From positions 33,790,001-33,854,000 of the forward strand of contig CM126213.1 in the NCBI GenBank assembly GCA_052327205.1: 64,000 bases of DNA. The letters are read 5' to 3'. The stretch's first letter is position 1. Every line of letters starts with the position of its first letter. Origin of the DNA: Somniosus microcephalus (Eukaryota). Below, in pieces: positions 1-64,000 of the stretch. The position numbers were made by a program, and so were the translations under genes. The notes under the pieces were generated by a model, which was not told the DNA's origin, did no database searches, and was given only the letters and a program-made list of their open reading frames with translations.

Positions 1-544
1 TTCTTTAAAAAGGTACTTAAAAAAAACAAATAAAAAACCCACAAATGCCAAGCTCTGGTTGCGCACTGCAGTCCCTCCCCTTCCCAAATCTACCTCTTTT
101 CCATTTCCATTTTCTGCACACTTGCTCTTTGTTAATAATTCGGCAGCGCTCATTTGAATATTAAAAATTTCTTTAATCATCAAAGGCAGGAGCAGCTTCA
201 TGAATATTCATATTTTGACTGGATTCTAGTTCATTACCCTGCAGTAAAGCCAAACACTCATCAATCGCCTTCATTACGCCTGCTGCCGTTTTGATTGGCC
301 GCCTGGTGTTGATCGATTCTTGATGAGTTGCTGTGTTTCTGTCAAAACTTACAACAACACAAGAGGTTTTTTTATATACATGTCGCCTTCCCTCCAGTGA
401 GAACACGGTGCTGCGAACTTGTCAAGTTTCTCCCCTTTGCTGCCGCTCTCTTTCTCCCCCACCAACCCCCAACCCAACCCAACCCAACCCACCCCCTCCC
501 CTAAAAAAAATTCTCCCAGAAATTGATTCTGGTGCTGAATATTT

Positions 545-700
545 GTCAAGAGAATTGACGTAGGTTTAATTTGCATAATGACTTTGTACTTCTGCATTAA
601 TAAAATTTGCATATGAAGCTCTGTTAATTACTTTTGATCATGCTTTTTGCATTCATGCATGGTAATTTTCATGACTTTTGAGAATTAATGTCTTGGCGTG
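545..700. promoter_or_regulatory. Candidate enhancer: POU/octamer motif cluster
   Basis: ATTTGCAT at 569-576 and 605-612, plus TTTGCAT/ATGCAT and several TAAT cores in repeat-free AT-rich DNA. Function is inferred from motifs only. Confidence 0.3.
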
Positions 701-1544
701 GGGGAGGGAGAGAGATGAGGGTGATGCTACTGTCATGTAGCTGCTGAGCCTTGCTGCTTTCCATGTCCGCCCGTGGCTCCCAGTCACCAACCATTCCCAA
801 AAGCACTCCAGACTACCCAGTTTTTAACTCTTTGCGTGACGCGTCGGTCCTGATTTTTCGTTTTTTTTTTTTTAAAACATTTTATTTTAGCTCGCTGCTA
901 AAAGCAGGTGACGTGCGCTGTTTAACCGCGGCTTTACATATCAGCATTTTCACCATGGCTACAGCTCCTGTTGATTGAATAATCTGCTGTCATTTTTTAA
1001 ATCCTGACTGGTTTTTTTTCTCTTTTCGGTGCTGTTTTGCTCCGTTTATATCTAACAGTCTGCACATTTGATTTATGCACAAGCAAGCAAGGTGGTGGTG
1101 GGGGGGGGGCGCGGGGTGGGGGTGGGGGGGGTGGAGAGCAGAATTATATTTAAAAAAAGCTTGCGAGTAACTGTTAATCCTTCTCTGCCCTCAGTTGAAA
1201 TGCAAGTGGAAGCTTATGCAAGCAGGCACCTTTATTGTGCTGTAGGAGTCAGGTATGAATAGCCAGCCTGGTGAGCTGCCCATTGTGAGTCGTGGGGCGA
1301 GGTGCGAATCTCTGCTACCTCTAGTTTTGTTATTCTTTTTAGTAAATGAAGAGATGGCAGAAGCTCTCAAACTGTTCCACTTTGACTAAATCTTTCCCGC
1401 AGTGTGGAGATTGTCCCGCTGCCCCTTCATGCCGCAGTCTCTCAATTCACTGCCGCCGATATAGCTTTGAGCTTGTTCAGAAATGGCGACGGAGCCTGGC
1501 TGTGATTTCTCCCAAAGAGTTGGGTGTTAAGCAGCGTGGTAAAG

Positions 1545-1812
1545 GAGGAGAGAGAGGTAGAGAGAGAGAGAGAGAGAGAGACGAAGAGATTTAGGTAAGG
1601 AATTCCAGAGCTTAGGGCCCGAGTAGCTGCCAGTGGCACAGCTGCCAGTGGTGGGGAAATGGAAATCGGGGATGCGCAAGAGGCCAGAATTGGAGGAGCG
1701 CAGAGATCTCAGAGAATTGTAGGGCTGGAGGAGGTCACATAGGTAGGGAGGGGGGAGCGAGGCCCTGGAGGGAGTTGAAATACAAGGACGAGGATTTTAA
1801 AATCGAGGCGTG
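1545..1812 (-). mobile_element. L2 LINE 3' fragment (includes a (GA)n tract)
   Basis: Reverse complement matches the L2 copy at 42610-43323 (ggaattccagagcttagggcc...ttttaaaatcgaggcg). Confidence 0.85.
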
Positions 1813-2282
1813 CCATTTTAAACCGCATGGTGAAGTGCGTTGACAGCACCGGCTGTTGTTTCAGTCGCAGGAAGGAGTCCGGATCAACGTTTTAGGAAAA
1901 TGTTTTAGAGTGCCAGGGTACTGAAAGGCCAACTCTCCTCCACTGCATATGACAGTGCAGCTGATTTGCCAAAATTAAAAGCACTGATGGCTTTTTTTAT
2001 TAACCACAGAACAGAAATTCCTCTTGAAATGTTGAAAGTTCGAACTTGTGCCGAATTCTTTTGAAACCATAGTTTAAGAATAAAATTTACTGTGTCAGTG
2101 GATGTTGCCATTTTTAATGTGGGTGGAAAAAAATCAAAAGAATCCCAAGTGACGCAGATGCTTGGGTCCTGATGTGGAATGTGGGGGCACGATTTGGGCT
2201 GTTACGTGTGATGACGTGTGACATGAGGACATATAGCCCAATATATACAGCGCACATGGCTTCTCAATCATTCCAACATCCA

Positions 2283-2866
2283 TGACTAGGAACAGGAGTA
2301 GGCCATTCAGCCCCTCGAGCCTGTTCCGCCATTCAATGAAATCATGGCTGATCTGTGACCTAACTCCATATACCCGCCTTTGGCCCATATCGCTTAATAC
2401 CTTTGGTTAACAAAAAGCTACCAATCTCTGATTTAAAATTAATAATTGACCCAGCATCAACTGCCGTTTGCGGAAGAGAGTTCCAAACCTCTACCACCCG
2501 TTGTGTGTAGAAGTGTTTCTTAATTTCACTCCTGAAAGGCCTGGCTCTAATTTGTAGACTATGTCCCCTCGTCCTAGACTCCCCAACCAGCGGAAATAGT
2601 TTCTCTCTGTCTACCCTATCAGTTCCCCTGAATATCGTGAAAACTTCGATCAAATCACCCCTGAACCGTCTAAATTACAGGGAATACAACCCTAGTTTGT
2701 GTAATCTCTCCTTGTAATTTAACCCTTGGAGTCCATTCTGGTAAATTACACTGCAGTCCCTCCGAGGCCAATATATCCTTCTTAAGGTGTGGTGCCCAGA
2801 ACTGAACACTATTCCCGGTGTGGCCGAACCAGGGCTTTGTGTAGCTGTAACACCACTTCTATCCCC
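2283..2866 (-). mobile_element. CR1 LINE 3' fragment
   Basis: ORF 2360..2653 (…ESRTRGHSLQI…FYTQRVVEVWNSLP…) is the CR1 ORF2 C-terminus; followed by the CR1 3' UTR (gaatggcctactcctg). Confidence 0.92.
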
Positions 2867-2959
2867 ATGTGAGATCCTTGTTGCATGTTGGACTCAGTGA
2901 GTGTGCACAATGCCTTTACTAGTTACACAGTGTATGCACTTTTTGCGTTCTCGTACCTA

Positions 2960-3115
2960 ACCCGGTTGATTTTAACCCTCACTAGCCCAGGGCCGGTCGT
3001 AACATCCAGTTACTGCCCACCTGAGATCCGCTAACTCCGCACAGACCGGGAAATCGAACCTGGAACCTCCTGACTGCACGATGCTGGCTGGTGGCTTTCC
3101 CCACTCGGCTATTCA
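2960..3115 (-). mobile_element. Old tRNA-derived SINE-like repeat (unnamed here), 5' part
   Basis: Minus strand has an A-box-like tagccgagtgg, a B-box-like ggttcgatttcc and then ggtctgtgcggagttagcggatctcag, which recurs in other copies in the window. Confidence 0.6.
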
Positions 3116-3486
3116 GAGAGCTCGACCCCAAATTGTTTAAAGATTTAATTCTGCTAACATTTCTATCGCACGCGCAATAGCTGTGGTTTGAACTGTGAGT
3201 TTGTTAAACCAAACCTATCATGGCTGGTATTGATGAGCTTTTTATTTTCGGTTAGCTGTAGTCAAAAGCTCACTGGACAGCCGGTATCATGACCAAAGTC
3301 ACCGGTCTCCCAGGGTGATGGTAACTGCATTGTTTTCATGTCAGATCACAGGTCTTAACGGGCCGGCACAAAACTTGGTGAGTTGAGCAACCACTCTGTC
3401 AGACCTTTTGCAATCCTCCTGATGCCACCTGCCATTAATGTTAGCGTTTGTAAATTTATAGTTTCCTTTGTATCTTCAGCTGCTTC

Positions 3487-4237
3487 AACATAAGAAATAG
3501 GAGCAGGAGTAGGCCATTCATCCCCCTCGAGCCTGCTCTCCCATTCAATAAGATCATGGCTGATCTGATCTTGGCCTCAACTCCACTTGTCTGCCTGTTC
3601 CCCATAACGCTCGAAACCCCTGTAGTTCAAAAATCTGTCGATCTCAGCCTTGAATATATTCAATGACTCCGCCTCCACAGCTCTCTGGGGTAGAGAATTC
3701 CAAAGATTCACGACCCTCTGAGAGAAGAAATCCCTCCTCGTCTCCGTCTTAAATGGGCGACCCCTTATTCTGAAACTATGCCCCCTACTTCTAGATTCCC
3801 CCACGAGGGGAAACATCCTCTCAGCATCTATCCTGTCAATCCCCCTCAGAATCTTATATGTTTCAATAAGATCCCCTCTCATTCTTCTAAACTCCAATGA
3901 GTATAGGCCCAACCTGCTCAACCTTTCTTCATAAGACAACCCCTTCATCTCCGGAATCAACCTCGTGAACCTTCTCTGAACTGCCTCCAATGCAAGTATA
4001 TCCCTCCTTAAATAAGGAGACCATAACTGTACGCAGTACTCCAGGTGTGGTCTCACCAACGCCCTGTACAGTTGTAGAAAGACTTCCCTATTTTTATATT
4101 CCATCCCCCTTGCAATAAAGTCCAACATTCCATTTGCCTTCCTAATTACTTGCTGTACCTGCATGCTAACTTTTTGTGTTTTATGCACGAGGACACCCAG
4201 ATCCCTCTGTACCGCAGCATTCTGTAGTCTCTCTCTA
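3487..4237 (-). mobile_element. CR1 LINE 3' fragment, ORF2 C-terminus in frame
   Basis: ORF 3577..4293: QRDLGVLV…LYRALVRPHLEYCVQLWSP…RRMRGDLIETYKI…FFSQRVVNLWNSLP, plus the CR1 3' UTR. Confidence 0.95.
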
Positions 4238-4872
4238 TTGCATTCGTGCCGTGTTAGCGCCGCTGGGTCTCGTGATGCTGGTGGCAACCTCAACGTTACC
4301 TTGCTGGATTGACCGAGGCAGGCTGCTGGGAAGACTCTTTATTTTCCTTTCTTTCTCTTGCTGGCCATGCGGCACCCACGTGTCAGAAGGCAGCGGCACT
4401 AACACGGCACGAGATCAACGCGAGCGAAGCTTCGGAGTCTCGGTGGAAGCACGCGCATTGATCCAATGGCCACCGCAAAGCTTTTTTGTTCCCCTTTCCT
4501 TCCTTTCCTCCCAGGTATCTGACCGACAACTCAGTAGGGACAGCCTGCGGGCTTTCTGCCATCTTAGAATAGAGTAGTGTTTGGCGATTTCTGCACAGGG
4601 CCTGATTACCCCGGGTCACGCCCAAAGGAGGCCGCACAGGTTCAGAAGTGTCCGCGAAGGAAAACAAAAGAAGCAAAATTAGCAGTTGACCTGATTCCCC
4701 ACCACCCCCCCCCCGCCCCCACTTTGAAGGTATCCACTCTCCTTTTATTTCCCCTTGCTTACCCCATTCCCCTGCCAACCCAGGGCTCGCAACTACCTGC
4801 AGGAGGCTGGGGACGGGGGGCTGGGCAAAGAATGCTCCCATCCGTTTTCTTTTTCCTTACTCCCCTCTCCGC

Positions 4873-5110
4873 CAACAGCAGCTTGCACTTACGTAGCGCC
4901 TTTAATGTAGTAACACATCCCACGGCATAATCAGACAAAAAATTGAACCGAGCCAAAGAAGGAGACGTTAGGACAGGGGACCATAAGCTTGGTCAAAGAG
5001 GTAGGTTTTAAGCCAAGTCTTAAAGGAGGCGAGAGAGAGAGGCGGAGAGGTTTAGGGAGGGAATTCAGAGCTTGGGGCCGAGCCAGCCGAAGGCACGGCC
5101 GGCAATGGTG
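4873..5110 (-). mobile_element. L2 LINE 3' end
   Basis: aacagcagcttgcacttacgtagcgcctttaatgtag…ggtcaaagaggtaggtttt is the reverse complement of the L2 tail. Confidence 0.85.
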
Positions 5111-5899
5111 ACGTAAAGAAAGTGGGGGGGGGGGGGGGTGTGCACAAGATCTCCACTCAGAACCTCCTCCCCTCCCCTCCCAGCAGTGCAGCTGAGATTG
5201 GGGACTTGGTGAAGTGACGATTCGGACCTGCGTCCCATTGCACCAGCGCACAGTCAAATTTTATTGCCTCAACCTCGTTTTTTTTATTTGAAATGCAACA
5301 GAAGAGAAGTTTGGTTTTGAAACCCAATCAGGGGGAAACGACTAGATGAAGGAATTGTGAATCACATCACATGATGTAAGATTTCAATTTGGTTGATTTT
5401 TTTTAAAATCACAATTAAAACCCAGACAAATTTATTTTTTTCTTCGGCTGATTTTATGCTATTTACCATCGGCGCTATAGAGTGAAGTTAAGCTCCAACA
5501 AAATGTAAATCCCATGAAAATAAAGCATTATACAGTATGTAGCAATTCATCAGGAGAATTGATTGGTAAAGTATTTTTGCACGGCAACTTGTTCCTTACC
5601 ACAGGGTGAAAATAGTTATTAAAGCTTTAATGGAATTAACAAATATAAATAAAGCTTAGAGAAATCATTTATATTAGCACGCAGAATTTGTACTTTGAAG
5701 AAAATTACATTTTTCATGCCCTGTTGGTTTTAAATATAGGCTTTCCCCGGCTCCTAGGGTCTTTCACAAGAAAGCCTTTTCAGTCTTAAGATTTGAACCT
5801 GCTGCAGAGGTGTTGATGTAGGTAATTTAGTCCCGGGAGTTGCGGCTTTTTGATAAATGCAGCAAATGAGAAGTGACGATCTGAACCAGGCCCCCGAGT

Positions 5900-6130
5900 T
5901 GCTGAGGGGGTATTGATTAAAGCTCCGCTAACCAATTATTATGGCAATTAAATAATCTGCCAATTATTGAAAGAAATAGTTGACTGTTCCGGTTAGGCGT
6001 GTAATCACCGTTTCTGCAGAGTAACAAGCTGACATCAATGGTGAATGAACTCCTGCTTGTCAGCCTTGCGTTTAATTCAGTTAGCCAGCTAAACAAAGTA
6101 AAATTGCAAATGTATTTCATGCAGCATCGC
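5900..6130. promoter_or_regulatory. Candidate conserved non-coding element rich in homeodomain motifs
   Basis: Dense TAAT/ATTA cores (tgattaaag, ccaattattatgg, caattaaataatc, gtaatcacc) in repeat-free sequence. Conservation was not tested. Confidence 0.2.
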
Positions 6131-6310
6131 CGACAGGCTCCCTTAGACCGGGGGTTCCGAATGACGAGATTAAATCAGTACGTAGTCATAATCTCGTACC
6201 TCCATGGTCTCATTCTCTGTTCTTCCCTGGCTTTATGATTGACCTAACTAAATGGATGTATCGTCCCATTCCCTGCTTCTGCAGTCCCGTTCCCTAACTA
6301 CGCTGTCTTG

Positions 6311-6505
6311 GAATTATAGAATCCTACAGCACAGAAGGAAGCAATCCAGCCCCATCGTACCTGTCCCTGGGTTCTCTGAAGGAGCTATCCACTTAGTTCT
6401 ATTTCCCTGCGCCCTTTTGAATTCTTCTTCTTCTTCTTCTTCAAATATTTATCCGCTTCCTTTGTAAAAGCTCTTACAGATTCTGCTGCCACCACAGTTT
6501 CTGGA
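6311..6505 (-). mobile_element. Degenerate CR1 3' tail
   Basis: atagaatcctacagcacagaaggaagc…; the minus-strand translation resembles LPETVVAAESVRAF. Confidence 0.65.
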
Positions 6506-7084
6506 AGATCAGATCGAGTGGTGCTGCAGCCCGAGTCCACAGACCCAGTCATGTTAATATTAAAAGAGCCCATTATGTGGAGGGAAATGGTGCATGGGTA
6601 GAGTTACCGGAAACAGTGATCTAACCGAGGGGTGCAAATCACTTCGCACACCAGGCTTTTTTGAAGGTCAAGTGCTTTCAAGTAATCATCTGCATCCCCG
6701 GGATTGGATTCTAACCTTGAAGTAATTCTTGGTCTCTGTTTATAATATCTTGTTTTTAATGTTGCGTGGGAGCCTTACTGGGCTGTTGGTGCATTGTTGT
6801 GGCACCGGGAGCTGTGAATGTGAAAGTCTGCTGCTGGCGAGCTTGGTGTGATGACATTCACACCAGAGAATTAATGGCTGCACTGTCACTGCGTATAATA
6901 TATAATATATTAGCCTGTTCATCTCAGGGCTATTCTGAGCGTTTGAGAAGTCAGACTGCTAACTATCTGCTGCACTTTGACACTCCCTTTTACTGACCAT
7001 TTTGAACTGATTCTCAAAAGTCCGCACGACAGCATTTTCATCAAGTGCTGGCGGTGTCTTTACAAACTGCATTATTATTAGTAT

Positions 7085-7290
7085 TGTGGCTCTGCCTGAA
7101 AGGGTGGTGGAAGCAGATTCTAGTACATAGTAACTTTCAAAAGGGCATATACTTGAAAAGGAATGCAATTTCAGGGCTATGGGGGAAAGAGCAGGGGAGT
7201 GGGACCAATTGGAGAGCTCTTAACAAAGAGCCGGCACAGGCACGATGGGTTGAATGGCCATCCTTCTGTGCTGTAAGATTCTGTGATTCC
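7085..7290 (+). mobile_element. CR1 LINE 3' tail
   Basis: ctgcctgaaagggtggtggaagcagattc…gagccggcacaggcacgatgggttgaatggcc; same type as 30478-30686. Confidence 0.8.
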
Positions 7291-7360
7291 AAAGTACAGG
7301 ACTATAGCACTGCCGTGACCTTTACTCTGCTCTACTATGGGGAGGTGGGTGGAGCGCGCG

Positions 7361-7438
7361 GGGGGCTCCCCTGCCCCTCGCCGGCCGGGGGCTCCCCTGC
7401 CCCTCGCCGGCCGGGTGCTCCCCTGCCCCTCGCTGGCC
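7361..7438. repeat. GC-rich tandem repeat, 3 x 26 bp
   Basis: gggggctcccctgcccctcgccggcc twice perfectly, then a third copy with 2 changes. Confidence 0.95.
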
Positions 7439-7984
7439 GGATGTTCAAGTGGGGCGTTAGTCTTCGGAAAAGAAACCTTCTCGGAGATGTTGAAGGAGAT
7501 TTGAGCCAGGTGGGACCACGTTGTTGGGGAAGCGGTGTAGCCAAGAGGGACGGGCTGAGTTCTCCCCTGAAACCCATGATGAGAATTGCCCGCCGAGCAA
7601 CTGCCCACCTGAGGGTGAGATAGGAGGGAACATTCTACTCTGGCCTTGCCTCTAATGAAACTCTTTTGCTGGAACGATATTGCTGTATTTTCACCCTGTA
7701 AATTACACAATTGCCCTGATCACATTAGGAATCATTTACCTGCTTCTTTATTGCATACTGTAAATGAAACCATATCCTTTGATTTTTATTTTAACCGATC
7801 CGCTTCTTGCAAAAATAAAATTCCCGTAAACAAAGAATTACCAAGATGTTTTGAGTTGTCCTTGTCTCCGCCGAGAAGGTGCGGTGGACGTATGTCCGGA
7901 TGTCAGAATGTTCGCGACAGAATCTCCTTCGCTGTCACATCTACTGTAAAACACCTCCGACCATCTGGGTGCCCTAGTAACAGC

Positions 7985-8262
7985 ACGATGGTGGGTTCAG
8001 TTCCCAACTCGAGACCTGAGCCCAGTAATCTCGGCTGGCACTCTCAGTGCCAGTACTGAGGGAGGTGCCGTCTTTCGGATGAGGCGATAAACCCAGGCCC
8101 CGTCTGCCCTCTCAGGTGGATGAAAACGATCCCACGGCCACTGTATCGAAGAAGAGCAGTGGGGAGTTACCCCCAGTGTCCTGGGGCAATATTTTATCCC
8201 TCAACCAACATCGCCAAAACCGATTATCTGTCATTATCACATTGCAGTTTGTGGGACCTTGC
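7985..8262 (+). mobile_element. Deu-domain SINE (SacSINE1-like), partial
   Basis: ggaggtgccgtctttcggatgag…ccccgtctgccctctcaggtgga…gaagaagagcagtggggagt; matches the other Deu-SINE copies. Confidence 0.8.
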
Positions 8263-9239
8263 TGATGGTAAAGCACCTAAATCTCAGTCGCCGCACCGCT
8301 CTGATTAAAGTCCTGATTTTAAAAAGAAAAAAAAACGGCCTGGAATAAACCAGCATGATTGATGGAATCTCTGTTGTTTCACCGCGACTATTGATCTGTT
8401 ATGATTTATCGTGCTGTCAGATTCTGTTGTCCCGTAAGTCTTATTGCAATCTTGCAAAGCAACTTTTACTGTATATGCAAGAGTTGTCAGTCTGTAGGTG
8501 TTTTTTGTTTTGTCCCGTTCCCCCCCCCACCCCCCACCCCACCCAGCCTCGCCACCCCCCCCCCCCCCCCCCACAAAAGGATTTGAAATGAATAATCTGA
8601 ACTAATAGCAGACCGGACCGGGATTTGAAAGCGTGCGGTAATTAATTTAATTTTAACTCGCTTCCACCCCGAGAGGTTTCTGTGGAAGAAAAAAAGTGCT
8701 GCTGGTTGCAGTCTGTGCAGCTTCAGCCAGCACTGTCACTGTTCCCACATAGGGGAGGCTGTAGGACAGCTTTTGCAGGGAAGTACCGGAGATTTATTAG
8801 TGTACTACCGTATTAGTCAGGGAACAAAGAACACTTCTTTTACTTAAGATCTACTTGAAAAATCGCGGTATGTATTTCATTAAACAAAAAAAAAACAACT
8901 GGGTTTGCGTACATTTTCCTGCCTACTTCCTCAGAGGAAGTTTTTTGTTTTGTAGTTCTTTTAAAGTCGCCTGCGGCCCTTTCTAGTGGCTTGATCTTTC
9001 CTAAGGGGGAGCTGTCTAACAACGGGCAACTTCTGGACGCTTATACGGAATGCAAGACCACCTCTGTGGGGGTTGGGAGGCTGGTGGGGGCAGGGGAGGG
9101 GCTGGCGCGGGTGAGCCTTTTCACGAGGAGACGGAGCCTTTTCATTGTGGCTGCAGCAAAGCCCCTGTGAAAGCTCACCTGTGCCGAGAGGCAGGGCCAC
9201 ACCCGCGTCCGTCTGATAAGGGAGTGTGAGTCAGAATCC

Positions 9240-9610
9240 GCTTGCCAGCTCCTGACCAATTGTGCTTTGCCAAGGCACTGTTGTTTTAAAGCTGCAATTT
9301 TGTGACTTTGTTTTCTGGCTGGTGTGTCTTCCTTAATGGGCCGGGGTGGGGGGGCCCGGGGGGTGGCGGGGTGGGTGGGGGGGGGGGCGGGGTGCAGAAC
9401 TCCCTCTAGGGTGATGAGAGAAGAGAGGGGGATAAAAAGAGAAGCAGCTTTATATCCTGTACAGGCCAGCTGAGCGGCATAACCCACCAGCGGCCTGCAA
9501 TACGGCTGTCTCTCCCACCGGTGCCATGTGTTTATACCGCAGCTGGAGTCCAAGGAGCAGCAGCACCTTGTTTACTGTACAGCTGCCGAAGACCGGACTG
9601 CTGTGAGGTA
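9240..9610 (+). promoter_or_regulatory. Candidate promoter/enhancer with G-quadruplex tract and possible first exon
   Basis: CCAAT near 9256; G-tracts and a GC box at 9338-9392; three CAGCTG E-boxes; TGTTTAC; GCCATG at 9523-9528; donor-like GAG|GTAAAT at 9607/9608. Confidence 0.3.
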
Positions 9611-9954
9611 AATGCGCCATTAGCCACTGGCTGGCCGCGACACTGCTGGCATGTCCTTCTGTAGTATTCAGATTGTGAGGTAATTTTACACTGAACTTGT
9701 AACTGTGACCTTTGCTCTCTTAACCTCCCCTTCCACCCCACTCCCAGCCTGTTCAGTCCTTGGTCCTTCATACAGTATGCATCCTGACACTAACCCAAGT
9801 TTTAGTTGAACACTTCACCTAGTTTAGTTGAGCACCAATATGTATATGATAAGCCTATCTCGGGTCCGATTTAAAGTTAGTTACTACGCACCAGTGTATG
9901 TAGAACAGTTTACACTGCTATGTAATTCAAGTTCAGAACATTTACAGGCAGATA

Positions 9955-10105
9955 TATTTTGATTAAAGAAATATAGAGGGGTCCTCTAAAGGTTATGCTG
10001 ATAGGATTAGATGAAGTGGGGTGGGAGGAGGCTCGTTTGGAACATTAAACACTGCACAAACCAGTTGGGCCGAATGGCCTGTTTCTGTGCTGTACATTCT
10101 ATGTA
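9955..10105 (+). mobile_element. CR1 3' tail
   Basis: gggtgggaggaggctcgtttgga…ttgggccgaatggcctgtttctgtgctgtacattctatgta; same family as 15026-15325 and 26516-26760. Confidence 0.75.
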
Positions 10106-10184
10106 AGTTCACAAGATAATTATGGATGAGGAAGGCCTGTACGTTCTATGTAATTCTATGCAAGTTTAACCAATTAGTAGTTGA

Positions 10185-10560
10185 GCTATACAGAGCAGGA
10201 AAGTCCTAGGCCTCAGGCTTTGCTGAGTGCTGAGGCAATTGTTTTCAACTGGGGCAGTGATACGGACAAGTACAATTGGGTTCAGTGCTCTGAGCTAGGG
10301 ATGTAGGAATTGCTGGATGAAGAAAGACCAAGCTCCATCTCGATTGCCTTCTACCACCTTGGTAGTCGCACGATACAGCGGGAGGGAGGGGTAATCGGCC
10401 AGGGTTCTGGCTGCCAGTCACCACCCCTCCAGTGGCCCCCCCCCCTGCTGGAGACGCAGGTGTGTGGAGCCCAGGTGAGGACAGATGGGACTGGACGTGG
10501 CCGCGATGCACTATGCGGTTGAATAGGTGGTGATGCTGTCGGGGGAAGGAGAAAAATGCC
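10185..10560 (+). mobile_element. Old tRNA-derived SINE-like repeat, degenerate
   Basis: tgctgagtgctgag…ggggcagtga…caattgggttcagtgctctgagctaggg…ggccagggttctggct…ggtgaggacag; these blocks are shared with other copies. Confidence 0.5.
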
Positions 10561-10824
10561 GGATGGGGTGACTCTCATTGGAAAATACAACAACGAAGGA
10601 ACAGATCCAAATAGGATTTGGAGAACTGAAAGATTAACATAATATTTATTTTATTACTTTCTTTACGTCTCTTCCTGAACCCTGTAAGGATTTGCAGATC
10701 CTGAACAGAATTTGCATCCTCAATAAAACCCTAAGTACAGGCCTGTTGGGAAGAAGGTAATACAGGGTAGAAGTAAAATCTAGAAGAGGAAAGTAAGTTA
10801 TTTTTTTCCCCCTTTTTAAGGAAA

Positions 10825-10895
10825 GAACTTGCCTTTGTTTAGCGCCTTTCATATCCTCAGGACGTCCCAAAGCAATTTACAACGAATTAAGTAGA
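10825..10895 (-). mobile_element. Deu-SINE 3' tail fragment
   Basis: aagaacttgcc…agcgcctttcatatcctcaggacgtcccaaagc. Confidence 0.65.
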
Positions 10896-11379
10896 ATCAT
10901 TAAAACATTCTTCCTTTTCTCTAAACAGAACTTTGTTCTCAGTGTTGCGGGACTGAGGGTATGAATGCACTGATGTACTCGTAACGCATCTGTGGGTTAT
11001 GTTGTGTGCGTGGGGTAAATTATGGCTCTTTCTAAAGCTTTCCAGCTACTGAGAAGTTTTAAGATATTGCACCAGTGACCGTGTGTTTACGGGCGTTCTG
11101 TCACGATCAGCCCTATAAATCACACGCGTGAGTGACTCACTTATGACGGTGCCTCACCTAAGTGAAGAAGCCCTTGTAACACATGGTCAGCAGTGCGATA
11201 TTCTGTTTTGTTTGTGGGTGAGCTTTGAGATGTATTCAGAGCGTGTCGTATGGTGCATTTCGCACCCTTTAACCAGAGAATCCTGGGGAGTGGGGCTTGG
11301 GCCCGTTGAACTTGCTTGTTTTCACGGCAGTTAATCTGTTGCATTCTGCTCCGCCCTGTGCGTTTTCGCCCAGTAGCCG

Positions 11380-11660
11380 AGCCGTTGGGACTAGGGAAGG
11401 TCCCAGCGCCAGTCTCCGGCCCGTGCTGTGCTAGCTGATCTTAGCCAGGCCGGCACAGCACTGAGCCTCAGTGCCGCTGGGTTAAGGGGTTTGTGAGGGG
11501 GTGGTGAGAAACCGTCTCAGGTTCCCACTCCCGGTCACTGTGCGTTGGAACTAGGCACGTGCGCAAATTGGCGGGGGGGGAATGGCAGGATTGGGTATGT
11601 CTGTGATACCCCTGCTCCCTTTCCCCTCTTGGTTAGCTTGTTCAGCCTCACTGTGAATCT
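11380..11660 (+). mobile_element. Old tRNA-derived SINE-like repeat, degenerate
   Basis: gaaggtcccag…gtgctgtgctagctgatcttagcc…gcctcagtgccgctgggtt…ggttcccactcc. Confidence 0.5.
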
Positions 11661-12894
11661 GTCAAAGAGATAGGTTTAGAGTGGTCAAAGAAATGGCTTT
11701 TGAGGCTACGACTGCACGATAGAGCAGAGCTGGAAAAACGAAGGGCCCAAGTTGGCTGGGCTTAGGATTTGCCGATCGGCATAGTGAATCTCACGTGTGG
11801 GCACTCGGATGGGGTCTTGTAAGGTGAGCGACGGCTGTGGGATTGTACCCAACACGGCTCAGCCAATGCCTTCAGGAGGGGAAGGGAGCAGAGGGAGAGA
11901 AAAAAATGTTTCAAGGAATTGGCATGTGAAAGAATTTCCTTTGTATTCCTAGTCTGTGGAATCAGCATCCCATTGAAAAGATTGGAAAAAGAACCGTGGA
12001 GAAGAGATGTGGAATTAATCACAAATGCCGAGTGCCATATGGAGTAAATATAAATTGCATCAAGCGCGTAAAGTTATCTTGACTTCTCTTTGTCGGCACA
12101 TAACCTGTTGAAGAAACATTTGGCGAAAACGGGATTGTGTTTTTGAAGAACAATAATTCAGATTAGCCGAGTTTTTTCACAGGGAAAATGTTCTTTTTTT
12201 TGTTAATCTTCTCGTTCAGTCGCTCATTAAAGAAAAACTTTAATCGACTGATTTTTATTTTTAACACTCTTACCCCTCCTGTGTATACGTTGGTTGTTTA
12301 CTAGGACTGCGAACACATTACGCCGTGCCCTCCAGGGACCTGCAGTAAGCTGCTTTAAATGTAGATTAACAAAACCGTGTGCCACTCTGCTACTAAGGCG
12401 GCGGAACAGAACACGCGCAGCGCTTCAAAAACCCGTCTAAATTTAGTATTAAATCAAAGTTCTCTGTTTTAAATCCATGCAAGATGTTGCCATTTTAACT
12501 ATGAAAGGGAAAGAGAGAGAGAGAGAGAGAGCAAGAGAGTTGGAAGCCTCTTTTTTTTATTGCTGTCTTTAAATTGAGTTTGGTTGCCTCGCACAGCTGG
12601 TGCTCATTAAGATATGCACTATCAATAAAATAGCATGTGTAATTAATTTTTAATGCAGTATTGTAAGTAGCACTTTAAAGCAGTTCCAGTACATGGGGAA
12701 TTTTTGATGACCAGTGAAGGAAGATGAAAGTGATTAGATCAGTTGTTAAAAATAGGAGGGCTGACAGGAGTCGGGGATAAAGTTGGGACGCACGCAGGCG
12801 TGAATCTCGAGCAGTTTGTGCCAAAAAAAAACCTGAACTCAAAGGGGGATTGGAGTGCAGCTAGGTGAAAGCTGCCTGCCGCCTTGACTTTGGA

Positions 12895-13820
12895 GGAAGC
12901 ATTGACCACCTCGATTGCATATTCCACGGATAGATTGGCCTTGGAGGGAGTGGAGCGCAGATTCACCAGAATGTTACCAGTCCTCCAAGGGTTAGCTTAT
13001 GACATTACATGAAGTAGGCTTGTATTCCCTGGAATATAGAAGGTTAAGGGGGTGATCTGCTGGAGGTTTTTAGGATTTTGAAAGGAATTGATTGGGGTAG
13101 TTAGTGAGAAACTTTTTTCCGCTGGTGGGGGGAGTCTAGGACAAGGGGACATAAACCTTAAAATCAGAGCCAGGCCATTCAGGAGAGAAGTTAGGAAACT
13201 CTCTTCTCTCTCTCTCTCTCTTAGGCAGTGCCTCGGAACCGAGGATGACTTGCTTCCACGTTAAAAATGAGTTTGCAGGTGACTGATGAGTCCAATGCGG
13301 GACCTACAGTCTCTGTCACAGGTGGGGCAGACGGTGGTTGAAAGGGCGGGTGGGTGGGGTGCTTGGGTTGACGTGCGCTCCTTGCGCTGCTCGCGCTTGG
13401 CTTCCGTTTGCTCCCGGCGAAGAGACTCGAGGTGTTCGGCGCCTTCCCAGATGCTTTTCCTCCATTTTGTGCGGTCTTGGGCCAGGGATTCCCAGGTGTC
13501 GGTGGGGATGTTACACTTTTTCAAGGAGGCTTTGAGGGTGTCCTTGAAGCGTTTTCTCTGCCCACCTGGGGCTCTCTCTGTTAGGAAACACTTCTCCAAG
13601 CAAAGGGTGGTAGAAGTTTGGAACTCTCACCCACAAAAAGCAGTAGAGGCTAGCTTAATTCATAATTTTAAATCTGAGATCAATAGATGTTTGCTTGCCA
13701 AGGGCGGATGGGGATATGGAGCCAAGGCAGGCAGATGGAGTTAGGATACAGATCAGCCAGGGTCTCATTGAATGGCAGAACAAGCTCGAGGGGCTAAATG
13801 GCCTACTCCTGTTCCTATGT
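12895..13820 (+). mobile_element. CR1 3' fragment interrupted by an RTE insertion
   Basis: CR1 ORF2 motifs on both sides (…ggagtctaggacaaggggacat…gttaggaaac | cacttctccaagcaaagggtggtagaagtttggaactctc…), then the 3' UTR. Confidence 0.9.
13200..13579 (-). mobile_element. RTE-clade LINE, 5'-truncated, with 10-bp TSD
   Basis: ORF 13261..13599 GGQRKRFKDTLKASLK…WESLAQDR…CPTCDRDCRSRIGLISHLQTH; (GA)n tail; TSD gttaggaaac at 13190-13199 and 13580-13589. Confidence 0.9.
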
Positions 13821-15025
13821 ATGAAATGAATTGGTGGTAATCATACCAATTGGTAGAAGGAACTTTAAAAAAAAAATTCCAAAAGATATTCCATTAGGTG
13901 CATGGGTGAATTGCTTCTATGTGCTGAGACAGTGCTGTAAACTGGGTAGGTGAGGCATCGAATGAAGGTGAGATGTCCCTTTCTTCTCTTTCTCGCCACC
14001 ACCCGCCTACCCCCCCACCCCCCGAAAAAAAAATTAAATTAAAAAGAAAACAAACGAGGGAAGGAAGATTAGAAGGCAATCACTCAACATGCTCCAATCG
14101 AACTCCCAGCAGTGGGAGTTGAAGAACCCTGGGAGCTGGTCACCATCCCAGACAGTTAGATAGTCATGTTAGAGATCTGGGTGAGGAGGGCATTAAAATG
14201 TAGCTTATGCTTTAAAAAATACAAAAGCTGTTTGAGCTGTTCACTGACATGAACCTGCATAAGGTTTGTACAGCTGTTAGATTGGCTTTTAGTTTGTCTG
14301 ATTGGCATTGATTACCTGCAGAAATAAAACAATCTTTGTGGCTTTCATGGAGTGTACAAAACCAGTACATTTCAATAAAGACTTAAAAATATGTTTTTAT
14401 AAGTCACAACAAAATAATAAATAAAACAAACAAAATATAAGTTTGATCGCCAAAGATTTTGGTGGTGCGCCTTTTTTTTATTTGGGGTTTTTCATCAATA
14501 GAATTGTCAACACACAAGAAGGCTTCAAACTCTGTGTTTTACACGGACTCATACCGAGGACCATCATTGGTCCATTGAGGGCTGTTCATTCTGGCACAGC
14601 GAACAAAGGATGGCAGGTGAGAGAGACACCTGATAAAGTGAGAGAAGACCAAACACAGACCTCATAGTACGGCGCCACGGTGGTGGTTAGGGATGTGCTA
14701 GTCACAGTTTCTATAGTTTCAGAAGGAGGTTGTCTTCTCCTGAGTTCGTGACCTGTAGTGGATACGGCACCAAATGGCTTCTTTAAAAATGAATGAGCTC
14801 TAGAAACTTGGCCAAAGTACTTTAAATGCGGATCTTATAGGCTAGGGTGGGAGTGTGTAGTGACCTCTCCTTGCACCTTATTAAAAATTCAGTAGAGTTG
14901 AACTTGTCCTGTAGCTGATGGATCTTATAGACATTAACAATTAGACATTGGTCCATAATACTGTAGCCATAATACTGTGTCTTTATTTTCTTTGAAGAAC
15001 CTTTGAGGATCTGAACTGTGCTTTC

Positions 15026-15325
15026 TTACATAGAATTTACAGCACAGAAACAGGCCAATCGGCCCAACAGGTCTGTGCCAGGGTTTATGCTCCACACGAG
15101 CCTCCTCCCACCCCTACTTTATCTCACCCTATCAGCATATCCTTCTATTCCTTTCTCCCTCATGTGCTTATCTAGCTTCTCCTTAAATGCATCTGTGCTA
15201 GTCGCCTCAACTACTCACTGTGGTAGCGAGTTCCACATTCTCACCACTCTCTTGAGTAAAGAAGTTTCTCCTGAATTCTCCATTGGATTTATTAGTGACT
15301 GTCTTATATTTGTAGCCCCTGGTTT
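15026..15325 (-). mobile_element. CR1 3' fragment
   Basis: Minus-strand translation KTRGYKYK…EFRRNFFTQ; tail tacatagaatttacagcacagaaacaggcc. Confidence 0.85.
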
Positions 15326-17959
15326 TCAGTCTTGGACCACAAGTAGTGAATGCTTGGCTTCCAGGCAGGCTGTGAATTTGATTCAGCGAGCTGCCCGGCC
15401 CTGCCACCTCTCAGTTCACGTGGAGCGAGTTCCAGCCGCTGCTGCCCTGAGTGCAGAGCCCCATAAGGAGGAGGTCCATGAGAGTCCGCCTTGCCCCTTT
15501 ATCGGCCAGCCTGAGCAGCCAACTAGCCAGAGGGTGACTGAAAGTGCCGGGGGTTGTGGGACAAGATCATGGCCTCGCCCCTCACACCGGTCTGTTAGTC
15601 GGGGGAGGGGGGGGGTGCGAGGCAAAGTATGCAGCAGACAGTGGCTCAACACAGGAGGACAAATTAATAAATAAGTAAGAGGCTCTTATTCGGATCCTTA
15701 AATAGAATATCCTACAAGATATTTTCACAAGCCCCTGCAGCAATAAACTCTGCATCTCCATATCCGTTTTTTTGGCGTGGAATTGGTTGAGACAGAGTGA
15801 CATTTTGTCGATACGTTGTGGTATTGCACCCGTGTATGAATCCATTAGTTTTTTTTTGGCGGGGGGGGGGGGGGGGCGAAGGTAGGGTGAAATTGCTGGA
15901 CCATGTTGGGTAACCTGACCTTTTTATTAATGTCAAAAGTCACAGAATCCTGTGGCATGAAATGAAAATGGGTCAGCGTGAGAAATGTAATGTTTTTGCC
16001 CTCTTCCCCATGCCGTTTCTAATTCAATAATGATAATCAACAAGAAGCATGGATATGCGGAGAAATGACAGCCCACAGCACACAGGCAGCTCGGGCTGGC
16101 TCTTAACCCCTTAAAGCGGCGTCGACACACTCTGCAATGAAAGTAAGCCATCCAGCCTGATTATCTACACATTGTCCCAAATTGCCTTTTTTCAAGGGGG
16201 TGGTGGTGGAGGAAAGAGATTTTTCTCTGTCCATTGTTTGCAGTGAGATTGTGAACACGTTAGTTCGACTGCTGTTTTCAATTTTGCTATAAATAGCCTT
16301 CTCCCATTAGGATTCAGTACTTTTACAGAATTCTAATAATAATGATCAGCATTAAAATGCAGGGCTGAAGCACAAACCGATTTAAAAAAAAAATGTTTTA
16401 AAATCGCTGGCAAGTTATTGCTTGTTGTTTGGGCTGTCTCGGGCAAAAGAAAATGTAGTTTCTGCAAGAACATACTTGACGACCATTCTGATTTAATCCG
16501 GCATCACCCAGGTCTGCAGTGTCTTGCCCAGAATCTAGATTTGCCACAGTATTTTAAGAATTTTTGCAAGATATTTCCCCCTCTCCACACCCCAAAGGGA
16601 AATTTGTCAGAATATTGCCCTGTCGCAAATTATAATGTTTCGTTGTGCAGTAAATTACCGACGAGATGTTTGAGGCCTTTCGTACTATTCTGCGGGGGGT
16701 TTTTTTAACTTTAGGACACACCAGTATAAAAAGGGGAGTTCCCCCCCTCCCACCCTCCCCCAGCCCTTTCATGTGAGGTTCTCCTACCCCCCATTACAGA
16801 CTCGTGTACACACACGCGTACGCTCACTCACGGATAACTGTACACACATATGTATCGCCCACATTGACACGAGCGTGCTGTCACTCAGCTCAAATATCAG
16901 CTGGGTACGAATGCTGGAATCGAAGACCCTGTCGAGCCAGTCAGAAGAAAGACGGTAGCTTGAGGTTCTGGGTCCCTCGCTAGCGGATGTTCTGCTGCCC
17001 CGAGCCCTGAAACAGAAACACCACCATGTGCCGCGACCCGTCCGTACTCTGGTATTTGGCAAAAGTACAGCCGACTATCCGACGAAGGGACAGACTGCCA
17101 CACTTTTTGCAAATGACTCGTTTCCGAAACTGGGAAAGTTGCGGGGGACAGGCTCGTGGGCCTGACGGCACCGTCCCCTGTCTAAAAGAAACATTTTCAG
17201 GAATTCCCTGGGCCTTCTGAGGTCTCTGAATCCCAGGTACAGGGGGTGGGGTGGGGGGACATGGTAAATTCCCTGAATTGTATAATGGTGTGACAGGCAG
17301 TTTGAGAAATTCCCATCGAAAGAAATGAGGAAAAGGGGGGGGGGGGCGAGCAGGGGGAGGCGCGGCAGGGGGAAATGAGACCCAGGTTACAGACCCCTTA
17401 GTAAAAGAAAAGAATCGATTGCCTTTCTGTGTTTGTGCTGCTCTGTCTAACAAACGCGAGGAAAACAGCACAAGGTGATGATAGTAGGGAGCACTTCAGC
17501 TCTCGATTGATTTTATGACTGTGTTTCTATCTCTTGAAATGGTGCACTGGCCCATTGTGTCAGATCAATGGGCACTTTGACTACTGCTGGTTAGAAGCTG
17601 GAAATCAAGTGGTAAAATATGCAAATCATCAGGTAGAAATTAATCAGAACGCCCAGAAATGCAATCAAGTGCATGTAAGTGTATTCAATCGAGTAGGTTA
17701 TGTTAACATAGGGAGTCAAATAAAGGGACAACTTTAGCCTCTTCCATAAATAAGTGGAGGATGCAGTTAAGTGGTCGGTAGTCCTGTAACTTAAGCATTT
17801 TTTTTTTACCTTCTGTCGAAGCCGATCCTCACAGGAAATGAGGAGAGCGGTAAAGTCGAGTGAAGGAGCAGAGGAGGAGGCTGCAAGGGTACTTACGGAA
17901 AACCAGAGAAAGCATTCCCCAGCGGCTCTCACTATTTATCTGCTGTGTTGCCGATTCCC

Positions 17960-18165
17960 GGCAGGTCGGGAAGGTTCAGGATTGATGGCTTGTCTGTGCC
18001 GAGCTGCTTGGAGGGCACCGCAGCTGGCCTTGTCCCCGGGGTCAGGAAGTGGGGAAAATCGACCAGGGGTTGTGCTGATCGCCCTCCAGCGACTTCTGCT
18101 GGAAGTGCGTGTGCGTAATGCTCGCTGTCTATATTCACACACCGCTACTTGGGCAAGGCACCAGA
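17960..18165 (+). mobile_element. Old tRNA-derived SINE-like repeat, degenerate
   Basis: ggaaggttcagg…tgtctgtgccgagct…ggggaaaatcgaccagggg…ctgatcgccctccagcgac…ctgctggaagtgcgtgtg. Confidence 0.55.
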
Positions 18166-18173
18166 CGCTACAT

Positions 18174-18610
18174 GTCAGCCGTGGCTCAGTGCGTAGCACT
18201 CTCGAATCTCGGTTAGAAGGTTGTGGGTTCAAGTCCCACTCCAGGGACTTGAGCACAAAACCTAGCGCTGAGGGAGTGCTGCACTGTCGGAGGTGCAGTA
18301 TTTCAGATGAGACGTTAAACCGTCTGCTCTCTCGGGTGGACGTGAAAGATCCCATGGCACTATTTCGAAGAAGAGCAGGGGAGTTATCCCCGGTGTCTGG
18401 GTCAATATTTATCTCTCAACCAACATCACTAAAAACAGATTATCTGGTCATTATCACATTGCTGTTTGTGGGAGCTTGCTGTGCGCAAATTGGCTGCCGT
18501 GTTTCCTACATTACAACAGTGACCACACTTCAGATAGTACTTCATTGGCTGGAATTGAACTTTGGATCGTCCTGAGGTTGTCAAAGGTGCTATATAAATG
18601 CAACTTCATT
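18174..18610 (+). mobile_element. Deu-domain SINE (SacSINE1-like), near full length
   Basis: tRNA-like head (A box tggctcagtgcg, B box ggttcaagtccc), central Deu-like block, L2-like tail aaaggtgctatataaatgcaa. Confidence 0.9.
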
Positions 18611-19130
18611 TTTTCATTTATGTGGAGCTGTACTAAAGGGGGAGAACGTTGGTGAGAGGGTGAGAAGGAGAACTCAGTGCGCAGGCATAATAAAACTGAC
18701 CCCAGCCCAGGCCAGCCACAGGTCACTGGGCCTTCCCTTCCTTCACCATGGATTGTCAATGGGGACTCGCACACGAGCGTTTTACAAAGTTTTAATTGAA
18801 GTTGTGCTGAACCTTGGTTGTTTTCTTTTTTGTTGTTTGTTGAAAATTTTGACAGGAACTCGGCTCAGCTCCCAAGATTTCTTCGCTAGGAGCTGCTGGC
18901 AGGGAGCTGAAATCAGGAGTAAGCACTCGAGAGTTTGGCAAGGAAGCGTGCGTTAACAATATCTACAAGGTGTGATTGAAGCAGGAGCTAAATTTAACTG
19001 TAAAAGATGTGGCTCCTGCAGCACACAGCTCTCGAGCTCCCTTTTTCATTCCAGGCCAAAGGCTGTGGCTCCGGATCAGCTGCATCACTGTCCTGCCCAG
19101 TGTCCGAGATTTCACCCTGGTTAGCATGCT

Positions 19131-19436
19131 TCTTAGGCAGTCCCTCGGAACCGAGGATGACTTGCTTCCACATTAAAAATGAGTTCTCAGGTGACTGATG
19201 AGTCCAATGCAGGACCTACAGTCTCTGTCACAGGTGGGGCAGACAGTGGTTGAAGGGGCGGGTGGGTGGGGTGCTTGGGTTGACGTGCGCTCCTTGCACT
19301 GCTTGAGCTTGGCTTCCGCTTGCTCCCGGCGAAGAGACTCGAGGTGTTTGGCGCCTTCCCGGATGCTTCTCCTCCACTTTGTGCGATCTTGGGCCAGGGA
19401 TTCCCAGGTGTCGGTGGGGATGTTGCACTTTTTCAA
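19131..19436 (-). mobile_element. RTE-clade LINE 3' fragment (second copy)
   Basis: ORF 19173..19436 is highly similar to 13261..13599; same 3' hairpin cctcggaaccgagg. Confidence 0.9.
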
Positions 19437-19454
19437 TGTTACACTTTTTTAATA

Positions 19455-19686
19455 GATTGCCTTCAGCTGCCTAGGCCCACAGCTCTGGAATTCCCTCTCT
19501 AAACCTCTCCACCTCTCCCTCACCTCCTTTAAGCCGTTCCTTAAAACCAGCTTCTTTGACCAAGCTTTTGCTCCCCTGTCCTAATATGTGGCTCGCTGTC
19601 CAGTGTTGCCTGATAATCGCTCCTGTGAAGCGCCTTGGGTTGTTTTACTGCGTTAAAGGCGCAATGTAAATGCAAATTGCTGTTGG
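19455..19686 (+). mobile_element. L2 LINE 3' end
   Basis: gccttcagctgcctaggccc…ttaaaggcgcaatgtaaatgcaaattgctgttg. Confidence 0.85.
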
Positions 19687-20048
19687 TATTGAAATTGTAA
19701 ACCGGCTCTTTATAACATGGTTTACAATTCCCTTACACACAGTGCTGGGAGGAAATGGCCCCTCACACAGAAGTTTAAGAGGCTGTGATGAAGATTGCCA
19801 CCCCTGCTATGTGTATTTAAACTTGCAATTACTGCTTCGCCCAGACATTTGCAGGGCAAGACAAATTATTCTGTATTACGTCTGCGTTCGTTAATTCTCT
19901 GAGTCACCAGAGCCGGGCGATCCATTGGATGATCCGTTGATTGTTTAATGTTCTGATCTCGGGACGGTACGAATGTTCACTCTAACTGCCGCATGTAGTT
20001 TTCAAACCTCACTCACAAAGTTACCACACATGCTCTCCTGGGGGGGGG

Positions 20049-20285
20049 GGCGGGATTTTGACATTTTGGGCGATAGTGTAAAACGGGGCCGGATCAGATC
20101 GGATCGGATCAGCCGCCGGTTACACACCTCTCCTCGATTTTCATTTCAATGGCCCCAGCTGGCCGGCTTTACAATGGGGAAAAAAACCACGCATGCGCGG
20201 AAATTTGAAGGGGGGGAGCGTGTACCCAAAGAGGGAACGTCGATCACGGGCGGCTGATCCGATTACAACCTGTTTTACACCCCTC
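20049..20285. mobile_element. Palindromic MITE-like element
   Basis: Inverted arms gtgtaaaacggg…ggatcagccgcc / gggcggctgatcc…ctgttttacac; same family as 34545-35150. Confidence 0.65.
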
Positions 20286-20462
20286 CCATCTCTGTCTGTG
20301 TAGTTTGACCAGCCTTTTTATTCCGTCCCCTCCTGGAGAACCTAAAGCAGATTTAAGGCTCCACTCCAGACCCCCAGAGTCCTTCCTACCTTCTTCAGTG
20401 GCCGCTAATGTTTTGCAGCAGACCTCCAGCTGACTAGAAAGAATGACTTCTCTTTTTCTTTT

Positions 20463-20486
20463 TGTGTGTGTGTGTGTGTGTGTGTG
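20463..20486. repeat. (TG)n microsatellite
   Basis: About 12 TG units. Confidence 0.95.
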
Positions 20487-21799
20487 ATCCGACCACTGTA
20501 ATAGGAAAGAGTCGGTGGTGGGGGTGGTGGGGGGGCGCGGAAAAACAAGGTATCCATTTAAACCACCTCTGAGGTGCAGGTCAGATGGAACCTTTCATGT
20601 TGTTTCTGCCGCACCGGCTTGAAGTAGCCACGGGTGCCGAAGGAGACAGTAATCCTTTTGTCGGACAGCTCCGGTTAGAACCTGAGTTCACGTCACTTCT
20701 GGTTGTGCAATAAAGATCAAAGGAAGAAAAGAAAAACATCGGCAGCGATACTGCCAAAAAAAAAGCCATTCTTCATAATAAAACAAGGTGACCAGGTAGG
20801 GGGAAGAAAAAGCAAACTCCTTTCGTAGTCATTTAGAGGTGGAATTTATTTTATATGACAGTGTTTTTCATGTGTCAGAACCAGGAGGGTGAGATTATAA
20901 TCAAACCAGATTCAAATAACTTGTCTTTCTGGTTTGCTGTCTTTTCCATTTCAAGTATTTTGCGGCAAAAAGGGAGGTTTATTTATTTTTTCCGCTTATT
21001 TCATTATTTTTTTTTTAACCCTGTTGTCAAATATTTTTTAAAAAGCCTGCCTGGATCACCAAAGCCATGACCTGACACTTATGGGATGGTAGTGCGTGAA
21101 CATTCAAAAGATGCGTTTGAAAGTCCTTCCTCTGCGACATTAACGGAGGCCTTCCCGGTTATGGATAACTGTGTTAGTCACTTGGTTAAACGGAGGGAAT
21201 AAGGAAATTTATCCAAACGCGTCGAGCACTTGCACGCCAGTAGCCCAGATTTTCACGGCCCCCGACATTAATTTTGCTCAGCAGCCTACGACAGATGAAT
21301 TTGTAACTCCCGGAGCAGGGAAGCTCATACTACACGCGTATATATAAATATATATAGTAACATGGAAAGGGCTTAATATTCTTCCCATCTTACCGTACGC
21401 AAGAATTGTCAGCCATGATGTCATTACAATATTCATAATAGGTAACAACTAGATCAATAAAGTATGAAAAGAAAATCCCTTTTTTCAATTAAGAAAAAAA
21501 AGTTTAAAACATTTTTTTTGGACGGAGAATGTAATATTTGCGGAAGTGAGGGGACAGTCTGCAACTTTGAGCATGATTAGTTTCACTGATGGAATCTCAG
21601 AGCCTCGAAGCTTTAGTTCCTTAAGGTGGGAGGCATATAAGTGAAACTCCCTTTCTGCCTTCACACCTTGATCTTGTGCTTTCCTCTTTCCTGTACTCCT
21701 CCAACACTCTCCTGCCCGGTCAGTCGTTTCTGAGCTAGAATGGTGCCCGAGGCTTCAAATCTTTGCCAAAGATCTTCTGGCTCTCCAAATTTAGAGGCC

Positions 21800-22128
21800 T
21801 TCAAGATTACGAATGGTTAAGACAAGGCGAAGTAGCGACGGATTGTTTCTACTGGTCAGGTGAGGGGAGAGCACAAATTTAAAATAAATGACAACAAAAA
21901 GAAGTGGGGGGGGGAAATCTTTACAGAGAGGGTGGTTAGAATCTGGAATTCTGCACCGCAAACCATTGATGCAGGAGTCCCATCAATTCTTTTAAAAGGG
22001 AATTATTTGTTTGATAAAGAGGAATATTAAGACGCGCAGGAAACTGGGATTAGACTAGTGGCTTGTGATGGACAACACTGGCGCAGGCTTGCTGGGCTGT
22101 TTCTTTATGCTGGGACATTCTACGATTC
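21800..22128 (+). mobile_element. Old CR1 3' fragment
   Basis: gagggtggttagaatctggaattct…; degenerate CR1 tail. Confidence 0.6.
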
Positions 22129-22552
22129 GAATTTCAGGCTTTTTGTTTTGTTTTCAAACATCCTAATGATAGAAGCGCGTCCTCTGAATAAATGAACGTG
22201 CTGCACTAAAAGTACCTGAATTGCACCATCTTGGTGAGTTCAGGTAAAAGGAGTTTGTTTGTCCACCAGTGGAGATGTAGGTTTGCCGACCCTTTAAAAC
22301 CCTTTCCTCTGGCATTTTCATTCCGTCGTATGATTTTTGAAAAAAAAATTTTTGTCGTAACACATTTAAAACTAAAAACAAAATGAAAGAATGGAATTGA
22401 GATTGTGAGACTGTGACATCAAAATAAAATTCCAAAAATAAAACATGATTGCATTATTAAAAAAGACCAACATTTTACAAATACATAGTAAGAACTACAG
22501 CAGAGTAACAGCACAGATAAGTGCAGTAGGAATAGCAACACTGAATAATAAA

Positions 22553-22725
22553 GCATCAAAGAGAGGAGAAATAGAGTCAACGTTTCGGGTCGAACCCTTC
22601 GTCAGAACTGACGACCTGAAACTTTTGACTGTTTCTCCTCTCTTCGATGCTGCCTGACCTGCTGAGTGTTTCCAAGCACTTTCTGTTGTTATTTCAGATT
22701 TCCAGCATCCGTATTTTGCGATTGT
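22553..22725. mobile_element. Penelope-like element (PLE) pLTR-derived fold-back insertion with 13-bp TSD
   Basis: Inverted arms gcatcaaagagaggagaaa…gtcaa / ttgactgtttctcctctcttcgatgc; TSD actgaataataaa at 22540-22552 and 22726-22738; body gatgctgcctgacctgctgagtgtttcc. Confidence 0.8.
22571..22610 (-). ncRNA. Minimal type I hammerhead ribozyme motif (PLE-associated)
   Basis: Minus strand reads CAGUU-CUGACGA-A-GGGU-UCG-ACCC-GAAAC-GUU^GACU: both core boxes, stem II, helix I AGUU/GACU and a loopless palindromic ACGU helix III. Activity is untested. Confidence 0.7.
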
Positions 22726-23281
22726 ACTGAATAATAAACATGGATCTCAACGAGGGAAGGAGAGCGAGAGGGAGGCCCCATCAGTGCTGCTCCATCACTA
22801 GACCTCAAGATGGCCAGAAAGGGTCCAGTTAAAATAGGCCATAAGAAGAAAGAAAAAAATGCCGATTCTCAAAGTTTACTTGTCATAAAGGGAAGATATT
22901 TATGTGGCAGAATGGTGGTGGTTTTGGCAAAAGTTTAGGGTATCATGGAAGTAAAAAATTCTTTCAACTCTCCAAACTAAACAGGCTGTGTTATTTTAAA
23001 TGAGTGAAACTTTGGCCAGTGTTCTTCCTTTGTAAGCGGATAGTTAATTGGTATGGTTATGTGCTGTAATACTAGTACTAGTGCGAGAGAAAGAGGCAAA
23101 TGAGCGCTCACTGTCCCTGGTCACTGCTATGCAGAATGACTCATAAAATGTTTGCTACATAAGGAAGCTGTTTGGCCTGTTGTACCAGTGTTCCGGTGCA
23201 AACTCCCTTGTTGGGGCTGCCTACCCTAATCGCACTTTCCTGCCCTTTCAACATTTTTCCCTTGAGTTTTATTTAATTTTG

Positions 23282-23659
23282 TCTCGCCTCGATTTTAAAA
23301 TTCTCATCCTTGTTTTCAAATCACTCCATGGCCTCGCCCCTCCCTATCTCTGTAACCTCCTCCAATTCTGGCCTCTCGCGCATTCCCCGATTCCCTTCAC
23401 CCCACCATTGGCAGCCGTGCCTTCAGCTGCATCGACCCTAAGCTCTAGAATTCCCTCCCTAAACCTCTCCGCCTCTCTCGCTCTCTCTCCTCCTTTAAGC
23501 TCCTTAAAACCTACCTCTTTGACCAAACATTTGGTCACCTGTCCTAATATCTCCTTATGTGGCTCGGTGTCAAATTTTGTCTGATAGCGTTCCTGTGAAG
23601 AGTCTTGGGACATTTTGCTACATTAAAGGCGCTATATAAATGCACGTTGTTGTTGTTGA
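23282..23659 (+). mobile_element. L2 LINE 3' fragment
   Basis: RLDFKILILVFKSLHGLAPPYL; ends ttaaaggcgctatataaatgcacgttgttgttgttg. Confidence 0.92.
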
Positions 23660-23789
23660 CTCGGGCTTAATAGTCGTAAGTGGTAAAGCATTATGAAAGC
23701 AAGTCCATGTCTTGAAACCCAGGTTTTTTTTTTATTGGTTTGCACTAGCTGTCAATACATTATAACCTGCATGTAACATGTGACACCCT

Positions 23790-24609
23790 GGCCGCGATCT
23801 TACCTGAGGAGGTGCGTTGGGGACGGGACTGCTGGCTTCCGGGTTCTAGTCCTGCCCCCAGCGACGTCTAACGAACAGACGCTATTTTGCCCTGATTGGC
23901 CTTGTTAAGCCCGCCCTGGGGGCTTGCCGGCCAATTAAGGGAAAGCCGGTGTCAGATGACGTCAGTGCATGATGCTTCATCTGCTGGTTTTCTTAAAGGG
24001 ACAGGCCCCATAACTTTTTGACAGATGAATTGTCAGTGTTTGACAGCATTAAGGTGCTGTAAAACACTGACAATCACTGTCCAAAGGTGAGCCCTTGTAC
24101 CCAGGCTCACCAATGACTCTCTCCTTAGGAGAAAGCAGATGGCAGCTGCATGTGAAATTGCAGAAGCCATCTGTCAATTCTCCCGATCAGATGAGGCTTC
24201 ACAGAAACATCAAATCTGGTCACCTGCAGATACATATAAACAGAATAAAAATATTTCTCGCAACATTCTCTCACCTGTCATACTTACCTGTGCACCATTG
24301 CACCCATCACACTACCTCTGCAGCTGTCATTTGCAGCAGACCCACAGCTCGCCTCGCTGACCCTGGCGGGGTTTCCCGCCGTCAGGAAGCCCGCATCAGC
24401 AGACGGAAAATGGTGAAAAGCCTCTTAACTGCCTGTTAATTGGCTCTAATCCCCTTCCCACCGCTAGGAGACGGGTCCCTGTGCGGGTCGGGGACCCGCC
24501 TCCCAGGAAGATGGTTCGGAGGCAGGTTAGGAGCAGGGTTGGGACCCACTCCCAATTTTTCCAATTTTCCCAGCAGACCCGCCTCCTCAAGGCTGGTAAA
24601 ATCCAGCCC
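23790..24609. mobile_element. Non-autonomous DNA transposon remnant (PIF/Harbinger-like)
   Basis: Imperfect TIRs ggccgcgatcttacc vs reverse complement gggctggattttacc (11/15), plus subterminal tgaggagg/cctcctca. No transposase ORF; superfamily is inferred. Confidence 0.5.
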
Positions 24610-25208
24610 TATGTGACTGAAGCCCACTGTCACCCAAAATCTTTTCTTTTGAGGTCTTTATTCAGTCCTTGATTTTTTGTTGTTAATTTTCTGCGATAAC
24701 ACGCTTGTATTTCCATTTTTAAAAAATGAAAGAACGAAATACGCCCCATGTTGTGAGAAGTCATTATGTCCCATATGACATTAAAGTAGCAATGGTTGAT
24801 GTGACCTTATTTTAAAATGCACCACTCTGGGAGATGGTTGTGAGTATGCACAGTCTGTGAAGGCGTCTCATGGGTTTAGGAGCATTCAAACTCTCGCTGT
24901 TGCCAGCGTTCCCCCAAAATCATTTCAACTGGCCAGGAGGTTAAAATGCATGAAAAACAAAACCTGGAATGTAATTGTGATTGGGTCAGAGGATGTCCCT
25001 CTGGAGAGATGGCGAATACCAAAAATATTCAGTGAGTTTGTTCAGAGATTGTTTTGCATTCTGTGGTTACTCGGGGGATGTACTATTTATAAAACACGTT
25101 TGGTTTCCTTCATTTGTTACTTTTTTTTAATGTTTTAGCTCGGATTGTTGGCAGGCCGTTTGCCCAATCCCGAATTCTCCCCCCCTCAACGGAGACTCCG
25201 ACACGCAC

Positions 25209-25559
25209 TAGGGTTGCCAACCCTCCAGGATTGCCCTGGAGTCTCCGGGAATGAGTCTCCAGGCCATTGCCGTGAGCAGCCCGGGGGAGAAAAAACATTG
25301 TGTTCATTCGTTCGATCGTTTTCTTTGAACACTTTTGTCTGTTAGTTGTAAAAATGTTGGAGACGGGAAGCAAGGCCGTTGGACTGACAGCCAGTCGGGT
25401 GACGGAGAGTCTGATCGTTTTTCCCAACTGGCGTGGGAAGGCGGGGCGCAGCGAAGATGGACGTGTCGGGCAACCAATGGCGGGAGTGTGGCGGTTGGAG
25501 GAGGGAGGTCACGTGATGAAACTTCCAGGAATATGTCCAACTGCAGTTGGTAACCCCTA
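25209..25559. mobile_element. hAT-like MITE
   Basis: TIRs tagggttgccaac…gttggtaaccccta; internal similarity to 55447-55747. Confidence 0.75.
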
Positions 25560-25689
25560 ACGCAAGGGGGGTGGGAATGGGGGGGCGATGTGACTAGATA
25601 GCGACTTGGAGCAGGAGCTCTGGCTTCATGTTTCTCCTCTGCCGCCCAGACGTGCTTGGGCGGCAATGGCACCCTCACACGCTGCTCTC

Positions 25690-25800
25690 AGTGCGCCCAG
25701 TCAGTACAGTCGGTGAATCAAACCTGGGACCTTCTGGCTTGCTTGGCCGAGCACCACACCGTACGGCGCAACATTCCCGCTATGCTGTCGAGGGAGCTGC
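25690..25800 (-). mobile_element. Old tRNA-derived SINE-like repeat, head fragment
   Basis: gaatcaaacctgggaccttctgg is the reverse complement of the family's B-box region. Confidence 0.4.
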
Positions 25801-26515
25801 GCAAAGATGTTTCTGTTTTGAAGTTGAAATGGGAATGAATGTGCTGTTCATGCTGGGGGAAGGCTCTATTCATTGGATGCTGAAGGTAATTGGGTTCTGG
25901 GTACAGTGTTGTACATTCAGCGGGTGCACTGCGCAATACTCCTTATGGGAGTGTGACTGAGGTTGTATTTGACAGGTAGAAGTCAACTGATCACCAATCA
26001 TTTGCATGTTGAATCGGTGATAGAAGTCCTTAGATCCAGCAATCCGCTGGAGAACTCGGTTGTCTGTCGGCAGAATATCACAGTTAAACTTAGGATTTTA
26101 TCTCCTTTTAGCTACAAGCTTCTTGGCAAGTGAGAGTCTTGTACAGTTTAGAGGTGTGTAGGCAAAGAAAAGAGTTAATGTGAATGGAGCTGGGAATGAC
26201 CACCACTTGTGGTGTTGGTCGCTGTTGGGGCAGCATTTCTTTCAGAGCTGCGTTTGCTAACGGGACCTTTGAAAATTATACTTATTACAACCAGGCACGG
26301 CTTCAGAAATGATATACACCACGGAGTTGGCACACTTCCATTGTGATGGGGAAATGTAGAGTCATTCCTTATTCCTGGTATCCATCCCTGCTTTGGTAGC
26401 TGAAGTTAAATAGGCAGTACTGTACCTCACTTTTAAAACCTTGCTACTTTTTTATGTTTCTTTTCCCTCCATTTAATCCTAAAAATGACCTGGCATGTCC
26501 CCGTGTCTGTGACAC

Positions 26516-26760
26516 AGAATTACATAGAATGTACAGCACAGAAACAGGCCATTCGGCCCAAATGGTTTATGCTCCACACGAGCCTCCTCCCACCCCTCTT
26601 CATCTCACCCTATTAGCGTAACCGTCTATTCCTATCTCCCTCATGTGTTTAGCTTCCTTTTAGATGCATCTACGCTATTTGCCTCAACTACTCCCATGTG
26701 GCAGCCTGCTCCCCATTCTAACCACTCTCTGGGTAAAGATGTTTCTCCTGAATTCCCTAT
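26516..26760 (-). mobile_element. CR1 3' fragment
   Basis: tacatagaatgtacagcacagaaacaggccattcggccc…accactctctgggtaaag. Confidence 0.85.
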
Positions 26761-27734
26761 TTTAAAACCTTTCTACATTTTCTTTGTTTCTTTCCTCGCC
26801 ATTTAATACTAAAATGACACAGAACTTCCCGTGTGTATGGCTGTGCGTGGATGCACACGCGGGACGGTGGGATGGGGGGGGCGAGGGTGTGGGGGGATAA
26901 TGCGTAGCGACGAGTGTGTTACGAGGCAGTAAAGCATTTCCAAGTTTGGGTGACATCCGAAGCGGTGAGTCAGAACCCAGTTTAGTTGGGATCTGGACCT
27001 CGAGACACGTTACTCCTGCACGTGTCGTGTTTCCGAGACACACTAGGGTGCTCACACCTTGGTGAAAGTCAGTAACCAGGTTGAGCAGGAGCCCACGACT
27101 GCGACATATGGCTCCAGCCGGCAATGCCGTTGTGTCACATGGCTCATTACCGATGTAGACTTGCATTCTGCTGTGCCATATTATGTAATACCCAGAAACG
27201 AAACTTGCCTTGTATATCCGTTTTAATTATCTGTTAACTGTTTTCTAACTAGCGCTTTTTGCACACTACGTCCCAAATATAGACATTTTCAACACAGGAC
27301 TGTGTGTGGCTGTTAACAGCAGCCTTGACACCCCCAGAATGTCTAGCTTTTAACAAGCAGTGACAAAGCAGCACTTCACAATGATGCAAAGATGACATTG
27401 CTGCATAATTGGTTTAAAAATGAGAACGCAAATACAAGGTGACTGCTGGAAGCCCTGCATAGTACTTTGGGGAATTTAGAGATAGCTGCTTTTCAGCTGC
27501 TTTAAATGGGGGTTAATTTATGTTCGTAACCATTGTGTCTCCTGGTGGGCCCCACCAGTTAATGTAATTATTCTCTGAGATATGATTTATAGGCTGGACC
27601 GTAGGATTAAAACAATAGGGTCAAGCTTTTTTTTTAACTGCTAAAAGTAGCACAGTTTCTACAGCAACAGCATAAAGGTACTGCCACTGAATTAGGTTTC
27701 TTATAGCTTCCTATTTTCATTTATTCTCCCGTTG

Positions 27735-28295
27735 ATTTTTCCCCTCCTTTCCTGAAGGTGCTAACTGTTACTAGACTACAGTTCCCCAGGCGCTGGCTGC
27801 CCTATCAGTACCTCATCTAAGTCGCCATTCTTCATGTGTGAGCCTAGTCAACACCAATAACAACTTGCATTTAACGTAGTAAAAGATCCCAAGGCACTTC
27901 ACAGGAGCGTTATCAAACAGAATTTGGCACCCAGCCACGTAAGGAGGTATTAGGACAGGCGACTAAAAGCTTGGTCAACGAGGCAGGTTTTAAGGAGCGT
28001 CTTAAAGGAGGAGAGAGAGGCGGAGAGGCTTACGGAGGGAATTCCAGAGCTCAGGGGCCCAGGCCGCTGAAGGCACGGCCGCCAGTGGTGGAGCGAAGGA
28101 AGTCGGGGCTGCACGAGACAGTGAGTGCTTTCAACGCGGAGGGCCTGATCCTTACTCGACAGCCACACACGTGCAGCATCCGGCAGCAGTCGGGTCAGTA
28201 ACGATTGCGAGCCGAAGCCCTGACTTAGCTCAGCTAACTCGGCCACAGCCTGGGACTGAAACTGGCACTGTTGCAGCCTGTATGAGTGAGTGAGT
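27735..28295 (-). mobile_element. Old SINE-like repeat split by an L2 insertion
   Basis: ccattcttcatgtgtgagcctag (left part) continues as gacagtgagtg…ctcagctaactc…gggactgaaactgg (right part). Confidence 0.55.
27850..28112 (-). mobile_element. L2 LINE 3' end
   Basis: aacaacttgcatttaacgtagtaaaag…gaaggcacggccgccagtggtggagc. Confidence 0.88.
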
Positions 28296-29544
28296 ACCAC
28301 GGCGGGACATGGTCTCGCCATCCCGACTATCGGGAGAGTGCTGTAACTAAGGTGAATGTGCCGGTGCGCCACGTGTAAGCTTGATGCAGAAGTGGGCATT
28401 ACGACAGTACCAGGGAGCAATGATCCAGTCTCTGTACTTACAATTGCACTTCCAGTTTCCTAATGTTTTATTTATTGTTTTTCGTACCGTTGGGCTGTGT
28501 TGTGCTGGAGTGATGCAGTGCGCAGACCAATAAAGGTGATTGCAGCACCTAGCCTGTAGGTATATCGTACTGTGTGACGGGTACGCTAATGTCACAAATT
28601 CGCTGGTATTTTTTTGCAAGGCAGTTCCCAGTAAGTAAACTGCTCTCTGTGCACTATCATGTTTTTTTATTTCTATGCGGAAATGTTGCTGGTGTATTTT
28701 GGAAAGCTAACACCAGATTAGCTGCATGTTACAGATGTGGAAAAAAAACTAAACATTGATGACATTTGGTACAGATTAGAGATGCGATTCAATTTAAACA
28801 TCGTTTTTTTAAAAATATGTATATACTGTATATGCTGGGCATTCCAGTTCAGTGCTGCGTACAAAATTTCAATCACTTTACTGGGGAAAGAGAATCTGTC
28901 ACAATCTGGGCAGCTACATGGGATCTGACTAATTACTGGGCAAATCTTTTCTTAACTTGCTCTTATCTAGTAATTTATTGAGCGAGCAGTGCATTGGCTC
29001 TTCCCAGTGTAGTGCGAGTCTGACTCACGCGAGAGAAAACATCTAAAAGTGGTACGGCCGACACGTGAGCGCTCTATCAGTAAATAGCTGGTGGCCGCCC
29101 AGTTTGGATTGCGTTTTTTCTCTCCCAATTATACAGTTGAAGAATTAAAGCTATCCTTCACTCCGAAAGAAATAAACCAAAATATTTTATTGGCAAGTCT
29201 GAGCGTGAGGACACCTTGCAGTTGTGCAAGAGGCACTCTGTAGTAACATTGTCGTGTTTGGGAGAACCAGGCTCCTTTGCACAGTGCTAACTTACTGGCA
29301 CCACTAAAATATGCTCCCTGTGTTTGAGGTGATGCAGCATTGAAATTTGTCACTTCCGCCTCTATGAATGATTTTTGTTGTTAGAATGAAGCGTAGTATA
29401 TGATTGAATTGTAGTCGGGCTACTCCTTGTAGGCTCTGCGATAATACACAGTAGGTGTTCAATAAGTACTATAATTCCTTTGCAAAAGTAGTTCTTTAGA
29501 TGAAGAATTGCGATGAGTTAATGCGCCATCTGATCAGTCTGTGG

Positions 29545-29722
29545 GTTGGTAATCCGGAGTCCTGGACTAATAATCGGGGGAATGGGAGTACAAATCCCAC
29601 CGTGGCAATTTGAGAATTTGAATTCAGTTTTTTTTTAAATCTGGAAATAAAATGCTGGTGTACCGCGAACATGAAGCAGTCGGCTTGTCATGAAAACCCA
29701 ACTGGCTCACTAATGTCCTCTT
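29545..29722 (+). mobile_element. tRNA-derived SINE fragment (a different family)
   Basis: gtaatccggagtcctggactaat…gagtacaaatcccaccgtggca…aaaacccaactggctcactaatgtcct; B-box-like head. Confidence 0.5.
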
Positions 29723-30213
29723 GGGTGAGAATAGCAGCCGTGTTATATTAAAAGATAAAAGTTGAAAATCCAACATAAAATTAGCAAGCAGGTGTTGATC
29801 GAAAAGTTGTTCAAAGCACATTCTTCCTTTTTATTTTTCCCCCTCCTACTTTACTGCTGTATATTTTCCTTGCACATTCCACTGGAAACAGAATCCTAAT
29901 TCTCTAAAGGGAAAAAAAACCCCAGTATTTTCAAAGTGATTTATTCCCCCCTCCCCTCCCCCCACCACTACCCACCGACATTGCTTTATACTATACTTAG
30001 TAAGACGAGTGTGACACACTGTCAAAGAATTGGTGTGGAACAACGCTCATCTGGTTTTGATTTCATTTCAATCTAATGGAAACAGTTGCAGCCATTTTAA
30101 TTTAGGCTGTGTCACTGCTGAAATTCTCGGTGTACAGTCACTCTTGCTTTCCTTTTAACTGATAGTTTTTTTCTTCCACACATTGAACCGTATAGGCAGA
30201 GCTGGTATTTTTT

Positions 30214-30232
30214 GTGTGTGTGTGTGTGTGTG
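30214..30232. repeat. (TG)n microsatellite
   Basis: About 9-10 TG units. Confidence 0.9.
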
Positions 30233-30477
30233 AATGAGAATAAAAAACAGATGCTTGTTGCTTAAGCGCCTGCCGGTGATGACAGGACTAAGATACCAGA
30301 GGATTGTACATGATATCGCCAGGGGTCAGACGCGTCCCATTTCCACAACCAAAACGCGCCACACTTCCCCAGGGGGGCTGGTTCACGCTTAAAACGTTCC
30401 TTATTTTCCGGCGCAGGGTTCCGGATGACCGTGAGACGCAGGCACGCCAACCTCCAAGATGAAGGAATTCGCTGCAC

Positions 30478-30686
30478 GAGAGAGTGGAGGAAGCTGATTC
30501 AATAGTAACTTTCAGAAGAGAATTGGATATAATACGTGAAAAAGGAAAAAAAAAATTAAATAAATTTGAAAGGCTGTGCTAGGGAAAGAGCAAGGGGGAG
30601 TGGGACTAATTGGAGAGCTCTTTCAAAGAGCCGGCACAGGCACAATGGGCCAAATAGCCTCCTTCTGTGTTGTATGAATCCATGAT
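30478..30686 (+). mobile_element. CR1 3' tail
   Basis: Similar to 7085-7290. Confidence 0.8.
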
Positions 30687-30984
30687 TAGCAAAAGCTTAT
30701 CCACGGCTTCACGAGAGCTGACGCAGCTTCTACCCCCCCACAAGAAAAAAGGCCAATGACTCAAGAATGCGACCTGTTTTTAAACATATGACATTAAAAC
30801 TAGCAGTCACGTGGGATTTGTGATACCAAGTCGTAGCTATATCTGGCATGTATCGGGGAGGAGGGGGAGAAACAAAACGTTTAACTGCCTGATAGCCTGA
30901 AGAGGAATAATGTTGACGGCACAAAAGAGTTTGCCGTCTCCAGATCCAGGCCATTGGCACCGAGAGTGCGCGAAGCGGAAGAGT

Positions 30985-31060
30985 GAAAGAAGAAAGAAAG
31001 AACCTGCATTTATATAGTGCCTTTCACGACCCTCGGGACCTCCTGAGTCCTGCAATACAC
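30985..31060 (-). mobile_element. Deu-SINE 3' tail fragment
   Basis: aaagaaagaacctgcatttatatagtgcctttcacgaccctcgggac. Confidence 0.7.
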
Positions 31061-31246
31061 AGCCAGCCTCGGAAGGAGGGAAATTTTAAATTGGCTTTTC
31101 AGCTGGGAGCCGGACGATGGGCTGCACCCAAGCCACTAACTTGCATTTTCCCTTTCAGATGCTATCCGGCCTACTGTTGACTTGCAGCGTGTGTTTTTTT
31201 TTTGTTTCTCTTCGCGCATGGCTGCGGCAGTGTATTGAGTACACTT

Positions 31247-32265
31247 GAGGCTTTCGATAAGGTCCCGCATAAGAGATTAGCGTGTAAAGTTAACGCACAT
31301 GGGATTGGGGGCAAGGTACTGACTTGGATAGAGAACTGTTGGCAGACAGAAAGCAAAGAGTTGGAATAAACGGCTCTTTTTCCAAGTGGTGGGCAATGAC
31401 TAGTGGGGTACCGCAGGGATCGGTGCTAGGACCCCAGCTATTCACAAAATATATTAATGATATGGACGAGGGAACTAGATGTAATATCTCCAAGTTTGCA
31501 GATGACACAAAGCTGGGTGGGCGTGTGTGCTGTGAGGAGGATGCCGAGAAACTCCAGTATGATTTGGACAGGTTGGGTGATTGGGCAGATGCATGGCCGA
31601 TGCAGTATAATGTGGATAAATGAGAGGTTATCCACTTTGGTGGCAAAAACAGGAAGGCAGATTATTATCTGAATGGTAATAGGGCCTTGGTGAGACCACA
31701 TCTTGAGTATTGATGTGCAGTTTTGGTCGCCTTATCTGAGGAAGGATGTTCTTCTTGCCATGGAGGGAGTGCAGCGAAGATTCACCAGACTGATACCTGG
31801 GATGGCAGGAATGACATATGAGGAGAGATTGGGTCGATTGGGCTTTTACTCGCTGGAGTTTAGAAGAATGAGAGGGGATCTCATTGAAACTTATAAAATT
31901 CTAACAGGACTAGACAGACTAGATGCAGGAAGGCTGTTCCCGATGGCGGGGGAGTCCAGAACCAGTGGTCACAGTCTAAGGATAAGGTGTAAGCCATTTA
32001 GGACAGAGATGAGGAGGAATTTCTTCACCCAAAGAGTGGTGGACCTGTGGAATTTTCTATCACAGAAGGCAGTTGAGGCCAATTCATTAAATATATTCAA
32101 GAAGGAGTTAGATAGATTTCTTAAGGCTAAAGGGATCAAGGGATATGGGGAGAAAGCAGGGACAGGGTACTGAATTTGGATGATCAGCCATGATCTCATT
32201 GAATGGCGGAGCAGGCTCGAGGGGCCGAATGGCCTACTCCTGCTCCTATCTTCTATGTTTCTATG
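31247..32265 (+). mobile_element. CR1 LINE fragment including RT motifs (pseudogenised)
   Basis: AFDKVPH…SGVPQGSVLGP…SKFADDTKLGG; premature stop, frameshift and internal deletion; (tttctatg)-type tail. Confidence 0.97.
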
Positions 32266-32531
32266 AGTGGGAAACTCATGTACGTACATTTTCACAAGTG
32301 GCATTGTTTTGTAGACTGGATTCCCAGTTCCTCGCAGTCGGAGCTTCCATCCATTGTTAATTCTTTGTCGCTGAATTTGAAAGAGAGAGGTCTGTGGAGC
32401 TCCAGTGCTGGAAGTACCTGCACTGGATTAGTGAAAATCAAGAAGAAAATTGGACTTTAAAACTATTGTGTGTGAATATTAACGTACAAATATGCTCTTC
32501 CTTTGCCTGCCCATTTTGACGGAGGTGTGTT

Positions 32532-32638
32532 AAGAACATAAGAGATAGGAGCAGGAGTGGGCCATTCGGCCCCTCGAGCCTGCTCCGCCATTCAATGAGA
32601 TCATGGCTGATCAGCCAAATTCAGTACCCTGTCCCTGT
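32532..32638 (-). mobile_element. CR1 3' tail, inverted relative to 32160-32265
   Basis: Near reverse complement of the preceding CR1 3' UTR. Confidence 0.9.
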
Positions 32639-33464
32639 CAATGGAAGAAATGAACTCCAGTGGCAAACTGAGAACGGAAAAGCTCAGTAATGCGAGAGAG
32701 AGAAAAAAAACCTGGAGACTGCATATTCCACAGAATTTCTAAAAAGGCGTGAGAGTGTACTGAAGGGTGTAGCAGTCTCTGGGTTCACATGACATCAATT
32801 CACTGCTTCAGCATTGCTCTGTGGTTAATGAGGTCATCTGAAGCTGCCGATGTCTTGCAGCCCGGTAAACATGCCTGCAACCATTTTGTTACTCTCTGCC
32901 AAATGCCCTGGCTGCATAAGAACCTCGTCGTCCGCCGGTGACGCAGACTGCGGCTGGGGTACAAGGTGGGGTTCTCGGGCCGGCCCGTAGAATACTGGGT
33001 GAAATAGTGAAGCGTCCGAGCCCCACTTGCGTTCAAACGCAAAGCTGACGGTGGCAGCGCCGTGTGCCCGTTGAGTTTGAGGCGGCACTGGGGTCCCGGT
33101 GGCGTGATGGGGGTTAGATGCAGACAGAGAGTAGCAATATTCGACCGTCGGGGTTTAAAAATAACCGGAATGTAAAGGGGTTGCGATTTGGGTGTCATGG
33201 AATCATACAGCGCAGTGGGAGGCCATTCGGTCCATCGTGCCAAGTGGAGGATTTGTGGCCATTGAATCTGTGCTGTGCCATCCATCGCTCTGGGTCAGTC
33301 ACTTTTCGAGTGCGCAGTGTGTACCTTCATTATGTTAAAGCTGTCTCACACACTCATTGTCATGCAGCAACATCAGGTCTTTTTTTTACATTTCCTCTCC
33401 GGCTCGGGGCCATTTTATCTTCAGTAGAGTTTTTTTTTAAACTGCAAGGAAATCTGAATTCAGG

Positions 33465-33630
33465 ACAGCAAATGCTGGAAATACACAGCAGAAAAGAGAA
33501 AAGACAGCTTAATGTTTCCGGGAGTTCTGATGAAGGATCTACACCAGAGACGGTAACCTGTCTCTTCTCTTCATAGATGTTAATTGAATTGCTGTGTATT
33601 CCGAGCACTTTCTGTTATTTCACTTTCTCT
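33465..33630. mobile_element. Degenerate PLE-derived fold-back with decayed hammerhead
   Basis: aatgctggaaatacacagca…tgctgtgtattccgagcact inverted arms; gttCTGATGAaggatctacaccaGAGAcgg in the middle. Confidence 0.65.
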
Positions 33631-33943
33631 TCAGTTCTCGATTAACAGCCGTGGCTTTTCTAGAGTTGCTGTCAAATATAAAAAGATCAAAAACGCTGTT
33701 CGATTACCAGCTTTAGAAACCTCCTCAGCCCTGAAAAATGGTCTTGATTGTGGTTACTGTGATTTTTAAAAAAAATCGTAAGTGGCCAATTTAAAACATT
33801 TAGTAATAATATTGTTCTGAGATGTACCAGCTCCAACTGTGCCAAAACTTCGCAATACCCGATTGTTGGGATAATACTTCCCGATGTGAGGAACTCCAGC
33901 CCTGAAATCTGGCTTTGCCCAGTGCGGGTTCCTCCTGTTAAAG

Positions 33944-34262
33944 GCACTGTTGCCTCACAGCACCAGGGACCCGGGTTCGAATCCGGCCTCGGGCGACTGT
34001 GTGGAGTTTGCACATTCTCCCCGTGTTTCCGTGGGTTTCCTCCGGGTGCTCCGGTTCCCTCCCACAGTCCAAAGATGTGCGGGTTAGGTTGATTGGCTAT
34101 GATAAATTGACCCTTAGTGTTAGGGGGATTAAATACGTGGGGTTACGGGAATAGGGTGGGATATGTGTTGGTGTAGGGGTTATGGGGATCGGGTGGGATA
34201 TGTGTCAATGCAGGCTCGATGGGCCGAAATGGCCTCTATCTGCATTGTGGGGTTTCTGTGAT
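33944..34262 (+). mobile_element. HE1-like V-SINE, 5'-truncated
   Basis: B box ggttcgaatcc; V domain tgtggagtttgcacattctccccgtg…gggtttcctccgggtgctccggtt; CR1-like tail gggccgaaatggcct. Confidence 0.88.
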
Positions 34263-34544
34263 TGCTCTTTATACTAGCGCATTTTAAAAATTGCTATATA
34301 ATTATTCCATACCTGTGATTTAAAAAAAGTTAACTAGATCCCACCGAGGTGGCTCCTGGAGTACTGCTGAACCACGCGTAGCTCCTGGGCCCGATCCCTG
34401 GTCTCTGCTGAGTTTGCTGGCCTTCACTGTAGCATCGTTAAGGGTGCTACACCTTGGCCTCAGTCCCCCAAAGCGGCAAAGGGCAGATCAGCCAGGTTCT
34501 CCACTCCTCATTGCTATCCATCGGCCCAATTTGGAAAGTCTGTT

Positions 34545-35150
34545 GTGGGGTAATTTAATTTCTGCTGATATTGGACCAGCCGCCCTTTATACACCGCTCC
34601 CCATTTTTTCTTTTTGCGTTGACTTCAATGGAAAATGGGCACGGTGGCATAGTGGTTAGCACTGTTGCCTCACAGCGCCAGGGACCCGGGTTCAAATCTG
34701 GCCTCGGGCGACTGTCTGTGTGGAGTTTGCACATTCTCCCCGTGTTTGCGTGGGTTTCCTCCGGGTGCTCCGGTTTCCTCCCACAGTCCAAAGATGTGCG
34801 GGTTAGGTTGATTGGCTATGATAAATTGACCCTTAGTGTTAGGGGATTAAATACGTGGGGTTACGGGGATAGGGTGGGATATGCGTTGGTGTAGGGGTTA
34901 CGGGGATCGGGTGGGATATGTGTCAGTGCAGGCTTGATGGGCCGAAATGGCCTCTATCTGCACTGTGGGGTTTCTGTGATTTCTGTGATGTGTCAGTGCA
35001 GGCTCGATGGGCCGAAATGGCCTCTATCTGCACTGTAGATTCTGTGATTCTGTGAAAAGGGGGAAAAAATGGGAGCGGTGTGTAACGGGCGGCTGATCAG
35101 ACCCGATATGGCCTGTTTCACACTGTCGACAAAAAGTTAAAATGACCCAC
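34545..35150. mobile_element. Palindromic MITE-like element containing an HE1 insertion
   Basis: Arms accagccgccctttatacaccgctccccattttttc / gaaaaaatgggagcggtgtgtaacgggcggctgat; termini gtggggtaattt / aaaatgacccac. Confidence 0.75.
34637..35055 (+). mobile_element. HE1-like V-SINE, full length, with duplicated 3' tail
   Basis: A box tggcatagtgg, B box ggttcaaatc, V domain; the tail block tgtgtcagtgcaggc…ggcctctatctgcactgt occurs twice. Confidence 0.92.
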
Positions 35151-35946
35151 GCCTCATTGTGCGTCAGTCTTGGGGCAGCACAGAATCAGGCTCGTCTGCC
35201 CTTTCCCCCTCGTGCCAATAGCTAAGACTGGAAACCTGCGGCCTGGGCTGACGTTTGCCGAGTGGTCACTACGGCGAGGTACCGGAGGCTGACCATGAAC
35301 TCGTACCCCAGCGTGAGACGGTGTCTGCAGCAGAGGAGGGGAGGAAACTGCGAGGGGGCAGGAAAATAAATAGAAAAGTGTTTTCCCCACCTGCTTTGGG
35401 AACTCCTCTGCTGGTCATTCCGAGACAGAGCGAGAGAGAGAGAGTGGGGGAAAGAGAAACGACTTGAGAAGGCCTTCTTGTGTCTTGTCAGATATGGACA
35501 TGTCCCAGTGACAGGGTTCGATGCGGAGTAGTGTTGACTGTTTTAAAATCATTGTTAGACTGGAAGTGTAAACGCGTTTCTGTTTGACAGTTTCTTTTTT
35601 TAGCCGGGAATTTAAGCTGCCTGCTCAAAGATACACTATTGCACCCAGCTGAGCAAATAAGCAATCTCGCATCCCAGTTGGCAGAGCTTGTATACATGAT
35701 AGACTGTGGCGAAAAGTATAATTTTTTTTTCTCTCTCCTTCGTGAAAAATATTTTAAACTGTAACAGATGTGCGAGTAGGCACATGCATACCAGCTTAAC
35801 TCCTCGTAAAAGAGATAAGTTGCAGTGTTTTATAGGGCGCGAGCTGGGCCCAATCCAGAAAGGCACCTTTTTATTTGAAGGCCATTAATTGTAAATAAGA
35901 TGACATACAAACTGATACATTCGAAGCTTCCTCTTCCAGGCACATC

Positions 35947-36070
35947 CGGGCTAATTTTGACTTTGGGCCAAAGTCTAAAACGCCCGTTAAACACCTCTCT
36001 TGATTTTTTCAAAACGAGAATCGGGGGAGGAGTTTAACTCGTTTTACTCTATCGGCCGAAGCCCCTCCCG
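35947..36070. mobile_element. Short deleted copy of the palindromic MITE family
   Basis: gggctaattttgactttgggc…aaaacgcccgttaaacacctctcttgatttt…aatcgggggaggagtttaac…gttttactctatcg. Confidence 0.5.
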
Positions 36071-36179
36071 CGCATAGAGTTTGCAGACAGATGACTGTAC
36101 ATGTGTGACTTGTTGAAGACAAGTGTTTAACTCCCTTTGCACTCCATCCTCTCCTTAAAGCGTCAACTCCTCACTGAGG

Positions 36180-36325
36180 AACATAAGTGGGCTACTCAGT
36201 CCCTTGAGCCTGTTCCGTCTTTTCATTAGATTGTGGCCGTTCTGTACCTTGACTCCGTCTACCCGCCTTGGTTCCGCACCCCTTAACACCCTTGCCTAAC
36301 AAAAATCTTATCAATCTCAGATTGA
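36180..36325 (-). mobile_element. Degenerate CR1 3' tail
   Basis: cccttgagcctgttccg…ccttgcctaacaaaaatc. Confidence 0.7.
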
Positions 36326-36424
36326 TGCCGGGTGCAATCGGACAGTTAGGGTTACCTCGCCCAAGTGTGTGAGGCCTTGGAATGTGGAGGACATCAGAAC
36401 CCGTCCGGTTCCCACACGCAGCCG

Positions 36425-36680
36425 CACTTCTAGCTAGGAGTCTGGAGTACAGCGACCAGGAGCAGGATCCCTGGCCCAATTTTATTTATTTAATTCCCTC
36501 CTTCACTCACACGGCGGTGCTGAGGCCAATGCTAATGTACCGAGTGCCACCCACCACCACCGCCCCCTGCCCCAACTGAAGTCAGCTCGACTCAGCAGTG
36601 ATCAGGCTGGAACCTGGGACCTTTCCGCTCTGCATGGATCGGAGGGGGGGATACCTCACCACCAGCAACTGAGCAATTAG
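36425..36680 (-). mobile_element. Old tRNA-derived SINE-like repeat
   Basis: gcgaccaggagcaggatccctggc…gctgaggccaat…tcagctcgactcagca…ggaacctgggacctt. Confidence 0.55.
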
Positions 36681-37689
36681 GGGACACTGCTGTCTGGCGA
36701 CAGTGAATTGGTTTGTGTGTGAGGGAGGTTAAGTGGGGAAGAGGTTGTGGAAGAAGGTGGAGTAAATTGGGCAAGAATTGTTAAGTCATATTTGTGGGTG
36801 GACGTGCTCAATGTGTGTTGGACAGTACATGAATATATAATATGATTATTGGGGTTATAGTTGGGTGTTGCATGTTGTCACCTGATGAATGTTTATACTT
36901 TGACTGCAGGTGTGAATGCCTGCTTGTGTCCGTGCGTGTCTACATGAGCGATATGCATGAGCAGCCTATCATTTCCCTAAATCCCTTGATTACACTAACC
37001 AAAGTGGGCATTTTGCGACAAAATAAAATGTTTCAGTAAGCATTGTAATTAAGAAAGGCTGACAGAAGGATGACCTATTCTAATTATCGTGCCTGCTGCA
37101 CTCTTAGTGTAGGGACAGGTGCTGAATCGCAAAGTCACCAACTTATAAAATGGCCACCAGCTGATCGGACTAAGCAGTCAGGCAAAACATGGGGTTACAA
37201 GGATAAAGTGTTTTTTAAGAAATCTCATTAACCAGGTGACTCCACTAAGCAGATTCTATCGTGTATTCGCTAATGTGACTTTTTAATCAGCTGCCTTCTG
37301 ACTTTGTACCTGTCTCTGGCACACTAACATTAACGGGCTGTGGCTCACATTCGGAGGAGGCCCTTGAGGAAACTTTGGCGTTCTGGTACGAGGGTGAGGA
37401 TTTGGCAAGAGGCCAGAGATACGGGTGTTGGGGTTAATTTGTCCTTCAGCCAGAATGGAGAGACCACAGGTTCATTAGGCCTCCAGACAACACAGAAGCA
37501 CCTCAGTTACTACCAGACATTAGGTCCCTTACCTGGGAGTTATCTGAGACTGACCATCTGTCCCTCTGCGTGCATGGGTGCTACATTGGAAAGGAATTTG
37601 CAATAACAAGTCCAGTTTGAACTCCACCCCCACCCCCTACGAAACGCTAATGTGCTCCTTTGGTGATTTGTAAGGGGAACTAAGTCTTG

Positions 37690-38080
37690 CAGACCAGGCA
37701 GATCCCAGGTTCTCCTCCCCACCCCCTCCCTCTCCCCCCCGCCCTCTGTCACTGTATTGATTTATTGATCTTCCCTCTGTCACTGTATTGATTTATTGAT
37801 CTTATTTGGATGGACAGTGCCTCTGAGAGGAAAGTGAGCTAGTGTTTCTGCTCCTGCGATCCTGTGATCACCCTGCCCCGCCCCTACACATTCCCCAACT
37901 GGCTGGAAAACCAGTGTATGGGCATCAGCGGAGGATCTTGGTTGTGATGATCACTGCAGTCAAATAGCCCGCTGACACTCAGTGCCGAGACACGCACATG
38001 GAGAATAGCACGTGGCCACCTGTGGATCTGGAACCCAAGTGGAACCATTGCCTTCAGGGAGAAGAGGAGGGAACACTGGG
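37690..38080 (+). mobile_element. Old SINE-like repeat, degenerate
   Basis: gatcccaggtt…tttctgctcctg…aatagcccgctgacactcagtg…gccttcagggagaagaggagg. Confidence 0.5.
37742..37803. repeat. Perfect 31-bp tandem duplication
   Basis: ccctctgtcactgtattgatttattgatctt twice. Confidence 0.97.
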
Positions 38081-39324
38081 GAAATTTATTTTTAAAGCTT
38101 CACTCTATTATCTTTTTTCTCTCTCTCTCTCGTTTCAAAGTCTCATTCCAAGATTGCCTTTTTAATCCTAAACCCCGCCCTCTCATTTCCTTACCAAGCC
38201 TTCACCTTGCTCCCCCAGATACAGTCAGAGGGCAAACTATGATGATAGAATTTTGGCTTCGGCTGAAGTATTCTTCAACTCCCAAAGGATTGGAGAATTT
38301 GACCCCCAAGTTAGTCGAGGATAAAGAAAACGCAGAGCCCCTCCCTCCCGCCCCCCGCCGCCCCCCCCCCCCCATCCCACCCCTCTCTCTGAAGCAGGAG
38401 TTGACTCTGTAGAGCTGACTAAACTGCTGGCTCCTTCCTCAGGACTCCCAAACAGGCGGTTAAGGGAGCGGGGCGGGTGAGTGATGGCGAGAATAGCTGG
38501 CGCCGTGGGATGTCGAGACATCAGTCGCCATTAGCCGCGCTCCACTCCAGTAAACGGCAACGGCCCCCGGTAAGAAATTGGGTGGCGTCCGAACAGTGCA
38601 TATAAATATTTTTTTTTTAAAACCCCGCGGTTGGCTGCGGCTGGTTTTTGGAGCCAGAGCTTGGTACCTGGCGGAGTGCGGGCCAGGTTCTGCCTGCCCT
38701 CTGCAGAATTAATGCCAGATGAACCCTCAGATCTTTTGATTTAAAGAAGGCCCCATGGCTTTAGGAAGATTACAGTGCTGGTGGGGGGAGAACAAAATAG
38801 AAAAAATCCCGGGGAATGGGGCCGACCAATTTTTCATGAAATTTGATAGGCCACAAATCACCAGTCTAATGCCTGTAGTTAAAATACATCGAAAAGCCTA
38901 ATACTGTATAAATTAAGAAATTCCACTGCACTCCCAGATTCAGATCCTCAGGGAACAGCTCTTTTTTTTTAAAAAAAGGCATTTTACATTCTCTTTAAAT
39001 ATATATGATGTAAAAACATAAAGTAGAATCTTAAATTTAGAAGCTTAGCCAGAAGCTCAACACTTAGCTGTGGCAGAACGCCACTGGTCATAAAAAAGAA
39101 AGCACTGATTTTGTAACCCGAGACTTCTTTGCTTAGCGCAGTATAGAGCTCTGATTGAATAGTGAACTTAAGTTGCACCTTACTGTACTGAGACAGGGGG
39201 GGAGAGCTGGTTTGTGGGGCGGGGGGGAGCCTTCACTCTCCAAACTGTCAGAATAAATAAGCATTCCGGCAGTTCATCTGATTAACTCTTTCACAGCCGA
39301 GGCTTGCACCCCGATGCGTGACAA

Positions 39325-39535
39325 CCATGGCTGAGTGGGGAGAACGATTGTCTACTGAGTCAGAAGGTCGTGGGTTTGAAGTCCCACTCCAGAGACTTGA
39401 GCATGGAATATAGGCTGACACTCCCAGTGCAGTACTGAGGGAGTGCTGCACTGTTGGAGGGGGAGGGGGGGCGAGAGGGTGCTGTCTTTTGGATGAGACG
39501 TTAAACCGAAGCCCTCTCTGACCACTCGGGCTCAC
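39325..39535 (+). mobile_element. Deu-SINE 5' part
   Basis: ctgagtcagaaggtcgtgggtttgaagtcccactccagagacttgagc…ggatgagacgttaaaccga. Confidence 0.85.
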
Positions 39536-39661
39536 TGGTGAAGAATAGTGCAGAGTCTTAGGTTGGTTTCTCTCTTAGCAATGTGTTCCAATTTTTTTTG
39601 TAAATTAGCTTGCTGACTGCTGCTCCAAAGATGGTAGGGGGGTGGGGTGGGGGGAGGCGGT

Positions 39662-40885
39662 GGGGGTGAAGTCAGTCCGACAGGTGAGGGGGGGGTGGGA
39701 AGTCCGACAGGTGGGGGGGGGGGAGTCAGTCCGACAGGTGAGGGGGGAGAAGTCAGTCCGACAGGTAAGGGGGGGGGAGTCGGTCCGACAGGTGAGGGGG
39801 GAGAAGTCAGTCCGACAGGTAATGGGGGGGGAGTCAGTCCGACAGGTGAGGGGGGAGAAGTCAGTCCGACAGGTGGTGGGGGGGGAGTCAGTCCGACAGG
39901 TGAGGGGTGCGGGGAGTCAGTCCAACAGGTGAGGGGGGGGGGAGTCGGTCCGACAGGTGAGGGGGGGAAGTCAGTCCGACAGGTGAGGGGGGGGATGTCA
40001 GTCCGACAGGTGGGGGGGTGAGTCAGTCCAACAGGTGAGGTGGGGGGAGTCAGTCCGACAGGTGAGGGGGGGAGATGTCAGTCCAAAGGGTCCAACAGGT
40101 AAGGGGGGGGTGGGAAGTCCGACAGGTAAGGGGGGGTGGGACATCCGACAGGTGAGGGGGGGGAGTCATTCCGACAGGTGAGGGGGGGAGTCACTCTGAC
40201 AGGTGAGGGGGGGAGTCAATCCGACAGGTGAAGGGGGGGGAGTCAGTCCGACAGGTGAGGGGGGGAGTCAGTCCGACAGGTGAGGGGGGGAGTCAGTCCG
40301 ACAGGTGAGGGGGGGGAGTCAGTCCGACAGGTGAAGGGGGGGGAGTCAGTCCAACAGGTGAGGGGGGGAGTCAGTCTGACAGGTGAGGGGGGGGAGTCAG
40401 TCCGACAGGTGAAGGGGGGGGAGTCAGTCCAACAGGTGAGGGGGGGAGTCAGTCTGACAGGTGAGGGGGGGGAGTCAGTCCGACAGGTGAGGGAGGGAGT
40501 CAGTCCAACAGGTGAGGGGGGGAGTCAGTCCGACAGGTGAGGGGGGGAGTCACTCCGACAGGTGAGGGGGGGAGTCAGTCCGACAGGTGAGGGGTGGGGG
40601 GAATCAGTCCGACAGGTGAGGGGGGGGAGTCACTCCGACAGGTGAGGGGGGGAGTCAGTCCGACAGGTGAGGGGGGGAGTCAGTCCGACAGGTGAGGGGG
40701 GGAGTCAGTCCGACAGGTGAGGGGGGGAGTCAGTCCGACAGGTGAGGGGTGGGGGGAGTCAGTCCGACAGGTGAGGGGTGGGGGGAGTCAGTCCGACAGG
40801 TGAGCGGGGGGGGGGAGTCAGTCCGACAATGAGGGGGGGAGTCAGTCCGACAGGTGAGGGGGGGAAGTAGTCCGACAGGTGAGGG
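39662..40885. repeat. G-rich minisatellite, about 46 units of about 25-29 bp
   Basis: Unit consensus AGTCAGTCCGACAGGTGA followed by a G-run of about 6-10; counted by eye. Confidence 0.97.
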
Positions 40886-41282
40886 AATGGGGTGAGGGGA
40901 GGGAGGGAGGGGGAGAGGTGCAGAAGTTGCACCGTGCCGAATGGTCCTGCGGGGTCAGGTGCTGGCAGGGCTGTTGGACATTCCCGAGCGTGAAGTCGTA
41001 CACTGTCATAAAAGGGGAGTGAGGGAAAAAAATAGGACGATGCATGTTCAACAGATACGACGTGTCGCCCTTTGTAACTGAGCAGGAAGCCTTTCTAACC
41101 AGGCCCAGCTCTGGATGGGTCGGTGCCTTTTGTTACGCAATCACTTCCTTTTTAGTCAGATTGACTCCCTCTAACCCCACAGTAACGTACTACACAGCAC
41201 ACTGCCTTCAGTGTCAGAGGTCAGATCCGCCAGGCACCATTTCACCGTTCCGTTTCTACCCTGTGCTTTCCACCAAATCCAG

Positions 41283-41360
41283 TCAACAACAACTTGAATT
41301 CATATAGCGCCGTTATCGTGATAAAACGTCCCAATGAGCATTATCAAACAAAGTTTGCCA
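41283..41360 (-). mobile_element. L2 3' tail fragment
   Basis: caacaacaacttgaattcatatagcgcc…aaaacgtccca. Confidence 0.7.
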
Positions 41361-42609
41361 GAAAGCCACTACAACAATGCCTTTGAAGAGTGGCTGACAA
41401 TCGGATACCATGGCAACTGGCGTCCAGGCTGGGCAGTCCACTTACTCTCCACTCAAACCGCAATTTTTTTCTTTAATTCCACAGCGCATACTTAATGTTT
41501 GGCTGAGACAGTGAGCCACATTTTTTTTTATATTTAAAGGAAACAAAACAAAAAACGTTCTTAACAGAAAGAGAAAAAAAATACCACTACAAGGGAGGGG
41601 AAAAAAAGTTTGTCCAACTGAATGGTTTTCAGATGTGGGCTGGTCTTCTTCTCGTTACCACCACAGCAGCGTTTGTTTACTGATGGCCTACTCGGGGCGA
41701 TGGAGATCACTGCCGCCCCCTTATAGTAAACCACAAGCTGGGACCCACAGCCAAATCCTCTGGTTTTCCAGGTGGGATATCTTGGCCCGTCATTTAAGCT
41801 GCCGAGTGCTGTCGCCGATTACAGTCGGCAAAAGTCCAGGAACGATGAGCCAAATACCGAGAGCCGTTTGTGCTCCACCTACCCGGAGAAGAGAAAATCG
41901 CTGACTCCCTTCTCCTTTGGATGTGTTGCAGATTGGCTGAACCCTCTAAGCCTCCACACCACATTTTACACAAACACACACACACACACGAGGATTTAGC
42001 CAAATTCTAATTTTCCAGGTTAACAGCCTCAGACATGATTCCTGGATTAGCTGAGCAAGCAGTTTGGCTAAAAATGCAAAGCAAAAAGAAATAAATGTTA
42101 GCCAAAGAGAAGAGATGACGACATCACACTTGGCTCCCAGTTAGCTGATGGCAGTTTGAGAAAGCTATGTGTGTGCGTATTGGCCATATTCCCTGTTTTT
42201 TTTCCCCAAAGTGCAGACAGTAAAAGGCGACCAAGGGAGTCACCACAACTTTACCACAAGAAAAATGTCAAGTTTTGCCCAAGGAAAATGAACAAAAAAA
42301 GGGAGTGATTCCGTCTCTGTGAGGAGATAAAGGCAGCTGTGTTCAAGCAACCATTCCATTACTAAGACAGCAATTACTCGGGTGCCTGAATTGTCTTGTC
42401 TGCTACTCAGAGTCACCTCAGAGCAGGGAGCAGTGGACTAACGGAGTTGCATTGATGGCAAAACAAAAAGAAAATGGTCAAGAATTCCAGAAACAAGATG
42501 GTTGATGGCCTTTAAGGGTTGCAAGCAGAATTCCATGCTGCACTTCTTTAAGGTGGCTTGTCAAGGGGAATGATGTCAGCTCTGAGGAATGGGGCAGTCT
42601 TCTACTTAC

Positions 42610-43323
42610 CTTGGTGTCATATTTGACCCTGAAATGAGCTTCCGGCCACATATCCGCAGCATAACTAAGACCGCCTATTTCCACCTCCGTAACATCGCCC
42701 GTCTCCGCCCTTGCCTCAGCTCATCCGCTGCTGAAACCCTCACCCATGCCTTTGTTACCTCTAGACTTGACTATTCCAACGCACTCCTGGCTGGCCTCCC
42801 ACGTTCTACCCTCTGTAAACTTGAGGTGATCCAAAACTTGGCTGCCCGTGTCCTAACTCGCACCAAGTCCCATTCGCCCATCACCCCTGTGCTCGCTGAC
42901 CTACATTGGCTCCCGGTTAAGCAGCGCCTCGATTTCAAAATTCTCATCCTTGTTTTCAAATCCCTCCATGGCCTCGCCCCTCCCTATCTCTGTAATCTCC
43001 TTCAGCCCCACAACCCCCCACCGAGATATCTGCGCTCCTCTAATTCTGCCCTCTTGAGCATCCCTGATTATAATCGCTCAACCTTTGGTGGCCTGCTGCC
43101 TAGGCCCTAAGCTCTGGAATTCCCTGCCTAAACCTCTCCGGCTTGCTACCTCTCTTTCCTCCTTTAAGACGCCCCTTAAAACCTACCTCTTTGACCAAAC
43201 CTGCCCTAATCTCTCCTTATGTGGCTCGGTGTCAAAGTTTTTGTCTTAAAACACTCCTGCGCAGTGTCTTGGGGCGTTTTACTACGTTGAAGGCGCTATA
43301 TAAATACAAGTTGTTGTTGTTGC
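42610..43323 (+). mobile_element. L2 LINE 3' fragment with ORF2 C-terminus
   Basis: ORF 42589..43110 LGVIFD…HAFVTSRLDYSNALL…HITPVLADLHWLPV-type motif…FKILILVFK; (TTG)n tail. Confidence 0.95.
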
Positions 43324-43889
43324 TGTTCTACCACCCAGTGTTAGCTTCATGTGTCCCAAGTCAGTCAGCTTCAGCGCCGCCTCCATGCAGGGAGAAGCTC
43401 CTTTTACCCTGCCAAAACTATTGGCTTCAGCCCCAACCTCAGAACAGTGCGCACCGTTTTTTTTCACACTCCCTACACCCAGCCATCCTTGTAGCTTTTC
43501 TGAATGAGATGGTCAGTTTAGCTCCAGTCTGTGTTTTTTTTTAAAAGAGGTTTAAACAAGTGGTTGAAAATGTAGTCATTAACTCAAAAAATTCGCTGGA
43601 ACTCATATTCGGTGTACTTTTTGGGCCAGGAAATGGGCGACATCAGGGAAATTTAAGGACGCAGTGTGAAAAAGAGATTCAAAAGCAGCGATTTCTCAAA
43701 CGTTTATTTACTGGATTAAGGAGCGAGAAAGTGTTCCCTTAATCTTGGTGTAAAACGGTTTGCACAACAATTCTCTGTGAGCTGACCTTTTAAAACATTG
43801 GGAAGACTGAAACCATCGTCTTTGGCCTCCGCCACAAACTCTGCACCCTTGCCACTGATTCCATCCCCCTTCCCCGGCGGCTTCTGCCT

Positions 43890-44175
43890 CATAAAAACAT
43901 AGAAGATAGGAGCAGGAGTAGGCCATTCGGCCCCTCAAGCCTGCTCCGCCATTCAATGCGATCATGGCTGATCATCCAAATTCAGTACCCTGTCCCTGCT
44001 TTCTCCCCATATCCCTTGATCCCTTTAGCCTTAAGAAATATATCTAACTCCTTCTTGAATATATTTAATGAATTGGCCTCTACGGCCCTGTGTGGTAGAG
44101 AATTCCACAGGTTCACCACTCTCTGGGTGAAGAAATTCCTCCTCATCTCAGTCCTAAATGGCTTACCCCTTATCT
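43890..44175 (-). mobile_element. CR1 3' fragment (young subfamily)
   Basis: ORF 43982..44206 PFRTEMRRNFFTQRVVNLWNSLP; nearly the same as 46477-46770. Confidence 0.93.
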
Positions 44176-44760
44176 TCAGCCTCAAGCTGAACCAGACTGT
44201 TGGCAAGCTTTGACCTCAAGCTGAGCTTCTGACCCCACATTCTCTCCATCACAAGGACGGCCTACTTCCACCTCAGGAGCATCGCCCACCTTTGCTCCAC
44301 CTCAGCCCACCTATGGCTGAAAGGCTCACCCTTGCCGTTGCCACATCCAGGCTCGAATATTCCAAAGCTCATCTTCCCGTCTTCCACACTCTGTAAACTT
44401 CAGCTCATCCAAAACTCTGCTGCCTGTATCTCATTCCGCACTGAGTCCCGTTTCGCCCATCAATCCTGTCCTCGCTGACCTACAATGGCTCCCGCTCCCC
44501 CAGTGTCTCCCAATTTTAAATTCTCACCCTTGTGTTTAAATCCCTTCATGGCTTCGCCCTTCCCTATCTCTGTCGACCACTCCAGCCCTAACCCCTCAGA
44601 ACACTCAGTTTCTCTGACTCTGGCCTCTTGTACATCCCTTCCCTCCCTTCAGTGCACCGTTGGCAGCCGTGCCTATAGCTGTCTAGACTCCGCGCTCTGG
44701 AATTCCCATCCTAAACCCTTCCCGCCTCTCTCCTCCTTGCAGACCCTCCTTAAGACCCTC
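44176..44760 (+). mobile_element. Older L2 fragment
   Basis: Degenerate match to 42610-43200 (cctacttccacctc…atccaaaactctgctgcc…cctcgctgacctaca). Confidence 0.8.
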
Positions 44761-44769
44761 GCCATTACC

Positions 44770-44945
44770 AGTGTGGGGCCTAGGTGGCTGAAGGCACGGA
44801 GGCCAAAGGCGGGGCAAAGACTGAGGTGGGGCAGGGGGAGGGTAGAACATCCATAAGAGACCAGAGTCAGAGCAACGGATAGTTTGGGGAGGAGGAGGGA
44901 TTGTGGTGCTGGAGTAGATTAGAGAGCGCGGGAGAGGGGAGGCCT
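44770..44945 (-). mobile_element. Older L2 fragment, inverted
   Basis: ggcctaggtggctgaaggcacgg…. Confidence 0.55.
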
Positions 44946-45809
44946 CTCCATTATGTTGCCCAGCACCAGATTCACAAAGGGACACAGACAGGGCCCCAAA
45001 GCCTGGCACTCGATTTAAACCGCCCGCCCCAAAACAGCCCTGGCAAAGCCGGGCTCCCCCAGCTAGTATATAATATATATACACATTCACACTGGTACTT
45101 TTGCAGATAAGAGCCAGGGTTGAGCAGCGTCTGTTGATTGGCTGAATGAGCACTCGGTCACTGTATATTAAGTTTTGTTTGTTTTTCTCCGCCATGGTAA
45201 TTTCATGGCAAGCGACTGTAACCATGAGTGGCAGAGGAAGTAATCTGGATATAATGCCGCATGCTCACAGGTCATGAAATTATCTCCAGTAACTACTTCT
45301 GCATGCTCATAAGTGGCTGGTTTTAAAAAAAAAGTGAGACAGGAAGCTGTGGCTACCGCATATTGGTTCAGCTCAGGGTTATAAAGAACTGTCTGGAGTT
45401 AATTAACTATCTGTCCAGCTTCACCAGCAGAATTTTTTTTTAAAAAACAAGGAGGGGAAGAGACAAAATCACACCTGTCCCTGAGACAGGTATTAGAGAA
45501 TTATTCCAATATTCCAATTAAACTCGGCACTGCCCTGAATACCAAGGGATATCAGATCAGTAGTGCAGCGGCTCGCAGCTGAATTAATGATTGCCTCGCT
45601 GATTGAGTTGAGCTCTGCTACGATATTCTTGCTAATTTCTTTGCTTTTGTTTCAGTGGCGTTCCTTTAAATAGTTCTCGACCAGTAACTGTTGATGCAGG
45701 CTGGGCCAGGCTGCAGTATTTTTGCTCCATGCTCAGGCAGGCAGGTCAGTTAGTGTAGGCTTTTAAAAAAAAACTATCCCTTAACTTTCGAATATCACTC
45801 ATTTTCCCT

Positions 45810-46162
45810 GCCCGCTCCCCATCTCGGTAACCTCCTCTAACCCCACAACCCTCCGAGATCTCTGCGCTCCTCCAATTCTGGCCTGCTGCGCATCCCCGAT
45901 TTTACCCGCTCCACCATTGGCGGCCGTGCCTTCAGCTGCCTAGGCCCTAAGCTCTGGAATTCCCTCCCTAAACCTCTCCGCCTTGCACCCCTCATTTAAT
46001 ACGCTCTTTAGAACCTACCTCTTTGACCAAGCTTTTGGCCACTTGTCTTAATATCCCCTTACATGGCTCGGTGTCAAAATTTTGTTTGATAACGCTCCTG
46101 TGGAGCACCTTGGGACGTTTCACTACATTAAAGGCGCTATATAAATGCAAGTCGTTGTTGCT
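45810..46162 (+). mobile_element. L2 LINE 3' end
   Basis: ccccacaaccctccgagatctctgcgctcctccaattctggcc…ttaaaggcgctatataaatgcaagtcgttgttg. Confidence 0.92.
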
Positions 46163-46264
46163 CCAGCAGTCGGACAGCCTGACAAGCTGGTAAAGTGGCG
46201 GCTTGGTTTGGGGGGTCACTGTCCATCTTCCGGAAAAAGGCATTGCAGGTTTCCGTGATCGCTC

Positions 46265-46476
46265 GGCTGGTGAGCCACTGAGCCAGACGGGCCAGCAGAG
46301 AGCAACTGTGCTGAGTTAGCTGATATTGCTGCGGTGGCTGGAGGGGGCGTCAGGGTATTGGAAATTGCCCCAGATTCCTGCTCCTGATCACCGTTGAGCT
46401 TTATACTGTCCTCGCCCATGCATTTCTAGGCGGGGGTCACTGGATAGTGATTAGGAAGAGGCTCTTTGGCTAGTTT
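46265..46476. mobile_element. Two adjacent fragments of the old SINE-like repeat in opposite orientations
   Basis: Plus strand ctgtgctgagttagctgat…cctgctcctgatca; minus strand ggggtcactggatagtgatt. Confidence 0.45.
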
Positions 46477-47413
46477 AGAAACATAGAAACATAGAAGATA
46501 GGAGCAGGAGTAGGCCATTCGGCCTCTCGAGCCTGCTCCGCCATTCAATGCGATCATGGCTGATCATCCAAATTCAGTACCCGGTCCCTGCTTTCTCCCC
46601 ATACCCCTTGATCCCTTTAGCCTTAAGAAATATATCCAACTCCTTCTTGAATATATTTAATGTATTGGTCTCTACTGCCTTCTGTGGTAGAGAATTCCAC
46701 AGGTTCACCACTCTCTGGGTGAAGAAATTCCTCCTCATTTCTGTCCTAAATGGCCTACCCCTTATCCTTAGACTGTGACCCCTGGTTCTGGACTCCCCGA
46801 CCATCGGGAACATCCTCCCTGCATCTAGTCTGTCCAGTCCTGTCAGAATTTTATAAGTTTCAATGAGATCCCCTCTCATTCTTCTAAACTCCAGCGAGTA
46901 CAAGCCCAATTGTCCCAATCTCTCCTCATACGTCATTCCTGCCATCCCAGGTATCAGCGTGGTGAATCTTCGCTGCACTCCCTCCATGGCAAGAACATCC
47001 TTCCTCAGATAAGGCGACCAAAACTGCACACAATACTCAAGATGTGGTCTCACCAAGGCCCTGTACAACTGCAGCAAGACATCCTTGTTCCTGTACTCAA
47101 ACCCTCTCGCTACGAAGGCCAACATACCATTTGCCTTCTTAACCGCCTGCTGCACCTGCATGCTTACCTTCAGCGACTGGTGCACAAGGACACCCAGGTC
47201 TCGTTGCAATTCCCCTTCTCCCAATCTATTGCCATTTCGATAATAATCTGCCTTCCTGTTTTTGCCACCAAAGTGGGTAACCTCACATTTATCCACTTTA
47301 TATTGCATCTGCCATACTTCTGCCCAATCACCCAACCTGTCCAAATCATCCTGTAGTTTCTCAGCATCCTCCTCACAGCACACACGCCCACCCAGCTTTG
47401 TGTCGTCTGCAAA
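46477..47413 (-). mobile_element. CR1 LINE, 5'-truncated at the FADD motif, remaining ORF2 uninterrupted
   Basis: ORF 46574..47383 (269 aa) extends upstream to FADDTKLGG; (ctatgttt)-type tail; possible agttt TSD. Confidence 0.97.
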
Positions 47414-47502
47414 GTTTTCGTTTGTGTCTACCTAATCCAGAAAATCTCCAATGAACAACACCTTTGCTATAAGCCACCTTACTTGCCAAAGAATTCAAGG
47501 TA

Positions 47503-47835
47503 CGGAAACTTTGTGCTATCCGGCACCGACGGGACCGAGCTGTTGCCGTTCCCTCAAAACTGCCGGACACACCAGCGCTGGTGTTGAAACATAGGGAGAT
47601 TTTCAGCTCCGTGTGAATCAACAAACCCTGTTGCTTAGCAACAGCTTCTAAACAGTCGGCAAGCGTCTCTGTAGCGTCTCTAGCTGAAGCTGTTGCTTAG
47701 CTACAGACCTTGCACAGCTTGACTGTTGAGAAAAAAGCAACGGAAAGAAAAAAAAACTAACGAAACGGCTCCTGACTTTTGCCGGTGGCTCGAGCTTGCC
47801 GGACATTTAGCCTCCGGATAACACAAAGTTTCCTG
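47503..47835. mobile_element. Tc1/mariner (Tigger/pogo-like) MITE with TA TSD
   Basis: TA|cggaaactttgtgctatccgg … ccggataacacaaagtttcctg|TA; TIRs of about 22 bp. Confidence 0.75.
47628..47706. promoter_or_regulatory. Paired RFX X-box-like palindromes
   Basis: ctgttgcttagcaacag (47628-47644) and ctgttgcttagctacag (47690-47706). Confidence 0.4.
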
Positions 47836-49350
47836 TATTTACAAACCAAAAAAAAGTGGCAGAAATGAGAGGTGCACTTAAGTCTGCAAATGGTACGTGG
47901 GGTGTAAGGAGCTGTGGTTGAAATGAGCCCATCGCACCAGCTTCCCTGCCTGTTCGCCCTGGATTAAAGTCGCAAACAGGACGGCTGGTTAATGTCGGCA
48001 TCACTGCCGTGCTTCAGTGAATTGGCACATCCTCCCACTCTTGGGTCTGTTTGAGAATAGGCCATTGACACGGTGCGAGGCACTTGTTATGTGATTACGG
48101 CCCATTAAATCAGTGATTAATGGACCATTTTACAGGGAAAGGTCACTTTAGATCACCGGAGTGTTCAGAAGTCGGAACAAGAAAACAGTGCAAGTGAAAT
48201 GGAGGTGGGAAAAGAAATGGGCATATCAAAAAGGAAATCTCGCCCCTGCGAGAAAACTTGTTGAGGAGTTAGAACTCACTCAGAAACGGAGTGCACGCCT
48301 GCTGGCTCTCGCGTGATTTCTGGCGTTCGTCAGAGTTTTTATATTGGTGCAAGAAGTAGTCTCTCTCTCTTACTGTTTGAGAAATAATTAAAGAGCTCAG
48401 CACATTGGAGTGGGTTCGCAACCTAATAACCTCGCGTATAAATTGAATTAGAAACCAGAGGAGCCAGGATTTCCCCTCGCCCGACCTCCACCTTCTGTAG
48501 AAATCCAGAGCAGACTGGCTAGAATTGGAACCGCGCCCCTAACATTGATCAACGTTGCCCCGGAGCGTTACGGTTCTGCAAAGCCACTAAGTACCAGAGC
48601 ACCGTTTGGAGTCTTTCAGCTCGTTTTCGGTTAAAGTGCCGCCACGATGGCCAGCGGCCCAGATTGTATCAGACCACACCTGGCAGGTGATGAGAGTCTC
48701 TTCCACACTCCTGGAATACGTGGATGCAGTGGTCTCTCCAAGTTGCTTGCCGCAGTGACGTTGATTAAACATGATGTGGCCGTGGTGCCGCGCCGTCTTG
48801 CGCGTGCCCACCTAGGGCCAAGGACGCTTGAGAAGACGGAGGCCGTTGCAGGAGCCAGAGTGGCCTGGATCACTGCATCCCAATCCCAGGCCTCGTGTCT
48901 GCTTCTCTTCAGAAGGAAGCCTTACTCTTTCCTGCTTTTTGCAGTGCTCTGCGTAGTCTGTATTTAATTGTGTAGGACATCTCTAAAACAAGAGGCGTTC
49001 TTCGCCCTCCTAAAGCTTGGACGTTGCCTTTCATAACGAATCGACATTTTTTGGTGTAAAACTTCAGGTACCTGTTTCTGTAATAGATCATTTAGGCATG
49101 GTTACTAGATGTAATCTACCAGTATACGATGTAAACTTAGTATTGAAGAAAATCCAATTGATTCTGACTTTGAACAGAGGGGGATTGCGAATAATAATTT
49201 TGCGTACCTAACTTCGACTTACATATAATGCTTACATGTAAGCCTAGAAATTATTGTTAGTGATATAAGCATAAAGTAAATGGGTTAAAGCCCCCATTAA
49301 AAAAGCAGACATGTAAATGTCATACAAATGCACCAAACATCCGTACCTGA

Positions 49351-49748
49351 GAAAGAAAGACTTGCATTTATACAGCGCCTTTCACAGCCTCAGGACGTCC
49401 CAAAGCACTTTACAGCCAATTAAGTACTTTTTGAAGTGTAGTCACTGTTGTAATGTAGGAAATGCGTCAGTCAATTTGCGCAAAGCAAGGTCCCACAAAC
49501 AGCAATGTGATAATGACCCGATGATTTGTTTTAGTGATGTTGGTTGAGGGATAAATATTGACACCGGGGATAACTCCCCTGCTCTTCTTCGAAAGCGTGC
49601 CGAGGGGTATCTTTTACATCCACCTGAGGGGGCAGACGGGGCCTCGGTTTTAACGTCTCATCCGAAAGACGTCACCTCCGACAGTGCAGCGGAGGCTCCC
49701 TCAGCACCGCACGGGGAGTGTCAGCCTAGATTTTGTGCTCAAGTCTCT
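49351..49748 (-). mobile_element. Deu-domain SINE lacking its 5' head
   Basis: Reverse complement matches 18250-18610. Confidence 0.9.
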
Positions 49749-50632
49749 GCTAATCTCACAAACCATCATTTCTAGGTTATAATAACTATCTTGATTGCAT
49801 TACATAACCGCTTGTGTTCTTAACAATTTTCTGTGTTTAAAAACTCTTTTCTGATAATGTCCAGATTCAGACTGAAGGCTGAGGAATTATGCAGTTGAAC
49901 AGTTTAAGCTAAGCTAATTATGTGTGTGTATGTGTATGTGTTTAGCAGGACTAGTGCTGTGGAATGTTATTAGATTAGAGCCTTTCGAGCTTTTTTAAAC
50001 CACAGATTTTGACAGTGGAGCAGAGAGCTTGCCCAGTTAATCAAAACCACCATGTAAATAATTTAAAGGAATAATGGACACATATGTGGACTGTCTTGCT
50101 GCATTTGAGGTTAGCTTGAATGATGGAGAGTTGAGACGCAAGGTTGAGTCTGTCAATCCTTCGCTGTGTCCTCCATTTGCCAAGACGCTGCACATAAAGT
50201 CCACTCTGGCTATTTAATCAGACAAAAAAAATGTTGAATTTCTAGATTTGGTTTTGCTCTTGGTTTCTTTCTTATTCAAATTATTTTGAACTTCCTTTCT
50301 CGGATATCGGGCCTCTGTGGTTTATATAATATTCCCAATCACGGGGACACTTATTTGCATGTAGTTTTGTTGAGGTCAGGATGAAAAAAAAACTTGAAAG
50401 ACGCAGAGGAGAAATGTTGTTTTGACCGGAGAAACTCGTTTGGTTTCTCTGTGGAAATGAGCGGCCTAGCAACAGAGGGAACAGCAGCACCAACAAGGAT
50501 GAATCATTTGTTGTTTTTTTTGAGTCCTGCAGATGAAGGAATTTGATAGACTTCTCTGAGCCGAGTCTTCCTCCTGACCAGGAGTATTTAGCTCCTTTTG
50601 CATGAGAATAAAGCCCGCAGTAAAGAAACACA

Positions 50633-50633
<1 letters not shown>

Positions 50634-50664
<31 letters not shown>

Positions 50665-50675
50665 TCTCTCTCCCT
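50634..50675. repeat. (CT)n microsatellite
   Basis: About 20 units, interrupted. Confidence 0.95.
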
Positions 50676-50825
50676 CTTTCCTAAAATTTTACTTAAGTAG
50701 ATTAGCTTGCAGGGTGTGCTGCTGGAATGAAGCACCCCTGTTATTTCACAGTATTGAGTGCGTACAGATTGTCTTACATTGCAAGCCGTGGACGACTTGA
50801 TTTCCTATCTGAAGGGGAACCAGTT

Positions 50826-50930
50826 CATAGGAACGGGAGTAGGCCCTGCAGCCCCTCGAGCCTGCTCCGCCATTCACTTAGATCATGGCTGATCTGTACC
50901 TCAACTCCATTTACCTGCCTTTGTTCCATA
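50826..50930 (-). mobile_element. CR1 3' tail
   Basis: cataggaacgggagtaggcc…cccctcgagcctgctccgccattca. Confidence 0.8.
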
Positions 50931-50931
50931 A

Positions 50932-51220
50932 GTCTGCCCTCTCAGGTGGACGTAAAAGATCCCATGGCAGTATTTCGACGAAGAGCAGGGGAGTTCTTCC
51001 CGGTGACCAGGCCAATATTTATCCCTCAATCAACATCACTAAAACAGATCTGGTCATTACCACATTGCTGTTTGTGGGAGCTTGCTGTGCGCAAATTGGC
51101 TGCCGCGTTGCCTACATTACAACAGTGACTACACTTCAAAAAGTACCTCATTGGCTGTAAAGCGCATTGGAGCGTCCTGAGGGCGTAGAAAGGCGCTTTA
51201 TAAATGCAAGTCTTTCTTTT
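50932..51220 (+). mobile_element. Deu-SINE 3' half
   Basis: gtctgccctctcaggtggacgtaaaagatccc…taaatgcaagtctttcttt. Confidence 0.9.
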
Positions 51221-52086
51221 TTCTTTTATCCTTTTGATACACTCTTACACAACAAAAATCTATCGATCTCTGTCTTGCAGATCAAGAGTTAGCAAAATAA
51301 ATGAAATGTTTGAAAATTGGTTACTATTAGTTATTGTGATCCATTCGTTGCCTTGGAGAACTTACTGTAGAATTTTTTACAAAAAACGTTTTATAGTTGG
51401 GCCTCCAGGGCTCACTCCACGAAGTACGCTTCTGATTGCAGTTGGGTTGTGGAGGGGCACTGTGCGTACAGTGGAGAGTAGAGTGCTTCCCACAAGTAGG
51501 GAAGAGAATTAGAGCGTCTTACCCGCACACCTTGCAGCACCTGGTTACAGTGCTGTTGGCAGGAGTCTGGGAGCAAGTGATCTGCCTCCATCTTAGCTAA
51601 GCCAGGTGAGGCTGGAGGGAGCGATCAAAAAGATAAGGAAGATTAGATAAGGGATTGTAAAGTTGGCCTTTTTGGGGGATGCTTTCACCGCTCTGTTCCG
51701 TGTGCGCCCAGTGGAAACTTGCCGAATTTTCCAACACTGGCTGCTGAGAAGACCCATTTAAAAAATGGGGTACAGTATTCACAGCGGCCGTACTTTGCAA
51801 ATCCGGCGGGTTTACACTGGGGCTTCTGCCAGGTGTGCGAGGCCTGCACATTGGAAACTGCCGACACACATCCCCCTCTAAGGCCAATAAAGACGCAGCT
51901 GAAGAAGGACTGGCATTTCCTTCAGTCATCACACCCCTGAGACACTGTCCTTAAACCCCTCCGTCCAGCCACCTCTCTACTCACCTTTTTAAAAACCCAC
52001 CTCAAAAAGCTATCTGCTCAATTAGGTCTTCAGTCACCTCTCCTGAACCCCCCTGCACACTTGGTAGTCAATACCTCTTAATAATG

Positions 52087-52200
52087 TAATAGCAAAATAC
52101 TGCGGATGCTGGAAATCTGAAATAACAACAGAAAATGCTGGAAATACTCTCTCCGCGGATGCTGCCTGGCCTGCTGAGTATTTCCAGCATTTTCTGTTGT
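52087..52200. mobile_element. PLE-derived 114-bp hairpin insertion with 15-bp TSD
   Basis: Perfect inverted arms acaacagaaaatgctggaaatactc / gagtatttccagcattttctgttgt; TSD tacctcttaataatg at 52072-52086 and 52201-52215. Confidence 0.85.
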
Positions 52201-52269
52201 TACCTCTTAATAATGCACTGCCGACTTTTTCTGCGACACTCGAGGTATTTATTGTTTTCGAACAGCTTA

Positions 52270-52510
52270 TCTTGTCTCTCAGGGGCTTCACAAGCAGTGA
52301 ATTACTTTTGAAGTCCACTGACTTGTCGTTATGTAGGCAAGTGTGGCAGCCATTTTGTGTACAGCAAGCTCTCTCGGACAACAATGAGACGAATGACCGG
52401 TTAATCTACTTTCGGCACTGTTGATTGAGGGAGGATTGCTGGGCATGTACGCTGGGAGAATTCACTGCTCTTTTTCAAATCGTGGCGTGGTATCATTAAC
52501 ATCGCGACGA
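52270..52510 (-). mobile_element. Old Deu-SINE-like fragment
   Basis: ttacttttgaagt…tgtggcagccattttgtgtacagcaag…ttgattgaggg. Confidence 0.6.
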
Positions 52511-52529
52511 ACCACTAGAACAGGTGTTT

Positions 52530-52845
52530 GTCTTCACCTGAGCCACTTAGACTAAGCCCGCTCTCATGCTCGCTCTCTTTTCAAGCAACAATCTCATTCC
52601 CTTTTTCAAGAAATTATTGACTGTATTTCCGTGATGCTATGTGGAGGAGAATTCCACATTCCAACAATTCTCTGTCTAAATATCTTTTTTCGACCCTCCC
52701 TTTAATTTTTTTTTAATGATTATATTAAATTTTTTCCCCTTTGTGGAAACAATCTACCGCTATTTATCTTATCGTAACCCTTCATAATTCGGAAGACCTC
52801 TATCGATTTACTCTCATTAACCTTCTCCTCCAATAAAAGAAGCAA
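52530..52845 (-). mobile_element. Old CR1 fragment
   Basis: gagaattccacattccaacaattctctg…cccttcataatt…gacctctatc…aaccttctc. Confidence 0.6.
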
Positions 52846-53242
52846 TGATTACTCGGGCCTCGCTTGAGAACTGTAACCTCTGGCGACATCCCCAACGATC
52901 CTCCGAAACCCACAACCTCCACCACCTACAGCCAGCTGGAGAGAGATAATTCCAGGGTGGTGTGTGTTACAAACACAGATTATTAGGTTTAACAGTCCTC
53001 TCACTCCAGTTACAATTGCAGTTTCGTGTTTACCCTGAACGTTTTTTTGCTTCCCATCAGTGCAAAGTGTGTGGTGCCATTCTGGTGTGAGTTTCACCAG
53101 GTGAAGTGAGAGAGAAGCTGAAGGAGGTAGGCTTGGACAGAGCCTGGTTGCTGTACAACCACAAATAGTGCAAAGCGAAGTATGAAGAGCTCCCGGGCGT
53201 TCTAGCAAAACTCCGGTCTGCCGGCCCCACATCGCCCGACAC

Positions 53243-53550
53243 AACAACAACAACTTGCATTCATATAGCGCCTTTAATGGAGTAAAACGTCCCAAGGCGC
53301 TTCACAGGAGCGATTATCGTACAAAATTTGACACCGAGCCACAAAAGGCGATGCTGGGACAGGTCAAAGGGATAGGTTTTAAGGAGCGTCTTAAAGGAGG
53401 AGCGGGAGGCAGAGAGGATTAGGGAGAGAATTCCAGTGCTGAGGACCTAGGCGGCTGAAGGCACAGCTGTCAGTGGCGGTAGCGATGAGTACTGGGGATG
53501 CGCAAGAGGCCAGAATTGGAGGAGCGCAGAGATCTCGGAGGGTTGTAGGG
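53243..53550 (-). mobile_element. L2 LINE 3' end
   Basis: acaacaacaacttgcattcatatagcgcctttaa…ggagcgcagagatctcggagggttgtaggg. Confidence 0.92.
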
Positions 53551-55446
53551 CCGGAGGACGCACCATTCTCAAGCCGGCCGGTAAACTGCAGAATAATGAA
53601 TTCCTGTAGATCACACAAGATGGATGTAGTTTGTTTCTGTCTGAATCCTTCTATTTATCTTGCTCACTCACCATTGTTATTACTGTAGCCGGTTTTTTTT
53701 GTGTTTCTGCATTGTCGGTTATTGCACGGTTGGATAACAGAGTGAGACTCCATTGAATAATGGCTCACACCCGTCCTGGTGCTCCAAACCAAAACTCCGA
53801 TTGGATTGTTAACAGTATACGGAGTGCTCCTTGTTATGTGTAACCGATTTTCACCACAAGTATGTACGGACGCACTCGGGCTATACATTTAACAGGATGT
53901 CTATATGGCAAGAGTTGGTGCTTTACTGCCCCATAAATTCAGACCGTTTAACCCCACTGTCGAGTTTTCAATTTAATCCAAGCAACCTAAGGGTGAGGTG
54001 CAGAATATGACATTTACACTGGTTAGACTCCAGTGTTTAGTGAACTGTCGAGGCGTTAAACAGAGGCATTTAGTTGAACAATGAAAGGATTAGCATTTGT
54101 AAAGGTGAGAATGGGGTCATTAATCTGCTGCTTAAGGGTTGCATTGTGTGTGCGGACAGCAAAACTCTATACTGTATATTTTAAAATGAAAATTGCCCCT
54201 CATGCGCTCAACTCTTTTAACCAAACTGGCCTCCTTAGAATTGAATGGAGGCAAAGTTGCAGCTTTATACGCATTTTTTTAAACACTTAAAAGGGAGTGT
54301 GACTTTTAACCCAGGGGGTGTGTGCACTTATTTTACAGGGGCGGGGTGGGGGGGTGAAAATCATCGATTCTATTGTCAAGATATTGGTGGATTTCCTCTT
54401 TATCTGTTGAGGGTCTAAGCTACAAAGCTGCATTTCTGCTAGAGGTGAAGATTAATGCGGAAATAACAACATGTCTGTAAATGAAAATGAGGAACAGATG
54501 CTTGTTGATTAGGAATGTGCTTTTGATAACAGGACTGCGCTGGTACAGTGAGCACACCGATAGAAAGCAGCTGTTTCCCAATTCCTCCGCCTGATAACTA
54601 TATAAATCATTCAGTAAATATTGGAGATGAACTGATACCAGGTACCATTTATCTGGGATCTGACACACACACACACAAAAATGTTGTCTGTGCTGTTGGC
54701 TGGTATTGGCTGCAGTGGAGAATTGAGGATTATCTCCTCTTAAGATCAGTTTCTACTTGGATAGATTCCCTTTTACCGTGGGGCCACAGAAATCACTTTC
54801 ACTGTAACATTACGAGGTTGCGGAAACGCCACCGAGACTTGAGACAAAACGTAATTAGTAACGCGCACTGTTTACGTGAACTCTCTAGTAGCATGTGCTT
54901 GGCAGAATTTTAATAATAGGCACTCGTCGCACATTACAGCTTCAGAAATAATACGTTTCTTTCATGCTGTGTATCATTAAACCACAACGCCAGAAGTGCT
55001 CAGAAACGCTTCTTCCCAGAGTTATGAATAAACTGCACTGTTTAAAATAAAGTTACATTTTTTTGTCTATGTACTTGATTGAACACCAAATTTTTTTTAA
55101 GATTAAAAAAAAAATCTCTGCATTGTGAAAGTGCCTGTTTCCTTGAAGATTTAATGGTAGTTTTCAGAGGTATAATATTTTAGGAAGAGCCCTTTTCTGC
55201 TCTCTAGGCTGGCCGCCAACAAACAGTGACTTGTTCTGATGAGATTGTCTGACTTCAAGTGCACAGGAATGCTGTTCAGCTGAAACCCTTTGAGTTTAAG
55301 GGTGTTGTACAAGCCGTTCCCTTGTTGTACTGTTGGTGCCCGTGTAAACAATTAGACGAATTAGAGTAAATATTGATCGGACCGGACCATCAGGTTATGT
55401 TAAAATCTAAAGCCGGCCACAGCCAACTTCCACTGGTTATGCTAGA

Positions 55447-55747
55447 CAGAGTTGCCAACCCTCCAGGAATTGTACCAGAGTCTCCAGGAATGAAAGATTA
55501 ATCTCCTGAACTCTGCTGCGAGCCAGTCGGTAGAAAAAGCATCGGGACCTGGAATAGTGTAGCACAGAAGGAGGTCATTCGGCCCATTAAAAAAAGTAAT
55601 CGTGTCTTTTTTTTCCCCCCCATTTTATTCAAACACTTTTGTTTTATTAATTATAAAAAATATTGGCGATAGGAAGAAAATAGAAGCTGTTTGACTGGGC
55701 AGGGCGGGAATCTCCAGCAATACGTCCAACCGGCGTTGGTAACCCTG
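55447..55747. mobile_element. hAT-like MITE with degenerate 8-bp TSD
   Basis: TIRs cagagttgccaac / gttggtaaccctg; flanks atgctaga and atgctggg match at 6/8. Confidence 0.75.
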
Positions 55748-56170
55748 ATGCTGGGACGGAATAACACGCAGAAATATTTCTGATGCCATGAAATTTATGT
55801 TTCGAAGGAACTGGGTCAAATGTTGGAAATTAAATTTGATATTTCAAATATCATAAAACGATGCTCTTCGACAAAGAGCTGCCGCTCCGTCCGACCCAAT
55901 CGTTGCATTTTTATTTCCTGGGTGATTTTCCAGGGAACAATCTTTTCTCTATTTATATAAATACAGTTTGCTAAATTTCAATTTTTTTTTGTTGCAAACC
56001 CACTCGCAAGAAATGATTCATCTTTAAAAGCCCACAGCTTCACGCAGTGAAGGAATGTCTTCTAGCCGCGAAAATCACAAAAGGTGCACTGCATATGAAT
56101 GAGAGATTTCTGAGCCAGATATACAATCGAGCTGTTCCAGGAACATGTAACCAACTATTTGGTAACTTTG

Positions 56171-56321
56171 AACGACCAGTAATAACTGTGACTAAAATGG
56201 TCACTCACAAAAATAAAAATAAAATGAGGTGAGTGTCTTGATTGATGTTAAACGACCGGTAATAACTATGAATAAAATGGTCACTCAAAAAAAAATAAGG
56301 TGAGTGTCTTGATTGGTGTTG
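56171..56321. repeat. Imperfect tandem duplication (about 80 + 70 bp)
   Basis: aacgacc(a/g)gtaataact…aaaatggtcactca…aggtgagtgtcttgattg twice. Confidence 0.9.
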
Positions 56322-56916
56322 ATGCTTAAGTGTCCACTTTCCGTTCCCCCCCCCCCCCCCATTATTACCAAACTCTTCCCATGAGGAAGAGATGAGGGGG
56401 GTGGAAATTGTTCGATTATTACCGCAATGAATGCAACGTCAGTAAGACGAGGTGTGAAATTAGTGCCTGCCAACAGCAAGTGGCAGATTTAAACTAATGA
56501 ACTGCGGGCTAAATAACAGAGCTATCTCGCAGAATTGTCAGGTCAATTTAACACAGCTTGAGTCCCCAACCTCACTCACACAGAACATGTTAACTCAGAC
56601 CCGGCCGCTGTCAAGCGACACAATAAAATGGATATCATTTAAAGATAATTCAATCTGCAATTTATTTTTTTCCGGATGCAGGCAGCATAGAATGTTACTG
56701 TTGTGATGGGGTTCGAGGGGGACGGAGCGGGTGTGGGTGGTGGAATTGCTAATGTTTTTTCAGGCAGTCTATGCAAGCAGCATAAAGAGTAAAATACTGA
56801 CCCAGTGTCGGGCAGACTTGTACCCCCGCCGCGTCCATCTGAGACCACAAGTGTACAAATACCAGCCACTTCCTCCCCTCCAGTATACAGTTCCTCGGTT
56901 TGCAGGCATATGTCTC

Positions 56917-57140
56917 GTCAGCTCAGTGGGCAGCACTCTCTCTCGCCTCTGAGTCAGACGGTGGTGGGTTTAAGTCCCACTCCAGGGACTTGAGCACAAA
57001 ATCTAGGCTGACACTCCAGCGCAGTGCGGAGGGAGAGCTGCACTGTCAGAGGTGCCGTCTTTCGGATGAGACGTTGAACCCAGGACCCGTCTGCCCCCTC
57101 AGGTAGGCGTAAAAGATCCCACGGCACTGTTTCGAAGCAG
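56917..57140 (+). mobile_element. Deu-SINE 5' half
   Basis: gctcagtgggcagcactc…ctgagtcaga…aagtcccactccagggacttgagcac…aaagatcccacggcactg. Confidence 0.9.
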
Positions 57141-57640
57141 TGTAGGGGAGCTTCAAGTGGAGCATTTGTTCCTTTCCCTATATCAAACAGACTACCTCTT
57201 AAGAAGGGAGGGGATGAGGAAGACAGCAGCAAGGGTAGCCATGCTCATCCTCCTTACCATGGTGAGCTAATCGGGCAAGTGAGTAAATAAATAAATTTGA
57301 ACCATGCACTGGAAAAGAAAAGTGTTGAAAATATTACAATAGGAAAACCAGGAGTGAGACCAATAATTATCCACTGTGGTGGGAAGGAGTAAGCAACAAG
57401 TCACAAGCGCATGTCTGGTTTGGTGGTGTGTATAATCCTGATGTAAAAGCCTTAAATGCACCTTCAAAAGCCTCCTCAAAAATCTATTCCTTTGACCGTG
57501 CCCCGGAACACCTTTTTGTTTCATTTCAACTTGGTGTTCCTCCAATCGCCTTGTACAGCACCACGGGACATGAGGTTATGTGAAGAGTGCTGTAGAAGTT
57601 GCTATTGTCTATGGATCCATGACTTTATGTACATGATATA

Positions 57641-58075
57641 AAAGAAAGAACTTGCATTTATATAGCACCTTTCACAATCTCAGGATGTCCCAAAGCACAA
57701 TTACAGCCAATGAAGTATTTTTGGAAGTGTAGTCACTGTTGTAATGTAGGAAACACGGCAGCCAATTTGCACACAGCAAGATCCCACAAACAGCTGTGTG
57801 ATGATGACCAGATAATCTGTTTAGTGATGTTGGTTGAGGGATAAATATTGTACGGGAGAACTGCCCTGCTCTTTTTAGTGCCGTGGGATCTTTTACATCC
57901 ACCTGAGAGATTAACATCTCATCCAAAAGACACCACCTCCGACATTGCCGCGCTCCCTCAGTATTGCACTGGAGTGTCAGCCGAGATTTTGTGCTCACGT
58001 CTCTGTACTGGGACTTCAACCCACAACCTTCTGACTCAGAGGCAAGAGCGCTACCCACTGAGCCACTGGCTGACA
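57641..58075 (-). mobile_element. Deu-domain SINE, near full length
   Basis: Reverse complement of the 18174-18610 type, head to tail. Confidence 0.9.
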
Positions 58076-60274
58076 CCTCTGCCCAGAACAGGGATCAAAC
58101 CTGGGGCCTCCCTGGTCTGAATGGCCAGACTGGCTGGTTGCGGTCACTTTCCGAGCCCGTCGGAGGAAGCCCGACCACTGTCTCGCTAACCGTCCCTTTA
58201 TTAAATCGCAGACGACAGCCCAGTTGCAAGTTTCCATTTGTGGGAGGGAGTGTGCAAGCGCAAAGCAGAAAGTGCGAACCCTGCCAGATCATTCTGCGAG
58301 GAAATGGTGGAGTGTTGACTCTGGAGCTGCTCTAGACATAAACCTGGCACGTGGGGTTGACGCACGATTGGCCACGTGGCGCTCTCCACGTCCTGCGTAG
58401 GAGCGAGCTGGCACCAAATAAAGATTAGGAGCAACCTAATTGGAAAAGCTAAGTTCGCAATAAAACCTGAGTGGAATTTACTTAAAGCTGGTGGCAGATT
58501 TGAATGTCGCAACGAGCAATTTATTATGGCCTTGCTAGCGTTGATTTTGTCGGGTTATTAAGATCGCGGACAAGTGAGCAGAGGTTAAGCAACAGTGACT
58601 AGCTTTGTCAGCTCCCCGGGAGCCAACTCGACTGATTAAAATTGCTTAGACGACAGAAAAATGAGATAGCAGAAGTCTGGGAAAAGTAGGTGAAAAAATT
58701 AATCTTGACTCGGCAACTTCCTTAGAATATATATATCTTTTTATTGTGTATCAATAACTCTTAATTTGACGTGTGCCATGACTGGCTCTCGACTTAATAT
58801 TTTTTGACTTGAACTTGACCGAGAGGAAATGAACTCCGAGAAGCAGTAAAATACACCTTAATTTCCAGACTGAGCTGGTCAGCGGAGTAGGGAAGAAGCT
58901 GCAACAGTGCACAAAAAAAATCCAGGGTGGCCAAAAGGCAAAGGAGGAGTGAAGAAAAAGAGCTGAAAGCACTGCACAGTGCGGGGAGTGCCTGATCGGG
59001 AGTAGCCTTTTACTAAAACCTTCCTGTGTAGCTTTAAACCTCTTCCCGTGTACTCTGTCCTGTCAAAAGCTGAGGACAGCCCCTCAGGAGTGGGGTAGCA
59101 GGGAGGGGGGTGTTGGAAGAAACTGCAGCTACAGCCTGTCTGTCAAGAAGGTTAAAGGTGTGCTAGACTAATCGCAACATTTAATGCAAAGTGAGGTTCG
59201 CTCCAGAAGGATGAAGGCTACAGGAAGGCTACATTTACAACAGAACACACACACACACGCACAGTGCTCTGCACCCACTTTACTGCTCGTGTTCAGACAG
59301 CCTGTCTGAATCCCCTGTCTGTCCCGGTGCTCTCTCCATGATGTTCTCCAGCTGGCCGGCCCTTTCCTTTGCTCCCTAAAGCGGAGATCGCATCCGGGAG
59401 CCCTGTTGCTTTGTTAACCTAGTAAATCCCAGTTGCAGCTGTTGTTCGCCATTCTAGCAAACTAGTTTGCTCTGGGCTAGTTGGGGAGTGGATTTCTTTC
59501 AGTCCACGCCATTGGACACCAGTGATGTCATGTGGACGTGGCTTTCAAAGTAGCCAAGGTTTGTGGTGGGGCTCATCCTTCCAGAGTCACTTTGGGCTGT
59601 TAACATGTACATGAAGCGAAACACTATGTTTTGTAATTTTCGCAAAACCTTTTAAAAGTAGGTGAATCTACACCTCCTGTCAAAGCTTTGCCACATCGAT
59701 GAGCCTTTGCTTAGTCTTCCGAAGGTTACTCATGCTAAGCATTTTGAGTCCTTGCGTGGAGCATCATGAATTTGAAGTATGCGTGTCACCATATTGGTGC
59801 GGAGCAGTTATTGGTGAGGAGCATTGAGTTGCCATGTTCCAGGAGCAGTCCGACTTGCTGCATTGCGAACGTGTTTTGGTTTTGAGGTGTCAGCCGCGAT
59901 TATGTGCAGGAACGGGGCTTAAACCCACAACCTGCTGATTAGAAAGTGAGAGCGATACCACCTGAGCCGAACCGTTGGCTCAACCTCTCCCCAGCAACAG
60001 GACGCAACCTCCCTTTTAAGCTCTGTGTAACTCACATTGGGGATCCGCAGCAAAGAAAAACCCCACCAAATCAGGAATGTGTAGTTCTGATAAATTCTGA
60101 TGAGCTTATCAGGAAAATGCGCTAGCATTTTGCTCAAATTAAATCAGAGCTTAACTATCCCCAGCCCTCAAAGTGTTGAGTGAGTTTCCGGTCAGCAGAA
60201 GATAGGTATGATTATTGGTGGCAAAGGAAGAGTGGGCATCAACCACTGGAGTGGCCACCTATTGTAGAGGCAAA

Positions 60275-60450
60275 ACAACCATAACTTGCATTTATAGAGC
60301 GCCTTTAACGTAGTCAAAACGTCCCAAGGTGCTTCACAGCAGCGTTATCAGACAAACCTTGACACCGAGCCACATAAAGAGATGGTCGGACAGGTGACTA
60401 AAAGCTTGGTCGAAGAGGTAGGTTTTAAGGAGCGACTTCCAAGAGGGAGG
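60275..60450 (-). mobile_element. L2 LINE 3' end
   Basis: aacttgcatttatagagcgcctttaacgtag…gaggtaggttttaaggagcg. Confidence 0.88.
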
Positions 60451-60794
60451 TTTGCGTTCGAAGATTTGCTTTACCAATACGAAAATTCATCAAAAACGTC
60501 AAGCACTGTACCTCAGTAGGTAGTGTGTCCACAGTGAACGATACAATGGGTGTTTACCCATTTAGAAAAACATTAAACTGGACTTGTGTTAGAATTGTCC
60601 AGAGAGCTTGATCGAAAATCGTGCAGTTGCGCCCCAGAACCAAACGGATAGGAATTCTAGGGACACGCGATGACCAGTTATTCAAACAAAACAGGTCACC
60701 AAGTAGCCCAGTAGACTGAGCCACATCTAATTGGTGCTATAAAACTACAAGCTGTGCAGCGCTTACAGCCAGAGCTGTAGCTAAGATCACAAAG

Positions 60795-62000
60795 ATAAGC
60801 ACAGATGAGGGTGATCACTCAGCCACCTAGCTCACCCACCCATCCACAGAAACCTACAATCTCACCAGCACCGCATCCACCTTCCCCTTGAAGGATTCTT
60901 GGGAGTTTTTTTCCCTTTGCTGCCCTACCCAGAAGAACATTCCAGATACTAATCACTCTGTGAAGAAGTGCTCCTGAACTTGCCTTTTATTCGTTTATTT
61001 CTGTGCCCCTCGTCCTACAGCCAAGGTTTGAACAGATTTAGTGCTGCTTTACGTCTTGCCTTGTCTATATCTCGATAAGGTCCCCCTTTCAAGTCGAAAG
61101 AGCCCAAGTTGCACTAGCGTTTTCTCATCGCTCATTCCTCTGACGCGAGGGAACGCATTACCGGCACCCGGCTACCGACCATAGAGCACATATACCAGAA
61201 ACGCTGTTTACGGAGGTCACGGTCCATCATCAAAGACCCTACCCACCCCAGCCACAGTCTGTTCGCCCTCCTGCCATCTGGGAGACGCTACAGATGCATT
61301 CGCACCCGTACGACCAGATTTAGGAACAGCTTCTTTCCCAGGGCTGTCATCCTACTGAACTCCACAAATAAACTCTAAAGCCTGCACATCTGCCAATGCA
61401 CTTTATCATGGTTATGTTTATGTTAATGTATTATAAGCCAAATGTATGTTGAATGTTTAAATGTCTTAATCTAAATGTACACTCTCGGGAGCCGCAAGCC
61501 CACATTTCGTTGTACTGCACTTGTGCACTAACAATGACAATAAAAGTTGATTTGATTTGATTTGATTTGATGTGGCCCTCCCCCTGCACCACTTCCAGAC
61601 CTTTTGTGCTTTGAGGATAAGAACTGAAAGCAGCGATCAAGGTGCAGCCTGACCAGAGCAATACACAGCTCCTGCATAACGACCTTCGACTTGTACTCTC
61701 CTGATTGGTAGCACGGCTCAGCATCCTGTTTGCTTTCATTGCTGCTTTGCAGTGACTGGGCATGGTCATAATTGAGTCTACTGTCACTCCCAGGTCTCTT
61801 TCGGTCTCTTCCCCGAGATAGCTCACACCGTTCATTAAGTAAGCACGTTGGGCACTTTTTTTCCTCTTTTAATCTGTATCACCTCGTACTTAATCTGTCT
61901 TGAATTTTATCTGCCAAAATGTCATCTCCTTGCAACTTTATTGCTAGTTTGTGTAGTTCTTCCGATGCGCCTCCCCCCCTCCAATTTAGTGTCTGTGATA
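60795..62000 (-). mobile_element. Old CR1 fragment interrupted by Rex1/Babar
   Basis: Minus-strand translation ETERDLGVTVD…CKAAMKANRML; degenerate DTKLGG-like sequence near 61975-62000. Confidence 0.75.
61151..61570 (+). mobile_element. Rex1/Babar-type LINE 3' fragment
   Basis: Open frame 61151-61378 (no ATG, so absent from the ORF track): ERITGTRLPTIEHIYQKRCLRRSRSIIKDPTHPSHSLFALLPSGRRYRCIRTRTTRFRNSFFPRAVILLN; 3' end caatgacaataaa plus a (GATTT)n tail. Confidence 0.85.
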
Positions 62001-62029
62001 CTGACCATCGTACATTGTGTTTCATTTAT

Positions 62030-62335
62030 GTAGATCAGAAACAGGGGGCATCACCTTTAAAATTAGAGCTAGGCTGTTCAGGGGTGTTGCCAAAAAGCAC
62101 TTCTTCACACAGGGGTGAGTGGCAACCTGGCGCTCTTTCCCCCCAAAGAGCTATTGAGGCTGGGGGTCAATTGAAAATTTCAAAACTGAAATTGATAGGT
62201 TTTTGCTAGGTAAGGGTTATGGGTTATGGAACCAAGGCGGGTAGATGGAGTTGAGATACCGATCAGCCATGATCTGATTGAATGGTGGAACAGGCTCGAA
62301 GGGCTGAATGGCCTACTCCTGGTTCCTATGTTCCT
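62030..62335 (+). mobile_element. CR1 3' fragment
   Basis: aaagcacttcttcacacaggg…gaatggcctactcctggttcctatg. Confidence 0.85.
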
Positions 62336-62399
62336 AGTAAGAGCCCTTGCTCCGATCCCTGGGACACGGCACTCAGTACATCTCCCCAGAGTGACTCGT

Positions 62400-62548
62400 A
62401 TTTCTTAAGGCTAAAGGGATCAAAGGATATGGGGAGAAAGCAGGGACAGGGTACTGAGTTTGGATGATCAGCCATGATCTCATTGAATGGCGGGGCAGGC
62501 TCGAGGGGCCGAATGGCCTGCTCCTGTCCTATCTTCTATGTTTCTATG
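62400..62548 (+). mobile_element. CR1 3' tail (young subfamily)
   Basis: Nearly identical to 32115-32265. Confidence 0.92.
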
Positions 62549-63019
62549 TGTCACTCCCTTAACTAATACCTGCTGCCTCCTCTCGCTCTTTCGGCCAATT
62601 CATTGTCAACCCCCCGCCCCCAAGTTTTACTTAGGATGCTCACTACCTTAAAACTGCCTTAAGCTGGTGTAAGAGGTTTCCTGTCAGTCCAGGTACAATG
62701 TATAATAGAGCTTTACAACGTCTGCTTTAGAAAAGTTGTGCTCAGGCAGGATCCCCCCCTTCTGAACCGTGTTGGCTGCTGTGCACTGGGTTATTTTCGT
62801 ACTGTTTGTTCCTAATTGATTCCATTAGCTTGCCAGTTAACAAAGTAAAGTGAACGGGTCTGTCGCTGCCCAGGTTTGTTTGGTCACTTCTATTTTAAAA
62901 ATAGGTATTACCGCGGTGCTTGATCGCAATCCAGTGGGACCCGCTCCGTATTCTCTGAGTCCCTCTGGAGATTTCCACATTGAGCTATTGGGAGCGCATG
63001 GCGTTCGTTTGAAAAACAC

Positions 63020-63252
63020 TTGGCCCATGTGATGTCCTGGACTGGTTTCACGCGCCTGAGGGAGTCGGAGAGGAATTTTCAGAATATTTTTTCCCCTTAC
63101 TGGTCCTGGGGTGTTTTTTTTTGGCCTCTCCCAGGAGATTACATGGTTGAGCGGGAGGCGGTGGGGAGGGGGAGGAAGGAAGTGTTTAGTCATGGTGTGG
63201 GGCGGGCTTGATGGACCAGCTGGTCTTTTTCTGCCCGTCAGTTTTGTATGTT
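63020..63252 (+). mobile_element. Probable CR1-type 3' UTR of another family
   Basis: Ends gggcttgatggaccagctggtctttttctgcccgtcagttttgtatgttc, a CR1-like terminal arrangement. Confidence 0.45.
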
Positions 63253-63477
63253 CCACGTTTCATACCATTGCACTTATGGTTCTCCAAAGTAGCCTCATGG
63301 CACCAAGTACTGTCTGTCCGTGAGACTGCACAGGCATTTAGATACTAAATTTAAAAAGCTCAAGCTGTCCACTGGAATCAAGCAGTCTTGTTTGCTTCTG
63401 GACAAGGATTTATTTTTAGGTCAAGCTCACATCTGTGAACTGGGGATGACCGGCTGAAGCCTTCAGGTCAAACCTTT

Positions 63478-63884
63478 ACAACAACAACAACTTGCATTTA
63501 TATAGCACCTTTAATGTAGTAAAACTTCCCAAGGCATTTCACAGGAGCGTTATCAAAACAAAATTTGACATCAAGCCTTATAAGGAGATATTAGGGCGGA
63601 CGTCCAAAAGCTTGGTCAAACAGGTAGGTTTTAAGGAGCGTCTTAAAGGAGAGGAGAGTGGTAGAGAGGCTTAGTGAGGGAATTCCGCAGCTTGGGGCCT
63701 AGCCAGCGGAAGGCACGGCCGCCAATGGTGGAACGGTTAAAGTCGGGGTTGTGCAACAGGCCAGAATTGGAGGAGCGCAGCGATCTCAGAGGGTTGTAGG
63801 ACTGGAGGAGGTTACAGAGCTAGGGAGGGGCGAGGCCATGGAGGGATTTGAAAACAAGGATGAGAATTTTAAAATCGAGGCGCT
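63478..63884 (-). mobile_element. L2 LINE 3' fragment
   Basis: acaacaacaacttgcatttatatagcacctttaa…gagaattttaaaatcgaggcgctg. Confidence 0.93.
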
Positions 63885-64000
63885 GACAGCCATATCGGAA
63901 ACCGGAAAGAATCGAAGCACTGAGATAATGTTGAAATTTCCCTGGTGGTAAACCCGGAGAATGTTTTTGGTATAAGCATGCAGCGAAAGGTTAGGATGGT

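Follow-up and report, generated by a model that had tools for sequence, protein, structure and literature searches.

A minimal hammerhead motif in an old fold-back insertion, very probably a truncated Penelope-like element, in Somniosus microcephalus

Does a complete hammerhead motif within a small fold-back insertion mark a working ribozyme, or even a mobile unit of its own? The question is raised by a 173-bp insertion in a 64-kb stretch of the genome of Somniosus microcephalus (contig CM126213.1), hereafter the window, where an initial annotation had seen an intact hammerhead ribozyme and proposed that it sits either in a tiny retrozyme-like mobile unit or in a highly truncated Penelope-like element (PLE) insertion. 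The anatomy of the insert, two sister copies in the window and data on the family from relatives support the second proposal. Very probably, the insert is an old, fixed, 5'-truncated stump of an endonuclease (EN)-bearing PLE, made of two pieces of its pseudo-LTR (pLTR) lying head to head. The hammerhead was probably inherited as a passenger, and the fold predicted for this site keeps it shut.

The minus strand of 22610..22575 reads as had been claimed, with both catalytic boxes, stem II, helix I, GUU and an ACGU palindrome. It holds a minimal type I hammerhead motif at 22575..22609. Helix I (22609-22606 with 22578-22575, AGUU/GACU) counts 4 bp and has a G-U pair beside the cut. It leads into the core CUGACGA (22605-22599; C3 at 22605, G8 at 22600, A9 at 22599), an extra A after A9 (22598) and helix II (22597-22594 with 22590-22587, GGGU/ACCC around a UCG loop; G10.1 at 22597, C11.1 at 22587). 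Then come GAAA (22586-22583; G12 at 22586, A15.1 at 22583), a palindromic C15.2-G16.2 (22582-22581) with no loop III, and the cleavage triplet GUU (22581-22579; U16.1 at 22580, U17 at 22579). The predicted cut is at 22579^22578.

We wrote our own implementation of the minimal hammerhead (min-HHR) descriptor of PMC4209133 (Fig S7; stems I and II of 3-7 bp, CUGANGA, GAAANNUH). Its single match on both strands of the 64-kb window is this motif, and 500 dinucleotide shuffles yielded 2 matches. The three sequence hallmarks of min-HHRs given in the same paper are all present, A22598 being the extra base, G22597-C22587 the G10.1-C11.1 pair and C22582-G22581 the palindromic 15.2-16.2. Models of RNA families, by which the initial annotation had suggested checking the motif, did not recover it. 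Rfam gave 0 matches of any family in the 64 kb at gathering score and, at E<=10, seven weak matches in 22400-22900, none of which is a hammerhead and four of which are miRNA models reflecting only the hairpin. By itself the 42-nt hammerhead motif folds no better than shuffles (z -0.04), as expected because the motif lacks helix III. The word intact describes the motif and does not extend to activity.

The motif resembles the min-HHRs of metazoan PLE pLTRs (PMC4209133). It fits their descriptor, has CUGANGA with an extra base and G10.1-C11.1, and passes from GAAAC to GUU without a loop III, as many rows of Fig S3 do. It differs from them in that the sequence of its family is not among the Fig S3 rows, whose vertebrates are three teleost groups, lamprey, coelacanth, frog, turtle and snake, and in that its helix II, of 4 bp, lies at the short end. 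Among openly accessible papers, we found none that deals specifically with stumps of this type in cartilaginous fish.

How was the insert put together? It is enclosed by a 13-bp direct repeat, ACTGAATAATAAA, which is exact at 22540..22552 and 22726..22738 (plus strand) and occurs at these two places only within the window. The repeat and the 173-bp unit between its copies are thus as first described. The repeat is AT-rich, and the final A of its left copy also fits the element (1-nt overlap). No empty insertion site was seen in the reads of relatives, and it is from the repeat alone that we infer a target-site duplication (TSD). The window holds 463 direct repeats of 13-mers against 0.35 in shuffles, probably an excess due to tandem arrays, and this count was not used as a control for the TSD.

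Between the repeats, an inverted, pLTR-like short arm (22553..22611, minus strand) covers the hammerhead core together with the 6 nt preceding it and ends ~26 nt beyond the cut site. It abuts a sense arm (22612..22725, plus strand) that extends from the hammerhead loop II to the family 3' end, and whose cleavage triplet is mutated. Alternatively, a later loss of 9 nt between two CGA repeats would put the start of the sense arm at C3 (22608). Relative to other copies, this arm has a 1-nt insertion near 22674 and a deletion of ~3 nt near 22710. The head-to-head junction is itself a palindrome (22599..22614) with 7-bp arms and a 2-nt loop. The last ~34 nt of the sense arm (22692..22725, plus strand) form a 'tail', which in sister copies is found on one arm only. 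About 40 nt of sequence are common to both arms, which show 83% agreement across 41 aligned columns (4 mismatches, 2 indels). The fold-back that had been noticed is clear, 22552-22574 and 22629-22651 being 91% complementary. The fold z is -5.4 for the element and -8.9/-10.0 for 22553-22651.

The initial annotation had also pointed to a collapsed copy of the hammerhead, CTGACGA-cct-GAAAC, at 22608-22622. It is found where it was placed, but it lies on the opposite strand, and for this reason it cannot be a dimer partner. Its GAAAC is followed by TTTTGAC, so the GUH is lost, and its start is the right half of the 7+2+7 junction palindrome. From the sequence, it can be read as a chimera of the junction or as a full second core minus 9 nt between the two CGA repeats. 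Other copies of the family match to 22611 and then diverge (83 RNA reads). The ortholog in organism D, a relative discussed below, is apparently ~13 nt longer within the element, judging from distance offsets, and this weakly favours the later 9-nt deletion. Apart from this hint, a pure chimera of the junction and a later loss of 9 nt would look alike.

Two sister copies in the window have the same architecture. One (52072..52215) shows head-to-head arms that differ by the ~34-nt tail, a 15-bp TSD (52072-52086/52201-52215) and no hammerhead part. The other (33448..33619) is older, also with head-to-head arms, and is ~70% alike to the sense arm of the 173-bp insert. It has no clear TSD and carries on its sense arm a decayed hammerhead, in which GAAAC reads GAGAC and GUU reads GGU. 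An inverted, 5'-truncated pLTR is thus joined head to head in all three window copies, with lengths and junctions that all differ, and core damage is seen in two of the window's three hammerhead-bearing arms. In each sister, one arm stops at the equivalent of 22690-22691, and the long arm of the copy at 52 kb reaches the equivalent of 22723; these arm ends define the tail of ~34 nt.

We looked for the family in 4 of the 24 listed sequencing runs (X4, X9, X14 and the RNA run X21), at read identity from 80%. In relatives, at least five same-strand joints have yet other head-to-head junctions (22593>22645, 22593>22689, 22608>22681, 22609>22689 and 22599>22674). The 12 joints listed as 'opposite strand' were left out of the count of fold-back junctions, because a plain colinear copy yields them by switching between homologous arms. 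In X4, summed contig depth reaches 1.9 million over 22676-22696 and 73,000 on the hammerhead, with 7.6 on the flanks; the corresponding values in X9 are 1.6 million, 46,000 and 3.25. The ratios to the single-copy flank in these two runs, which are rough orders and not copy numbers, are ~2.5-5x10^5 for the tail and 1-1.4x10^4 for the hammerhead. Roughly, then, the depth ratios show a very abundant family with a steep gradient of 5' truncation. Its 3' end is fairly uniform on the tail side, with AT-rich variable sequence beyond. Scans by DNA pattern gave no match in viral contigs (0 and 0) or in genome contigs (0). Six metagenome-contig loci from the pattern scan were rejected, all being chance matches of 21-22 nt in DNA of 60-67% GC.

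Could such a fold-back be a non-autonomous unit akin to retrozymes or SINEs, which is transcribed, processed by its hammerhead and re-inserted whole by PLE proteins? It is bounded by a TSD, it is non-coding and its hammerhead motif is complete. It shares with the animal non-LTR retrozymes, as described in PMC7229834 and 10.64898/2026.07.22.740005, small size, lack of coding sequence, a type I hammerhead, GC under 50%, a TSD of >4 bp and a likely descent from PLEs. Animal retrozymes have indeed been argued to derive from pLTRs (bioRxiv 10.64898/2026.07.22.740005), pLTR sequences alone suffice for integration in trans according to PMC3846280, and the copies end rather uniformly at the 3' end on the tail side. 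Yet, animal retrozymes consist of units with canonical type I hammerheads, repeated in tandem from head to tail (PMC7229834), whereas here a single non-canonical motif lies in a head-to-head arrangement, and no tandem head-to-tail repeat was found at the insertion locus. The canonical retrozyme hammerhead has a 6-bp helix I, a capped helix III and a contact between loops 1 and 2; this one has a 4-bp helix I and no loop III. Furthermore, the junctions are heterogeneous. The three window copies and the at least five joints in relatives are all different, and lengths differ between copies as well; the initial annotation had proposed to check whether lengths and ends are homogeneous. Depth at the insert's own junction bin is at most ~3% of that of the hammerhead bin in all four runs, and neither arm of the insert ends at the hammerhead cut site. 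We regard this possibility as quite unlikely and as already largely refuted, and the retrozyme-like mobile unit of the initial annotation is not supported. That annotation had also described what ordinary dead PLE debris should look like, namely copies with decaying cores and random ends. This picture is found in part: cores decay and ends vary among the copies, but the core of this copy is intact.

A truncated PLE insertion accounts for the same features differently. On sequence grounds, the insert is likely to belong with the truncated EN+ PLE insertions that carry a min-HHR. It has a head-to-head inverted pLTR, a tail of ~34 nt on one arm, a TSD at an AT-rich site and a hammerhead within the pLTR. 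The EN+ PLE insertions published in PMC3846280 and PMC8557442 similarly show a head-to-head inverted truncated copy, a one-sided tail, a junction palindrome, a TSD and an AT-rich target. The inverted copy is 5'-truncated and the tail spans 30-40 bp in PMC8557442, and rotifer PLE insertions have a 31-bp tail, 8-10-bp TSDs and junction palindromes in PMC3846280. In addition, PMC4209133 describes PLE min-HHRs as mostly single motifs of truncated elements, sometimes paired on opposite strands, and as numbering thousands per genome. There are differences. The insert has 173 bp and no ORF, the TSDs measure 13-15 bp instead of the 8-10 bp of rotifers (PMC3846280), and the short arm stops ~40 nt before the usual first tail boundary, that is, it starts ~40 nt inside it, unlike both sister copies. 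Among the points against a stump are this early end of the short arm, the long TSD and the intact motif, which leaves some room for selection on this copy.

The initial annotation had raised the matter of an autonomous partner encoding a reverse transcriptase (RT) and a GIY-YIG domain. Neither the 216 window ORFs nor a protein search contained one. Among these ORFs (>=75 aa), Pfam recognised no GIY-YIG or PLE-type RT, and its one match is RVT_1, ~9 kb from the insert. A scan for five short PLE protein motifs gave three matches to one motif, none convincing, and a protein search with the 43-aa tail frame across the copy at 52 kb gave three candidates, none at E<=0.01. Because no parent ORF was found in the window, PLE membership and clade rest on non-coding anatomy. 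Of the frames across the 3' part of the copy, only that from ATG 22647 stays free of stops as far as the indel, and it could be the start of the parent ORF. Three motifs made of a pyrimidine tract and CAG, similar to 3' splice sites, are found at 22606-22611 (minus strand, just before helix I), before ATG 22647 (plus strand) and near 22696 (plus strand). In D. virilis, the Penelope intron ends at helix I (PMC4209133).

With no parent ORF found, and with LINE fragments common in the window, one might think of a stump left by a retroelement that carries a hammerhead but is not an EN+ PLE, or of an inversion produced by twin priming of the LINE type. Twin priming also yields TSD-flanked inversions. 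Yet, there is no poly(A) or microsatellite tail at 22725, and the arms overlap by ~40 nt, which adjacent pieces of one RNA would not do. Moreover, a one-sided 34-nt tail together with a min-HHR are traits of PLEs (PMC8557442, PMC3846280). We consider such an origin very unlikely.

If the insert is a PLE stump, its shape can be derived from a short series of steps. A GIY-YIG/RT protein would nick an AT-rich target twice, once on each strand, with 13 nt between the nicks. From one of them reverse transcription would be primed at the tail end (22725), and from the other at an internal site (22553). The insert overlaps the target by 1 nt on each side. Both cDNAs would run through the cut site and stop in or just before the hammerhead; since both arms pass the cut site, the templates would have been uncleaved RNA. 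The cDNAs would then be joined head to head, possibly via a 4-nt CTGA/TCAG overlap, and gap filling would yield the 13-bp TSD, after which the copy would drift.

We infer two-nick priming for both arms by analogy with Poseidon of Anolis (PAc, PMC11167929). On AT-rich DNA, the Anolis PLE protein cleaves both strands and extends them; it begins synthesis at two internal sites, one on either side of the tail, and its template is mostly uncleaved RNA. The insert likewise has two apparent RT start points flanking the tail, arms that pass through the cut site and no RNA-seq ends there. One difference is that the Anolis activity was seen with purified protein (PMC11167929), whereas the insert is described here from sequence and read data. 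Self-priming on an antisense template has been proposed for the inverted arms of PLEs (PMC3846280) and is a possible alternative to two-nick priming for this insert. Simple fold-back copying of the short-arm cDNA was discarded, because it would leave the final 74 nt of the sense arm without a source.

When did this happen? The insertion is found at the same site in organism C, where one contig matches 22363-22585 with 7 differences in 223 and no gaps, and a second matches 22711-22940 with 11 differences. It is also found at the same site in organism D, in a contig across 22363-22940 with 39 differences and 41 gap letters. Run X14 had no coverage of the insertion site. The insertion is thus common to two related organisms that are 3-7% diverged, and is therefore old.

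Age matters for the interpretation of the intact core. We computed that all 13 core positions survive neutrally in 67-34% of cases at 3-8% drift. Chance alone would thus leave the core intact in between a third and two thirds of copies as old as this one, and its integrity is no sign of selection. Across the family, the hammerhead variants among those listed (>=5%, in reads of at least 80% identity) concern loop II, N7, C11.1>U (a G-U pair remains), and the cleavage site, which is GUU or GUC followed by A or G at 1.1. They mostly keep the fold, and this fits selection on the parent elements. By comparison, G8>A (22600, in a CpG), which fits decay after insertion, is found in 109 of 264 RNA reads and in 2%, 8% and 21% of contig depth in X4, X9 and X14. 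Its share in RNA reads is far above that in the DNA of relatives and may come from one highly expressed dead copy.

Is the motif able to fold and cut? According to nearest-neighbour prediction, the hammerhead-competent fold costs +3.4 kcal/mol relative to the ensemble for the motif by itself and +18.2 kcal/mol in the whole element. Read-through transcription of the locus would produce the antisense arm ahead of the core, and the two would pair. The fold is accordingly predicted to be costly already in a nascent minus-strand transcript ending just past helix I (+10.5 kcal/mol), because the antisense arm, transcribed first, pairs with GAAAC, whose predicted probability of being unpaired is ~0 once this arm is present. 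As part of the parent element, the hammerhead would work in dimeric form via the ACGU helix III, probably with the help of protein. The ACGU/ACGU duplex that makes this helix is predicted at -1.7 kcal/mol. In vitro, a single min-HHR is left uncleaved and dimers or trimers show low cleavage (PMC4209133), while the Anolis PLE motif is cut only with protein, is dispensable for insertion and left no RNA-seq ends (PMC11167929). Predicted sequestration, the weak ACGU duplex and the published behaviour of min-HHRs make ribozyme cleavage at the 173-bp locus unlikely. Cleavage of host RNA after pairing with a second copy, as the initial annotation had proposed, also seems unlikely here.

RNA data come from run X21, which bears the same species label and of which 24% was read. 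It contains 1648 reads on the element, and 92% of these continue into unlike sequence. Depth is zero in 21 of 29 bins, including all bins on unique flanks, in this single library read to 24%. The initial annotation had suggested looking for RNA ends at the cut site; begins or ends of reads do not pile up in this one cDNA library, which was not designed for small or circular RNA. Animal retrozymes are marked by plentiful monomer RNA, both linear and circular, that ends at the cut site. Both arms show a first-mate strand bias of ~2:1 in X21, whose meaning depends on library strandedness.

These results bear on the idea that this copy was retained, or co-opted, as an active ribozyme that dimerises in trans with another family copy and so cleaves a host transcript. 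In its favour, the core is fully intact even though the insertion predates at least two species splits, some 10^4 hammerhead-bearing copies are possible partners, and the family is represented in RNA (1648 reads). Dimers of PLE min-HHRs do cleave weakly in vitro (PMC4209133) and the Anolis one cleaves with the help of protein (PMC11167929). Yet, the unique flanks have no RNA depth and there is no pile-up of ends (one RNA run, 24% read), the core is predicted to be sequestered by the opposite arm, a duplex of only -1.7 kcal/mol would hold the dimer, and chance alone often leaves such a core intact at this age. No host exon was recognised among window ORFs >=75 aa either. We consider co-option very unlikely.

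A bolder model would extend from this copy to the family. The ~10^4 fold-back stumps could form a hammerhead-locked class of their own, in which the antisense arm would keep the ribozyme off until a PLE protein or a second copy opens it, and ACGU-paired transcripts would then cut host RNA in trans. We deem this very unlikely. If pairing in trans did operate, RNA would be cleaved from sites all over the genome by a dead repeat family. Specialists would find this surprising, and none of the present results suggests it.

What makes the old PLE stump useful is its family. A single copy matters little, since the min-HHRs of truncated PLEs have been known since 2014 (PMC4209133) and the pattern of an inverted arm plus a tail since 2013 (PMC3846280). 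The family is a natural library of tiny, two-armed, TSD-flanked stumps in which to study how PLEs build the inverted arm, by both nicks or by self-priming. It is also suited to finding out whether any cDNAs terminate where the hammerhead cuts.

The window around the insert is repeat-rich DNA of vertebrate type, whose repeats resemble those of a cartilaginous fish. Fragments of LINE RT and C-terminal regions lie at 3577-4338, 31294-32173, 42586-43110 and 46574-47431, with one Pfam RVT_1 match at 31294-31620; we take them to be CR1/L2-like. A G-rich minisatellite of 1.2 kb occupies 39662-40885, with a period of 25-27, ~46 copies and a strong GC skew.
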